From contig JALONZ010000001.1 in NCBI GenBank assembly GCA_025454675.1, positions 1-30,719 of the forward strand: a stretch of 30,719 nucleotides of DNA, given 5' to 3'. The stretch is from Anaerolineae bacterium. GTDB lineage: Bacteria; Chloroflexota; Anaerolineae; Aggregatilineales; Phototrophicaceae. The translations under genes were made by a program, and so were the position numbers. Below the pieces are notes generated by a model, which saw only the letters and a list, made by a program, of their open reading frames with translations, searched no databases and was not told the origin of the DNA. Below are positions 1 through 30,719 of the stretch, one piece after another. Each line of letters opens with the position of its first letter. The first letter of the stretch is position 1.

Positions 1-150
1 ATAAGCGAATGGTGTTAGGAATCCGATGAGAATGATACAAGCAAATAAAGTGACTGTGCTATACAACGCCAATTTTTTAAGCTGAACGGCATAAAATGGC
101 GATGTATTGACATAATTTTCAACAATGGATGTTTTGCTATAGGTGGTCAT
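1..150 (-). CDS. 5' part of second carbohydrate ABC transporter permease (MalG-like), runs off the window
   Basis: Manual translation from ATG at 150: MTTYSKTSIVENYVNTSPFYAVQLKKLALYSTVTLFACIILIGFLTPFAY. The ATG overlaps the upstream permease stop (TAATG), and a first TM helix is present. Not in the ORF track. Confidence 0.8.
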   Translation of the reverse strand, partial: MTTYSKTSIVENYVNTSPFYAVQLKKLALYSTVTLFACIILIGFLTPFAY

Positions 151-1106
151 TAGGCTTGTTCTCCGCTTCCATAATAAACCCAATACCGCGCAGTGGCGAA
201 TAAGAATAATGTGATTGCCAGTGCAATGACGAACATCAGCCACGCTAATGTTGAGCCATATCCCATATCTTGTTGGGCAAAGGCATTTTTATACAGGTGG
301 ATGTTATAGAATAATGTGGCGTTATTGGGGTCACCAGTACCTTCTTTGAGGATGTAGGGAACTTCAAAATAACGGAAAATGCCAATCACCGATATGATAA
401 GGTTATAAAACACAACGGGCGAAATCATGGGGAAGGTGATGCGTCTAAAGATGGTTAAGCCATTTGCGCCATCCACCCGTGCCGCTTCGTATAATTCAGT
501 AGGGACACCTTGCATACTGGCAAGCATGATGAGCATGGCATTTCCGACACCCCATACCCCAATAATATTTAATGCAGGGTAAATCAAGTTAATATCGAAT
601 AACCAATTGGGTTTACCCAGTCCTAAATCGAACAAAATTCGGTTTAGCCAACCCGAATCGGTATTCAAAACACCGCCCCAGATATAGGCAGACGATACAA
701 CTGGTACAATATAGGGCATGTAAAACAGGGTGCGAAAGATAGGTCTGCCGATGAGATATTTTGAATTGAGTAATGCCGCCAGCGCGATGGGGATGATAAT
801 CGAAAGGGGCAAGGCGATGAGGGCAAATTTGAATGTGGATGAAAGTGCAGGACCGAGTAATGGGTCTTGTAACAGGTATGCGTAATTTGCGAAATTGTTG
901 AATTTGATGTTATCAGGGTCTGTTAGCTTGAAATCCATGAAAGAAAATATAAGCGAGGCAATCATCGGCATAATGGTGAATCCCAATAATCCGATAATCC
1001 AAGGTGATAAGAACACCCATCCCCAAAGTTGTTGGCGGCGATATAATGAGAATGTTCTCTCTTTGACTTTCATTTGAGATGATGAACTAGACTTGGTAAT
1101 GTCCAT
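150..1106 (-). CDS. Carbohydrate ABC transporter permease (MalF/UgpA-type)
   Basis: About 6 TM segments; EAA loop 'LYEAARVDGANGLTIFRRITFPMISP'; 'GYGSTLAW'; RBS GAGGA upstream. Confidence 0.95.
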   Translation of the reverse strand: MDITKSSSSSQMKVKERTFSLYRRQQLWGWVFLSPWIIGLLGFTIMPMIASLIFSFMDFKLTDPDNIKFNNFANYAYLLQDPLLGPALSSTFKFALIALPLSIIIPIALAALLNSKYLIGRPIFRTLFYMPYIVPVVSSAYIWGGVLNTDSGWLNRILFDLGLGKPNWLFDINLIYPALNIIGVWGVGNAMLIMLASMQGVPTELYEAARVDGANGLTIFRRITFPMISPVVFYNLIISVIGIFRYFEVPYILKEGTGDPNNATLFYNIHLYKNAFAQQDMGYGSTLAWLMFVIALAITLFLFATARYWVYYGSGEQA

Positions 1107-1143
1107 AATATATTCCTCGAATTGGGTGGTAGGTGTGAGTGAT

Positions 1144-1172
1144 GAAGGGTAGGGTAGGTTGTCCTACCCTTC
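1144..1172. repeat. GC-rich inverted repeat (REP-like / mRNA-stabilising hairpin) between SBP and permease
   Basis: GAAGGGTAGG (1144-1153) / CCTACCCTTC (1163-1172), perfect 10-bp stem with 9-nt loop. No U-tract on the transcribed (-) strand. Confidence 0.75.
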
Positions 1173-1190
1173 GTTGATTTGATACAGAAA

Positions 1191-2582
1191 TTAGGCTTCT
1201 GGTTCTGCGGGTTCTTCTTTGAAGATGACATCTAAGTCGGCGACCAATTTTTCGAGTTCGGCGGCGACATCGAGGTCTGGTGTGCTTTCAATCAGGCTTT
1301 GGAATGCGCCGATGCGGTCTTTGGCTTTGAGGTAATTTGGCATGGCATATTCGTGGTTGGGGCTATCAGCATAAGCCAAGCTATCTTTTGCAACTTGCCA
1401 ATTTACGCCTTGTGTGAAGGTTTCATCGAGTTTTGCAAAGAAAGCATCAGTGTCTTCTTCACGGGCAGGCATACCACCATAGACCAACAACAGTTCGTCA
1501 GAGGCATCGCCCAAGAGGTAGGCTAAAACTTCAAATGCGGCTAATTGTTCTTCAAGGGGCATATCAGCAGATCTACGCATCAAACGGAAGCTATCACCAT
1601 GGAGTTTGGCAGTGGTGACACCATTGAAGGATGGCATAACTGCCAAATCCCATTCATTGCTAGTGCCGACACAGCAGGTATACCACAGGTGGGTGTGTGC
1701 CATTGCAACGCGACCAGACGAGAAGGCATTACCATTTGCCAACAAATCGCTACCAACTTGGGAAGCATTGGGGATGAATTTGTCTGTCCAGATACCGTTA
1801 TAGTACCAGGTGAAGGCATCAGTCCATGCTTGTGGCAACACTGCGCCACCATCTTCACCAACCAAAGAGGTTGCACCGAACATGGTAGAAATACCGCGTG
1901 GTTCGTTCCATTGTGAATTGAAGCCCCATTGTTCAACGGTAGTGGCATCAAATTCTGCCATTGTTGCGTCGTTACCATTGGCATCAACAGTCATGAACAT
2001 CGCAAGTTCGCGCAGGGTGTCCATGTTCCATTCTTTTTCTTCGCCGTTCACATCCACATAGGGGACACCATATTCTTGTGGGGGATAGGGTGCGCCTGCT
2101 TCGTCGAACAAGCTCTTATTGAAAAAGATGAATGATGGGAAGGTGGCGAATGGCAAACCGATTAAGCCTTGTCCTGGATAGCGGAAGGCTTCCACAGAGG
2201 CGGGGCTGAATTGAGAAACATCATAGCCACTGGCTTCGATGAGGGGTTCCAAATCGAGGTAATTGCCAGCGAAGGCGTTTGAACCATCAGCACCAACGGG
2301 TCCCACGATGTGGGGGGCTTGCCCAGTGGCGATGAGGGTAGCGAGGGTGTCATAAGCAACGTTGTTATCAACAATTTGGATTTGCAGTTCAATGCTGTCT
2401 TGCGAGGCATTGAAGGCTTCCACAACTGCGTTTTGGGCTTCAATTTGTTCTGGTTGACCACCAGCGCCCAAACCAACATACCAAATGACCACGGTACGGT
2501 CTTGTGCCATAGCGGGAATGATGCCAACTGCCAGCATCAAAACGGTAACAACGATGAATAAACGTGCCAATTTCTTAGACAT
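1191..2582 (-). CDS. Sugar ABC transporter substrate-binding protein (CUT1 family)
   Basis: Signal peptide ending AMA-Q; CUT1-like segments 'LDLEPLIEASGYD' and 'FFNKSLFDEAGAPYP'; directly upstream of permeases; RBS AGAGGAAAGG. Confidence 0.92.
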   Translation of the reverse strand: MSKKLARLFIVVTVLMLAVGIIPAMAQDRTVVIWYVGLGAGGQPEQIEAQNAVVEAFNASQDSIELQIQIVDNNVAYDTLATLIATGQAPHIVGPVGADGSNAFAGNYLDLEPLIEASGYDVSQFSPASVEAFRYPGQGLIGLPFATFPSFIFFNKSLFDEAGAPYPPQEYGVPYVDVNGEEKEWNMDTLRELAMFMTVDANGNDATMAEFDATTVEQWGFNSQWNEPRGISTMFGATSLVGEDGGAVLPQAWTDAFTWYYNGIWTDKFIPNASQVGSDLLANGNAFSSGRVAMAHTHLWYTCCVGTSNEWDLAVMPSFNGVTTAKLHGDSFRLMRRSADMPLEEQLAAFEVLAYLLGDASDELLLVYGGMPAREEDTDAFFAKLDETFTQGVNWQVAKDSLAYADSPNHEYAMPNYLKAKDRIGAFQSLIESTPDLDVAAELEKLVADLDVIFKEEPAEPEA

Positions 2583-2699
2583 AGTACCTTTCCTCTCTTC
2601 AAAGAGATAAGTAATTTGTTAACGGACTCACATTTTTTGGTGTTTGGCGGTATCATATATAGTTAGCAATTGAGTGTAGGTAAGCCTCCTTTTGCAAGT

Positions 2700-3761
2700 T
2701 TAGAAGCGTTGGGTGATGGAAGCACCGCACGTTTCACGGATAACTAAATGGGTTGGTAACAGCACATGGCGGGCACCATCGCTGATTCCCTCAATCTGGT
2801 CGAGCAACAAGTGAGTTACCTGCGCTCCTTTGGTGTGGATGGGCTGATGAATGGTGGTCAGTTTATTCCGTGCCGATGCGGGCAAATCATCAAAGCCAGC
2901 GATGGCAATATCACCCGGTACACGCACTCCCAATTCATCTAATACGCTCAAAGCCCCAATTGCCATTTGGTCGTTGGCACAAAATACAGCGTCCACATGC
3001 GCTTTTAACAAGGTTTGCATCCCTGCATACCCCGATTTGCTCTCGAAGTTACCTTCTACAACAAATTCAGGATTAAAAGGAACGCCTAATTCGCGTAAGG
3101 CTTGCTTATACCCCTCTAAGCGTCGAATACCATCAACATTATTCAGCGCCCCAGTAATATGCCCAATTCTGCGTCGTCCTTGTTTATAAAGATGTTTGGT
3201 GACGAGCATTGCCGCGCCATGATTATCTACATCCGCAAAATTGATGCGGTCTGCCCATTGATTGGGATGTTCGACCATTGCTAGTGGGATGTCCATCTCC
3301 AATAGGCGCGGGATGAATGGGTTATCTTGTTGTGTGGATGCCAGTAAAACACCGTCCATGAGGTGATTTTTAAGGATTCGCTCATAAAAATGTTCTTCAT
3401 CGGTACTTGATTCTTGAATCCACAACAACATCGCATAATTACGTTGATTTGCCGCTTGCGCGACACCGTTTAGTAGGGTAGGAAAGTAAAATTGGTCATC
3501 GAAAACGGTTGCTAAACTTTGCGGAATAACCACACCAATGATATTGGTGCGCCCTGTTGCCAAAATACGCCCACGAATGTTTGGGGTATATCCCATTTTT
3601 TCGATAACACCTTGCACATGTTGGCGGGTTTTTTCGCTGACATAAGCCTCATTATTGATGACCCGCGAGACAGTTGCCCTAGAAACGCCTGCTTCTTTGG
3701 CGATGTCTTCTAAATTTAGGTCTTTTGCCTTATGGTTAGCGTTTGACTTTAGCTTAGACAT
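2700..3761 (-). CDS. LacI-family transcriptional regulator
   Basis: HTH 'LEDIAKEAGVSRATVSRVIN', hinge 'YTPN', C-terminal 'IAIAGFDD...LTTIHQP'. ATG at 3761 preferred over TTG at 3776. Confidence 0.95.
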   Translation of the reverse strand: MSKLKSNANHKAKDLNLEDIAKEAGVSRATVSRVINNEAYVSEKTRQHVQGVIEKMGYTPNIRGRILATGRTNIIGVVIPQSLATVFDDQFYFPTLLNGVAQAANQRNYAMLLWIQESSTDEEHFYERILKNHLMDGVLLASTQQDNPFIPRLLEMDIPLAMVEHPNQWADRINFADVDNHGAAMLVTKHLYKQGRRRIGHITGALNNVDGIRRLEGYKQALRELGVPFNPEFVVEGNFESKSGYAGMQTLLKAHVDAVFCANDQMAIGALSVLDELGVRVPGDIAIAGFDDLPASARNKLTTIHQPIHTKGAQVTHLLLDQIEGISDGARHVLLPTHLVIRETCGASITQRF

Positions 3762-3797
3762 AAAAACTTTCTTCAATAAGCAATTTTTACTTTTTTA

Positions 3798-3824
3798 TGA
3801 GAACGCTCTCTGAGAACGCTCTCA
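3798..3824. promoter_or_regulatory. Two tandem LacI-type operators
   Basis: TGAGAACGCTCTC (3798-3810) directly followed by TGAGAACGCTCTCA (3811-3824). Near-palindromes with a central CG, typical of LacI-family sites, placed at the predicted TSS of the lacI operon. Confidence 0.75.
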
Positions 3825-3830
3825 GAACAT

Positions 3831-3859
3831 ATATTAACGCAACCTTAGAATGTTGTCAA
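3831..3859 (-). promoter_or_regulatory. Sigma70-type promoter of the lacI-SBP-permease operon
   Basis: -35 TTGACA (3859-3854), 17-nt spacer, -10 TAATAT (3836-3831). Confidence 0.75.
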
Positions 3860-3904
3860 GGAATTGGTCATCAGAATTTAATGTGTTTTGGGGATTAATT
3901 TGAA

Positions 3905-3918
3905 GAAAAGCGTTTCCA
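3905..3918. promoter_or_regulatory. Possible auxiliary LacI-type operator
   Basis: GAAAAGCGTTTCCA (minus strand TGGAAACGCTTTTC), CG-centred and resembling the TGNAANCGNTTNCA class. Confidence 0.4.
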
Positions 3919-3941
3919 TTTGAGGATTTTGTTAAGAAGGA

Positions 3942-4012
3942 CTGGGAGACCTGGATTCGAACCAAGATCAATGGAGTCAGAGTCCATAGTTTTGCCCTTA
4001 AACTATCTCCCA
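3942..4012 (-). tRNA. tRNA-Gln(CTG), 71 nt, CCA not encoded
   Basis: Cloverleaf folded by hand: acceptor TGGGAGA/TCTCCCA+G, D-arm GTTT/AAAC, anticodon stem ATGGA/TCCAT with loop CT-CTG-AC, T-arm CTTGG-TTCGAAT-CCAGG. U1-A72 pair. Confidence 0.95.
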
Positions 4013-4025
4013 ATAAAGTGATTCT

Positions 4026-4034
4026 AGTGTAGCA
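4026..4034 (-). promoter_or_regulatory. Possible extended -10 promoter for tRNA-Gln
   Basis: TGC-TACACT on the minus strand, 13 nt upstream of the mature 5' end. No clear -35. Confidence 0.4.
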
Positions 4035-4075
4035 GAAATTGTGTTTTGCGAGAAGATGTAAACCATAGGGGATGG

Positions 4076-4127
4076 GTGTAACTTGTGGCTGACATACAAG
4101 CCTAAAGACTCTAGTCAGCCATTACAC
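4076..4127. repeat. Dispersed hairpin repeat, copy A
   Basis: CTTGTGGCTGACATACA...TAGTCAGCCATTACAC. Stem TGGCTGAC/GTCAGCCA, extendable by GTGTAA/TTACAC. Both arms match copy B at 29037-29075. Confidence 0.8.
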
Positions 4128-4142
4128 GCACCAATATTAAAA

Positions 4143-5636
4143 TTACTTGAGTAAATCCACTGCAATTTGAATTCGCTTGAGCGATTCATCTTTGCCCAAA
4201 ATTTCCATCGTTTCAAATGTGGGCGTTGAGATAGATTGACCTGTTACCGCCACACGCAACACACCGAATACTTGGCTATTGTTCAATCCCAAGTCGCTCA
4301 CCAGACCCGCGCCAATCGTCAATAAGGGTGTTGTGAGAAATTCGGTTTCTGACACAACAGAATAACGTGCATGGGATGCTTCCAATAATTTGCGCGTGCC
4401 ATCTTTATCCATTTTTTTGGGGATGAGCATTTCGGCAGTAGGTGGTTTGAATGTCTCATGGAAGAAAAACCCCGCCAAATCGACAATATCATTCAGGCTT
4501 TTGATGCGTTCCCGTATTAACGGCATGATTTTGAGTAGACGGTCAACATTGACCTCTAAACCTGCATTTTCTAATATGGGACGTAACCGCTTGGCGAGTT
4601 CTTCTGATGACAGTTTTTCGCGGATATAGACACCATTCATCCAATCCAATTTTTCAATGGGGAAGGCGCTATTGGCGGGATTGACGGCGCTAATATCGAA
4701 ACGCGCAATGGCTTCTTGAATGTCAAAAATTTCACGCTCATCGCCAAAGTTCCAACCGATATTGGTCAAAAAGTTGACTACTGCTTCGGGCAAATACCCT
4801 GCGTCCTTAAATTCTTTGGCGAGGACTAAGACTTTTTTGCCATCTTCGCTGAATCCAGAATGGCGTTTGCTCAATTTGCCTTTGCCATTGGGATTGAGCA
4901 ACACGGGTAAATGGGCATAATAGGGTTTTTCCCAACCAAACGCTTCCCACAATAACAAATGCAGAGGGAGCGAGGGTAGCCATTCATTGGCACGGGTGAC
5001 ATGACTAATTTCCATGAAATGGTCATCAATCACATGCGCCAAATGATAAGTAGGGTAGCCGTCACTTTTGAGCAAGACTGCATCCTGTAGGGTATTGTTA
5101 TCGAACACGACTTCGCCACGAATCAAATCCTGCCCAGTGGTTTGCCCCTCTAACGGCACTTTGAGGCGGATGACATGCGGTTTGCCTTCTGCCAAATTTT
5201 TTTCGATTTCGGCTTGTGACAAATTCCGACAAAAACGGTCATATCCGGGTGGTTCTTTGCGGGCTTCTTTTTCTTTATTCACTTGGTCTAGGCGTTCTGG
5301 TGTGCAGAAACAGCGATAGGCTTTATCGTTATCTATAAGCCATTGCGCCCATTTTTGATAGAGGGGCAAGCGTTCCGATTGGATATAGGGTCCGTAACCG
5401 CCGTCTTTACCGGGTCCTTCATCATAATCAATGCCGAGCCATGATAGGGCATCGGTGATGAGGTCAATTGACCCCTCGACAAAGCGTTTTTGGTCGGTGT
5501 CTTCGATACGCAAAATGAATTTTCCGCCATGATGACGGGCAAGCAACCAGCTAAATAGGGCAGAGCGTACACCGCCAATATGAAGCGGTCCGGTTGGGCT
5601 GGGTGCGAAACGAGTCCGCACAATTTTGTCGGTCAA
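4143..5636 (-). CDS. gltX: Glutamate--tRNA ligase
   Basis: 'RTRFAPSPTGPLHIGG' (HIGH), 'LRIEDTD', 'YRCFC', 'KLSKR' (KMSKS). TTG start with RBS AGGAGA. Confidence 0.97.
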   Translation of the reverse strand: MTDKIVRTRFAPSPTGPLHIGGVRSALFSWLLARHHGGKFILRIEDTDQKRFVEGSIDLITDALSWLGIDYDEGPGKDGGYGPYIQSERLPLYQKWAQWLIDNDKAYRCFCTPERLDQVNKEKEARKEPPGYDRFCRNLSQAEIEKNLAEGKPHVIRLKVPLEGQTTGQDLIRGEVVFDNNTLQDAVLLKSDGYPTYHLAHVIDDHFMEISHVTRANEWLPSLPLHLLLWEAFGWEKPYYAHLPVLLNPNGKGKLSKRHSGFSEDGKKVLVLAKEFKDAGYLPEAVVNFLTNIGWNFGDEREIFDIQEAIARFDISAVNPANSAFPIEKLDWMNGVYIREKLSSEELAKRLRPILENAGLEVNVDRLLKIMPLIRERIKSLNDIVDLAGFFFHETFKPPTAEMLIPKKMDKDGTRKLLEASHARYSVVSETEFLTTPLLTIGAGLVSDLGLNNSQVFGVLRVAVTGQSISTPTFETMEILGKDESLKRIQIAVDLLK

Positions 5637-5666
5637 AATAAGTCTCCTGTGTGAATAAAAACAAAT

Positions 5667-6773
5667 TTATGCAAATCGCTTACGGCGCACAACCACACTT
5701 TGAACAAAACCAATACCGATGAGGATGGACATGAGTGATGTCCCGCCCGAACTGACGAGAGGCAAGGTTAACCCTGTGACGGGTAAAACGCCCACATTCA
5801 TCCCGATAGCAGTCACACACTGGAAGAAGATGATGGCGGCGATGCCATAACAAATCATACTGCCGAGTGGGTCGGCGGCGAGGCGGGCGGCGCGTAAAAT
5901 TCGCCAAATGACCACACCTAAAATAAAAATGACGGTTGACCCACCGACTAAGCCAAATTCTTCTGCGATGACACAAAAAATAAAATCGGTATGACGCACA
6001 CGCAAAAAGCGATATTGTGTTTGTGTGCCATTGCCATAACCTTTGCCAAAGAGTCCACCAGACCCAATAGCAATGGCGGCTTGACGGATATTATACCGCG
6101 AACCGAAACGTTCTTCACCAGTGTCTGGGGTGATGAAGTTGGTAATCCGCTCACGCTGATATTCTGCCATATTTGACCATAGAATGGGGAAGCCCATCAC
6201 TGCGATGAGTAAGCCCATTGCAATATGCTTAATTCGCAAGCCTGCCGCCCACACAAGGGTGAACCATAACACAGCAAACACGATAACCGTCCCCAAATCG
6301 GGTTGGACAAAGATGAGGGCAATTGGGACGGCTACATGAATTAATGAGCCAATGACCGTTTTAATATCATCCATCTTATGATAGCGACTGGCGAGGTGAT
6401 AACCGAGTGTGATGATAATCAACAACTTGGCAATTTCGGCGGGTTGGATGAGGACACCCACATTGAGCCAACTCCGCGCCCCACCATCACCCTCTTGTCC
6501 AAATACCAATACCGCGGCAAGGATGCCCACCATAAATAAATAGAGCCATTGGTGAATGCTTCCGAGTAGGCGATAGTCAAGCATTGTCACCAGTAATAAC
6601 AAAATTGTGCCGATGATGGCGAATTGAATTTGACTGGGGACACGACTCACCAAGTCTGGGTCTACTGCGCCGTTGGTGGCGCTCCGAATCATGATAATGC
6701 CAAAAACGACTAAGATGAGGGTTGCGATGAGCAATACATAATCAAATTGTCGCCAAATATTTCCTGTACGCAT
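5667..6773 (-). CDS. rodA: Rod shape-determining protein RodA (SEDS family)
   Basis: 'GARSWL...IQPAEIAK', 'QPDLGT', 'HTDFIF', 'LPLVSSGGTS'; lies in the mre/pbp2 cluster. ATG at 6773 preferred over the track start at 6800. Confidence 0.93.
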   Translation of the reverse strand: MRTGNIWRQFDYVLLIATLILVVFGIIMIRSATNGAVDPDLVSRVPSQIQFAIIGTILLLLVTMLDYRLLGSIHQWLYLFMVGILAAVLVFGQEGDGGARSWLNVGVLIQPAEIAKLLIIITLGYHLASRYHKMDDIKTVIGSLIHVAVPIALIFVQPDLGTVIVFAVLWFTLVWAAGLRIKHIAMGLLIAVMGFPILWSNMAEYQRERITNFITPDTGEERFGSRYNIRQAAIAIGSGGLFGKGYGNGTQTQYRFLRVRHTDFIFCVIAEEFGLVGGSTVIFILGVVIWRILRAARLAADPLGSMICYGIAAIIFFQCVTAIGMNVGVLPVTGLTLPLVSSGGTSLMSILIGIGFVQSVVVRRKRFA

Positions 6774-6811
6774 AACCAATCCATCACATCTCACTATCAA
6801 TACATCAGGCT

Positions 6812-6839
6812 ATTATAATTTATGCCCCTGAGATGTGAA
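6812..6839 (-). promoter_or_regulatory. Internal sigma70-type promoter upstream of rodA
   Basis: -35 TTCACA (6839-6834), 16-nt spacer, -10 TATAAT (6817-6812), in the minE-rodA gap. Confidence 0.55.
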
Positions 6840-6858
6840 GGGTTATGCCGATATGCCG

Positions 6859-7200
6859 TCAGGTAGTCGGTGGGTTATCCGATGGCTTGATTTGATTTTT
6901 CGGGTCATCCTCTTCATCGGCTTTATCAATACCTTCCACACTTTGAAAAAACGGAATTTCGGCGATGAGCATGTTGTGATTGCGGTCTCCGCGTTGGGTG
7001 AGGGCAATTTCGACACTATCCGTAGCGATAGACACATATTTAGAAATGACTGCCAAAATTTCGGCTTTCATCTCCTCTAATTTTTCGGGTGTCATGTTGA
7101 TTCGGTCATGCACCAAAATCAATTGAAGGCGTTCTTTGGCTTTTTGGGCGCTGGATTGGTCTTTATTGCGCCCACGCATTCTATCAAATAATCCAGACAT
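6859..7200 (-). CDS. minE: Cell division topological specificity factor MinE
   Basis: 'SAQKAKERLQLILVHDR', 'EILAVISKYV', 'LIAEIP'; follows minD; acidic C-terminal extension. Confidence 0.93.
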   Translation of the reverse strand: MSGLFDRMRGRNKDQSSAQKAKERLQLILVHDRINMTPEKLEEMKAEILAVISKYVSIATDSVEIALTQRGDRNHNMLIAEIPFFQSVEGIDKADEEDDPKNQIKPSDNPPTT

Positions 7201-7205
7201 AGCCG

Positions 7206-8069
7206 TTAACCTTTCGGCTCTCGTGGGGATTGTCCACCGGTCAAAAATTTATTCAAGCGTTGGAATAAGCCCCCCGATGCTTCGAGAGACATAAACGGCA
7301 CATCTTCACCGCTTAAACGGCGCGAGATATTCATATAGGCTTTGCCAGCGCGGGATTGTTCATTTAAGACGACTGGCACACCCGTATTTGAGGCAGGGAT
7401 GACCATTTCATCTTCGGGGATGATACCGATAATTTTGATGCCCAAAACATCGTTCACATCTGCCACCGACATCATTTCACCACGCCGAATCATATCCATT
7501 CTGACGCGATTGAGGATTAGATTAACTGGGATTTTCGTCCCAGCAGGGCGGGGAAGGCTATTATCGCCCAATTGCTTAATGCTGGCTTCGACCAAACCGA
7601 TGACTCTATCGGCATCGCGCACGGCAGATACTTCGGCATTGGTGACGACCACCACAATATCGGCGGCGGCGATTGCATTGCGAAAACCGCGTTCAATGCC
7701 TGCGGGGGAATCTATGAGGATGAAATCAAATTCTTCGCGCAGGGTGTTGGTAATTTGAATCATATTAGCTGGGCTGACCGCCGTTTTATCGCGTTTTTGG
7801 GCGGCGGGGATGAGGTATAAATCGGGGAACTGTTTGTGTTTAATCATGGCTTGGCGCAATTTGCAATTTCCCTCGACAATATCAACCAAGTCATAAACAA
7901 CACGACTTTCTAAGCCGAGAATAATATCTAAATTGCGTAGCCCAATATCGGTATCAATGACCACCACTTTTTTGCCCAATTTGGCGAGTCCAAGCCCCAA
8001 ATTGGCGGTTGTGGTGGTTTTTCCAACACCTCCTTTACCAGAAGTGATGGTGATGACTGTTGCCCCCAT
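7206..8069 (-). CDS. minD: Septum site-determining ATPase MinD
   Basis: Deviant Walker A 'SGKGGVGKTT', 'DTDIGLRNLD', 'DSPAGIERGF', C-terminal amphipathic 'LFQRLNKFL'. Confidence 0.97.
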   Translation of the reverse strand: MGATVITITSGKGGVGKTTTTANLGLGLAKLGKKVVVIDTDIGLRNLDIILGLESRVVYDLVDIVEGNCKLRQAMIKHKQFPDLYLIPAAQKRDKTAVSPANMIQITNTLREEFDFILIDSPAGIERGFRNAIAAADIVVVVTNAEVSAVRDADRVIGLVEASIKQLGDNSLPRPAGTKIPVNLILNRVRMDMIRRGEMMSVADVNDVLGIKIIGIIPEDEMVIPASNTGVPVVLNEQSRAGKAYMNISRRLSGEDVPFMSLEASGGLFQRLNKFLTGGQSPREPKG

Positions 8070-8094
8070 AAAAATTAATCCTTTCTGATGGCAT

Positions 8095-8772
8095 TTAGCC
8101 GTTCCAACTGTCCACTGTAATTTGATGATTGCGGATGAACGCCATCTCAGGTTTGACCTTACGACGTTTATCGGGCGGGGATGTGACGATATACCCCGCG
8201 ATTCGCAATTGATTGGGTTGCAAATCTAAAGCACAAATAATGGCATTTTCATCGCCATGTGCGCCTGCATGAACATTGCCCCGAATTTTTCCCCAGACAA
8301 AAATATCACCACTCGCCACAATTTCGGCACCCGGATTGACATCACCATAAATCACCACATGCCCCGCACTATAAATAGACCGACCTGCGCGAATGGTGTT
8401 GCGAATGAGGATGCCCATCGTCCCGTCTTCTGGGGTGGGGGTTGGGGCAGATTCTTCGGCATCTTCGTCTAATAATGCCTGCACCCGTAAGTCGAGGGCA
8501 TCTGCCGCATCAATGGTGGTTTTGCTGGCACTCATAATTAAGCCAATTTTTAAGCCACGTCGTTCTATGAGGGCTTTTAAGCCACTTAATTCGTGCTTGG
8601 GGACAGGACGTTCACCCAGTTCAATTATTAAATTTGCACCTGTAAAAAAAGCACTTTTTTCATCTATTCGATTGGCTAATTCACCAGTGATGGCGAGCCA
8701 CTCATCGGTGGGGCTTAGGGCGATTATCACGCCATCTTTGCCACCTTTAATGGTAACGACTTCTTCACGCAT
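8095..8772 (-). CDS. minC: Septum site-determining protein MinC
   Basis: 'VTIKG', beta-helix 'GHVVIYGDVNPGAEIVASGDIFVWGKIRGNVHAGAHGD', 'LQPNQLRIA'. Confidence 0.96.
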   Translation of the reverse strand: MREEVVTIKGGKDGVIIALSPTDEWLAITGELANRIDEKSAFFTGANLIIELGERPVPKHELSGLKALIERRGLKIGLIMSASKTTIDAADALDLRVQALLDEDAEESAPTPTPEDGTMGILIRNTIRAGRSIYSAGHVVIYGDVNPGAEIVASGDIFVWGKIRGNVHAGAHGDENAIICALDLQPNQLRIAGYIVTSPPDKRRKVKPEMAFIRNHQITVDSWNG

Positions 8773-8839
8773 AATATCTCTCGTTTGATTGCGATAATTT
8801 ATTTATAAGCATACCGTTTTTTTGAAGATGTGCTATTGT

Positions 8840-9994
8840 TTAGGACAAATTGCTCACCAATTGGATGAACAAATAGGTGGGCAACGATAAAAATAGCATC
8901 CCTGTGATGATTTGTACCTGATTGGCAGTGAATCGTTTGAGTTTGAATAACCATTCGCCAAATGAATAGACGGCATACGCCAGCCAAATCATCTGAATGA
9001 TGAAGAGGGGCATAATTAATACGGCACGGTCAGCCCCAAAATAGACTAAGCCAAATAGTACATGGGTGGCATATGCGACCATCAATACAACCCCTATCAC
9101 AGGATACCACCGCGCCATGCGTGCTAATCCGAATATACTGAGGGTGGCACCAATAATGGTGAATTGGGTGATGCTCATGCCGATGAGGTTCATCCAACGT
9201 AACCCCTCACGCCAACCGTCCGCGATAAGATAGGGTGTGGTTAATCCAGATTGGTGTGCCAATAACGCGGATGTATGCCATAAATCGGGATTGATATACG
9301 AATTAACGATGCCATAAATACTGATACCTACAAGTATCAGCATGATTGTCCAGTACCAAATCGGGATTTTGGTTTGGGATAGCCATAGTCCCAATGCGAC
9401 AGCGGGCAATATTAACCCAAATAAGGGGTCATTGATGATGCCGATGCCCAAAAGTAGCAAAATTCCCATGTATTGTTGTGGCATGATAGGGGTTGGGGGC
9501 TTTTCATCGGGGCGTGGATTGCTTTTGAACAGTGCATCCATCAGCAAAAAGATGAGCCATGCCGTCATGAGTGAGGTGAGGCGTAAACTGCGCGGTGTGC
9601 CGATTTGACTCCAGAAAATAACTGCAAATATAACCACACCAATACCTAATGCCAGATAGGGGCGTTTTAGGAATTGAATGACAACAAGGCTCATCACCCC
9701 TGCGATAAGCATTGCCAAAACAATGGTGGCTGGCACAAAACTGGTTGCACCACCTGTTTGTGACCAAAATGCGGGTGATAATGCGAGTGATATACCGCCT
9801 AAACAGGCGATTATCGCCCCGAATCGGCGTATGGTGATGCTGACCCCCACGATAACCAATGCTAAACCACTGGCACGGACGAAAGGTGTTTGCCCAATGG
9901 TGATAAAGGTGAGCCAAATGAATGCACCCGCAACCAGTGCGGGCAACCAATAGATAATAAGTTGTCGTGAGGGCAGAATAGACCGTTGTTGCAC
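8840..9994 (-). CDS. Hypothetical polytopic membrane protein (~10-11 TM), C-terminal half resembles DUF2723/TMEM260 GT-C-like proteins
   Basis: 384 aa, GTG start 14 nt after the pbp2 stop, mostly hydrophobic. Family resemblance recognised by eye only. Confidence 0.75.
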   Translation of the reverse strand: MQQRSILPSRQLIIYWLPALVAGAFIWLTFITIGQTPFVRASGLALVIVGVSITIRRFGAIIACLGGISLALSPAFWSQTGGATSFVPATIVLAMLIAGVMSLVVIQFLKRPYLALGIGVVIFAVIFWSQIGTPRSLRLTSLMTAWLIFLLMDALFKSNPRPDEKPPTPIMPQQYMGILLLLGIGIINDPLFGLILPAVALGLWLSQTKIPIWYWTIMLILVGISIYGIVNSYINPDLWHTSALLAHQSGLTTPYLIADGWREGLRWMNLIGMSITQFTIIGATLSIFGLARMARWYPVIGVVLMVAYATHVLFGLVYFGADRAVLIMPLFIIQMIWLAYAVYSFGEWLFKLKRFTANQVQIITGMLFLSLPTYLFIQLVSNLS

Positions 9995-10008
9995 GCCAAA
10001 TAAACCTT

Positions 10009-12309
10009 TCAGGGTAGGGTGAGTGCCAATTGATTAGGCGGTAAATTTTCACGTTCATTTTTGAGGCGATAATAGGCTTCGATGGTTTTCACGGCGACAG
10101 GGAGGGCATTAGACGAGCCTTCAATCCCGTTATAGATGAATGAGACCACTAAAATTTCGGGATTTTCGTAGGGTGCATAGGCAGTAAACCAAGCATGTGC
10201 GGGCCACGCGCCTTGTTTGCATAACCCCAGCGGACCCGCAATATCATCACAATATTCGGCAGTGCCTGTTTTGCCCGCGACTGCCACATAGGGCAAATTT
10301 GCGCCCTTAGCCGTGCCTTGTTCACGGGTGACTGCCTCACGCATTCCAGCACGCACAATTTCCAAGTTTTCGCTACTCAAGAAGGCGGGGTTATATTGTG
10401 GGTCGAAGCGTGATATATCGCATATTCGCCCATTAAAATTGTAATTGAGCGGGATATGAATGCGATATTCACGGCTATCAATAACATCTAACGCGGGGTT
10501 TACATCGACTTGTCCACGATAATTTTGTGGGTCGCATCGGAGCGGATTATAGAAAGGGCTATCAAATTCACAGATACAAGCGAGGCTATTTTCGCCTTGC
10601 ATGATCATATCTTCGAGCTGGAGCAAATAAATAGACCCATCTGGATTGGCGTAATCTAAATTAACCGTCCGCATAATTTTGGGTTCAAATGGCACAGTAA
10701 TATTGCGCTCCGCATCCAAAAATTCGCGGATGATGGTTGGTTGATACAAAATACCATCATTGACCAGTGTCGCTACCGACATCATCAGTTGAAGTGGCGT
10801 GATATTAACATACCCTTGTCCAAAAGCGGCGTTATAGGTATCGCCCGTAGACCAGTTTTCGCCTTTAGTGATGCGTTTCCATGTTGGGTCGGGCATTCTG
10901 CCAGCCAATTCACCAGGGAGTTCAAGACCCAATTCAGACCCGATACCGACCGCAGTCGCATAGCGCACCAGATTATTAATGCCAAGCCCACCACGACGGA
11001 GTAATGCTTCGGATACGGCGGGAAAATTGCCACCCCCGACTTGATAAAAGTACACATTGCAACTATATGCAATAGCATCTACCACATTCACAAACGCATG
11101 ACCACCCGCATTACGCGCCCAACACACGAACCGTTGGTCTTGTGCGCGGTCATTTGGTGCATAAAAATTGGGCAGTAATAAGTCACCCCCATCAAATAAT
11201 TGGGTGCCTGGGTCGATAATATCTTCTTCTAAGACAGCGGCGGCGGTGAGAAGTTTCCATGCCGACCCCGGTGGGTAGAGTGACCCAATCGCTTGGTTTA
11301 ATAAGGGGTTTCGACTTCGCTCTAGCAAATCCAGATAATATTCGACATCAATGTTGCGAGCAAACCGCCCATTATCATAATTGGGATAACTAACCAGTGC
11401 CAGAACTTCGCCCGTATTGGGATTGATGACCATTACCACCCCTGCTTCGGTGACGATGCGCCCCTCTGTTTCGTTGATGGTGGCAATTTGGTCAATGAGG
11501 GCTTGTTGGGCGGCGCGTTGCAATTCGACATCAATCGTGAGGCGGATATTTTGCCCTGCGACTGGTTCGACACGCTCCACAATGGCTTGTTCTTGCCCAG
11601 CAACATCCACCTCGCGTACAATGCGACCACGCTGACCCGATAAGAGGGTCTCTAAGAAACGTTCTAATCCATCATAGCCGATACGGTCAAATGCGGGGTC
11701 ATAACCTTGTTCGATGAGCGCCAGTTGTTGTTCTGGGGGGATGGGTCCCATGTAACCGATGATATGTGCAGTTGAATCGGATGCGGGGTATTGACGCACC
11801 GCACCTTCTAACACATCCACACCCGGTAGTTCAAAACTATCTTCCAAAATTTGAAGGGCAACTTCTAATGGCACATCTTGGGCGATTGGGACGGGACGAA
11901 ATGGCGCAATGCCTGCTCCAATAGCCACTAATTCTTCGATACTGCGAACATTACGTCCACTGGCATTGGCAATGGCACGGGTAGGGGGGACACCTGTTAG
12001 CGCCGATAATCGGGTATAAATTTCGAGTTCTGCTTCGCGGTCAGTCGGCAAATTTGCAGGTATAATCCGCACGACATAAGCAGGCACATTCCGCGCGAGG
12101 GTTTGGTTATATCTATCGAAAATTACGCCTCTATCGGCTGGCAAGGGTTGGGTGTTAAACCGGTTGTCATCGGCGGCGACTTGTGCATCCGCGCCATCAA
12201 TGATTTGCATCTGATACATGCGTAGGGTGAAGATGAGGAATGTTGCAACCATCACCCCCTGAAAAAGCGTTAATCGCCACCCCTGAAATGGCATGAGTCT
12301 ATTTTTCAC
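10009..12309 (-). CDS. mrdA: Penicillin-binding protein 2 (class B transpeptidase)
   Basis: N-terminal TM, 'RGVIFDR' pedestal domain, SxxK 'PGSAWK', SxN 'SCN', KTG 'GKTGTAE'; follows mreD. Confidence 0.95.
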   Translation of the reverse strand: MKNRLMPFQGWRLTLFQGVMVATFLIFTLRMYQMQIIDGADAQVAADDNRFNTQPLPADRGVIFDRYNQTLARNVPAYVVRIIPANLPTDREAELEIYTRLSALTGVPPTRAIANASGRNVRSIEELVAIGAGIAPFRPVPIAQDVPLEVALQILEDSFELPGVDVLEGAVRQYPASDSTAHIIGYMGPIPPEQQLALIEQGYDPAFDRIGYDGLERFLETLLSGQRGRIVREVDVAGQEQAIVERVEPVAGQNIRLTIDVELQRAAQQALIDQIATINETEGRIVTEAGVVMVINPNTGEVLALVSYPNYDNGRFARNIDVEYYLDLLERSRNPLLNQAIGSLYPPGSAWKLLTAAAVLEEDIIDPGTQLFDGGDLLLPNFYAPNDRAQDQRFVCWARNAGGHAFVNVVDAIAYSCNVYFYQVGGGNFPAVSEALLRRGGLGINNLVRYATAVGIGSELGLELPGELAGRMPDPTWKRITKGENWSTGDTYNAAFGQGYVNITPLQLMMSVATLVNDGILYQPTIIREFLDAERNITVPFEPKIMRTVNLDYANPDGSIYLLQLEDMIMQGENSLACICEFDSPFYNPLRCDPQNYRGQVDVNPALDVIDSREYRIHIPLNYNFNGRICDISRFDPQYNPAFLSSENLEIVRAGMREAVTREQGTAKGANLPYVAVAGKTGTAEYCDDIAGPLGLCKQGAWPAHAWFTAYAPYENPEILVVSFIYNGIEGSSNALPVAVKTIEAYYRLKNERENLPPNQLALTLP

Positions 12310-12324
12310 AAATTTACCTCAAGA

Positions 12325-12834
12325 CTATTTGGTCGGTTTATTGCTCACTTCTGGAATGACACGGCGTTGGATGCGTCGTATTATCCAATAAATGGGCAAA
12401 ATGAACACTAAATTATAGAAGATTGTAGGCGCAACCACATAGCCCAAACTTAGCCCCCAATCCACCGAATACCCTGTGATGGTTAGGATTATCATCATGA
12501 TGAGTTGTTGAAAGAACGACCCGACCAGTACCGAACCAACGAGCAATACAAACCCAATGCGATAAACCTGCCCGCCGATACCGCTGATGACGAACACCGT
12601 CATCACGATGCCGATGGTGGATGTTCCGAGTGGGGCATATGACATCAAATCGAGCGAAATGCCACCCACAAATGCCCATAACACACTGCTATCGAGGGTT
12701 GCATTGATTGACCACGATAACACGATGAGATAGACCAAATCGGGACTGCCCCCTAGTAGCCGAATTTGGGGCATGAATGTGGCTTGCAAAATTGCCGCGA
12801 TGATGAGGATTGGAAAACTAATAAAATTGCCCAT
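12325..12834 (-). CDS. mreD: Rod shape-determining protein MreD
   Basis: About 5 TM, 'PDLVYLIV', 'GGISLDLMS..PLG'; position after mreC. Confidence 0.9.
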   Translation of the reverse strand: MGNFISFPILIIAAILQATFMPQIRLLGGSPDLVYLIVLSWSINATLDSSVLWAFVGGISLDLMSYAPLGTSTIGIVMTVFVISGIGGQVYRIGFVLLVGSVLVGSFFQQLIMMIILTITGYSVDWGLSLGYVVAPTIFYNLVFILPIYWIIRRIQRRVIPEVSNKPTK

Positions 12835-12844
12835 AAGTCATCTA

Positions 12845-13699
12845 TTAAGGCGTTGGGGTTGCATTATCGAATACAGAAATATCAATTGGCACAAAATTGG
12901 TGACGACTAGCACAAATTCGAGCGTATCGAAACTGACCAAACTGCGTACTTCCGCCTCTTGATTCAATTCAAATTCAAATTGGCGCACACTGGTCACTTG
13001 CCCGATGACAATATCGGGCGGGAAATTACCTCCTAAACCGGATGTAAGGACGACATCGCCCACCTCTACTGATGCTTCTAGGGGGATAAGCCCCATCCGT
13101 AAGTTGCCTGTAAGCCGCCCTTGTACTGTTCCTTGTGCGCGAGATGTTTGGAGGCGGGCGCTTACGCTACTGCTTGGGTCGGTGATGAGTAAGACCCGCG
13201 CCGCCAACGCAGTGACATCAATAATGCGCCCGACTAAACCTTGTTTGGTGACAACTGGCATACCTAATGTCACCCCATCGCGTGCGCCTTTGTTGATGAT
13301 GATGGTGCGAATGAGATTATTTTGGTCATAGCCAATCACTTCGGCGGTGAGGGTTTCTTGGCTATCGGATGCCGAAACGTAATCCAATAATTCAGCTAAT
13401 CGGGCGGCATCGCTGGCAATTTCGCGCAATTCGACCAATTCCGCTTGAGAACGGGCTAATGCTTCTTCTAGTTCGGCATTCCGTTCTCGCAGGGTTTGGT
13501 TATCACTGAAATTGCTGAATAAATCATTGATGCTACGCGCCGCCTGATTAAAAAAGGTACTCATAAATTGAAGTGGGGTACTGAGTATATTTTCTGCACC
13601 GCCTAATCTGCCACTGATGCTACCAAAAATTAATAGCACACATGCCAATAAGCAGATGAGAAAAAATAAGACTCGATTAGAACGCCAACCACGTCTCAC
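12845..13699 (-). CDS. mreC: Rod shape-determining protein MreC
   Basis: TM anchor, coiled coil 'LRERNAELEE', 'INKGARDGV', 'GLVGRI', 'TSGLGGNFPPDIVIG'. Confidence 0.95.
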   Translation of the reverse strand: MRRGWRSNRVLFFLICLLACVLLIFGSISGRLGGAENILSTPLQFMSTFFNQAARSINDLFSNFSDNQTLRERNAELEEALARSQAELVELREIASDAARLAELLDYVSASDSQETLTAEVIGYDQNNLIRTIIINKGARDGVTLGMPVVTKQGLVGRIIDVTALAARVLLITDPSSSVSARLQTSRAQGTVQGRLTGNLRMGLIPLEASVEVGDVVLTSGLGGNFPPDIVIGQVTSVRQFEFELNQEAEVRSLVSFDTLEFVLVVTNFVPIDISVFDNATPTP

Positions 13700-13715
13700 G
13701 ATAGCACCCTATTGA

Positions 13716-14777
13716 TTAATGCCATGTGCTACCGCGCTCAATACCCACCAAGAGACGACGCAAATTGTTGTAATCCTCCAATATCCGACTTGCGCCTCTG
13801 GCGACGGCGGTCATGGGGTCTTCTGCCAGCCAAACGCGGATATTCAGTTCATCAGATAGGCGTGCGGCAAGCCCTTTGAGCAGACTACCACCACCCGCCA
13901 AACAGATGCCACTTTCCATCAAATCTGCCACCAATTCGGGCGGGGTATCATCTAAAGCATCTTTGACGGTATCAATGATAATATTCACCGACCCCGCAAT
14001 GGCTTCGCGGATTTCGACCGAGCTGACTTCTACTTTATTGGGCAGACCTGTCACCAAATTGCGCCCACTAACCCCCGTTGTACGCTCTTGGGGGAGGGGA
14101 TATGCCGAGCCAATATCCATTTTAACCCGTTCTGCGGTGGGTTCGCCGATGAGGAGATTATGCTTTTTACGCATATGCTGTACAATATCTTCATCCATCT
14201 CATCACCTGCCACGCGGATGGAACGGCTGATGACGATGCCACCGAGCGAAAAAATGGCGATTTCGGTTGTGCCACCACCAATATCAATAATCATGCTTCC
14301 GCGTGTTTCGGTGACGGGCAAGCCTGCACCGATGGCGGCGGCGACTGGTTCTTCGACCAAATAGACCACCCGCGCACCCGCATTATAGGCGGCATCATAC
14401 ACAGCGCGTTTTTCCACTTCCGTGACACCACTCGGAATACCGATGACAACACGCGGACGTGGGACAGGCACCCATGTATGCTCATGTGCCTTGCGGATGA
14501 GATGGGTTAACATCGCAGATGTGATATCAGGGTCGCTGATGACACCATCACGCAGAGGACGCACAATAATGATTTCTTTAGGATTTTTGCTCCACATCTC
14601 TTTCGCACGCGAACCAACTTCACGGGGGATTCCCGTTTTGCGTTCTGTGGCGACAAACGATGGTTCATTGATGACGATGCCTTTTCCGCGCACACTCACC
14701 AATGTATTTGCTGTTCCTAAATCAATCCCTATATCTAGGGAGAATAAGCCAAAAAAATAATCGAATGGACTTAACAC
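13716..14777 (-). CDS. mreB: Actin-like rod shape-determining protein MreB
   Basis: 'IGIDLGTANTLV', 'RPLRDGVI', 'EEPVAAAIGAG', 'DIGGGTTE', 'LAGGGSLL'. GTG start with RBS AGGAG. Confidence 0.98.
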   Translation of the reverse strand: MLSPFDYFFGLFSLDIGIDLGTANTLVSVRGKGIVINEPSFVATERKTGIPREVGSRAKEMWSKNPKEIIIVRPLRDGVISDPDITSAMLTHLIRKAHEHTWVPVPRPRVVIGIPSGVTEVEKRAVYDAAYNAGARVVYLVEEPVAAAIGAGLPVTETRGSMIIDIGGGTTEIAIFSLGGIVISRSIRVAGDEMDEDIVQHMRKKHNLLIGEPTAERVKMDIGSAYPLPQERTTGVSGRNLVTGLPNKVEVSSVEIREAIAGSVNIIIDTVKDALDDTPPELVADLMESGICLAGGGSLLKGLAARLSDELNIRVWLAEDPMTAVARGASRILEDYNNLRRLLVGIERGSTWH

Positions 14778-14822
14778 ACACTGCTCCTAACGGCATGAAT
14801 TCGCCTTGCAGGTCAGTTGAGG

Positions 14823-14831
14823 ATTATATCA
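14823..14831 (-). promoter_or_regulatory. Extended -10 promoter of the mreB operon
   Basis: TGA-TATAAT (TGn plus perfect -10) on the minus strand, about 45 nt upstream of the mreB GTG. Confidence 0.6.
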
Positions 14832-14842
14832 TATCATCGCAA

Positions 14843-16267
14843 ATGAAAGAAATAACTCATTTTATACATCAAAAACTAACAAGCCTTATACGTCGTTATC
14901 ACCTATTTTCCCCACACGAAAAAATTGTGTTGGGGGTATCTGGCGGTACAGACTCATTGGCACTCGCCCATATATTAGCCCATTTAGCCCCAAAACTGCA
15001 ACTTCAAATTCATATTGCGACACTCAATCATGGCTTGCGCCCAGAAGCCGAAGGTGAAACACAGGTTGTTGCGACATTTGCAAGGGGGGTAAATTTGCCC
15101 TATACGATTGGTCGTGTGGATGTATTGGGGTTACAACACGCCGAGAAATTAACATTAGAAGAGGCGGCTCGCAAAGCCCGTTATGATTTTTTTGCACAAA
15201 TTGCCGGGCAAATCGGTGCAACTACGATTGTCACAGCGCATCATCAAGATGACCAAGCCGAAACCATTTTATTTCATCTGATTCGTGGCACAGGTGGGGC
15301 AGGGGCAATCGGAATGGATGTCATTTCGCCTGCGCCCTATCACCCCCATTTGCGTTTGGTGCGTCCGTTATTAACCACAACACGGGCGGAATTGGAAGCC
15401 TATTGTCATGAAAATGGGTTAAATCCTGTTTATGACCCCTCTAATGACAATATCCTCATCACCCGCAACGCCATTCGGCATCACGTTTTGCCCATGTTGG
15501 CGCGGTTGAATCCTCAAATTACATCGGCATTGGCACGTTTTGCCGATATTTATGCCGAAGAACAAAATGCCCTACAAATAATATTGAATGACACCATTTT
15601 GCCTCATATTAGGCGTGATGGTGATGTATTTTATATCCCGCGTCATTTGTTTAGGGGGTGGCATGTGGCGTATCAACGCAGATTATTTGCACAGTTGTTG
15701 ACCATCCCGAATATCACTTATGACCACATTAACCATGCTATTCAGGTGGGGATGACAGGTGAAAATGGTGCGATTGCCCAATTTTCGGGCGGGTGGCAAT
15801 TGCGTGTGTTATATGACGACTTGATTTTGGAGAATATCCATACACCCAAAATCCCGAATCAAAAAATATTATTACCACAAAATAGCCATATTCGTATTCA
15901 AACTGGTATTGTATATAATTTTGGTGCATGGCAACTGAGCATAGACCGTATCCCATCCGATGATAATTCACGGCAAATCGTTATCCCAAAAGGCGCTCAA
16001 CTCCTCATTCGCACACGCCAACCGAAAGACCGCTTTGCGCCGTTGGGGATGAATGGCAAACATCAGACCGTTAAAGATTGGATGATTCATCATAAAATTC
16101 CACAAGATTTACGTGCCAAAATCCCGCTTGTGGTAGTTAATGACCAAATCGCCGTGATTTTATGGGATACAAATTATTTTGTGTCATACCATTTTAGCCC
16201 TATTAAAAATGAAGTATTGTTACAAAATCAATTCTTTATCAACACTAAAATTAATGAAAGTGGCTAG
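14843..16267 (+). CDS. tilS: tRNA(Ile)-lysidine synthase
   Basis: PP-loop 'SGGTDSLAL', 'TAHHQDDQAET', 'RPLL', 'DPSN', 'RNAIR', TilS C-terminal domain. ATG at 14843 chosen because the track start (14702) overlaps mreB. Confidence 0.95.
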   Translation: MKEITHFIHQKLTSLIRRYHLFSPHEKIVLGVSGGTDSLALAHILAHLAPKLQLQIHIATLNHGLRPEAEGETQVVATFARGVNLPYTIGRVDVLGLQHAEKLTLEEAARKARYDFFAQIAGQIGATTIVTAHHQDDQAETILFHLIRGTGGAGAIGMDVISPAPYHPHLRLVRPLLTTTRAELEAYCHENGLNPVYDPSNDNILITRNAIRHHVLPMLARLNPQITSALARFADIYAEEQNALQIILNDTILPHIRRDGDVFYIPRHLFRGWHVAYQRRLFAQLLTIPNITYDHINHAIQVGMTGENGAIAQFSGGWQLRVLYDDLILENIHTPKIPNQKILLPQNSHIRIQTGIVYNFGAWQLSIDRIPSDDNSRQIVIPKGAQLLIRTRQPKDRFAPLGMNGKHQTVKDWMIHHKIPQDLRAKIPLVVVNDQIAVILWDTNYFVSYHFSPIKNEVLLQNQFFINTKINESG

Positions 16268-16284
16268 TTTTGTGTCTAGTCCTA

Positions 16285-16313
16285 TTGAAAAACGCCTAAA
16301 ACTGGTCTATGAT
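16285..16313 (+). promoter_or_regulatory. Sigma70-type promoter upstream of the response regulator
   Basis: TTGAAA (16285-16290), 17 nt, TATGAT (16308-16313). Confidence 0.6.
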
Positions 16314-16357
16314 TGAGAAAGAATTGGTAAAAAATAAAGAGCTAAAGGATACCATCT

Positions 16358-17230
16358 ATGACCAACACAACAAGCGGCACTTTAGAACTAGCGTATGTTT
16401 TGGTTGTTGATGATGAGGGAGCGAACCGCTATTCTGTCAGCAAAACCCTGCAAAAAGTGGGGTATGTTGTGAGCGAAGCGGCGAATGGGGAAGAAGCCTT
16501 AGAACTCATTGCTCGCCAATCATTTGACGTTGTATTGACCGATATTCGGATGCCCGGTTTGGACGGCATTGAACTATTACGTCGTATACGCGAACACTCT
16601 CCCGAAGTGATTGTTATTTTGATGACGGCTTATGCTACGTTAGGTAATGCCGTGGAAGCCTTGCGCTTAGGCGCACATGATTACCTGATTAAACCCAGTT
16701 CAAGCGTTGATATTCGGCAAAGTGTGGCGCGTGGAGTGGAGCGTGCGCGTAACCTGAAACGTCGGCGTAATTTATTGGATGCAATTAAAAGCGATGTTTT
16801 TGAACTGGCTGTCTCGGATGTCTCTTTACCCCCCACCGAGAATCAGGATGAAAAACCTGTCCCCGAAGGGATTGAAATTAAAGGGGAAGGGGCAAATGCC
16901 ACCATGCAGTTGGGTCCCTTACTGCTATTCCCCAAACGCTATCAAATTTCCATCGAAGACAAAGAAATTGATCTAACACCCACCGAATTTGATTTGCTCC
17001 TCTATTTGGCGGCGCATCGTGGACGGGTGGTGACATGCGCCGAACTGGTGCGCGAGGTGCGTGGGTATGCTGTGGATGAGGTGGAAGCGCGTGAAGTTAT
17101 CCGCCCGCATGTGAGCAATTTGCGCCGAAAACTGAAAGATGCCAGCACCGAAGCCGATTTGATTGTGAATGTGCGTGGCATCGGGTATCGCCTGAGTGAA
17201 AAAGCGGGCGAAACCGAGTCATCTGAATAG
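16358..17230 (+). CDS. Response regulator with receiver domain and OmpR/PhoB-type winged helix
   Basis: 'LVVDDE', phospho-site 'LTDIRMPGLDG', 'YLIKP'; C-terminal 'LTPTEFDLLLYL...HVSNLRRKL...NVRGIGY'. Confidence 0.93.
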   Translation: MTNTTSGTLELAYVLVVDDEGANRYSVSKTLQKVGYVVSEAANGEEALELIARQSFDVVLTDIRMPGLDGIELLRRIREHSPEVIVILMTAYATLGNAVEALRLGAHDYLIKPSSSVDIRQSVARGVERARNLKRRRNLLDAIKSDVFELAVSDVSLPPTENQDEKPVPEGIEIKGEGANATMQLGPLLLFPKRYQISIEDKEIDLTPTEFDLLLYLAAHRGRVVTCAELVREVRGYAVDEVEAREVIRPHVSNLRRKLKDASTEADLIVNVRGIGYRLSEKAGETESSE

Positions 17231-17277
17231 CATCACTATTTTTTCATCTTACACCCATATCACAAGGAAAATTCGAT

Positions 17278-19506
17278 TTGCGAATCGTCTCTTTAATCAT
17301 TGTATTGGCAATTTTTATCGGGGGGATTGGCTTTTTTTTCTACCCTAACACATATGCCCAAGCCATCTGTACCGAAACAAGCGGGCGCACAGAACGCCCC
17401 AGTTATTATGCGGGTACAATTCAGACCAATATGGTCTATACCATTTATTTACCCCCATGTTATGACCAAACCACCAAAAATTACCCCGTAATTTATTTGA
17501 TGCACGGCTCGAATGATGATGATAATCACTGGATACGCTTGGGCTTGCAAACCTATTTGGATGAATCAATTTCGAGTGGCAACATCCCGCCAATGATTGT
17601 GGTGTTGCCATTTGGAAATTGGATTGCTAATGAAAACCGGTTCGGATTCGATTCATGGGGGGCGGTATTTTTAGACCAACTCATGCCATTGGCGGAAAGT
17701 AGCTATCGGATTGATGCCCGCAAAGAGACACGCGCCATTGGTGGCATTTCCAGAGGGGGGTTTTGGGCATATCAAATTGGGTTGCGCCGTCCGGATTTAT
17801 TTAGCGCCATTGGTGGACATAGCGCCTTTTTTGACCGATTTCATGCCCCTCCAGAAGCAAATCCGCTTGATTTGGCTTTATCTGCGCCCAATATCGAGAC
17901 GATGCGTTTGTGGCTGGATAGGGGGGCGAATGACTATGCCGCGCCCGGTTTGGATATTATGGATGAGCGCTTAAGCCAACGCGGTATTCCCTATACGTAT
18001 ATTATCCATCCTGAAGGTGAACATAATAACACTTATTGGTCGGCGCATGTGGCAGAATACATTCAATTTTATGCCGATAGCTTGGTTTTTTCACAATCGC
18101 CAGATGCGACACCTAGCCTAGATTTGGGTATATTACCCCCACAACCCGCCTTATTTGTCACCAATACACCACGTTCACCTGAACCAACGCCGATAGATTC
18201 ATCAGGTATGGCGTTATTTTTGCCTGTGGTAGCGTTCCCTAGTATTCAATCCAGCATCGAAAATTCGCGTTTAGTGACTATCCAATCGGGCTTGTTGGAT
18301 AATAATTTTGTGGTGAGCGATGCGGTTGCTAACCAGTTAGTGGCGTTAGGAGTTGAATTGCCAATAGGCACGACTATTATCCCTGCTGATAGGTTGTATA
18401 ATACGCTTTGGCGTGATACAGGCAAATTCACACTTTTGCCTTTTGACCAAATCACGCCACGTTATCGGGTGTTGATGGTGGATGAATTGCATCCACTTGA
18501 CCAATTAGACCGTTATCCGTTTGCGTTTTGGGATGGGGGTACACCCAATTTTTATCCATCACGGCTCACACGGGTGTTGATGACGGGCGTAACAGCACTC
18601 ACACGCGATACAACGATTGCGCTGGATAAAAATGGTACAGATTGGGCAGTTTCTGCTATTTTGCCGTATACCCAAAACGCTGATTTTTTTCATATTAGCA
18701 ATGAAGTATCGTTTGTGGCAGATTGTCCGCGTGTGGGGATGAGTACCTTTAATTTTTGTAGTAAGCCTGCTCATTTTGATATTTTAACGGCGTTGGATGT
18801 GGATATTGTCGAATTGAGTGGCAATCACAACAATGATTATGGCTATGAAGCCTATATAGAAACACTGAATTGGTATGCTGAAAATGGCATGTCGGTGATT
18901 GGTGGTGGGCGCACATTATCAGAAGCGCAAACCCCCTATATTTTTGAACACAATGACAACCAGATAGGGATGATTGCGTGTAATTGGGTGGGTCCGTATT
19001 ATGCGTTTGTGAATGAAAACCCGTCATTAACAGGTGGTGTGCGCCCTGGTGCCGCAGAATGTAACCGTACATGGTTAGCAGAAGCGATTCCCCAATTGGC
19101 GGGGGCGGTGGATGTGGTGATTGTGACGGTACAATATTTGGAACTTGACCAATATCAACCGAGCAATCAACAACGCGCCGATTTTCGCTGGTTAGCAGAA
19201 TTGGGGGCGGATGTGGTCATTGGCACACAAGCGCATTTTCCGCAGACAATCGAATTTTTTCCGCAGGATGCCACCCAAGAGGCATTCATTCATTATGGAT
19301 TGGGGAATTTTTTCTTTGACCAAGAATTTTTCGCGGGCAAACGCGCCTTTTTAAACCAACTTTTTATTTATGATGGGCGCTTGCAGTTTGTTGATTTATA
19401 CCCTATCCTAATTGAAGGGCAGGGGCAACCGCGCCCTATGACTGCTGATGAACGCTTGAACTTTTTGCATCTGCTCCTCATTCAAAATGGGAGTTTTTCG
19501 CCATGA
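17278..19506 (+). CDS. Secreted fusion: alpha/beta-hydrolase esterase (Fes/antigen-85-like) + linker + CapA/PGA_cap-like domain
   Basis: Signal peptide; 'YLMHG', nucleophile 'GGISRGG', 'GEHN' His; Pro/Thr linker; CapA-like 'LSGNHNNDYG', 'GADVVIG..AH.PQ', 'YGLGNFFFDQ'. TTG start, RBS AAGGA. Confidence 0.85.
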   Translation: MRIVSLIIVLAIFIGGIGFFFYPNTYAQAICTETSGRTERPSYYAGTIQTNMVYTIYLPPCYDQTTKNYPVIYLMHGSNDDDNHWIRLGLQTYLDESISSGNIPPMIVVLPFGNWIANENRFGFDSWGAVFLDQLMPLAESSYRIDARKETRAIGGISRGGFWAYQIGLRRPDLFSAIGGHSAFFDRFHAPPEANPLDLALSAPNIETMRLWLDRGANDYAAPGLDIMDERLSQRGIPYTYIIHPEGEHNNTYWSAHVAEYIQFYADSLVFSQSPDATPSLDLGILPPQPALFVTNTPRSPEPTPIDSSGMALFLPVVAFPSIQSSIENSRLVTIQSGLLDNNFVVSDAVANQLVALGVELPIGTTIIPADRLYNTLWRDTGKFTLLPFDQITPRYRVLMVDELHPLDQLDRYPFAFWDGGTPNFYPSRLTRVLMTGVTALTRDTTIALDKNGTDWAVSAILPYTQNADFFHISNEVSFVADCPRVGMSTFNFCSKPAHFDILTALDVDIVELSGNHNNDYGYEAYIETLNWYAENGMSVIGGGRTLSEAQTPYIFEHNDNQIGMIACNWVGPYYAFVNENPSLTGGVRPGAAECNRTWLAEAIPQLAGAVDVVIVTVQYLELDQYQPSNQQRADFRWLAELGADVVIGTQAHFPQTIEFFPQDATQEAFIHYGLGNFFFDQEFFAGKRAFLNQLFIYDGRLQFVDLYPILIEGQGQPRPMTADERLNFLHLLLIQNGSFSP

Positions 19507-20180
19507 TTTGGATTAGAAAATACGGTATTTTTGCTTTTCTGGGGTTTATCATAACGGGACTGTTTGCCATTGCCTTTTTACCACCGCATCATTTCACATT
19601 TGAATTGGCGTATAACCTCAAACGGGTTTTATCGTTGTTTTTGGGGATAGCTTATGCGTTGGTGATAACCCTTGTCAATATAACCCCATTGAGCCTGTTG
19701 CTGATTTTTGTCGTCATCACCGCATTATTATGGGGATTATGGCAGGTTTGGCGTGCAAGGCGCTATCCGTTATTGATTTTTGTCACGGCATTGATTGGCG
19801 CGAATATTTTGTTTTTGGGGACGGGGAATTTCTTGGATATTGGGCGGTTAACTGCGCCAATATCCATCTGTGAGGATTATTTCATCACAGGGAAGACGGG
19901 TTTTCAGGTGATACGTTACCCGATTGAAGCCCGTCTGCGCGATGATGCCCAAACATTTATCCTTTTCTCAACGGATAATGGCACAACATGGCGACAAATT
20001 TTTACGGCATATGCGGTAAATCCACAAATTGCGGGGTGTGATAATATCGAGGCGAATTTTAATGAAGATACGGCTTGGTCGGTTATTTTTGAACAGCGTA
20101 TTGATAACACATTGCAAAATGAACGGATTCAATATCAAACATCAGACAGTGGTAATACGTTTGTGCGGGTAAATCCATGA
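19503..20180 (+). CDS. Hypothetical membrane protein with two Asp-box (BNR) motifs
   Basis: N-terminal 3-4 TM helices; 'STDNGTTW' and 'TSDSGNTF'; ATGA overlaps on both sides. Confidence 0.75.
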   Translation: MIWIRKYGIFAFLGFIITGLFAIAFLPPHHFTFELAYNLKRVLSLFLGIAYALVITLVNITPLSLLLIFVVITALLWGLWQVWRARRYPLLIFVTALIGANILFLGTGNFLDIGRLTAPISICEDYFITGKTGFQVIRYPIEARLRDDAQTFILFSTDNGTTWRQIFTAYAVNPQIAGCDNIEANFNEDTAWSVIFEQRIDNTLQNERIQYQTSDSGNTFVRVNP

Positions 20181-21856
20181 TGGATGACTATAATCACCGT
20201 GTAAAAGCGCAACATGTTGCGCCCTTACGACTCATTTTAATTTCTGTGTTATTACTTGTAGTGCTGATTGCACCCATTTCTGCCCAAGCTGACCCGATTC
20301 AAGCCCGCCTTGACCAGATGACCCTGCAACAAAAAGTCGGGCAGATGTTTTTGATTCATACATATAGTAATCGGTTGACTTTTGTGGGGCGCGAATTGCT
20401 TCAGACATGGCAACCTGCGGGGGTGGTTTTATTTGATAATAATATCGGCACGCCACAAGCCACCACCCAACTGGTGAATGAATATCAATCCGCCATGACA
20501 GAAGTGGGGGCGATTCCGTTATTTGTTTCTACCGACCAAGAAGGTGGTTGGATTATGCGGATGCGTGACGGATTTACTGAATTGCCCCCGATTGCACTGG
20601 TTACAGCTACGGATAACCCCGATTTATCGCACCGAATGGGATTGGCGATGGCGACAGAAGTCCGTGCGGTTGGGGTGAATCTGAATCTTGCGCCTGTCGC
20701 CGATTTGGATACGAATCCGAATAATACGGTCATCGGGCGGCGTTCACCGGGTGGATACCCTGATTTAGTGGGGCGGATGTTGGAAAATTACATCGCGGGG
20801 ATGCAATCAGGTGGGGTGATTGCCACCGTCAAACATTTTCCGGGTCATGGTGATACTTTAGAAGATTCGCATATTTTTCTGCCAGAAATCGGTTATACAC
20901 CCGAATTTTTGCGTGGGCGCGAATTGATTCCGTTCATTCATGCTATCAATGCGGATGTGGGTGCGGTGATGGTGGCGCATATTTGGTTTTCGGCAATAGA
21001 TAGCCAAGAATTGCCCGCAACCCTATCATATAATGTTATCAGTGGATTATTGCGTGGCGAATTGGGTTATAATGGCATTATCATGACGGATGCGATGGAT
21101 ATGGATGCGATTACAGCACGCTATACGCCCGAAGAAGCCGCCATTCGTGCAATTTTGGCGGGTGTGGATTTGGTTGTATATGGCGCGGGATTTAGCGAGG
21201 CACGGCAACAAGGCGCGATGCAAGCCGTTTATGACGCGGTTTTGGATGGTCGGATTGATGAAGCACGGATAGATGAATCGGTATATCGGATTTTATCGGC
21301 AAAATACGAATATGGATTGATGGATTGGCAACCCCAAGACCCATCTACCGCGCCTGAACGCATTGCCAGCGCTCAAACTGTGGATTTATTGCCTGATGTA
21401 TTTGATGCGGGTGTGACGGTGGCATATGACCACTTTAATCAAGTACCTGTGGATAGCCAAACACAGGTGGCGATTATTTATCCCGGTCAACGGACACTTA
21501 TCCCGCGCGAATGTGATGTGCATCATCCTGATATACAATGGTTGCCTGTGAGTAATGCGCCGACAACCGATGAAATTCAATCGGCTGTGGCATTGGCAGG
21601 GCGGGTGGATGTGGTGGTTGTATTTACGCGCAATGCGATTGCGATACCCGCGCAAATTGCATTGGTACGTGCTTTACCACCCGAAAAGACGGTAGCCGTT
21701 GCGTTATATTCACCTTATGATGGACGCGAGTTTGCTGATGTGGGTGCGTATATGGTTACATATGCGCCACAAGACCCAGGTATTAGCACCGTTTGTAAAA
21801 TTTTATTCGGTATAATGCCCCCACAAGGGACATTGGCAATCACCTTACAGCCGTAG
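20177..21856 (+). CDS. Secreted GH3 beta-N-acetylglucosaminidase (NagZ-like, two-domain)
   Basis: 'STDQEGG', 'APVAD', 'KHFPGHGDTLEDSH' (NagZ-type D-x-H dyad), nucleophile 'MTDAMDM'; signal peptide ending ISA-QA. Confidence 0.9.
   Translation: MMDDYNHRVKAQHVAPLRLILISVLLLVVLIAPISAQADPIQARLDQMTLQQKVGQMFLIHTYSNRLTFVGRELLQTWQPAGVVLFDNNIGTPQATTQLVNEYQSAMTEVGAIPLFVSTDQEGGWIMRMRDGFTELPPIALVTATDNPDLSHRMGLAMATEVRAVGVNLNLAPVADLDTNPNNTVIGRRSPGGYPDLVGRMLENYIAGMQSGGVIATVKHFPGHGDTLEDSHIFLPEIGYTPEFLRGRELIPFIHAINADVGAVMVAHIWFSAIDSQELPATLSYNVISGLLRGELGYNGIIMTDAMDMDAITARYTPEEAAIRAILAGVDLVVYGAGFSEARQQGAMQAVYDAVLDGRIDEARIDESVYRILSAKYEYGLMDWQPQDPSTAPERIASAQTVDLLPDVFDAGVTVAYDHFNQVPVDSQTQVAIIYPGQRTLIPRECDVHHPDIQWLPVSNAPTTDEIQSAVALAGRVDVVVVFTRNAIAIPAQIALVRALPPEKTVAVALYSPYDGREFADVGAYMVTYAPQDPGISTVCKILFGIMPPQGTLAITLQP
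20201..20228. repeat. REP-like palindrome inside the GH3 5' coding region
   Basis: GTAAAA-GCGCAACATGTTGCGC-CCTTAC. The 16-bp core (20207-20222) is a perfect palindrome with GTA.../...TAC ends. Confidence 0.7.
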
Positions 21857-21866
21857 CAATGATAAA

Positions 21867-21884
21867 GCGACTTGCCAGAGTCGC
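21867..21884. repeat. Short hairpin between GH3 and Clp genes
   Basis: GCGACT-TGCCAG-AGTCGC, 6-bp stem. No U-tract on +; TTTATC follows on the minus strand. Confidence 0.4.
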
Positions 21885-21938
21885 AAATTCACGTTAACTT
21901 TATATGCAGATGATTTCTTGAAGATAGATGGTGATATT

Positions 21939-24182
21939 ATGGGGACACTTAACCCAGATTTGCTTTCAAAAGATGCTGTTGTGGCATTAAATACTGCGGT
22001 TCAGTTCAAAAAACAATTCCGCAAAGATACCATTATGCCCGAATTGTTGTTATTAGCCTTATTGCGCCAAGAAAATACCGCCGCCCGCCGTTTATTGGAT
22101 ATTTTTAAGACCAATCGCGGGGTGGATTTGGAACGACTGGATAAACAAGTAGAGTTGGCGATTGAAAGTCGGCGCGACCAAAGCGGGAATTTAGATTTTG
22201 TGGCAACGGGCAATCAATCTGTGTCACTCTCACGCCAAACGATTATCCTGATTGATGATGCCCTTAGCCTTGCGAATTCACAAGATGAGGTGCGTGTAGA
22301 TACAGACCATCTCCTTGCGGTACTCAGTGAAAGCAGTATGAGTACAAGCGGGATTTTACGGCAACACGGCATCACACCTAAAGCCATACAAGATATCCTT
22401 TCGGATTATAGTAGCATTCGTCGCCGTCCCGATGGGACAACCCAAGATTTTGTGGCAGATGCCAAAGCGGGTACGCTGAAAGCGGTGCATTTCCGTGAGG
22501 ATTTGTTGCGGTATATCATCAATATCATTTCACAATCGGTCAAACGGCATGTGATTTTGGTGGGACCCGATGGTGTGGGCAAGCGCACCCTCGCATATAG
22601 TTTGGCGCTCCTGATGGCAGAAGGCAAAGGTCCCGCAGGTTTGACGAATTTGGTGCAAATTGATGAATCGGCACTGTTAGATAATGACCAAAAAGCAGTG
22701 CGTGCGGGGATGAGCAAAGCCACAGGTGGCATTTTATTTGTTGCCCATATTCATCGGTTTTTTGGCGGACCCATCAAGGCAGAATTTTCTAAAGCCACAC
22801 CGATGATTCAAAAAGCGTTTTTAGCGGATGACCCTGTGATTATCGCATCCACCACCGAGACAGAATATAACCAACGCTTGGCAGGCGTGAGCGCCATCAC
22901 CGAAAATAGTCAAATTGTGCGTGTGCCAGAACCATCCATCGAAGAAACGGTGGAAATGCTGAATATTCGCAAGCCTCATCTGGAAGCTGATTATGACATT
23001 GAAATTATCCCAGAGGCGCTCGCATTGGCGGCACGACTTGCGAAGCGATATATGGCGAAAACACCCCTCCCATTGAGTGCCGAACAATTGCTTCACCGTA
23101 CCGCCGCGATGGTGAATATGAGCAAGCAAGAAAATTTGGCATTCAAACCCGAAGCGCGTGACCATATTTTGGATGCAGAGGACATCACTTTCACCGCCAG
23201 CCAGATGACGGGTATCCCCGTGAATAAATTGGGTGAAGATGAACGCCTGCGTTATGCCAGCATGGATGAACACCTGAAAGAACGGATTATTGGTCAAGAT
23301 GTGGCGGTGGGGGCGGTCAGCCGTGCCATTAAAACGGCGCGGGTGGGGTTAAAGGATTCAAAACGCCCAATCGGTGCATTTTTATTTCTGGGTCCAACGG
23401 GTGTTGGTAAATCGGAATTGGCGAAGGCGCTGGCGGAATTTATGTTTGGCACAGAAGATGCCATGTTGCCCCTCGATATGTCCGAATTTAAGGATGAGTC
23501 GAGCCTGAATCGGTTGATTGGGTCGCCAAGTGGTTATGTGGATAGTGAAGCAGGCGGGCAACTCACAGAACGAGTACGCCAACAACCGTATATCATCGTA
23601 TTATTTGATGAGGTGGAAAAAGCACACCCACGCATTATGGATATTTTGCTTCAAGTGATTGAAGAGGGACGCTTGACGGATGGGCGCGGGAATCCGACCA
23701 ATTTTAGCGAGACGGTGATTATCCTCACCAGCAATTTGGGGTCAGAATCTCTGGCTGTGCCTGTGATTGATGATGATGCGCGTGAAGAAGCGATGGAAGA
23801 TGTTCGTACATGGTTCAGACCCGAATTTTTGAATCGGCTGGACGAAGTGATTATGTTCAACGCGCTGGATGAAGAAAATTTAGGCAGAATTTTGCGCTTA
23901 TTGCTCAAAAAAGAGAATAAGATGGCAGAAGAACGGGGCTTAAAATTGTCTTTCACAGATAAAGCGATTGCGTGGATGATGGGACAAAATGACGAACCCG
24001 AATATGGGGCGCGTCCGTTGCGCCGTATCATTCGCCGTAGTGTCCGTGAACCCCTCGCCGACTTTTTGCTCAAGACGAATCCACCCGTTGGGACAGAAGT
24101 GGTCATTGATTCCAACGCGGTGAGCGATGCCACGCTTGTTTTTAAGGCGTTGTATGATGGTAAAGAAGTGGCGATAGGATAA
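21939..24182 (+). CDS. Clp/Hsp100-family ATPase with degenerate first AAA+ module
   Basis: Double Clp-N repeat; intact D2 ('GPTGVGKSELAK', 'GYVD', 'LFDEVEKAHP', 'FRPEFLNRLD', 'GARPLRR'); D1 motifs altered. ATG at 21939 preferred over TTG at 21918. Confidence 0.9.
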   Translation: MGTLNPDLLSKDAVVALNTAVQFKKQFRKDTIMPELLLLALLRQENTAARRLLDIFKTNRGVDLERLDKQVELAIESRRDQSGNLDFVATGNQSVSLSRQTIILIDDALSLANSQDEVRVDTDHLLAVLSESSMSTSGILRQHGITPKAIQDILSDYSSIRRRPDGTTQDFVADAKAGTLKAVHFREDLLRYIINIISQSVKRHVILVGPDGVGKRTLAYSLALLMAEGKGPAGLTNLVQIDESALLDNDQKAVRAGMSKATGGILFVAHIHRFFGGPIKAEFSKATPMIQKAFLADDPVIIASTTETEYNQRLAGVSAITENSQIVRVPEPSIEETVEMLNIRKPHLEADYDIEIIPEALALAARLAKRYMAKTPLPLSAEQLLHRTAAMVNMSKQENLAFKPEARDHILDAEDITFTASQMTGIPVNKLGEDERLRYASMDEHLKERIIGQDVAVGAVSRAIKTARVGLKDSKRPIGAFLFLGPTGVGKSELAKALAEFMFGTEDAMLPLDMSEFKDESSLNRLIGSPSGYVDSEAGGQLTERVRQQPYIIVLFDEVEKAHPRIMDILLQVIEEGRLTDGRGNPTNFSETVIILTSNLGSESLAVPVIDDDAREEAMEDVRTWFRPEFLNRLDEVIMFNALDEENLGRILRLLLKKENKMAEERGLKLSFTDKAIAWMMGQNDEPEYGARPLRRIIRRSVREPLADFLLKTNPPVGTEVVIDSNAVSDATLVFKALYDGKEVAIG

Positions 24183-24184
24183 GT

Positions 24185-24775
24185 TTGGTGGACGATAAGG
24201 TTAATAAGACGCACGCTAGTCGCCCATTTCCAAAACGCCCAGATGATGGCTATTCGGCTTGGCAAGCGACAATGGGTTATATCAATATGCACCACAGCCC
24301 TGATGCGTTGCTTCAAGTGGAAGCCTATTCGCAACATGCGAAAGTATTTTGGGGTGCATCTGTATCATGGGCGGATAATCGAGAAGCTGTTGATAATTGT
24401 TTGTCGTTGCCCATCGCATTGCATGATTTATGGATGCAAGTGGAGAGGCAGTATCGCATTTTTAATAATCCAGCCGATGCGTTGCGCCGTCCATTTGGGT
24501 ATAAGGATGATGAATGGTTTGATGATGCCACACTCGATATTTTGCATCGGCTGATTCATACTACCCAAAGTGTTTTTGGTGATGATTGGCGCATTTTATG
24601 GATTTATCAACCATCCGAAACACCCGAAATGCGTGTACAAATGCGAATGCTCGCTGATAACATGAATCGTCATGCGGGTGGGCGTGGCGCAAGTTTATTA
24701 GATGCAGGGCGCGAATTATTTCGGAATGCCGCGCCTATTTACCAAGCCTTTTTAGAATCTCGTGATAACTCATAG
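24185..24775 (+). CDS. Hypothetical soluble protein, 196 aa, coupled to the Clp gene
   Basis: Starts 2 nt after the Clp stop, RBS AGGA, fills the gap to pmm exactly. No family recognised. Confidence 0.75.
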   Translation: MVDDKVNKTHASRPFPKRPDDGYSAWQATMGYINMHHSPDALLQVEAYSQHAKVFWGASVSWADNREAVDNCLSLPIALHDLWMQVERQYRIFNNPADALRRPFGYKDDEWFDDATLDILHRLIHTTQSVFGDDWRILWIYQPSETPEMRVQMRMLADNMNRHAGGRGASLLDAGRELFRNAAPIYQAFLESRDNS

Positions 24776-24790
24776 AAGGAGCATTGTTCG

Positions 24791-26206
24791 ATGACATTCG
24801 ATACATCCGTATTCAGAAAATATGATATTCGTGGCACAGTCGTTGGAAATCCGCCTCAAATAACCCCCGATTTAGCGCGTGCGGTTGGTAAGGCGTTGGG
24901 GACATACCTCCCGCAACATTTTGGCACAGACCGCGTGTTTGTGGGGTGTGATAATCGCCAAACATCCACCCCGCTCAAAGAAGCCATGATTGAAGGCTTA
25001 CTGTCTACAGGCATGGCTGTCACCGATATTGGACAAGTGATGACACCAACCACCTATTTCGCCTGTGCCAGTTATGGTGAAAAGGGCGGGGGGGTGATGA
25101 TTACTGGTAGCCACCTCGACACCCGTTATAACGGCATCAAAATGGCATTTGGCACACTGGCATTGGCAGGTGAACAAATTCAAGATTTGCTTAGAATTAT
25201 CCAAAATAATGCGTTCACGGTTGGACAGGGTAAATTGGATACCGATTTTGATATGATTCATAAGCACATGGAAAAAATTGCGAGTATGGTGTCATTCAAA
25301 AAGCCATTGACCGTTGTCTTGGATGCAGGTAATGGGTTGTCTGGGACATATATCCCCGCCGTACTGGAAAAATTAGGCGCAACGGTTCATGGTCTATATT
25401 TAGAATCGGATGGCACATATCCTAACCATCTGCCCAATCCAGAAGACCCCGAAATGACCGTAGACCTCGAAAAGAAAGTGGTCGAAGTGGGTGCAGATTT
25501 GGGCTTGGCATTTGATGGGGATAGTGACCGTTGTGGATTCATTGATAATCATGGTCATCACATTGCCGCTGACCGTCTGTTGGCATTATTGGCGCGGGAT
25601 TTACTCAGTCGTCATCCAGGGTCGTATGTGGTGTTTGATGTGAAGGCATCGCAAGCCTTGCCCGATGAAATTCGGAAATATGGTGGCAAACCGTATATGT
25701 GGAAATCGGGGCATAGCCTGATGAAACAAAAAATGCGTGAATTGGGGTCGCCATTGGGTGGTGAGGTGAGCGGACATTTATTTGTGGGCGAAAATTATTA
25801 TGGGTTTGATGATGCGCCCCTTGTCGCGCTCAAAACATTGGAAATTATTTCGCAAAGTGATAAGACGATTGCCGAAATTTTTGACGAAATTCCCAAATTG
25901 GTCGCCACACCAGAAGTCATCCTTGATGCGCCAGATGCGCTAAAATTTGCCATTATTGATGAAATTGCGGAAGAATTGGCTAAAAAATATGAGGTGGTCA
26001 CAGTAGATGGTGCGCGTGCCATTTTTGAACATGGCTGGGGCTTGGTGCGTGCCAGCAATACTCAACCCGCCATTACCTTGCGCTTTGAAGCCTATACACG
26101 CCCGCAAATTGTGGAATACATGACTATTTTCAAAGCCTTGCTCGATAAGCATCCAGAAATTAATCAAGATAAACTGGTCGCCCAAATTGCGAAGTTCTCG
26201 GAGTAA
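24791..26206 (+). CDS. Phosphomannomutase/phosphoglucomutase
   Basis: 'FRKYDIRG', phosphoserine 'ITGSH', metal loop 'FDGDSDR', sugar loop 'GEVSGH', 'VRASNTQP'. Confidence 0.95.
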   Translation: MTFDTSVFRKYDIRGTVVGNPPQITPDLARAVGKALGTYLPQHFGTDRVFVGCDNRQTSTPLKEAMIEGLLSTGMAVTDIGQVMTPTTYFACASYGEKGGGVMITGSHLDTRYNGIKMAFGTLALAGEQIQDLLRIIQNNAFTVGQGKLDTDFDMIHKHMEKIASMVSFKKPLTVVLDAGNGLSGTYIPAVLEKLGATVHGLYLESDGTYPNHLPNPEDPEMTVDLEKKVVEVGADLGLAFDGDSDRCGFIDNHGHHIAADRLLALLARDLLSRHPGSYVVFDVKASQALPDEIRKYGGKPYMWKSGHSLMKQKMRELGSPLGGEVSGHLFVGENYYGFDDAPLVALKTLEIISQSDKTIAEIFDEIPKLVATPEVILDAPDALKFAIIDEIAEELAKKYEVVTVDGARAIFEHGWGLVRASNTQPAITLRFEAYTRPQIVEYMTIFKALLDKHPEINQDKLVAQIAKFSE

Positions 26207-26208
26207 TT

Positions 26209-26892
26209 ATGACTGATTTTAAGACAATTTATTCATCCCAAGCCGATTTATATGACCAATTGGTTTCACAAGAAGATTACTTGGGTAATATCACCAATGT
26301 TATTGCGACTATCCGCCATTTACCACTGGCAAAAGTTGTGGAATTTGGCGCGGGTACAGGACGCTTAACCCGTTTTTTGACACATCATGCAAAGCAGGTG
26401 ATTGCATTTGATTTGTATCCGCATATGTTGGAGAAACTCGTCAGTCGTATGGATGACCCCGCTTTTTTTGCGGTAGCAGATAACCACGCCATGCCCGTTC
26501 TTAGCGAGTATGCAGATATAACCATTGCTGGTTGGTCATTTGGTCATGCGATTGGTTGGTATCCTGATAATTGGGGCGAACATATTGACCAAATGATTTC
26601 GGAAATGCGTCGCATCACCCGCCCAAGTGGGACTATGATTATTGTTGAAACCTTGGGTACTGGTCATACGATGCCGACCCCGCCTCATGAGGGTTTGAGC
26701 CAATATTATGCCAACCTGAAAGAAATGGGTTTTACATTGCGTTGGGTACGCAGTGATTATCGGTTTGAATCGGTTGAACAAGCCGAAATGCTCACCCGAT
26801 TCTTCTTTGGCGATGAACTTGCCGACCGTGTGCGTGATAATCAGATGCTCATCGTCCCTGAATGTACGGGGATTTGGTGGAAACATGTCTAA
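26209..26892 (+). CDS. Class I SAM-dependent methyltransferase
   Basis: Motif I 'VVEFGAGTGR', acidic 'AFD', 'PSGTMIIVE'. Confidence 0.88.
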   Translation: MTDFKTIYSSQADLYDQLVSQEDYLGNITNVIATIRHLPLAKVVEFGAGTGRLTRFLTHHAKQVIAFDLYPHMLEKLVSRMDDPAFFAVADNHAMPVLSEYADITIAGWSFGHAIGWYPDNWGEHIDQMISEMRRITRPSGTMIIVETLGTGHTMPTPPHEGLSQYYANLKEMGFTLRWVRSDYRFESVEQAEMLTRFFFGDELADRVRDNQMLIVPECTGIWWKHV

Positions 26893-26919
26893 AATCTGCT
26901 TCATTTAGCAGGATATGAC

Positions 26920-26960
26920 AAAATGGGTGTGGCAAGACTTTCGCCATACCCATTTTTATT
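26920..26960 (+). terminator. Intrinsic terminator-like hairpin just upstream of purK
   Basis: AAAATGGGTGTGGC-AAGACTTTC-GCCATACCCATTTT (one G-U pair) ending in TTTTTATT. Confidence 0.7.
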
Positions 26961-26982
26961 GATAGCGATAGGAGTGATTTTA

Positions 26983-28110
26983 ATGCGAATTGGGATTTTA
27001 GGGGGTGGTCAGTTGGCGCAAATGATGACCCAATCTGCCATCTCACTCGGATTGGAAACGGCGATTTTTGAGCAAATTGCAGATACACCTGCTTCGCGTC
27101 TTACGCAATATGGGGTGGTGGGGCGTTGGACAGATACTTCTGCCATTGAGACATTTGGCGCGATGTGTGACTTGATTACATTGGAAAATGAATTTGTGGA
27201 TGCAACCGTGTTGCGCCAATTTGAGGAGATGAAACTCCCTGTATATCCATCTTCACAGACATTGGAGCAAATTCAAGATAAATTGATTCAAAAAATCACC
27301 ATGATGCAAGAAAACTTGCCTGTGCCATCATTTGCGCCGTTGGATACATCGGATACTGCCCGTGACTTTGGCAGAAAATATGGGTATCCATTCCTCTTGA
27401 AAGCACGGCGTAATAGTTATGATGGTTATGGCAACGCGACGATTCATACACCTAATGATATTCAACCGCATTGGGAACGCTTATCACAAGGGGATAGGGC
27501 GCTGATGGGGGAGGCATTTGTGCCTTTCACACATGAATTGGCGGTGATGGTTGTGCGTGGTCGCAAAGGGGATGTAAAAGCGTATTCTGTTGTGGAGACG
27601 GTACAAAAAAATCATGTGTGTCATGTGGTGCGTGCGCCTGCCAATTTATCCCCCGAAATATTGGCGAAAGCGCGATATGTGGCAGTGAAAGCGGTTCAAG
27701 CCATTAATGGGGTGGGGGTGTTTGGTGTGGAATTGTTTTTATTGGCAGATGGCACGATTTTATTCAACGAAATTGCACCCCGTCCGCATAATTCGGGTCA
27801 TTATACGATAGAGGGGTGTGTTACCTCGCAATTTGAAAATCATTTACGGGCGGTGATGGGTTTGCCACTTGGCTCAGTTGACCTTCGCGCCCCTGCGGTG
27901 GTGATGGTCAATTTGCTTGGCACAAAAGATGGCACGATGAACACCGATAACCTCGCACAAACCTTGAAATACGATAATGTGCATGTGCATTTATATGGTA
28001 AGCGTCAACTGCGTAAGGGGCGCAAAATGGGGCATATCACCATTTTGGGGGATACGATTGAAGAAATCGAAATGATAGGCGTTCAAGCCGCGTCTGAATT
28101 TGATATTTAG
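26983..28110 (+). CDS. purK: N5-carboxyaminoimidazole ribonucleotide synthase
   Basis: 'MRIGILGGGQLA', 'ITLENEFV', 'QDKLIQK', 'SYDGYG', 'NEIAPRPHNSGH', 'GRKMGH'. ATG at 26983 with RBS AGGAG. Confidence 0.97.
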   Translation: MRIGILGGGQLAQMMTQSAISLGLETAIFEQIADTPASRLTQYGVVGRWTDTSAIETFGAMCDLITLENEFVDATVLRQFEEMKLPVYPSSQTLEQIQDKLIQKITMMQENLPVPSFAPLDTSDTARDFGRKYGYPFLLKARRNSYDGYGNATIHTPNDIQPHWERLSQGDRALMGEAFVPFTHELAVMVVRGRKGDVKAYSVVETVQKNHVCHVVRAPANLSPEILAKARYVAVKAVQAINGVGVFGVELFLLADGTILFNEIAPRPHNSGHYTIEGCVTSQFENHLRAVMGLPLGSVDLRAPAVVMVNLLGTKDGTMNTDNLAQTLKYDNVHVHLYGKRQLRKGRKMGHITILGDTIEEIEMIGVQAASEFDI

Positions 28111-28122
28111 GAGCAAAACAGC

Positions 28123-28599
28123 ATGATTGGGATTATTATGGGCAGTGATAGTGACTTGCCTACGCTACAAGGCGCGATTGATATTTGCCGTGAATTTGGT
28201 GTTCCATTTGAAGTGCGGGTGGTATCGGCACATCGCACACCAGATGATATGGCGACTTATGGCAAAACGGCACATGAACGCGGTATCAAGGTGATTATTG
28301 CAGGGGCGGGCGGGGCGGCACATTTACCGGGTATGATTGCCTCGCATAGCCCATTGCCTGTGATTGGTGTGCCTGTGCAAAGTAAATCGCTGAATGGGTT
28401 GGATTCGTTGCTTTCGATTGTGCAGATGCCTGCGGGTGTGCCTGTGGCGACTGTGGCTATCGGTGGCGGTAAAAATGCGGGGTTATTGGCGATTCAAATT
28501 TTGGCGACATCGGATAAATCGCTGATGGAAAAATATGTGGCATATAAGGCGCGGATTGCCGATGAATCACGCGCCAAAAATGACACATTAGCGTTTTAA
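28123..28599 (+). CDS. purE: N5-CAIR mutase (class I PurE)
   Basis: 'IIMGSDSD', 'SAHRTP', '[12 protein letters not shown]', '[14 protein letters not shown]'. Confidence 0.98.
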
Positions 28600-29025
28600 T
28601 CGAGAAACAAGGATGCTATGGGTGGAATCGAAGCAAAAAAGGATGAATCCTTGTAAGACAATGCCCCACCCATTGCCCTTTTGATAATCATCTTGGGCGC
28701 GTTTTGCCCATTTGTACCCGCCGAGCATATATAACCAATTGAGCGGGGTGTTGATGAGCAAAATACGGCGTAATTTGCGTGCTTCACCGCGCATTACCCC
28801 GTCCTCATACGGGTCGGGTAGGGTATCAATCCGTTTGCTTGTCCCCATTTTGCCGATGAGGGCGATGCCGATATTAATCACTGCCCATGCAACGGCTTGT
28901 GTGCCAAATCCACGCCAAAACGCATTTTTAGATTTCATCAATTGGCGACCCATTTCTAAATTCACCAAATTGATGTTCATCAGGCGACCTGTGAGGTCAC
29001 GGTTAAAGTCCCAAATATCTGACAT
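28588..29025 (-). CDS. Small hypothetical membrane protein, last gene of the carotenoid cluster
   Basis: 145 aa, about 3 hydrophobic helices, RBS AAGGA. 3' end overlaps purE by 12 bp. Confidence 0.7.
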
Positions 29026-29036
29026 TTTATTTTTTC

Positions 29037-29109
29037 CTTGTGGCGGACATACACTTCGTTAGTCCGCCATTACACTCTATAAGATGAGATTTATTAATCC
29101 GCCATCACA
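29037..29109. repeat. Dispersed hairpin repeat, copy B, plus a partial right-arm copy
   Basis: CTTGTGGCGGACATACA...TAGTCCGCCATTACAC (29037-29075). TTAATCCGCCATCACA (29094-29109) is a 14/16 match to the right arm. Confidence 0.8.
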
Positions 29110-29119
29110 TGGTATAAGG

Positions 29120-29935
29120 TTAGTTTCGCTTGAGCCAACGCGCTTTGAAGGCGTAGTAGCCTTTTCGGAATGGCACAGGCAGGCGGTTTTCACTCTCTTT
29201 GGACATGACTAGTGTCACACCAAAGGTCAATAACACATTGGTGATGAAAAAGAAGAAAAATTCTTCAAATGGCAAATTGGGGATGACATCCAAGCCGATG
29301 GTTTTTTCTGGATTGATGCCCCATGTGCCTTCGCCGATGGAAAGGGAATCACTCACACCCAAATAGGCAGTAGATGCGAGGATGGTAGCGAGGATGGTTT
29401 TGCGGTTGCGCCATAAAATATCACCGCCGAAAGCCGTTTGGAACATAACAGGTGGCAATGCCCATGCCATAATCAAACTGAGATAGGTGTTTTTTGGTTT
29501 GCCCTCAAACATTTTGCGGAGTGAAGCCAACCATAACACCCCTAATGCCCCTGTTGCTAAAAGACGCGGTTTGGGGTCTTGTGAATAGGGCGCATCAGAT
29601 GCTGGCATACGGCGCATGATATATTGCATAAATGACCCCGTGAGCAGGGGTTGCAATACAAAAAAGGTGTATTCTTCAATCGGCACCCATGCTTAACGTA
29701 ACCCAGTCACCAATTTGGGGTCGTAGCCCCAGACTTTGGTTGCCACCAAATAATTGTCCCAGACGGTGGTATAGGTGAGTGCTACCAACGAATGACCAAT
29801 CAGGGCTTTTTCTGGGTCCCAACTGGTTAGCGGTTCTGGCAAATCTTTCTTCTTTTGATTATCTCGCCAGATGAGCCAACGCATAATAACAAGCGGAATG
29901 ACGACAAACCGCGCTAAAAATCCGAAATAAGTCAT
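29120..29935 (-). pseudogene. crtY: Two-domain membrane lycopene cyclase (fused CrtYc/CrtYd type) interrupted by one in-frame TAA at 29695-29693
   Basis: The two track ORFs are in the same frame: ...VTGLR-TAA-AWVPIEEYTFF.... Both repeats carry W.....G......P.EE..FF ('WDNYLVATKVWGY...VPIEEY', 'DSLSIGEGTWGI...LPFEEFFFF'). Confidence 0.8.
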
Positions 29936-29944
29936 AAACTTCCT

Positions 29945-30718
29945 CTACGATGCTGTGCGAGTATTGCGAATCCGCCACCAAATACGCGGGATTCGCGCAA
30001 TTTTGCCCATTTTGCCAATGTGTGCGCGACGGTCAAAGACATGATAATCATGGGCTTCAATATCGGTTAAAATGGCTTTATACAGTTCTGCCGCCGCGCC
30101 AATTGCCAAGCGTCCATCGGGGTTTAGCATGGCAATGCCACGCCATGAATCCCGATACAAATTACGGTTACGTTCAATTTGGAAGCGCATGAACGAGCGC
30201 CATTTATCATCTACAACGGGGTTATCGAAGCGACTTTCATCTAAACCAAAAGCCGAGAGTTCATCTTGAGGCAGATATAACCGCCCTGCCCGCCAATCTT
30301 CGCCCACATCACGCAATATATTGGTAATTTGCAAGGCAACCCCTAATTTTACGGCGTAGGGAATGGCATCTTCGTGGTTATAACCAATGATGTGCATTGC
30401 CATCAGCCCAACCGTTGAGGCGACCCCATATGAATATTCTGCCAGTTCTTCAAAGGTGGCATAACGGCTTTTGGTGAGGTCTTGCTTGACCCCATCAATC
30501 AATTGGGTAGCATAACCGCTTGGAATGTTGAATTGTGACCGTGCATCTGCCCATGCCAATGCAACCAAATCCTCATGAGGCGGGTTAGCGAGGTTGATAC
30601 GCTCACGCCATGCTTCGAGGTCTGTTTCACGACGGCTTGTATCGGCGTTGCGGTCAATAATATCATCCGTGACTCGACAAAACGCATATAAAGCACGGAC
30701 AGCACGACGTTTTTCATC
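29945..30718 (-). CDS. crtB: Phytoene synthase, 5' end outside the window
   Basis: Frame open to the edge: [22 protein letters not shown] (DDxxD)...'[12 protein letters not shown]', '[12 protein letters not shown]...GRLYLP'. Confidence 0.95.
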
Positions 30719-30719
30719 G

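Follow-up and report, generated by a model that had tools for sequence, protein, structure and literature searches.

CapA, also known as PgsA, belongs to the poly-gamma-glutamate (PGA) synthetase of Bacillus, and its chemistry is poorly understood despite the work devoted to capsules and PGA. Metallophosphoesterase folds without their classical metal ligands are found in Vps29 and the DNA polymerase B subunits, inactivated calcineurin-fold domains that act as intracellular scaffolds and whose former active sites are poorly conserved. Among PGA_cap relatives, sequence search found a solved structure only for MslH, a lasso-peptide C-terminal Trp epimerase (PDB 8gq9), which showed non-phosphoesterase chemistry on this fold, working with a single Ca(II) together with two His/Asp dyads rather than with a dinuclear phosphoesterase centre (PMC10406935). 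Two other systems bear on the locus described here, the CE1 feruloyl and acetyl-xylan esterases (XynZ, 1jjf; BT_4077, 7xrt; Bacint_04212, 5vol) and the wall-turnover system of Bacillus subtilis NagZ (YbbD), an exported two-domain GH3 enzyme encoded together with other exported wall-processing enzymes.

In a window of 30,719 nt, the whole stretch of DNA analysed here, we have characterized a gene that joins an esterase to a CapA-fold domain with a remodelled active site, hereafter CapA*. The CapA* subfamily has a differently wired site, is mostly stand-alone and was previously uncharacterised; searches of the literature on PGA_cap, the CapA family and PgsA phosphoesterase returned nothing on it or on the esterase fusion. 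The cell envelope of Chloroflexota is atypical and little studied (PMC13319060), and an abundant exported CapA* family with repeated hydrolase fusions offers a handle on the modification of their wall polymers.

Architecture of the fusion protein

The gene (17278..19506, + strand) runs from a TTG start, with an RBS-like AAGGA 8-9 nt upstream, to a TGA stop and encodes a 742 aa protein, predicted to be exported, with an esterase, a periplasmic-binding-protein lobe and the CapA* domain in that order. A first-pass annotation made from the sequence alone had described an exported esterase fused to a CapA-like domain in this frame, and all the motifs that it quoted (GISRGG, GEH, TGVTALTR, SNE, GNH, QYL(E), and GTQAH) are present in the translation, while the architecture search that it proposed recovers both PF00756 and PF09587. 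The first 30 residues (17278..17367, +) form a hydrophobic segment, in keeping with the export then proposed, that is predicted to be a signal peptide or anchor, modelled as a helix at 2-20 and ending in YAQA just before C31. Both this cysteine and C61 are retained without exception in 24 homologues, which suggests a disulfide. The AF2 model of the protein has a pLDDT of 91.8. At least 467 proteins match the fusion at E ≤ 0.001, both domains are present in all 120 among the matches listed, and contigs bearing homologues reach 6 Mb, so that misassembly or a chance fusion, a caveat of the first-pass annotation, can be rejected. The fusion is a real and conserved secreted protein (by predicted export) of one Chloroflexota lineage, and a dispensable one, since two same-family genomes (98% complete) lack a match at E ≤ 1e-100, and one of the two still lacks one at E ≤ 1e-50.

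The esterase domain (aa 31-272; 17368..18093, +) is an alpha/beta-hydrolase of CE1 type with the triad S158/D219/H249. It matches PF00756 over residues 47-258 (E 1e-18, 68.2 bits against a cut-off of 22), and phmmer aligns its triad one for one with those of the feruloyl esterases 7xrt and 1jjf, corresponding to S153/D211/H241 of the XynZ chain. The fold is common to the CE1 enzymes (TM 0.77-0.82, the latter value for 5vol in Foldseek), although identity is only 22-27%. Profile, fold and in-register Ser-Asp-His triad together place the domain within CE1/PF00756, and the triad is invariant among the aligned close homologues, bearing out the earlier description of an intact esterase. In contrast to the CE1 esterases, the fusion has no carbohydrate-binding or xylanase module, its host is a likely phototrophic Chloroflexota lineage, and the gene adjoins cell-wall genes. 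The enterochelin-esterase annotation given by some sources was discarded, as no siderophore genes lie close by and CE1 carbohydrate esterases match the domain best. PF00756 also takes in the antigen 85 and PS1 mycoloyltransferases, and the domain might thus be an acyltransferase that builds an acylated wall glycan. The PS1 protein of Corynebacterium glutamicum (6sx4) is indeed a weak match (E 8.5e-6), and one relative carries a PMT-like GT-C glycosyltransferase ahead of the esterase-CapA* unit in a single protein, whose gene is followed by a GH3 gene. Nevertheless, the best matches in both sequence and fold are hydrolytic CE1 feruloyl and acetyl-xylan esterases, and the co-translated partner (see below) is a degradative exo-glycosidase, so we regard an acyltransferase as very improbable.

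A disordered Pro/Thr-rich linker follows (aa 273-305; 18094..18192, +), with pLDDT < 50 at 273-303 and varying length among homologues. The next 127 residues (aa 306-432; 18193..18573, +) had been set aside as an unassigned region of about 120 aa; the region is real, but it folds as a single lobe of the PstS-type periplasmic-binding-protein fold. No Pfam family matches it at E ≤ 10 and no Pfam, NCBIfam or atlas profile names it; a language-model lead (PBP_like_2, score 0.80) was confirmed at the level of the fold only. The region is modelled at pLDDT 94.9 and resembles 1twy in Foldseek (E 7e-5, TMq 0.60) and both 4gd5 and 1twy in VIA-align (Z 9.0 and 8.9), with its residues 1-124 aligned to PstS residues ~100-276, that is, to one lobe and not two. 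PstS-type binding proteins have two lobes with an anion site between them. With one lobe the canonical inter-lobe phosphate site cannot exist here, and no polar residue of the lobe is conserved across the wider family alignment. This module resembles a PstS lobe in shape without being a phosphate-binding protein. Model confidence is high for both the lobe and the CapA* domain and does not fall to low values between them.

The CapA* site and its subfamily

The CapA* domain (aa 433-742; 18574..19503, +) is clearly akin to CapA/PgsA by profile and by fold. PF09587 (PGA_cap) matches residues 434-682 over nearly its whole length (profile positions 3-255 of 255, E 1e-39, 136.6 bits against a cut-off of 27), and in the AF2 model residues 425-736 superpose on the AFDB model of B. 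subtilis CapA with a TM of 0.72 (rmsd 2.9 over 318 residues). Its motifs read G-V-T...R443, H472-x-S-N-E476, G-N516-H517-x-x-D520, Q619-x-x-E622, G-T650-x-x-H653 and H672-Y-G-x-x-N677-x-x-x-D681-Q682, so that the canonical set of CapA ligand motifs (GD, NxE, NNH, H(G/W)G, and GHxxH) is incomplete. The mapping was checked in three ways, with phmmer to MslH, hhalign to a canonical CapA profile (prob 98.8), and MAFFT. By hhalign, the NLE Glu corresponds to E476, the HGG His to Q619, GHGPH to T650...H653, and SLGN to N677. CapA* and CapA/PgsA have in common the Glu of NxE (E476), the N-H-x-x-D motif (N516, H517, and D520), the Glu following motif IV (E622), the final motif-V His (H653), and the Asn of (S/G)LGN (N677). 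CapA* differs in having lost the motif-I GD Asp (V438 or T439, since alignments disagree by one residue, both non-acidic), the HGG His of motif IV (now Q619), and, in GHxxH or GHGPH, the first His (now T650), and in having its own conserved R443, H472, N475, H672, and D681/Q682. The first-pass annotation had read motif I as GV instead of GD, which holds for the loss of the Asp and less so for its exact position; it had also named NE, GNH, and the last His as the only survivors, and these are kept, but so are D520, E622, and N677.

MslH is the best structural match of this part in Foldseek (E 1e-17). In the phmmer alignment its N87/H88/D91 fall on N516/H517/D520, H259 on Q619, H261 on L621, H292 on T650, and H295 on H653. 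The catalytic H88/D91 and H295 of MslH (PMC10406935) are therefore H517/D520 and H653 of CapA*, and two of its four Ca ligands, E44 and N87 (PMC10406935), are E476 and N516. On the other hand, the Ca ligand H259 is replaced by Gln and H261 by Leu, and Asp11 of the second dyad is absent, so that of the four Ca ligands two remain in CapA*, and of the two dyads one and a half. It scores only 20.3 bits against the NCBIfam MslH model (NF038314, cut-off 700), which places it outside that family. Moreover, MslH is a cytoplasmic protein from a RiPP cluster; the fusion, by contrast, is predicted to be exported and lies in an envelope gene context.

To describe conservation we have used the best 149 representatives of 50%-identity clusters (269 clusters at E ≤ 1e-30 in the search). 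Motif I has no Asp, nor any acidic residue, in any of the 149, position 619 is Gln in 142 of them, and every aligned member has Ser, Thr or Val in place of the first GHxH His; H517, D520, E476, and H653 are present in all aligned members. The motifs common to the best 149 are G[VT]T..R, HxSNE, GNHxxD, mostly QxxE, G[ST]xxH (Val in some), and GxxNxxxDQ, with R443, H472, D681, and Q682 as extra conserved polar residues, together with H672 in most members. In an alignment of 94 sequences (32% mean identity), 21 columns are invariant, and 14 of these fall within the ancestral active-site loops. In P0124, a syntenic homologue that is likewise fused, position 619 is occupied by His, and such a Gln/His interchange is as expected for a ligand position. 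The residue changes are a trait of the subfamily and reflect a rebuilt metal site, not private decay.

These alignments make a classical dinuclear phosphoesterase centre unlikely, as the first-pass annotation had supposed: three positions of the ligand set of calcineurin-like metallophosphoesterases are non-ligand or altered in 149/149 representatives. CapA* could nonetheless still be a metal-dependent phosphoesterase, cleaving phosphodiester-linked wall polymers or linkage units (teichoic-acid-like, GlcNAc-1-phosphate) or scavenging phosphate, and the PstS-like lobe would assist in binding the phosphate group. Motifs II, III and V keep their Glu, Asn-His and last His, respectively, P0124 retains the motif-IV His, the accessory lobe is most like phosphate-binding proteins, and in 10 of the 53 stand-alone loci described below a divergent polyphosphate kinase adjoins CapA*. 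The motif-I acidic residue is, however, lost throughout, the first GHxH His is replaced in all aligned sequences, and the single lobe offers neither a conserved polar residue nor an inter-lobe phosphate site, all of which makes this possibility quite improbable.

A scan with the CapA* motifs retrieved at least 575 genomes of a species-representative collection, the best 80 being almost all Chloroflexota. Among these best 80 species-level loci, CapA* is fused to an esterase in 27 and stands alone in 53; the stand-alone proteins inspected all have signal- or lipoprotein-like N-termini and often occur as tandem copies. Fusion to alpha/beta-hydrolases has arisen at least twice, with PF00756 at the N-terminus and, independently, with a Peptidase_S9/DLH-type domain (GxSxG) at the C-terminus.

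A catalytically dead CapA-like domain whose sole task is to bind an envelope polymer and thereby bring the esterase (or acyltransferase) to it, much as the first-pass annotation had proposed, is possible but rather doubtful in our opinion. It would agree with the alteration of the classical metal-ligand positions throughout the subfamily, with the two independent kinds of serine-hydrolase fusion, with the long flexible tether of the esterase, often seen where catalytic modules are joined to binding modules, and with the scaffold precedents of Vps29 and the Pol B subunits. These share with CapA* a metallophosphoesterase fold devoid of classical metal ligands, but in CapA* no part of the domain is better conserved than the former active site. 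It is also difficult to reconcile mere targeting with 53 of 80 best loci having no hydrolase domain, with the invariance of the MslH dyad equivalents, with eight newly fixed polar residues around the old site, or with a tandem paralogue expansion more typical of enzymes, or of receptors with diversifying specificity. A dedicated lectin-like binding site would be compatible with all these points, and conservation alone cannot separate catalysis from specific binding. Thus, of the earlier proposal, an envelope-polymer role fits the gene context, while a degraded targeting module does not fit the fixed residues and the esterase-free majority. Because the altered residues are fixed, the dyad equivalents kept, the active-site loops most conserved, and most members free of an esterase, CapA* has a function of its own.

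Gene neighbourhood and the poly-gamma-glutamate question

As previously noted for the window, no capB or capC is found there by profile search. CapB and CapC (PF14102, TIGR04012; B. subtilis control positive) are absent also from the genome itself (63% complete) and from five 96-98% complete genomes of the same family that carry the fusion, in which the fusion is the sole PGA_cap protein. Their absence from five near-complete relatives excludes PGA synthesis, and we have rejected a role in a PGA capsule or membership of a PgsBCA/CapBCA system. The fusion thus departs from CapA/PgsA both in its missing partners and in its added N-terminal esterase and PstS-like lobe, and CapA* is a large subfamily of envelope proteins with no relation to poly-glutamate capsule synthesis. 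A canonical CapA paralogue does appear in the genome on a 6.1-kb contig (C273). Its closest named homologues are from Acidobacteriota (Pyrinomonadaceae, ~70% identity) and a second PGA_cap gene is missing from the five relatives; the paralogue probably stems from binning contamination, and we have used it solely as the canonical reference profile.

Directly upstream of the fusion lies an OmpR-type response regulator (16358..17230, +; profile searches), its most conserved neighbour (immediately upstream and in the same orientation in 19 of the 27 fused loci, within ~4 kb in 23). Downstream, the TGA stop overlaps as ATGA the start of a 225-aa membrane protein (19503..20180, +), whose C-terminal domain has an Asp-box-like S-T-D-N-G-T-T-W and only weak BNR matches; a homologue was detectable in one of the 27 fused loci. 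On the P0031 contig an unannotated 167-aa gene occupies the position of the membrane protein. A second ATGA overlap leads to a NagZ-type GH3 beta-N-acetylglucosaminidase, predicted to be exported (KHFPGHGDTLEDSH; 20177..21856, +; PF00933), with a signal-like segment at its N-terminus and close matches to PDB 6k5j (E 4e-87) and to B. subtilis YbbD/NagZ (E 4e-61), sharing with the latter the KHFPGHGDTxxDSH motif. In the window, therefore, the fusion gene is translationally coupled to the membrane protein and the GH3. Compared to the B. subtilis system, the partners here are the esterase-CapA* fusion and the small membrane protein in place of AmiE/NamZ, and the link is restricted to part of the family: a GH3 lies within 3 kb in only 12 of the 27 fused loci, and none was found within ~6 kb of the CapA* match in the other 15 (a few of these loci being shorter). 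The first six contexts were consistent; the wider count weakens the case for a strong functional linkage to NagZ by synteny. Besides, the TilS, response regulator, Clp-like, PGM, and MreBCD-PBP2 genes around the fusion form a conserved chromosomal block in one lineage, and much of the synteny may be inheritance and not function.

The stand-alone members are found in unrelated contexts with no envelope theme, beside a kynurenine-formamidase-like hydrolase, PPK1 or NSAR/OSBS genes. The last of these (MR_MLE-type, in only six of the 53 loci) raised murein-peptide recycling as a candidate, which was abandoned because the neighbour is of N-acylamino-acid racemase/OSBS type (1sja, E 3e-98) and not a dipeptide epimerase.

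Proposed role of the fusion

We favour, at about an even chance of being right, a two-activity enzyme that would remodel an envelope polymer, with a CapA* site holding one metal or none. It would be a secreted or membrane-tethered three-module enzyme, in which a working CE1-type Ser-Asp-His esterase on a flexible Pro/Thr tether is followed by the single PstS-like lobe and the CapA-fold domain. The ancestral two-metal site has been rebuilt: it has lost the motif-I Asp and two of its His ligands, retains the Glu, the Asn, the His/Asp dyad, and the final His, and has gained R443, H472, Q619, D681, Q682, and (in most members) H672. From this set of residues we infer that the site might hold at most one hard metal ion (of Ca or Mg type, with Glu, Asn, and Gln oxygen ligands), and that it may perform acid/base chemistry on, or tightly recognise, an anionic group of the polymer. 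The same polymer would carry the acyl group that the esterase removes or transfers. In its own genome the fusion would be made together with the small membrane protein and the exported NagZ-type N-acetylglucosaminidase, and this co-production points to a wall polymer that contains GlcNAc and is O-acylated (peptidoglycan or a secondary wall glycan) as the likely substrate. A bolder version of the same idea, which we consider unlikely, is that CapA* represents a new extracellular enzyme class on the calcineurin/CapA fold, with one hard metal or none and a dyad-based non-phosphoester reaction, common among bacteria of the Anaerolineae type and repeatedly recruited beside serine hydrolases and a GT-C glycosyltransferase; candidate reactions would be epimerisation, or amide or ester cleavage, at a carboxylate-bearing unit of a Chloroflexota wall polymer.

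The fused form, with a GH3 gene directly downstream, is also present in the complete genome of Aggregatilineales bacterium SYSU G02658 (locus L033), presumably from an isolate as it is listed without a MAG tag, which makes experiments feasible.

Domain layout of the exported fusion protein

The fusion gene (window:17278-19506, forward strand) is a real open reading frame of 742 aa that begins at a TTG start with AAGGA upstream, and every motif quoted in the first-pass annotation was found in its translation. Its N-terminus is a hydrophobic helix with YAQA at the end, followed by an invariant Cys, which together fit a predicted export of the protein. Pfam recognizes Esterase (PF00756) at residues 47-258 (E 1e-18) and PGA_cap (PF09587) at residues 434-682 (E 1e-39), and disorder is predicted for the linker at residues 273-303.

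The esterase module matches feruloyl and acetyl-xylan esterases of family CE1 (7xrt, E 3e-22; 1jjf, E 6e-21), and its fold was matched by Foldseek to 5vol (TM 0.82). S158, D219, and H249 align with positions 153, 211, and 241 of the 1jjf chain, which, adding a constant offset of 19, we take to be Ser172, Asp230, and His260 of XynZ, and all three are unchanged across 24 homologues. Judged from its sequence the module looks catalytically competent, and beside these CE1 matches an N-terminal domain acting as an acyltransferase, not as an esterase, seems very unlikely.

The stretch between linker and CapA part, left unassigned in the earlier reading, does lie at residues 306-432 and has no Pfam profile match, but it can now be placed by its fold. 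Modelled in isolation from a 51-sequence alignment (pLDDT 94.9), it matched the PstS proteins 1twy, 4exl, and 4q8r in Foldseek (E about 1e-4, TMq 0.6), while an independent all-against-all aligner gave Z 9.0 to 4gd5 and 8.9 to 1twy, the matched part of PstS being residues about 100-276. Both structure aligners agree that the modelled region is a single lobe of the PstS-type binding-protein fold; a protein language-model search gave the same direction, as a lead only. The near-invariant residues of the lobe in the wider family are only hydrophobic or structural (Phe, Leu, Pro, Tyr), and we read it as structural or accessory, not as a phosphate-binding site.

The remodelled site of the CapA* subfamily

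Residues 425-736 superpose on a B. subtilis CapA model (TM 0.72, rmsd 2.9) and also on B. anthracis CapA and M. tuberculosis Rv0574c. The sole relative with a solved structure among the matches of this domain is the lasso-peptide Trp epimerase MslH, with Ca(II) ligands E44, N87, H259, and H261 and catalytic dyads H88/D91 and H295/D11 (PMC10406935). By sequence alignment, N87 and H88/D91 of MslH have equivalents in N516 and H517/D520, whereas H261 is replaced by L621. Alignments to both MslH and canonical CapA show that H259 (the canonical HGG His) is replaced by Q619 and H292 (first His of GHGPH) by T650, and that E262 (the HGGxE Glu) and H295 (last His of GHGPH) correspond to E622 and H653. 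In the alignment to a canonical CapA profile the NLE Glu falls on E476 (prob 98.8) and the SLGN Asn on N677. The motif-I Asp falls on V438 or T439, the alignments being one residue apart and neither residue acidic. The list of lost and surviving CapA metal ligands drawn up in the first-pass annotation is therefore correct.

Used as query in an exhaustive HMMER search, residues 290-742 retrieved 8639 cluster representatives at E <= 1e-3, 269 of them reaching E <= 1e-30. Among the best 149, position 438 is V, T, P, or C and acidic in none, position 439 is T or S in 147, and position 650 is S, T, or V in every aligned sequence. E476, H517, and D520 are kept in 149/149, R443, H653, and N677 in 148, E622 in 147, H472 in 146, Q682 in 143, and Q619 and D681 in 142. 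In a 94-sequence alignment (mean identity 32%), 14 of the 21 invariant columns are within the six ancestral active-site loops. On these alignments the changes are a trait of a subfamily, here named CapA*, and not private decay, the site being remodelled and strongly selected. P0124 (L014 / L025), a fused, fully syntenic homologue whose CapA* part is about 45% identical, carries His at both 619 and 475, and this natural variant can inform on a metal-ligand role of position 619.

Replacement of His (nitrogen) ligands by Gln, Glu, and Asn (oxygen) ligands, together with the retained His/Asp dyad and the example of MslH, suggests a site with a single hard metal or no metal at all, which would perform acid/base chemistry or recognize a carboxylate or anion. 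We give an even chance to the fusion being an exported envelope-polymer remodelling protein, an active CE1 esterase joined to a CapA* unit with its own conserved site. The earlier idea of CapA* as a pure binding module, aiming the esterase at an envelope polymer, would accommodate the lost ligands but is less probable with a site so conserved. A residual phosphoesterase, to which the surviving E476 and H653 would point, is unlikely, the motif-I position being acidic in none of the 149 representatives and T650 standing in place of a canonical His.

A literature search found no publication on the CapA* subfamily or the esterase-CapA* fusion, which databases name 'CapA family protein', 'enterochelin esterase-like enzyme', or 'poly-gamma-glutamate synthesis protein', the last two being misleading. 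What is new is that a subfamily of the already known CapA fold has a rewired site and has gained new domain partners. The observation is firm, and it raises a testable question on CapA-fold chemistry and on the Chloroflexota wall, any mechanism being so far a proposal.

Distribution, architectures, and poly-gamma-glutamate synthesis

By motif scan, CapA* occurs in at least 575 species-representative genomes, the best 80 being nearly all Chloroflexota (Anaerolineae, Aggregatilineales, Phototrophicaceae, Ardenticatenaceae, and others). These best 80 loci comprise 27 with the esterase, lobe, and CapA* fusion and 53 with a stand-alone CapA* of about 550-600 aa, tandem in 12 of the 53. Tandem paralogue pairs lie, for example, at L005:3842-7233 and L007:3585-6970, and a genome may have as many as three copies (G184, G202, G234). 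Among the matches listed, the nearest named source of a homologue is a Phototrophicales MAG (76% identity). Within a class-level GTDB sample, matches at E <= 1e-100 came from the window's own family alone, where six of its eight further genomes have one. The esterase part is included in five of these matches; the sixth spans residues 313-740 only, within a 738-aa open frame. Two genomes of the family, each 98% complete, lack a match at this threshold, one of them even at E <= 1e-50.

Other domain combinations exist. P0137 has esterase and CapA* without the lobe, while in P0228 (L010:3733-5997) and P0249 a Peptidase_S9/DLH-type alpha/beta hydrolase with GxSxG lies C-terminal to CapA*, an independent origin of a CapA*-serine hydrolase fusion in reversed order. 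P0125 (L011:6001-9729, 1242 aa) joins a PMT-like GT-C membrane glycosyltransferase to esterase and CapA*, with an 812-aa GH3 directly after, a layout that may point to a lipid-linked or surface glycan as the target of the system.

The absence of capB/capC from the window extends to the genomes: CapC and PgsB profiles match nothing in the window's own genome (63% complete) or in five relatives of 96-98% completeness, whose sole PGA_cap protein is the fusion, and a role in poly-gamma-glutamate synthesis is ruled out. A canonical CapA with GD, NLE, NNH, FHG, and GHGPH all intact is found on a 6.1-kb contig of the bin (C273:5047-5772; locus L001:1264-2529, minus strand). Since its best named homologues are from Acidobacteriota (Pyrinomonadaceae, about 70% identity) and the gene is absent from the five near-complete relatives, this contig is, on sequence grounds, probably a binning contaminant.

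Gene neighbourhood

In the window, ATGA overlaps join the fusion gene, a 225-aa membrane protein gene, and a GH3 gene. The GH3 is NagZ-type (6k5j, E 4e-87; YbbD, E 4e-61), carries the KHFPGHGDTLEDSH motif, and has a signal-like segment at its N-terminus; this translational coupling points to an O-acylated GlcNAc-containing wall polymer as the likely substrate in this organism. The membrane protein (window:19503-20180, forward strand) has several hydrophobic segments near its N-terminus and an Asp-box-like S-T-D-N-G-T-T-W in its C-terminal domain, and although translationally coupled on both sides here, a homologue was detectable in only 1/27 fused loci. After the GH3 come a Clp/Hsp100-like ATPase (21918-24182) and a 196-aa protein (24185-24775), both on the forward strand. 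An OmpR-type response regulator and TilS lie upstream of the fusion gene, and the opposite strand carries mreB-mreC-mreD-pbp2, a 384-aa gene, minC/minD, and rodA. No Pfam profile matches the 384-aa frame that separates pbp2 from minC (window:8840-9994, reverse strand), even with the cut-off relaxed to E <= 10.

The first fused-gene contexts inspected resembled each other, and neighbours were counted in a systematic table of the 27 fused loci. The response regulator is within about 4 kb in 23 (directly upstream on the same strand in 19) and a Clp-like ATPase accompanies the fusion gene in 23, directly following it in 11 of them with no GH3 detected. GH3 is present in 12/27. The block seems to be largely inherited synteny, and the GH3 link is real in the window's genome, not universal.

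None of these fused-locus neighbours was found at the 53 stand-alone loci, whose recurrent neighbours suggest no obvious shared function. In 16 of them the gene directly downstream on the same strand encodes a metal hydrolase resembling kynurenine formamidase (PF04199; 1r61, E 4e-34) (e.g., L058:6928-7569, L089:2256-2948, and L083:6944-7573, within L040-L094), with a gap of 7-183 nt where measurable and an overlap with the gene end in four. PPK1 (polyphosphate kinase) is divergently upstream in 10/53 (L040, L041, L064, L068, L079, L080, L091, L092, and others), the two genes being 17-199 nt apart in eight, and this divergent pair may reflect a common regulatory region or a link to phosphate. 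Six of the 53 have as neighbour an enolase of the N-acylamino-acid racemase / OSBS type.

Follow-up and report, generated by a model that had tools for sequence, protein, structure and literature searches.

The window analysed here, a stretch of 30,719 nucleotides from an Anaerolineae bacterium, carries on its forward strand (21939..24182, 747 codons plus stop) a gene for a Clp/Hsp100 paralogue whose D1 is a pseudo-ATPase. The 747-residue product consists, in order, of a Clp N-domain, a D1 AAA+ module, a 24-residue linker and D2, and all of the motif strings quoted in an earlier sequence-only reading are present in the plus-strand translation of 21939-24182. Comparison with orthologues, which open with MGT/MKT-LNPDL, identified the ATG at 21939 as the start codon, and a Shine-Dalgarno-like GGTGAT lies 5 nt upstream of it. 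Pfam matches on the product were Clp_N, AAA_lid_9, AAA_2 and ClpB_D2-small, with P-loop matches over the D1 large subdomain at sub-threshold level only. The AF2 model had a mean pLDDT of 85.9, and its best structural matches in Foldseek were exclusively ClpC, ClpB, ClpA and Hsp104.

Further upstream, a promoter-like block (TTGCCA-17 nt-TAACTT; 21872..21905, plus strand) is shared by the upstream regions of 12 orthologues, where it lies 40-65 nt 5' of the ATG and is conserved despite saturation of synonymous sites. In family-level orthologues the block reads CTTGTC...TTTCAGGTTAACTTA. A promoter consensus scanner made no call at 21872..21905; the conservation of the block suggests that it may act as the gene's own promoter. 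The motif occurred once per genome, solely before the Clp gene, in genomes G560 and G581, and no motif with this pattern was found in G418. Membership of a heat-shock or other regulon through this motif was rejected, since it was found only once per genome and only before the Clp gene.

The N-terminal domain (residues 1-156; 21939..22406, plus strand) was identified by Clp_N (PF02861, E=4.7e-9), the N-terminal domain of class I Clp/Hsp100 proteins, and by helices in the AF2 model, which predicts two four-helix repeats (eight helices) with a beta-hairpin at residues 82-98 in between (pLDDT 80-95). The double Clp-N domain proposed from sequence was thus recovered by Pfam for repeat 1 only; repeat 2 had no Pfam score and is supported by the alignment to the ClpA HMM and by its predicted four helices. 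Alignments of the product to the ClpA HMM and to Mycobacterium tuberculosis ClpB begin at residues 12-15. Against orthologues of the window protein, dN/dS in the N-domain was 0.03-0.06.

To place the D1 motifs, we aligned the product to E. coli ClpA and ClpB (NC_000913.3) and to three canonical Clp paralogues from the same genome. The D1 large subdomain (residues 165-330; 22431..22928, plus strand) retains the AAA+ alpha/beta fold, with five core strands in the AF2 model (204-208, 238-241, 265-268, 300-305 and 324-328; pLDDT mostly 81-94), and has lost all of its catalytic motifs. The P-loop, GPDGVGKRT (residues 209-217; 22563..22589, plus strand), contains the Walker A sequence GVGKRT at residues 212-217, in which the Mg-binding Thr/Ser position is occupied by R216. 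In the region of the lost pore loop (IDESALLDNDQKAV, residues 241-254), exactly nine residues corresponding to KYRGEFEER are deleted, and the family has A-L-L-D for S-L-V-A-G-x-K-Y-R-G; the deletion site, LLDNDQ/KAV (residues 246-254; 22674..22700, plus strand), is a gap common to every aligned family member. The degenerate Walker B, ILFVAH, and the family-specific IH-RFFGG motif (with F274 and F275) that follows it in the pore-loop-2 region (22731..22769, plus strand) include ILFVAHIH at residues 265-272, with A269 and H270 replacing the catalytic Asp and Glu. SAITENS (22890..22910, plus strand) stands in place of the canonical (D/E)xALERRF, so that the two arginine fingers are replaced by E322 and N323 within TENS (residues 321-324). 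The small (lid) subdomain (residues 331-394; 22929..23120, plus strand) was recognised as AAA_lid_9 (PF17871, E=6e-10); it has LPLSA in place of LPDKA (23064-23081, with PLSA at residues 378-381) and a family-specific R387. The losses proposed from sequence in Walker A, the pore loop, Walker B, the arginine finger and PDKA were therefore borne out residue by residue, with one correction: AH is the state of Walker B in the window protein, a local variant of a family consensus hhhh[PA][HDNF] that is typically P-H or P-D. With GKRT, AH, EN and the nine-residue deletion, this D1 lacks the features of a catalytically competent module, but PF17871, the five-strand core and the Foldseek matches identify an AAA+ fold with a Clp-type lid. 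An ESM Atlas feature search with D1 returned generic AAA clusters only.

D1 is joined to D2 by a linker (residues 395-418; 23121..23192, plus strand) that occupies the position of the M-domain in ClpB and ClpC, as placed by alignment to E. coli ClpB and ClpA and by the AF2 model. The linker is mostly without predicted regular structure, with no helix in residues 395-412 (pLDDT 56-69) and a helix at 413-424 starting at its C-terminal end. Its 24 residues are ClpA-like in length, ClpB having about 120 residues more at this position, and the coiled-coil M-domain reported missing is indeed absent. D2 proved as intact as had been claimed. Its large subdomain (23259..23858, plus strand) matched AAA_2 (PF07724, E=2e-57) and contains Walker A (GPTGVGKS, 23391-23414, plus strand), the pore loop with Tyr533 (23520-23561, plus strand), Walker B with D557 and E558 (23595-23618, plus strand), sensor-1 N599 and the arginine finger R633; the small domain (residues 643-721; 23865..24101, plus strand), with sensor-2 GARPLRR, matched ClpB_D2-small (PF10431, E=1.3e-18). 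AAA_2 with all of its motifs together with ClpB_D2-small is the D2 arrangement of class I Clp/Hsp100 proteins. The motif columns of D2 are invariant across the family, and D2 is 44-48% identical to the D2 of ClpB and ClpC.

The ClpP-docking loop of ClpA/C/X-type partners lies after sensor-1, at the position of TSNLG-SESLAVPVIDDDAREEAMEDVRTW in the product (23727..23813, plus strand). Alignments revealed no [ILVM]G[FL] docking tripeptide after TSNLG in the product or in any family member, in agreement with the earlier observation that an IGF/IGL/LGF loop is missing after ILTSNLGS (residues 595-602). Family members differ in both the sequence and the length of this segment, and in the AF2 model a short coil leads into a helix at 612-625 with no protruding loop.

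We then examined how widely this architecture is distributed. Of 301 genomes sampled from the window's order (Aggregatilineales, going by record titles), 273 carry the gene as a single copy, as do 219 of the 232 of high quality, but it was found in only 6 of 401 genomes sampled across the phylum, which bears out the suggestion that it is a lineage-specific paralogue. One family of the order yielded no copy (0 of 24), and an orthologue occurs in an isolate genome, CP146238.1. Identical D1 losses were found in all members down to 27-30% identity over the N-domain and D1 half, GxGRRS variants included, and are hence not private to one genome. In a phylogeny restricted to D2 columns, the family forms one clade (support 96/75), and its placement relative to ClpA, ClpB and ClpC is a polytomy. 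Compared with same-genus orthologues, dN/dS was 0.04-0.08 in the D1 large subdomain and 0.05-0.07 in D2, in line with the dN/dS below 1 set as a check in the sequence-only reading; dS was about 1, near saturation, so these ratios are approximate yet far below 1. For more distant orthologues, dN in the D1 large subdomain (0.14-0.20) was no higher than in D2 (0.15-0.18). Among 14 diverse family members, G209, G212 and G214 are conserved in 100% and R216 in 93%, and F274 and F275 (I/V in canonical Clp proteins) are each conserved in 93%; the Walker A lysine K215 is also conserved within the family. The family-wide conservation of the P-loop glycines, the Arg after the Walker lysine and RFFGG indicates that D1 is a pseudo-ATPase under selection, not a domain in decay.

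Elsewhere the genome has a single ClpP gene and three genes for canonical Clp ATPases that carry IGF/LGF loops; its ClpC-like paralogues P0123 and P0124 have both the short M-domain and the [VLI]GF loop. The roles of ClpP partner are thus already filled. Full-length ClpB was detected in 202 of the 301 genomes sampled from the order, including 133 of the 179 from the window's family. Only certain genera, the window's own among them (0/3), yielded no ClpB. Since ClpB coexists with the gene in most genomes of the order, replacement of ClpB was ruled out.

We compared the product with characterised Clp/Hsp100 families. It shares with E. coli ClpA (TIGR02639) a colinear N-domain, D1, short linker, D2 and D2-small without an M-domain, and residues 12-723 align to positions 4-732 of the ClpA HMM. 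However, it scored 409 bits against the equivalog cut-off of 993; in ClpA, D1 hydrolyses ATP and bears a Tyr pore loop and arginine fingers, and an IGL loop docks to ClpP. The family has none of these motifs and does not group with ClpA on the D2 tree. In sequence, D2 is closest to that of ClpB/Hsp104 (E about 1e-92 over the D2 stretch), and neither ClpB nor the family has a ClpP loop. ClpB, however, carries a coiled-coil M-domain of about 120 residues, which mediates coupling to DnaK and is missing from the family, whose D1 is dead; with its 24-residue linker the product scored 497 bits against a cut-off of 1232 for ClpB (TIGR03346). Both the short M-domain of ClpC (the MecA/McsB site) and its [VLI]GF loop are absent. 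The score for ClpV/TssH (TIGR03345) was 360 bits against a cut-off of 885, and those for ClpG and ClpK (NF033607 and NF033606) were 359 and 348 bits against an exception-level cut-off of 1900, with HMM matches spanning D2 only; ClpG and ClpK are further defined by an extended N-terminal region and an M-domain, the latter absent from the product.

Among type II AAA+ proteins, NSF (in D2) and Pex1/Pex6 (in D1) have one ring that does not hydrolyse ATP, and human CLPB/Skd3 is a single ClpB-D2-type module that acts as a stand-alone disaggregase. The logic of NSF and Pex1/Pex6 is the same, with one mechanical tier and another that binds nucleotide or is purely structural for assembly, although the D2 of NSF retains a canonical GK[ST] P-loop where the family has GKR[ST]. 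Skd3 chains match only D2 of the product, and all three belong to families and domain contexts different from that of the dead-D1 protein. Apicoplast ClpM of Plasmodium is described as a ClpC-type protein in which D1 is without canonical Walker A and B motifs and no ClpP-binding site is present (bioRxiv 10.64898/2026.05.20.726455). ClpM thus shares the paired losses of D1 Walker motifs and ClpP site, but it is plastid-encoded, eukaryotic and of another lineage, and common descent with the family is unlikely. ClpI of Actinomycetota is likewise a double-ring Clp unfoldase confined to one lineage, a third class recognised by bioinformatics, and one of its subclasses is without the LGF motif; it differs in having intact ATPase modules in both rings and an M-domain of ClpC length (PMC10149685), as opposed to a dead D1 and no M-domain. 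A full-text literature search found no paper describing a dead-D1 Clp family, and no curated family model was found either. With scores for ClpA, ClpB, ClpV, ClpG and ClpK far below NCBIfam cut-offs and with ClpI different in D1 and M-domain, the architecture fits no characterised family.

We therefore propose the label GKR[ST], or dead-D1, Clp subfamily for this group. On balance, we consider it probable that this strongly conserved gene is functional, belongs to a Clp/Hsp100 subfamily not described before and encodes a D2-driven hexameric unfoldase independent of ClpP and DnaK, and the product looks like a natural one-motor form of a normally two-motor chaperone. The absence across the family of both an M-domain and a ClpP-docking tripeptide suggests a stand-alone unfoldase or remodeller, rather than a ClpP activator or a DnaK-coupled disaggregase. 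The product would assemble as a two-tier hexamer in which the N-domains would pick substrates, the D1 tier would form a non-hydrolysing collar that stabilises or gates the ring, and the D2 tier alone would hydrolyse ATP and thread polypeptide via the Tyr533 pore loops. Nucleotide-dependent D1-D1 contacts drive the assembly of ClpB and ClpA; loss of the trans-acting arginines removes these contacts, so hexamer formation may need something else. A motor confined to D2 is mechanically plausible, since ClpA relies mainly on D2 for ATP hydrolysis, unfolding and translocation, with D1 in an auxiliary role (PMC7568338). In the D1 tier, binding of nucleotide or of a different phosphate ligand has probably been retained, as suggested by the conserved P-loop glycines, K215 and the family-specific R216. 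To call D1 "purely structural" is thus probably too weak. A tentative and rather doubtful extension is that the dead D1 is a ligand-sensing tier, in which the P-loop with its Lys, Arg216 and Arg387 would bind a phosphate ligand, nucleotide or otherwise, without Mg2+ or hydrolysis and so gate either the assembly or the activity of the D2 motor, while F274 and F275 would form a passive pore collar replacing the Tyr loop.

Double-ring Hsp100/Clp proteins are a main model for the division of labour between AAA+ rings, which has so far been probed mostly with engineered Walker-B or pore-loop mutants. The family is an evolutionary version of this ring-mutant experiment, with a D1 that has long been dead and loop-less and is constrained like D2, and with neither M-domain nor ClpP loop, the two known devices for coupling. 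It would reveal the use of a non-hydrolysing D1 tier, whether a lone D2 ring suffices as an unfoldase in a natural protein, and the ligand of the GKR[ST] P-loop. If D1 does sense a ligand, this would be a new allosteric design in Hsp100 machines in addition to a natural minimal single-motor unfoldase. Present annotations as "ClpC", "ClpA" or "ClpB" imply partners that the protein probably does not have.

Dead paralogues that keep their fold and interfaces often serve as regulatory subunits, as does inactive ClpR in ClpP/R rings and as in Pex1/Pex6, and the product could in principle form mixed hexamers with, or cap, a canonical ClpC/ClpA-like paralogue and tune its activity or specificity. Complete relatives always encode two or three canonical Clp/Hsp100 paralogues besides the dead-D1 protein, and the D1 interface residues of the latter are conserved. 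However, a fully catalytic D2, complete with arginine finger and pore loop, would be superfluous in a pure regulator, conservation of the N-domain resembles that in Clp proteins that select substrates, and the gene adjoins no Clp paralogue; we therefore regard this role as unlikely.

The protein might instead be a specialised degradation unfoldase that docks to the ClpP encoded in its genome by a non-canonical element, such as the Pro-containing segment after TSNLG or another surface. This segment aligns to the IGL region of E. coli ClpA (AVPVI vs SIGLI) and is followed by a similar helix (DAMEE vs EAMED), and many members show the pattern P-hydrophobic-[LI] there (AVPVI, SVPYL, DKPML, EDPVL). 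Nevertheless, the segment is wholly deleted in members P0138 and P0165, its predicted coil runs straight into the helix without a protruding helix-loop-helix, the docking tripeptide is found in no member, and three canonical IGF/LGF paralogues are already available; partnership with ClpP is accordingly quite improbable.

The neighbours of the gene in the window are housekeeping genes, with no T6SS genes among them. In several families of the order the Clp gene lies beside mreBCD-PBP2, tilS, a regulator gene of the OmpR type, and GH3 and PGM/PMM genes; this neighbourhood is kept despite an inversion at one locus (L031), and at another (L030) an MreB paralogue lies 1 kb downstream. This arrangement would fit a role in cell-envelope or cell-shape biogenesis, in which the protein remodels a client encoded nearby (MreB, a GlmM-like mutase or a NagZ-like GH3) and is not a general unfoldase. 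However, the synteny is accounted for by common descent and one inversion, the neighbours differ in L028 of the same order, L033 of the same class and L034/L120 of a distant clade, the Clp gene has its own promoter-like element, and none of its neighbours shows family-wide translational coupling to it, which makes such a role very unlikely. No partner gene conserved across the family, and no pointer to a substrate, was found in the neighbourhoods compared. The sequence-only reading had also linked the Clp protein to the product of the downstream gene, a protein of 196 aa. This gene travels with the phosphoglucosamine-mutase-like PGM/PMM gene and not with Clp: in L008 it forms a fusion with the PGM/PMM gene, and in L009 it still adjoins the PGM/PMM gene with two genes between it and Clp. 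The link was therefore abandoned, and a role of the 196-aa protein as adaptor or substrate is unsupported.

That the gene is a decaying ClpA/ClpC duplicate, with D1 drifting towards loss, would explain why every D1 catalytic motif is gone, but this is refuted to the point of being negligible by a frame kept open in hundreds of genomes, each with a single copy, as the earlier argument from the open frame had anticipated, by dN/dS of about 0.05 with the D1 large subdomain as conserved as D2, by invariant family-specific residues and by the single old origin of the family.

Membership of a defence system was also considered and rejected, as PADLOC matched generic D2-type AAA only. Among sequencing runs, two DNA metagenome runs contained the sequence and no RNA run was found with the gene. 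The Aggregatilineales are filamentous Chloroflexota, and the record titles of the MAGs sampled here point to bioreactors, wetlands, and other sediments or mats as their sources.

The Clp/Hsp100 paralogue at window positions 21939-24182 (+) was translated as a stop-free open reading frame of 747 residues, and every motif string quoted in the sequence-only reading was present where that reading had placed it. Pfam matched Clp_N (residues 20-74), AAA_lid_9 (333-403), AAA_2 (476-637) and ClpB_D2-small (643-721), while the large subdomain of the first AAA+ module (D1) gave only weak generic P-loop matches, mostly under curated cut-offs. We aligned the protein with E. coli ClpA and ClpB (NC_000913.3) and with the remaining three Clp/Hsp100 paralogues from the genome that holds the window. 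In D1, Walker A reads GPDGVGK-R216-T instead of GxxGVGK-T-A, pore loop 1 (KYRGEFEER in the references) is a clean 9-residue gap, Walker B reads ILFV-A269-H270 instead of ILFIDE, the arginine-finger site SAIT-E322-N323-S instead of ALERRF, and the lid LP-L-S-A instead of LPDKA. The D1-D2 linker has 24 residues, as in ClpA, where ClpB carries about 120 more. The second module (D2) retains GPTGVGKS, Y533, D557/E558, N599, R633 and GARPLRR. After TSNLG no [ILVM]G[FL] tripeptide was found in this alignment; it is IGL in E. coli ClpA and IGF, LGF and LGF in the three paralogues. The losses proposed for D1 (GVGKRT, the deleted pore loop, AH, TENS, PLSA), its junction to an intact D2 with no coiled-coil M-domain, and the missing IGF/IGL loop after ILTSNLGS were thus all borne out.

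An AlphaFold2 model built from a 40-sequence alignment (mean pLDDT 85.9) predicted an N-domain of eight helices with a beta-hairpin between two repeats, in agreement with the double Clp-N domain described previously. It placed a five-strand alpha/beta core in D1 (pLDDT mostly 81-94), disorder without coiled coil at residues 395-412, a canonical D2, and just a short coil followed by helix 612-625 at the ClpP-loop position. Among the 50 best Foldseek matches shown from the PDB there were only ClpC, ClpB, ClpA and Hsp104 chains.

A word-indexed search with residues 1-440 returned more than 1000 matches, of which the best 120 each had at least 70% identity across the N+D1 half and source names of Anaerolineae, Chloroflexota or 'Phototrophicales'. 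Exhaustive HMMER searching of 1.84 billion cluster representatives added more remote full-length members at 30-47% identity. In alignment, all members found share the same set of losses: a P-loop of pattern G..G.G[KR][RQ][ST], deletion of the identical 9 residues at pore loop 1, a Walker B site hhhh[PA][HDNF] (usually PH, the window's AH being a variant), no arginine fingers in D1, and a lid motif LP.[SA]A. Every aligned member has a canonical D2, and none has the ClpP tripeptide; the segment that would bear it is of variable length and missing from the members P0138 and P0165. Nei-Gojobori comparison of the window's gene with three same-genus orthologues gave dN/dS of 0.04-0.08 for the D1 large subdomain, 0.05-0.07 for D2 and 0.03-0.08 for the N-domain, ratios that are approximate at dS of about 1, though far below 1. 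In comparisons with remoter orthologues, dN of the D1 large subdomain (0.14, 0.20) was not above that of D2 (0.15, 0.18) and lay below that of the N-domain and of the lid. A set of 14 diverse members shows no variation in the P-loop glycines, with R216, F274, F275 and Y352 each 93% conserved and R387 86%; canonical proteins have T, I/V, I/V, H and E at these five positions, and the family differs at all of them. A D1 state private to this genome is ruled out, as is decay, against which the intact frame had already been taken to argue, by the family-wide losses, the dN/dS values and these family-specific residues. Low dN/dS together with the conserved glycines and five residues mark D1, by its sequence, as a selected pseudo-ATPase with a signature of its own.

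Identity with ClpA, ClpB, ClpC, ClpV, ClpG or ClpK was rejected, as the family lacks the defining features of each. The NCBIfam ClpB, ClpA, ClpV, ClpG and ClpK models all scored far under their cut-offs; that for ClpA aligned colinearly across residues 12-723, and the other four matched in two pieces, the better being D2. ClpI was rejected as well, since its ATPase modules are described as intact and an M-domain is present (PMC10149685). The closest described parallel is apicoplast ClpM, whose D1 is without canonical Walker motifs and whose ClpP site is absent (bioRxiv 10.64898/2026.05.20.726455). Both proteins share the D1 Walker loss and lack the ClpP site, but ClpM sits in a plastid; the likeness appears convergent, and common descent is unlikely. 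Full-text literature searches found no description of the present bacterial family, and its members are named in their sources ClpC, ClpA, ClpB or hypothetical protein. Dead-D1 Clp is a real, well-defined and apparently undescribed subfamily.

A maximum-likelihood tree from D2 columns alone, independent of the dead-D1 trait, recovered these proteins as one clade (support 96/75) with two well-supported subclades, in a polytomy with ClpA, ClpB and ClpC-like paralogues that resolved no placement. The gene is single-copy in 273 of 301 sampled species of Aggregatilineales (219 of 232 high-quality genomes); one isolate genome (CP146238.1) is also among its carriers. It was found in seven of the eight families of the order, none of the 24 genomes of the eighth having it, and in only 6 of 401 genomes sampled evenly across the phylum, as expected of the lineage-specific paralogue previously suggested. 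Three MAGs labelled Bacteroidetes, Oceanobacillus sp. and Pleurocapsa sp. (L081, L086, L107) carry an Aggregatilineales-type gene with 68-72% identity to the window's; these contigs are probably mis-binned or mislabelled.

The window's genome, a MAG 63% complete, has one ClpP and three canonical Clp ATPases besides dead-D1 Clp. Two 99%-complete relatives of the genus match it in these four Clp/Hsp100 genes, and ClpB was not found in them; full-length ClpB was not found in G569, G570 and G580 (window's genus, 98-99% complete), nor in 99 of 301 sampled genomes of the order, about a third, with a patchy distribution. Since ClpB and the dead-D1 gene coexist in most genomes of the order, substitution for ClpB was rejected.

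The family combines a conserved two-tier Clp fold with an incompetent, loop-less D1, a complete D2 motor and neither of the known coupling elements. We infer that it would assemble as a hexamer whose ATP hydrolysis and substrate threading fall to D2 alone; the D1 tier would be a non-hydrolysing collar, probably with phosphate-ligand binding retained. A D2-only motor is plausible because the D2 ring of ClpA performs 80-90% of hydrolysis and is the principal unfoldase (PMC7568338). The weak point of the hexamer is that the trans-arginines normally coupling nucleotide binding to D1 assembly are gone; that of ClpP-independence is a semi-conserved Pro-hydrophobic-Leu/Ile pattern at the ClpP-loop position. 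As a natural single-motor Hsp100 the protein would be of interest to AAA+ specialists; function beyond this reading is a matter of inference.

The gene content of the window is housekeeping. On the minus strand lie mreB-mreC-mreD-PBP2, minC, minD and rodA; on the plus strand, tilS, an OmpR-type regulator, an esterase+PGA_cap fusion, a small membrane protein and a GH3 gene are followed by dead-D1 Clp, a 196-aa unknown, a phosphoglucosamine-mutase-like (PGM/PMM) gene, a methyltransferase and purK-purE. Parts of this order are kept in several families of the order, but it is lost at the relatives' loci L028, L033 and L034/L120, which leaves none of the neighbours as a conserved partner across these loci. 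The 196-aa protein (24185-24775, +; no Pfam match), which starts 2 nt past the Clp stop, had been proposed as a Clp-linked pull-down target. It belongs instead to the PGM/PMM gene, because in locus L008 its homologue forms the N-terminal part of a fusion with the GlmM-like PGM/PMM protein (671-aa product), and in L009 it overlaps the PGM/PMM gene start while two other genes stand between it and Clp. It looks like a mutase accessory domain or partner, not a Clp adaptor. Upstream of Clp, a block of CTTGyC, about 17 nt and a TTTCAGGTTAACTTA core (21872-21905) is conserved across family-level orthologues and, in two genomes where the pattern matched, occurs once, only before the Clp gene; it is best read as the putative Clp promoter. 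A hairpin with a 6-bp stem (GCGACT-TGCCAG-AGTCGC, 21867-21884) overlaps this block in the window.

The 742-aa fusion (17278-19506, +) joins a putative esterase (PF00756) to a PGA_cap/CapA-like domain (PF09587); it is conserved in position in L008 and L009, clustering with GH3 (NagZ-like) and GlmM-like genes beside mreBCD. A 384-aa ORF without Pfam match (8840-9994, -) lies between the PBP2 gene and minC in the mre/min/rodA cluster.

P0276 and P0138, carried on metagenome contigs (L119 2869-5908 and L121 636-3799), belong to a subclade of short dead-D1 proteins (690-708 aa) from which the ClpP-loop region is deleted. Each locus has a gene of about 330 aa that overlaps Clp and carries a partial N6-adenine methyltransferase motif; the two copies are 33% identical, one lying downstream of its Clp gene and the other upstream, and ParB-, HTH- and ParA-like genes are nearby. 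Clp and this gene are a possible two-gene module of mobile-element or defence-like type. [quoted passage not shown] By these motifs they represent a further uncharacterised architecture: double-ring Clp proteins in which D1 is live and both the M-domain and that loop are missing.
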